From the NCBI GenBank assembly GCA_013265495.1, contig MU062935.1, positions 2,294,001 to 2,358,000 on the forward strand: DNA of 64,000 bases. The letters run 5' to 3'. The position numbers were made by a program, and so were the translations under genes. Numbering within the stretch: the first letter of the stretch is position 1; every line of letters begins with the position of its first letter. Below the pieces are notes generated by a model that had not been told where the DNA came from, searched no databases, and was given only the letters and a program-made list of their open reading frames with translations. The stretch comes from Vicugna vicugna (Eukaryota). Of the stretch, positions 1 to 64,000 are shown piece after piece.

Positions 1-49
1 GGATTTATTAAATGTTTATCTAATTTAGTTGAATTTGACCCAAGAATGT

Positions 50-157
50 AATTCATTCATTCATTCATTCATTCATTCATTCAGGCAGTACTGGGGATTG
101 AACCCAAGACCTCATGCATGCTAGGCATACCCTCTACCACTGAGCAATACCTTCCCC
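50..157 (-). mobile_element. Vic-1-type camelid tRNA-derived SINE with (GAAT)n tail
   Basis: Reverse complement gggaaggtattgctcagtggtagagggtatgcctagcatgcatgaggtcttgggttcaatccccagtac carries A and B boxes; (ATTC)n at 50-82. Confidence 0.75.
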
Positions 158-439
158 TCCTCACCTAAGGATTTAAGTGCAAGAGTTAAAATTAAGAAGC
201 ACTGAGTGGCCATGGCTTTCTTTTGGGGCCATTTTCTCTTAGTGATTAAAAATAAATAAATGCACATAATATTTTATCACCTGTGATCCTTATATGGTGA
301 GAACATTGCATATCATAGTTGCTGCATGAAATTTTGTTGGATAAGTGAGTGATTGGTTGTCTTGGGAGGCCACGGTGGCCCTGTTTGATGGTGACAAGTG
401 TGAGGACCAGCTCTGTTCTTAGCCGCTGCTCTTTTGCAG

Positions 440-52687
<52,248 letters not shown>

Positions 52688-54145
52688 AACAGTTCTCATC
52701 ACATCGTGGGAGGAGTTCTGGTGGTTGCTTTTGTTGCTTGTTTGTAACTCGTTTTATACAAAGTCCTTCAGCCTGTTTGTGGGTCTGAAACCCCCATCCC
52801 AAAAACATTGCCCTTTTTTTTTTTTTAAGTACCTTCAGAAAGAAGTCCTAGACTTGACTCTTTAGGGATATGTTGGGGACTCGGGAAATGCAAACTCCAA
52901 TAGGCCCAGCAAATGGGACCTCTTATGGCAAAGACCACCCCTTACAGACAGACTGAGAACACAGACAAGGCTGACATATTTAAGAAATGAAATTGGCTAG
53001 CCAGTTTACAAAACAAGTCTTGGGAGGACAGGCCAGGGAAAAGAAGAGACCTCGTTAGGCTGTCATTTAGAAAAGATGATGTCTTAAAATCATCTTCACC
53101 TCTTCCTGTGCCGTATCACATAAGCAAATGGTTTTAGGTGGACACCATTGTTTAAACACTACTCATTACCACCCTGACCCTGTCTCTCAAAGGGCAGGGT
53201 GTCTGCGGTGATGGACTGGCCCACATGGCTTCTTGGTGCCTCTCCCCTCATCCCGCTACTGTTTCCCTGCAAAGTCATTGCGTGTGACCGTCTTGGTGGC
53301 CATGTCTTTGTTTTTGTTTTTAAAGCCCGTTTCATTCGCTGGCTCTGAGGAAATTCTGCAGTGGCAAGCAGCCCCTCACTTGCCAAAGATCCCTTTATTT
53401 TTAACCAACCTCGTCCTTAACACACACTCCAGCCATCTGTCAGTCTGAGTCTTTACCAGCACGTCCACAGAGACCGCAGGTGGGTCCTTGTGTTAGCAGA
53501 GGCCTGTCACGTGACACAACACGCCATGCCCACCCCCAGTCAGCCTCAGCATAACTTTTCCTGGGAAATAATTAAAGAGGGAAGAAGGAAAGTCCTGCCG
53601 ACCTTTGGCTGAAAGTCAGGGAATGGTGGAAGGGGTGGGAAGAACATTAGCTCATTGGTGGTCCTTTACCACTTGCAGAAATAGTGAAAGCTACGTGGCT
53701 GACCATGACCGTGTATTTGGCCCTGACCATGTGTCACCTGAGGCTGTTTGGGAAGCAATACGCAGGTGCAAAATTCCAAAAATGGGGTATAAAGCATTTT
53801 GCAGACCTGCTTTGGAATAAAGTTAGTGTTCAGGGCTGCCTGACTGTGGTGTGGTCTGGGCAGGCAGGCCTTTCAGATTGACTGCTTAGCCCTGGGGAAG
53901 TGGCCGCTGTCATCGTGAGTGCCTCCATGGATGGGATAGGGTGAGGTGGGTGACCCTTCCTGAGGGGTAGCACGTGGGGGCAGGGGGCGAGTGTTGGCAG
54001 AGCCCACCTGTTGGAAACTGGAGCGGCCTGAAGCCTGATGTGAAAGGACCACAGGCCTCATAAACTGGGACGTGGAAGCGAAACTGGAACGAAACGCCAA
54101 CTGTAAATTGTATCTTATAACTTATTAAATACAATGTTTGCTCCG
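52688..54145 (+). other. FLNB: FLNB 3' UTR (about 1.45 kb; end approximate)
   Basis: Follows the stop codon and ends shortly after ATTAAA at 54124-54129, with a GT-rich stretch (gggtgttcttgg) downstream. Confidence 0.7.
54124..54129 (+). terminator. Probable main FLNB polyadenylation signal (ATTAAA)
   Basis: tgtatcttataacttATTAAAtacaatgtttgctcc followed by a GT/T-rich element. Alternative AATAAA hexamers lie at 53816-53821 and 54183-54188. Confidence 0.65.
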
Positions 54146-57100
54146 TGAGCTCCCTGGGTGTTCTTGGATGGTGCCCTTTCTGAATAAATGGTTTGAGTCT
54201 CTGACCAGCTCTCCCAAACCCTGGCCAAAAAGACGCAGGTTAAGCAACTTGCCTTGACAGGGAGCCTTGCTTCCTTTTATGGGGGGACGTCCTGCTTCTC
54301 CACGGGCCTCTGTGGGAGTTTATCCAGAAAGGAATGGCCTGAGAGTAGGGGGTGCAGATCCCAACACAACCTCCCAGAGAGGTTTGCTGGGGTTTGTCCT
54401 GGATAAGGGTCCCAAATATGAAACGCACCTAGGGGAAGGATGTGGTTTTAAAAAGGGAGAGAGAGAAAGCCTTTTTCTTGATGACCTGGGAAACCCTCAT
54501 TTTAGGGAATTCATTCAGGTAAGAAGCTGTGACACCTGTCATTCTACTGCCTTTGGACAGCAGGGTTTGGATTTCGTGGTGCCGCCCCCCCAACCCCACT
54601 CCTCTCCTCCCATCAGTTCCTCGCCATCTGCTTCTCCTTTTCGCTCAGAGAGCTGCTTGCCGCATCCTTAGGACACACCTAGCCCCTTGCCACCTCCTAC
54701 CCTCGACACTTACTCAGGTGCTGCAGTGACATTTGCAGTCCCAAAGCTCACTTGGGGCAGACCCTGGGTCCCCGCCTTTTGTCCCGAGTGGGAGCTTTAC
54801 CTCCCAAGTTATCCCACTGTGGGAGCAGGAGCATAGAAGCAAGGGGACCCAGGAGCTCCCCACCCCTAGGCAAGCCCCTGGCAGTCGCCATGGTGATAGG
54901 GAGTCCCTGTTGGCCCCCCAGCCCTGCACTGGAGGTGAGGGGTGAAGGGAAAGGCAGGGAAGGAAGACACTTCTAGGTCCTTTTGTCTATTTCTTCCTGA
55001 TACCCAGCTGTTGATCAGGATGCAGTTTGTGTATCTCTGAGAGGTGGGAAGAAGATGGGAGGGAAGGAGGTTTCTGTGGGCCTGTGCTGTGAATGACTTT
55101 CTGGACCACAGGAGGTCCATGGGCTCTGGGGAGTGCAGGCTCTGTCCAGTGGATGGTCTGGAGAGGCCACAGAGGCTGTGTTTGCCCACAGAGGAGCACA
55201 GGGGCCCAGCCATTGGTTTCTATACCTTGTTGAAGCCTGGCTGGTTTCTAGGGAGGCAGCATCTGTAAATTAACAGCTGGACTTGGGCATCAGGTATGCT
55301 AGGGCTTAAGCTGGCTTAGCCTCTCACTGGCTGGTCTCCAGAAGGTTGCTTTGCCTCTCAGAGCGTGTGGCGGTGAGCCTGAGGATCAGATGAAATCCCG
55401 CTGGGAGCTGTCAGCGTCTTGGCCGCTGCTGTCTCTGCCAGAGGTGACATGCCTCCTAGACAGGCTGCTTGGTAGTACCTGAGGCTGCACCTCGGAGTTC
55501 CCTGCTGCTTATGTCAAAGACATCGCAGGGTGAAATCTGTGAATCTCTCTGCTGGTCAGTGGCTGGAACCACAGGGCAACTCTTACTTGTTCCTATGGGA
55601 ACTGACTATTGTTTGTTGCAAACACCTTGAAAACTTTTAAACTTGACCCTGGACAGGCCAGGTGCCAAGTCCTTTCTGACTTTCACTGGTTGACTTTGCC
55701 CCTTTCCAACCAAGAGCTGGCTGGACCATCACCCTTTGGTGGCCAATGGAGATTAGGCAGACAGCAGCTGCCCTGCAGAGATCTCCAACCCAGAGGAGGC
55801 CTGCCCCCTTCCAGCCTCTTCCTGGTTGAATTTCTCTCTGCACCCAGGGAAGCACTCATCAGCAATGCTGCCAAGAAGGAAACATTTTATTAACATGTCT
55901 CTTTGTTTCCAGTGCACTTATAAACACGTGGGCCCTTGACCACATGTCTAGTCTTAAGACTTCAAAGGGTCCTTGAAAGCTACATTTTAATGAGTTTGAT
56001 GTAAAATGAGTCTGGCGCATAGGGATTTAATTTTCATTTAAAATTGCACAGACTTAAAATTAGCAGAATTAAAGGTTAATGGCAAAATGAATGCTCAACT
56101 TTTGTCAACCCCTCAAATTTGTATTTTAAATAGGGAGCAAAATCGTTAATTTGAGTGCCCTTTGGCCTTAGTGTTTGCCAAAGGAATGGAATCTTTCCAA
56201 GTCTCCATCAACTTGTGGGGTGGAAGGAGCTTTTATAATCAGAGTATTTCACTAATGAAAACTCTTTTTTCCCAGAAACACATCTTGTTTAGCTAATTTC
56301 CTTTTTCTCTTCACAATAGCAAATCATAACTCCAAGAGGGAATGAAAATGTCACATCGCTCAAGGCAAGCCTAAACCCAATTTTTCCCCCCTCTGGCTTT
56401 GTCCTCAGGATGCTGCCCAAACACATGGTGGGAGGAATCCTTCTAAACAAAGGGATCCTTTTTGCTTTGTGATAAGGCTTTTGTCTGGGCCCCTGAGCCT
56501 ACAGGGGACCAGCTCATGTGCAAGGAATTTAGGGTGGCCCACCCCACACCCCTTCTCTCTTCCTCAAGAGTTCTCCAAAGCAGGCAGGCAGGAGATGGGG
56601 GATTTACGAGCCTGATGTTTGGCTCGCCTCCAAGGGCGTTTTCGTATTTGGGGTGTGCTTATCTCCCCAGGACAAAGCTCGGGGATGAAAGAACCTGCAA
56701 AGCCTTTTATTGCCCATGTTACTCCCTCTGCCCTGACCACCGCCCTCCCTGGCACCAGGATGCCTCTCCCTGTCGGCATGGGCATTCTCAGGGCAAAGCT
56801 GAAGCTGAACACTGCTGGGATGATCTCAGAGGAGAGTGATGTCTTGGCAGAGGCACCAAGCCCTAGAAATGCCAGCTTCAGGCCCAGTTGGTACAGGACA
56901 ACAACCTTAATGTGTGAGAAATGCTTAGAAAGCAGCAGGTCAGATGCTGCAGGTTCAAGTCTGGATTCCAATCCCAGCTCTGCTACTCCCCAGCTCAAAC
57001 ACTTCAGGCTTCTCTGTGCCTCAGTGCCTTTATCCATAAAATAGGAAGATCATAGGAAACATCCATCCCAAGAGTAACCTCTAGAATGGTCCCACAACCC

Positions 57101-57254
57101 ATCCATCCCTTGATTGGCCTCGGCAGGCCCTCCTGACCCAGAGCTGCTGGGAGAGGGGCTGCCTGAAAATTGGCAAGATTCAGCAACCCAAGGCACAGTG
57201 GAAGGGGTGCCTCAGTGAGGGAAAGGGTGGTTTGTGGGGAAGACATTTAGCGAA

Positions 57255-57480
57255 GTGGTTATTAGCACAGGCTAGTAAGTTCAAATCCTGGTCCTTTCTT
57301 GACCTCAGGCAGATCGCTTACCCTCACTAAAAACAATGCCTCCATTTTTTTTCTCCCATGAAACAGGGTAATGGGATCTACCCCATAGAGTGTTGTGGAG
57401 TTAACTGACAAAAATGCACGTAAAGAATATCACTGTATCCACTCCGTGGTAAGGTTCACAAAATTACTATTAGTCATGCA
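57255..57480 (+). mobile_element. MIR SINE
   Basis: gttcaaatcctggtcc...gacctcaggcagatcgcttaccctc. Confidence 0.7.
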
Positions 57481-59174
57481 AGGAGCCTAAAATGATTCTT
57501 TGGCTCTGAGAGCTTAAATCCAGAGGGGCTACTTTAAAGACAGATAAGCACTAAGTCTTAGGAGAGGCCCTTATGGACAGAGCCCAAGGCTGGAGATTAA
57601 GGTTGGACCGCATCCTTGGGAGTGGGTAGGGTGGGTCCTGGTAGCCTGGGGCATGGCGGGAAAGGTGGGAGGGGAGCCAGGTGAGTCAGATGCACCTGTG
57701 TCCCTGCTCACACCCCCCCCCCAGCCTCCCCTGGCTTTTAAGAAGCAGTTGACCCCTTTTCCCTTAGCACAGGCCTGCCGCCTGCCCCACACCTTCCCAG
57801 AGGTTATTGGTGGCTTTTAAATGAGTTTTTAATTCTAGAGTAAGAAAAATTGCAAATAACAATGCCAGGCACTGACTCAGGATTATCCCCAGTTTTTCAC
57901 AGAGTTTGCCAGGGCTCAGAGTGAGTGAGTGATGATCAAGATCATGTTAAAACCCAGAAAGTCTGAATTAAAAAACCTGGGGCCTTGAACAGGGTCAGAA
58001 GGCTGTGTGCAGCTCACAGGGGCCTGGCACAGGATGTTTCCCACAAACACAGAAACTGAATCTGAAGGCGGTTCTCCTTGTGGGCTATTGGCTGTTCTGG
58101 GACCCACTGGAAGGCAGCACTTTGAGGGCACTTCCCTGCACCCTCCCACTCCCCTCCCCTTCTGGCGGAGCCTGTCCACTTGCAGGTCCGGTTGTCCGCC
58201 AGAGGTCGCCTTGGACACAGGAACTGCAGGGCACCGAGGGCAGCCCAGTGGTCTGTCAGGAACACAAGGGGTCTCCGAAGCCCTGAGGAAGGGGACACCC
58301 ACTTGTTCCCTCTCCTGCTCCAGACACCTGGACTTACCAGTCTGGGGGAGGGGACAGTCTCGACCCAGGAGCTTTCTTGAGTTCTGGCATCAAACCCTGC
58401 TCCATGACCATTTGACCCCAGGGTCCAGCCCCCTAACTTTTCTTCCTCCATCCTTCCCTCACCCCACCCCTTAGCAACAGAGCCAGTGTGTAGTGTTCAT
58501 GGTTCAGTCAAAATCAAAAGACACTTCCTCCAGGAAGACTTCCTGGACCATTCTCCTAATTCCTTGCCTGCCCCTCTGTCCAGTTTTCTGAACTGAGAAA
58601 CCTTCAGGGCAGGAAGCCTATACCCTTAGTGCCTGGCACAGGGTCAACAGCAAGTGAATGTTGAATGAATAAAGGAGAGCACACCCAGCAGAGGGTGTGA
58701 AGATCCAGGAGGCTGACTATTGGTGCTGCTGAGGTGACCGGTGGGTCCTCCTCTGCCTCACCCTGCCTGTGCCTTTCTCATGATGCTTGTCAACATTCTG
58801 TCAGAGTTTTTTGTCTGAAACACAGATGCGGGGTTTGGGGTCAGTCCCGTGCAACCATCTAATATTGCTGAGCTTCAGTTTTCTCATCTGAAAAACTGAC
58901 ATAAGACAGAGTCTATTAGTAAGCCACTGGGAGGACTGAGTGAGGTCACTCGGTACAGCCCCCAGCCCAGGGCCTGGCACAGAGTAGGCACCACCACACA
59001 CAGTAGTGTGCCCTGGGGCAGGCACAGCACTTCTCCCACCCCCACTTCCCCACCTGGAAAGGAGGTGGTGAGAGCCCCAGTGACGGAGGAGGGATGCTTA
59101 AGGCATACGGAGCACAGCTTGGCAGCTGGTACCTGGCAGGTGCTTTTTAATCGTCAGCTGACATTTTGGATAGC

Positions 59175-59370
59175 TTCCTCTGAGCCAGGCACTGTCCCCA
59201 GTGGTTATACACTGTCCTGTCATTCTCGACATTGGGGTAGTTCCCATGATTATCTCACTGTACAGATGAGGCCATGCAGTGGCAGAGTGTGTCTGAGGAA
59301 CTCGGCCCCAGCCAAGTGTCCAGAGCTTGCTAGGGGTTGAGACTGGGCCTCTCTTTGGACCCCCTTGGGT
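59175..59370 (-). mobile_element. MIR SINE
   Basis: ctcactgtacagatgaggccatgcagtggcagag...gccaagtgtccagagc. Confidence 0.6.
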
Positions 59371-59633
59371 GTCTGGCACTTAGTAGGTGTACACTGGGGT
59401 TTGCTGAATGGAATAGAGACTGTGGAACCCCACGTGCCACCTGGTACCCTCTGGGTATAGTGGGGGAGGCCTGGGCCCTCTAGGGCAGAAAATAGCCCTC
59501 TGCCAGTCACCCTGGGTAGTGTCGCCTTTGCTCCCTTTTCTGGCCTGGTCTGTCACACTGCCTGTAGGTGGCCCCCAGTCCCTTGAGCAGCCCAGCCCCT
59601 CCTCTCCTGTAGGGCCTTGGCAATACAGACCTC

Positions 59634-59658
59634 ATTGGCTGCACGTATCCTTGGAAAC
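59634..59658 (+). promoter_or_regulatory. CCAAT box (reverse) plus RFX X-box-like site upstream of the SPMIP1-like ORF
   Basis: ATTGG at 59634-59638; GTATCCTTGGAAAC at 59645-59658 resembles the palindromic GTTGCCATGGNAAC; about 70 nt upstream of the ATG. Confidence 0.5.
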
Positions 59659-59728
59659 AAGGCACCAGCAGTGCAAACACAGGCTGCAGAATGTTTCCTC
59701 CCTCCCCCACCCTCTCTCCCCCACCGCC

Positions 59729-60233
59729 ATGAGGCATCTGTTCACCTCCCAGAACCAAGCCTGCTGGCAGGAACACATACAGAAGGAGGTCGCCGCCAGG
59801 GTTGCCTGGAACATCAACTATGGCCACAAGCTCCCAAAGGAGGGGCCCATGCCCAGGAAGCGGCTCCAGAGGGCCCCCTTCAGGTCAGCCTTGGGAGTGG
59901 GGCCATCACCAGCCACTAGCTCCCCTGACAGCAAGCTGGAGACCAGGGAGGTCCAGGATCGGCTGTCCAGGGGAGTGGGTGTCCAGGGCCCTCGGCCCAA
60001 GGGAGACCGAGTTTGGGAGGCCCAAAGAGCAACTCGAGGGTCAACAGGCCAGACCAAGCCAGAGGGCTTAGCAATGAGGCAGGTCCCCCCGAGCACCCTG
60101 CAGCTGCTCTTCCAAGGCATCTCCCACGATGGCCAAGGCCGGGCCTTATACCTCCAGGAGCGGCATCAGCAGAAGCCAGAGGAGAAGTTTCTGTACGCGA
60201 TCCTGTCATCCTGGGAGTACGGCTGCCATGTGG
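59729..60233 (+). CDS. SPMIP1/ATP6V1FNB-like microtubule inner protein, coding exon 1
   Basis: Kozak ccaccgccATGa, open for 168 codons + 1 nt, donor GTGG|gtaagg. Motifs QACWQEHIQKEVAARVAWNINYG and MRQVPPSTLQLLFQGISHDGQGRALYLQERHQQKPEEKFLYAILSSWEYGCHVG match recalled human SPMIP1. Confidence 0.85.
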
Positions 60234-61029
60234 GTAAGGGCCACCACCCTCTTGCCATTCCAGGGTTTCTCAGGCAGGCCCAGCCTCATCCCTTATCCAC
60301 TCACTCACCAGCACATCCCTCTGGCTCACTGTTTTCTGAGCAGGACTTCCAGGCCTTTGCATATTCTGGTTTCTCCACCTAGAATGCTCCTCCTGCCCCT
60401 CCCTCTGCTAACTTTCATGTCACCTCCTCTGGGAAGTCTTCCAAGAGTCCTCCAGGCAGATTAGTTGAGCCCATCTTTCTGTTTCTGCAACAAGCACTGG
60501 TCCCATTGCGTCACCATTTCTTGAGTATCCATCTGGCCTGGTGAGCCCTTGGGGTTCCTTAGGACTTCTTAGTTAACTGTATTTATAACCTCCAAGCTCC
60601 CAGCTTAGGGCTGGCACTCGACGACTGTGGAATAAATGAATATGAACTAGGGAGTGAGGCCTTGATTTGGAGTCAGAAAGTGTGATTTCAAATCCTGTCC
60701 CCACCACTTCCAAGTGGTGTGAGCTCGAACAAGAACCTTATCTTCTCCAGGCCTGTTTCCTCATTTGAAAAATGGGAATAAATTAGTCCCTCCATTTGTA
60801 TGTCAGAGTTTTTGAGGAAAAAGCACTCTGAACAGGACTATCCTCACAAAGCCCCATGAGGTGGGTAGGACACACATTCATTCATTCAACCTGTTGTCCT
60901 GTCATTCAGAACAGCCAGCTGAGGGAGATCTGGAATCACTGAATCCCAGCTCTGCCCCAAAGTGATTTAGTGAATGAACAGGCACAGAGAGTGACTCAGT
61001 TTGAAATTATGAGGCTGGGTTTGAATTCT

Positions 61030-61175
61030 GGTTCATTCATTCATTTAATGAGTGTTTATTGAGCACGTGATGTGTGTCAGGCTCTTTTTGTTCCGAGATG
61101 GACAACAGGAAACAAGACAGACATGGCTCCTCAGAGTGGGCTGACAACACACACGGATATATGATACAGTGTCAG
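61030..61175 (-). mobile_element. L2 3' end
   Basis: ttcattcattcatttaatgagtgtttattgagcac...agacagacatggctcc. Confidence 0.7.
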
Positions 61176-61189
61176 GCAGTGGTCTGTGC

Positions 61190-61360
61190 TACCCAGCTGC
61201 ACTTTTCAAATCTTCACTGTCACAGGAGCCACCTGGTGATCTTGTTAAACTGTAGGTTCTGATCCAGCAGTGGGGTTAGGGATGGGGCGAGATTCTGCAC
61301 TTCTAACAAGTTCCCTGATGACACTGCTGCTGCTAGCCCATGGGCCACACTTGACGGTCA
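61190..61360 (+). mobile_element. MER5A-like MITE
   Basis: gatcttgttaaactgtaggttctgatccagcagtgggg...ttctgcacttctaacaagttccc. Confidence 0.8.
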
Positions 61361-61759
61361 AAGCTATAGAAAGACATTAGGAGGAAGTGGAGACTAGGGG
61401 GCTGCTATGGGGAGGCCTGCTGGGGAGCTGATTCTGGATGCCCCCTGGGTACTAGGGCAGTCTGGGTTCGGGGCCCAGACAGGGAGACTGTTTTCTTCCA
61501 TAGTGGTTCTGCTGAGCCCTCAGTTGCTCCCAGAAGCTCTGGAACATTCTGTAACCCTCTGGCCTCATGCCCCTAAACCAGCCAGTTCAGAGGCCAGATG
61601 GGGAACACATGACAGACCTGCTGACCACTTGTCCCCCTTCCCCAACAGTTTCAGACAGGAGCTGCGTCATCCCAGTGGGTGCAAACAGCCATGGGAAGAG
61701 GGATTGAAGGCACTGTCTGGGCCCCAGCTGGGTCAGCTCCAGATGCCTTTTATACATAG

Positions 61760-61891
61760 NNNNNNNNNNNNNNNNNNNNNNNNNNNNNNNNNNNNNNNNN
61801 NNNNNNNNNNNNNNNNNNNNNNNNNNNNNNNNNNNNNNNNNNNNNNNNNNNNNNNNNNNNNNNNNNNNNNNNNNNNNNNNNNNNNNNNNNN
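61760..61891. other. Assembly gap (132 N) in the intron of the SPMIP1-like gene
   Basis: Run of N. Confidence 0.99.
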
Positions 61892-62322
61892 AGTTCAGCC
61901 CTGGACAGGACCCTGGTGGTGCTGACTGTGGAGCACTGGGATGGGCGGGGTGTCACTAGACAAAGGGAGAAATGTGATGAGCGGTGGGCTTGGGGTAAGA
62001 AAGAGGTCAAAGTAGTTAACAATTAGAATGACCTGAGTGCCACCCATCCAGGCAGATCCTGGTCATGGAGCCAAAGCAGGGTGTCGAGGTTCCCAGATGT
62101 ACCCTTTAACTATTGGATCCTAGGAAGGAAGGGGAGGCCTGAGGTAGGGGTCAAGGCATCCAAGGGGCAGCGCTGTTCCTAACTGCATAGAAACATCACT
62201 GTTTGAACAACTGGGGCAGCTGTGGCAGTGATTGCCTGTTTGACCCTCAGCCCTTTGGGTTGGGGTCAGGATGGCAGGAGGAGGGGTGGCCCCAGCTCAC
62301 CTGGGCCCTTGTTGTGTTCCAG

Positions 62323-62441
62323 GCGACACCATGAAGGACACCAGGGCTCCAACTCACGCCCGGTCCCAACCCATCACAAAGACCTTTTACATCAAAAGTA
62401 GTGTCTTCAACTTTCCAGGGCGAACAGACCAGCTAATGTGA
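62323..62441 (+). CDS. SPMIP1/ATP6V1FNB-like protein, coding exon 2 to stop
   Basis: cttgttgtgttccag|GC GAC ACC... completes the phase-1 Gly codon: GDTMKDTRAPTHARSQPITKTFYIKSSVFNFPGRTDQLM*. Total 207 aa. Confidence 0.78.
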
Positions 62442-62934
62442 ACCCATTGGGGGTTTGGAAGCTGCTGCTTCCTTCTCCCAGGGCCCATCTGGACCCTGCA
62501 GAGCAGAGACATTGCCAACCCCACCCACCTATCCTCCCTCTCTCCATCCCTGCCTCCTCTGCCAGGAAAAAATGGGCACGAGTGCTACTGTGGGTGGGGT
62601 GCACCTCTGGGACTTGGGGGGCCCACCTGTTGCCTCTTGTCTGCCCTCACGGGGCTCAGCCCCTTGCAGGGCTCCCCACCCACACCATCACCAGCAGTGC
62701 TGCTCTCCTGAGGGAAACCATGGAACCTCCAAGTGCTCTAGCTGCAGGCTGGGAGCAGAGGAGGGGCTCATTAAGTCCGTCAGGTGCTCAGGGGACAGGG
62801 GTCCTCTCCCTGTCCTTACTCTCTACACTCTGTTGAAGGACTTACAGCAGAACTACTTGGTCCCAGTATCCCACAGTTCAGGACAGAAGTTGTTCCATGT
62901 TTTCTTTCCGTTTCTCTCATCCCCAAGAACATGC

Positions 62935-63310
62935 ATGGGTCAGTGTTGCCTCACTGCTATAACAAACAGCCCTGAAATTCCAGTTGCTTAAACTTATTTA
63001 AAAAATAAAGATGTATCTCTTACAGCACAGTGCAATCTGATGTCGGGTGGGCCACCTGCTGCAGGCTGGTCTTGGGATCCAGGCTTCTCCCATCTGGTGG
63101 CTCTACCATCTCCTAGGGCCTCAGAGTTGTTCCCTGAATCTTCTACCCACAACTGGGGGATGAGGGAGGAGACAGAGCCTGGAGAGAACATGCCCACCTT
63201 GACCACCTTGGCCAGGATTTGGCAAATGTCACTTCCTGTCACATTCTGCTGGTGAGAACGAGTCACATGACTTGTAGATGTGAGAAGTCTGGGAGTGCTG
63301 TGTGACCGGG
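62935..63310. mobile_element. MLT1 (MaLR) LTR
   Basis: tgctataacaaacagccctgaaattccagttgcttaa...ccatctggtggctct...tcacattctgctggtgagaac. Confidence 0.7.
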
Positions 63311-63434
63311 TGGCCAGGAAGAAGAGGAGAAAAGATCCTCAAACATTTAGCCCATCTCTGCTGTGGAGCCCGATGTGTCCTGTGGCTGCTCTTGGGTGGA
63401 TTTGAGCTCAGCCACCACCCTAAACTCACAAGTC

Positions 63435-63900
63435 CCTTCCTGTATGAGTTTAGGAATGCCATAACAAAGGACCACAAACTGGGTGACTTAAAACAACAGT
63501 AATTTGTCTCACAGTTCTGAAAATTAGAAGTCTAAAAATCATGCTTCCTCTGAAATCTGCAGGGGAAACTTCCTGGCTTCTTCCTGGTTCCTGAGGGTTT
63601 GCTGGCAATCCTCAGCCTCCACTGATTTGCAGCTGCAAAACTCAGTCTCTGCCTGGGTCATCACATGGTGTTCTCCCTGTGTCTCTGTCTTCAGATTNNN
63701 NNNNNNNNNNNNNNNNNNNNNNNNNNNNNNNNNNNNNNNNNNNNNNNNNNNNNNNNNNNNNNNNNNNNNNNNNNNNNNNNNNNNNNNNNNNNNNNNNNNN
63801 NNNNNNNNNNNNNNNNNNNNNNNNNNNNNNNNNNNNNNNNNNNNNNTTTTTTGATGGGACACATCCAATGCATAACACCTGCCTTCTGATAGCTAAACTT
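63435..63900. mobile_element. MLT1/MST (MaLR) LTR interrupted by an assembly gap (63698-63846)
   Basis: gtatgagtttaggaatgccataacaaaggaccacaaactgggtgacttaaaacaacag...ctcacagttctg. Confidence 0.8.
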
Positions 63901-64000
63901 TAGTTATTGGTGTCATCTTAATGCACCTTCCTCCTTTCCTTGGGATGAGTCCCCTACTGGAATCCTAGACATGTCAGATGTCCCTACCTGGCAGTCTACC

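Follow-up and report, generated by a model that had tools for sequence, protein, structure and literature searches.

An FLNB-linked sister gene of SPMIP1 with an open reading frame and replaced conserved residues in Vicugna vicugna

Here, we describe a two-exon gene on the + strand of the Vicugna vicugna genome, located 7.0 kb 3′ of the FLNB stop codon, the spliced product of which consists of 207 aa (207 codons plus the stop; Table 1). In the window, i.e., the whole 64,000-nt stretch of DNA that was analysed, the part upstream of the gene is occupied by filamin repeats, and DNASE1L3 lies past the window end; the region of the gene is collinear with five orthologous loci. The start codon stands in the context CCGCC-ATG-A, with G at −3; the donor, TGG/GTAAGG (the slash marks the exon boundary), has the same letters in five orthologues, the acceptor is CCCTTGTTGTGTTCCAG/G, and the two exons join in phase 1. 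Exon 1, which shows 49-77% identity to orthologues, encodes a conserved N-terminal segment (residues 1-35), the variable linker that follows it (36-115), and the larger part of the C-terminal module, with S160-S-W-E-Y-G165. The initial annotation proposed this start, this donor and acceptor, and a 207-aa product, a model that is borne out by direct reading and by the continuity of the Pfam match described below. It was also right that the list of open reading frames misses the gene: the frame given there passes the donor and runs on to position 60382.

Table 1. Features of the FLNB-linked gene and its surroundings (positions in the window)
Feature	Position	Strand	Remarks
FLNB end (last filamin repeat)	52520..52687	+	stop 52685-52687; 7.0 kb 5′ of the ATG
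Short upstream ORF	59691..59732	+	13 codons; TGA overlaps the main ATG (ATGA); relevant only with a further-upstream transcription start
Coding exon 1	59729..60233	+	505 nt; start ATG 59729-59731; residues 1-168 and first base of codon 169; ends TGG/GTAAGG
Codon 157, GCG (Ala); Pro in family	60197..60199	+	Pro in 157/163 family proteins
Codon 166, TGC (Cys); Trp in family	60224..60226	+	Trp after Y-G in 163/163 family proteins with anchored motif
Intron	60234..62322	+	phase 1; 2089 nt as written; GT 60234-60235, AG 62321-62322; contains the N gap
N run	61760..61891	.	132 N; entirely intronic; 1.5 kb past the donor, 431 nt ahead of the acceptor
Coding exon 2	62323..62441	+	119 nt; residues 169-207 and TGA; Pfam PF22589 positions 94-122
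Candidate poly(A) signal	63004..63009	+	sole AATAAA/ATTAAA from the stop codon to the window end

Given that the N gap is wholly intronic, the reading frame across it is immaterial. On both sides of the gap, the sequence aligns in order and orientation with the orthologous introns of Acinonyx, Mustela, Capra, and Molossus, which contain 114-144 nt at the corresponding position; because the orthologue models from these four genera consist of two coding exons only, a hidden exon inside the gap is unlikely. In the relative P0001, the ATG of the short upstream ORF shares the frame of the main one. No Rfam matches were found in positions 57000-64000, and a search of the window for repeats, including Alu, PRE-1, and Can-SINE heads, yielded only old MIR-like pieces and the self-similarity of the filamin repeats.

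The gene belongs to the SPMIP1 family. Exon 1 matches Pfam PF22589 (SPMIP1) over profile positions 27-91 (1.6e-24; 87 bits against a gathering cut-off of 32.1) and exon 2 matches it over the positions listed in Table 1 (5e-4), so that the profile is continuous over the proposed junction. In a phmmer comparison with the SPMIP1 chains of solved doublets, the product aligned end to end with the sea urchin protein (8snb, 1.7e-12) and matched the bovine one (8otz, 1e-10) as well as 9v10. The N-terminal block Q-x-x-W-x-E-x-I-x-K-E ... R-x-x-W ... Y-G is present in the product, whose residues 2-35 pair with the equally numbered residues of the sea urchin chain 8snb_1i and are also aligned with the bovine and 9v10 chains. 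Likewise present is the SNYG-type motif at residues 160-165, inside the G-x-G-R ... Y-L ... P-E-x-K module; in the V. vicugna copy, S replaces the N of this motif, as it does in other FLNB-linked and many invertebrate members. Thus, the proposal that an SPMIP1-family paralogue lies 3′ of FLNB is supported by Pfam on both exons and by phmmer, and further by synteny and the tree (see below); the family-model search suggested for the spliced product gave a match above the cut-off, and the SPMIP1 motifs cited in the initial annotation are consistent with the alignment to bovine SPMIP1 (8otz_A).

The gene, whose frame is open, represents the V. vicugna orthologue of an ancient, unnamed vertebrate gene, the FLNB-linked sister of SPMIP1. 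The interval between FLNB and DNASE1L3, pointed to as the place for a synteny check, contains the FLNB-linked gene in several mammals and in gar: filamin, the gene, and Exo_endo_phos (DNASE1L3-type) follow one another in Mustela (weasel), Acinonyx (cheetah), Capra (ibex), Microcebus (mouse lemur), and gar, the shark locus has the gene followed by Exo_endo_phos, and in Molossus no DNASE1L3-type gene is listed within the flank. In five orthologous loci, 7.0-8.8 kb separate FLNB from the gene. In the phylogenetic tree, the FLNB-linked proteins from shark to mammals form a clade (SH-aLRT 99) in which the mammals are united (SH-aLRT 100) and include the V. vicugna copy; the closest named orthologues, those of horse, fruit bats, and mouse lemur, are 72-77% identical to it. 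The phase-1 intron falls at the same codon in all 8 loci modelled (Mustela, Acinonyx, Capra, Microcebus, Molossus, Crocodylus, Lepisosteus, and SPMIP1 proper), exon 2 measures 119 nt in 6 of the 7 FLNB-linked loci modelled, which range from gar to mammals, the exception being Acinonyx with 125 nt, and the V. vicugna product ends in G-R-T-D-Q-L-M, the C-terminal tail of the FLNB-linked group (...R-T-D-Q-L-M).

Database names would make this gene simply an orthologue of SPMIP1 (ATP6V1FNB): NCBI labels many of the proteins that are 49-77% identical to its product ‘protein ATP6V1FNB’ or ‘protein SPMIP1’. However, proteins so named sit between FLNB and DNASE1L3, whereas SPMIP1 proper follows ATP6V1F (in a mammal, FLNC and ATP6V1F precede it; in sturgeon, ATP6V1F does). 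Furthermore, SPMIP1 proper from axolotl, frogs, alligator, coelacanth, sturgeon, and mammal forms a separate clade in the tree; the two kinds of gene are both present within the genus Alligator, in two different species; and identity to a mammalian SPMIP1 proper is limited to stretches of 50 aa (50%) and 35 aa (40%), the latter in the N-terminal block. Synteny and the tree thus rule out SPMIP1 proper, and we consider a plain SPMIP1 orthologue extremely improbable. Given that paralogous filamins, FLNB and FLNC, lie upstream of the two genes and that both share the same two-exon, phase-1 structure, we infer that the pair arose by segmental or whole-genome duplication predating the split of bony fishes.

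The FLNB-linked gene is a second member of this family that has gone unrecognised. The initial annotation called the gene poorly annotated, which holds for its names, either borrowed or placeholders, but not for its prediction, as models already exist in dozens of mammals under ATP6V1FNB, SPMIP1, LOC numbers, or Gm45521 and, in one case, ‘filamin-B isoform 4’. The rodent models are Gm45521 or ‘predicted gene 45521’, and UniProt uses ‘SPMIP1 C-terminal domain-containing protein’. A literature search for the FLNB-linked gene, including Gm45521 and the SPMIP1-like names, found no paper; pig papers returned for ‘SPMIP1’ actually concern SPMIP10 or SPMIP11, which were matched by the start of the word.

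The transcription data, taken by themselves, could be read as a chance open frame lying in FLNB read-through or intergenic transcription and non-coding in every species. A 4.2-kb contig of a relative runs unbroken from 2.1 kb of upstream sequence through exon 1 into the intron, and the intron is also represented in RNA-labelled ‘reproductive system’ runs of a relative, with word shares of 0.15-0.38 compared to 0.32-0.45 for exon 1, values compatible with splicing as well as with its absence. The Logan-derived proteins of relatives all continue past the donor into the intron, their source contigs being unspliced or genomic. Nevertheless, a chance frame is at odds with the strength of the exon 1 match to Pfam, with orthologues from shark to mammals that conserve the intron phase and, mostly, the length of exon 2, and with dN/dS values well under 1 for the C-terminal module. 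In pairwise comparisons, dN/dS is 0.18-0.60 for this module versus 0.45-1.28 for the linker, which answers the question raised about selection with long-term purifying selection, and the pairs that include the V. vicugna copy show no elevation. At the level of the family, a chance open frame is therefore ruled out, and we assign this explanation a negligible probability.

SPMIP1-type proteins form extended chains, which adopt a fold only in contact with tubulin. By homology, the product of the FLNB-linked gene would be a microtubule inner protein lining the B-tubule lumen of axonemal doublets, in which the N-terminal segment and the SNYG-type C-terminal module (residues 116-207) would rest on tubulin, and the fast-evolving linker would remain disordered. 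Sea urchin SPMIP1 has been modelled in the B-tubule at protofilaments B07-B10, with a 48-nm repeat, the model covering residues 2-35 and 104-187 (PMC11834534), and the phmmer alignment equates these residues with the two conserved blocks of the V. vicugna protein; the SNYG module touches both alpha- and beta-tubulin (PMC10973386). From these similarities, we infer a B-tubule luminal role, an axonemal location, and expression in testis or ciliated cells. Among the solved doublet structures, phmmer detected no FLNB-linked paralogue, the only matches being SPMIP1 proper, the sea urchin protein, and FAP90. Taken together, the identity of the gene and the family-level mechanism, leaving aside function in V. 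vicugna, appear highly probable.

Whether the V. vicugna copy still works as a normal inner protein is another matter, on which we see the chances as roughly balanced. The initial annotation described the gene as intact, which is correct for the reading frame but not necessarily for function, as a family-invariant Trp is replaced. This residue, which follows the Y-G of the motif, is absent from the V. vicugna copy (W166C), where its replacement may have an effect; the close relative L001 has TGG at this codon. A second change, P157A, is common to V. vicugna and the close relative P0001, the sole Ala among the 163 proteins, and a relative diverged by approximately 2.4% has R138Q and P150L in addition to P157A. 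All four replacements hit columns in which no fewer than 32 of the 33 intact proteins compared, shark to mammals, have the same residue. The occurrence of W166C and P157A here, and of R138Q and P150L in the relative, suggests that constraint was recently relaxed.

Such relaxation could mean that the gene is an early-stage pseudogene in V. vicugna and its close relatives, with the frame still open only for want of time, an explanation to which we give somewhat less than an even chance. In favour of it, besides the conservation of the replaced residues, the nonsynonymous differences between V. vicugna and the close relative number 3 at the 24 exon 1 codons that are invariant, where 1.33 are expected under neutrality and 0.13 at an omega of 0.1 (P = 4e-4); divergence from the relative in exon 1 (2.4%) equals that in the flank and intron (2.3-2.4%); and the gene shows independent decay in other lineages. 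Conversely, the frame, the start, both splice sites, and all 3 invariant exon 2 residues are unbroken, only one of the three recent hits falls on the V. vicugna branch, and the exon 1 dN/dS relative to the close relative is 0.15-0.30, a value based on 12 differences only. Moreover, the V. vicugna branch in the protein tree (0.13) does not exceed those of horse or mouse lemur, and W166C might be a polymorphism or an assembly error.

Changes in other lineages add to the reading of recently relaxed constraint. The human models LOC124909485 and LOC105377650 belong to a 90% cluster represented by a sequence without an initial Met and with R24Q, R138H, and Y141D, which fits the earlier suggestion that the gene is lost or unannotated in humans. 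The tamarin and pangolin copies are degenerate, and those of bowhead whale, elephant seals, and a bovid-like contig have a +1 frame reading. Signs of decay are thus apparent for the human-containing cluster as well as for tamarin and pangolin, and the gene seems dispensable to several lineages. As a tentative scenario, to which we attach well under an even chance, vertebrates would have two SPMIP1-type B-tubule inner proteins, the more ancestral-looking of which, the FLNB-linked one, is present from sharks to most mammals, has been repeatedly lost (in anthropoids including humans, pangolin, a baleen whale, and elephant seals), and is now relaxing in the V. vicugna clade.

Sperm-tail microtubule inner proteins are being catalogued from cryo-EM maps and tied to male infertility. 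If the scenario holds, mouse and many other mammals would own an axonemal inner protein that is missing in humans, and the FLNB-linked protein may explain unassigned density or differences between species in sperm doublets. In mouse and livestock, SPMIP1 gene lists and knock-out designs could leave a potential back-up copy out of account; as a working copy is apparently absent in humans, results from mouse may not transfer. Automatic naming, in turn, puts ‘SPMIP1/ATP6V1FNB’ on the wrong gene in many genomes. Finally, repeated losses together with fresh damage at invariant residues would amount to a natural test of the dispensability of a luminal protein.

Among known systems, PIERCE1/2, CFAP90/FAP90, CFAP144, and SPMIP11 resemble the FLNB-linked protein in a short tubulin-binding motif, [ST]-N-x-x-[ILVY]-G, that precedes a helix (PMC10973386), but belong to other Pfam families and occupy other doublet sites, only the motif being alike at the sequence level (the phmmer match to FAP90 is weak, 0.045). 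SPMIP1/ATP6V1FNB (PF22589; 8OTZ, 9V10, 8SNB) is far more similar: both proteins score above the cut-off of the same Pfam family and have a helix-like N-terminal block, which a disordered linker connects to a module of the form G-x-G-R-x-x-Y-L ... P-E-x-K-[FY] ... S-x-x-x-Y-G-W; both genes are split into two coding exons by a phase-1 intron at one and the same codon, and each is preceded by a same-strand filamin gene. By contrast, the loci differ (FLNC-ATP6V1F for SPMIP1 and FLNB to DNASE1L3 for the V. vicugna gene), the clades have been separate since before the bony-fish split, identity is about 40-50% and confined to the two conserved blocks, and the C-terminal tails differ, that of the V. 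vicugna product being ...RTDQLM; mammalian SPMIP1 has T-T-N-F-x-Y-G, whereas the V. vicugna copy retains the invertebrate-like S-S-W-E-Y-G. The closest counterparts are the predicted orthologues of the FLNB-DNASE1L3 interval, which share position, strand, exon structure, and clade with the V. vicugna gene at 49-77% identity over the full length, and from which the V. vicugna copy differs by a 6-residue deletion in the linker and the replacement of P157 and W166.

The gene that follows FLNB in the window belongs to the known SPMIP1 (ATP6V1FNB) family as a new, uncharacterised member and is not novel in kind; we found no paper on this FLNB-linked gene and no solved structure containing its product. 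Direct reading of the sequence bears out the two-exon model of the initial annotation, in which the exons join in phase 1 to encode 207 residues, as well as its remark that the ORF track misses the spliced product: the plain ORF continues past the donor to 60382, masking the true C-terminus. The TGA of a short upstream ORF overlaps the main start (ATGA); in a close relative, the upstream ATG shares the frame of the main ORF, which adds 12 residues at the N-terminus (predicted protein P0001).

Features of the FLNB-linked locus and of the window (a slash marks an exon boundary)
Feature	Position	Strand	Remarks
Filamin repeats of FLNB	404-52684	+	upstream of the gene
FLNB stop	52685-52687		7.0 kb 5′ of the gene's ATG
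Upstream ORF	59691-59732		13 codons
Start codon ATG	59729	+	context CCGCC-ATG-A
Coding exon 1	59729-60233	+	505 nt open; end TGG/GTAAGG
Intron block	61422-61759		left of the intronic N run
Acceptor AG	62321-62322	+	pyrimidine-rich, ...TTGTGTTCCAG/G
Coding exon 2	62323-62441	+	119 nt; TGA at 62439-62441
N run	2368-2499		132
N run	61760-61891		132
N run	63698-63846		149
MIR-like fragment	88-167
MIR-like fragment	35889-35967
MIR-like fragment	51680-51759

Both exons place the product in the family. Exon 1 matches Pfam PF22589 (SPMIP1) with 87 bits (cut-off 32.1) at profile positions 27-91, and exon 2 matches positions 94-122, so that the profile crosses the proposed junction with almost nothing lost. 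Among the sequences of solved structures, exon 1 matched four chains, namely, a chain from the sea urchin sperm doublet that is named ATP6V1FNB (8snb; 1.7e-12, end-to-end alignment), bovine SPMIP1 (8otz; 1e-10), a chain in 9v10 named SPMIP1 and, weakly, FAP90; the SPMIP1 motifs cited in the initial annotation are consistent with the alignments to these chains. From 5.8 billion proteins searched, 56 relatives with 49-77% identity over the full length were retrieved. They come from carnivores, bats, ruminants, horse, lemur, sloth, tenrec, squirrels and many rodents and go by 'protein ATP6V1FNB', 'protein SPMIP1', 'uncharacterized LOC', 'Gm45521' and, once, 'filamin-B isoform 4' (Sigmodon). Across many species, gar, sharks and mammals among them, RefSeq and other pipelines label the FLNB-linked gene ATP6V1FNB or SPMIP1, so that the symbol SPMIP1 stands for two different genes in public annotation. 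Thus, the description of the gene as poorly annotated holds for its names, which are wrong or empty, but not for its detection, given that pipelines already predict it in many genomes.

The locus and the phylogeny separate the two genes. In stoat, cheetah, ibex and mouse lemur, the gene lies between a filamin (2633-2641 aa) and an opposite-strand Exo_endo_phos gene (DNASE1L3-type), an arrangement shared by spotted gar; in zebra shark, the gene is followed by the nuclease, and in free-tailed bat, it follows a filamin (2619 aa), with no further gene listed within the flank. By contrast, SPMIP1 proper follows an FLNC-type filamin (2721 aa) and ATP-synt_F (ATP6V1F) in a mammal (P0155), and ATP6V1F in sturgeon. 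In a maximum-likelihood tree of 66 family members, the FLNB-linked clade unites a shark, ray-finned fishes, a caecilian, crocodilians, a monitor lizard and mammals (SH-aLRT 99), with the window protein inside the mammals (SH-aLRT 100), whereas SPMIP1 proper of sturgeon, coelacanth, frogs, axolotl, alligator and a mammal forms a separate clade; Alligator holds both kinds, in two different species. A pair of coding exons, divided in phase 1 at one and the same codon, is found at all 8 modelled loci (gar, crocodile and SPMIP1 proper among them), and exon 2 measures 119 nt in 6 of the 7 FLNB-linked loci. The initial proposal of an SPMIP1 paralogue downstream of FLNB is therefore upheld by profile matches, synteny, tree and exon structure alike. 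Orthology to SPMIP1 itself is ruled out by the locus (FLNB, not FLNC/ATP6V1F) and by the separate clades.

In the sea urchin sperm doublet, SPMIP1 is modelled in the B-tubule at protofilaments B07-B10 with 48-nm periodicity (Table 1, PMC11834534) and is ordered in the model only at residues 2-35 and 104-187 (PMC11834534). These stretches align onto the two conserved blocks of the vicugna protein, residues 1-35 and about 113-207. Among mammals, the length-variable linker (residues 36-115) is nearly neutral, with pairwise dN/dS of 0.45-1.28, compared to 0.18-0.60 for residues 116-207. The C-terminal block contains the SNYG-type motif S-S-W-E-Y-G; such a motif and the following helix contact alpha- and beta-tubulin at the inner wall (PMC10973386). 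By homology, the protein would act as a staple on the luminal side of the B-tubule, in sperm flagella or in motile cilia, with its two ends presumably anchored and its middle loose.

Compared with five orthologues, the window copy has a whole-gene dN/dS of 0.36-0.43, no higher than the 0.36-0.62 of the orthologues among themselves, and the window branch in the protein tree is ordinary; hence, the gene has been kept long-term in this lineage. Two conserved residues have changed recently in this copy: Cys (TGC) stands in place of the Trp that follows Y-G in every family protein, invertebrate through mammalian (163 of 163), and Ala in place of Pro157, found in 157 of 163. The contig of the close relative (96.9% identity in the main blastn match of 3.5 kb; substitution divergence of about 2.4%) retains Trp166, has Ala157 in common with the window and further carries R138Q, A139D and P150L. 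At 28 columns (fixed columns), all or all but one of 33 intact FLNB-linked proteins have the same residue; the window departs from it at 2 of these columns and the relative at 3. Between the two, 3 nonsynonymous changes fall on 24 fixed exon-1 codons, where full neutrality would predict 1.33 and omega 0.1 would predict 0.13 (P = 4e-4); exon 1 has diverged by 2.4%, the flanks by 2.3-2.4%, and exon 1 dN/dS, from 12 differences only, is 0.15-0.30. These data suggest that this small clade has recently come under weaker constraint. Two of the three recent hits belong to the relative's branch, however, which weakens the case for the window itself, and W166C could be a private variant or an error.

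The gene has apparently decayed in humans, where the initial annotation suggested that it may be lost or unannotated, and in several other lineages, as judged from predicted proteins rather than inspected genomic alignments. The representative of the 90% cluster that includes two human models (LOC124909485 and LOC105377650; P0059 cluster) lacks the orthologous start Met and carries R24Q, R138H and Y141D. A tamarin model (P0070, Saguinus) replaces 8 of 24 covered fixed columns, and pangolin (P0062, P0067, Manis) 6 of 28, including G165S and W166R; the anthropoid and pangolin versions alike differ at several positions that are otherwise invariant between shark and mammals. By-eye comparison with alternative-frame ORFs of the window indicates that, at some point within exon 1, the reading moves into the +1 frame (for instance, ...RERHR, then RSRRSFCTRS) in P0060, P0048 and P0020 (Mirounga, two elephant seal species), P0026 and P0028 (bovid-like contigs), P0071 (bowhead whale, Balaena mysticetus) and P0166, suggesting independent frameshifts in elephant seals, a bovid and a baleen whale.

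The locus is present in RNA-labelled libraries, the exon slightly richer than the intron. Runs X1-X14 (about 0.4-1 gigabase, mostly 'reproductive system metagenome') contain 0.32-0.45 of exon-1 words, consistent with complete coverage of a host that differs by about 3% from the species of the window, and 0.15-0.38 of intron words; unspliced RNA or DNA carry-over is indistinguishable from mRNA. Exon 1 and intron alike occur chiefly in small libraries of this kind. The N run between the exons begins 1.5 kb after the donor and ends 431 nt short of the acceptor; it is wholly intronic, so that the frame across it is irrelevant. In cheetah, stoat, ibex and free-tailed bat, the corresponding intron is collinear with both flanks of the run and oriented alike; these species have 114-144 nt at this position and gene models of two coding exons only. 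The intron block to the left of the run is 80-81% identical to cheetah and ibex and 72-73% to stoat and bat, compared to 71-73% for long alignments spanning the coding exon; it may be a conserved non-coding element, with no match in Rfam. Across the 64-kb window, no young SINE families were detectable, only MIR-like fragments.

Given that the two genes are built alike and that each lies a short way 3′ of a filamin paralogue, we infer that a segmental or whole-genome duplication before the divergence of bony fishes produced both genes. A profile of FLNB-linked mammalian proteins matches invertebrate members (~1e-30) better than mammalian SPMIP1 proper (2.8e-19), and the motif S-S-W-E-Y-G-W is common to FLNB-linked proteins and many invertebrate members; on these sequence comparisons, the FLNB-linked copy looks the less derived of the two paralogues. 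The gene is noteworthy for its age and ancestral-looking sequence, for its apparent decay in humans and other lineages, for the fresh replacement in the window of the family's invariant Trp and for its position, which mirrors that of SPMIP1, each gene lying downstream of a filamin paralogue.
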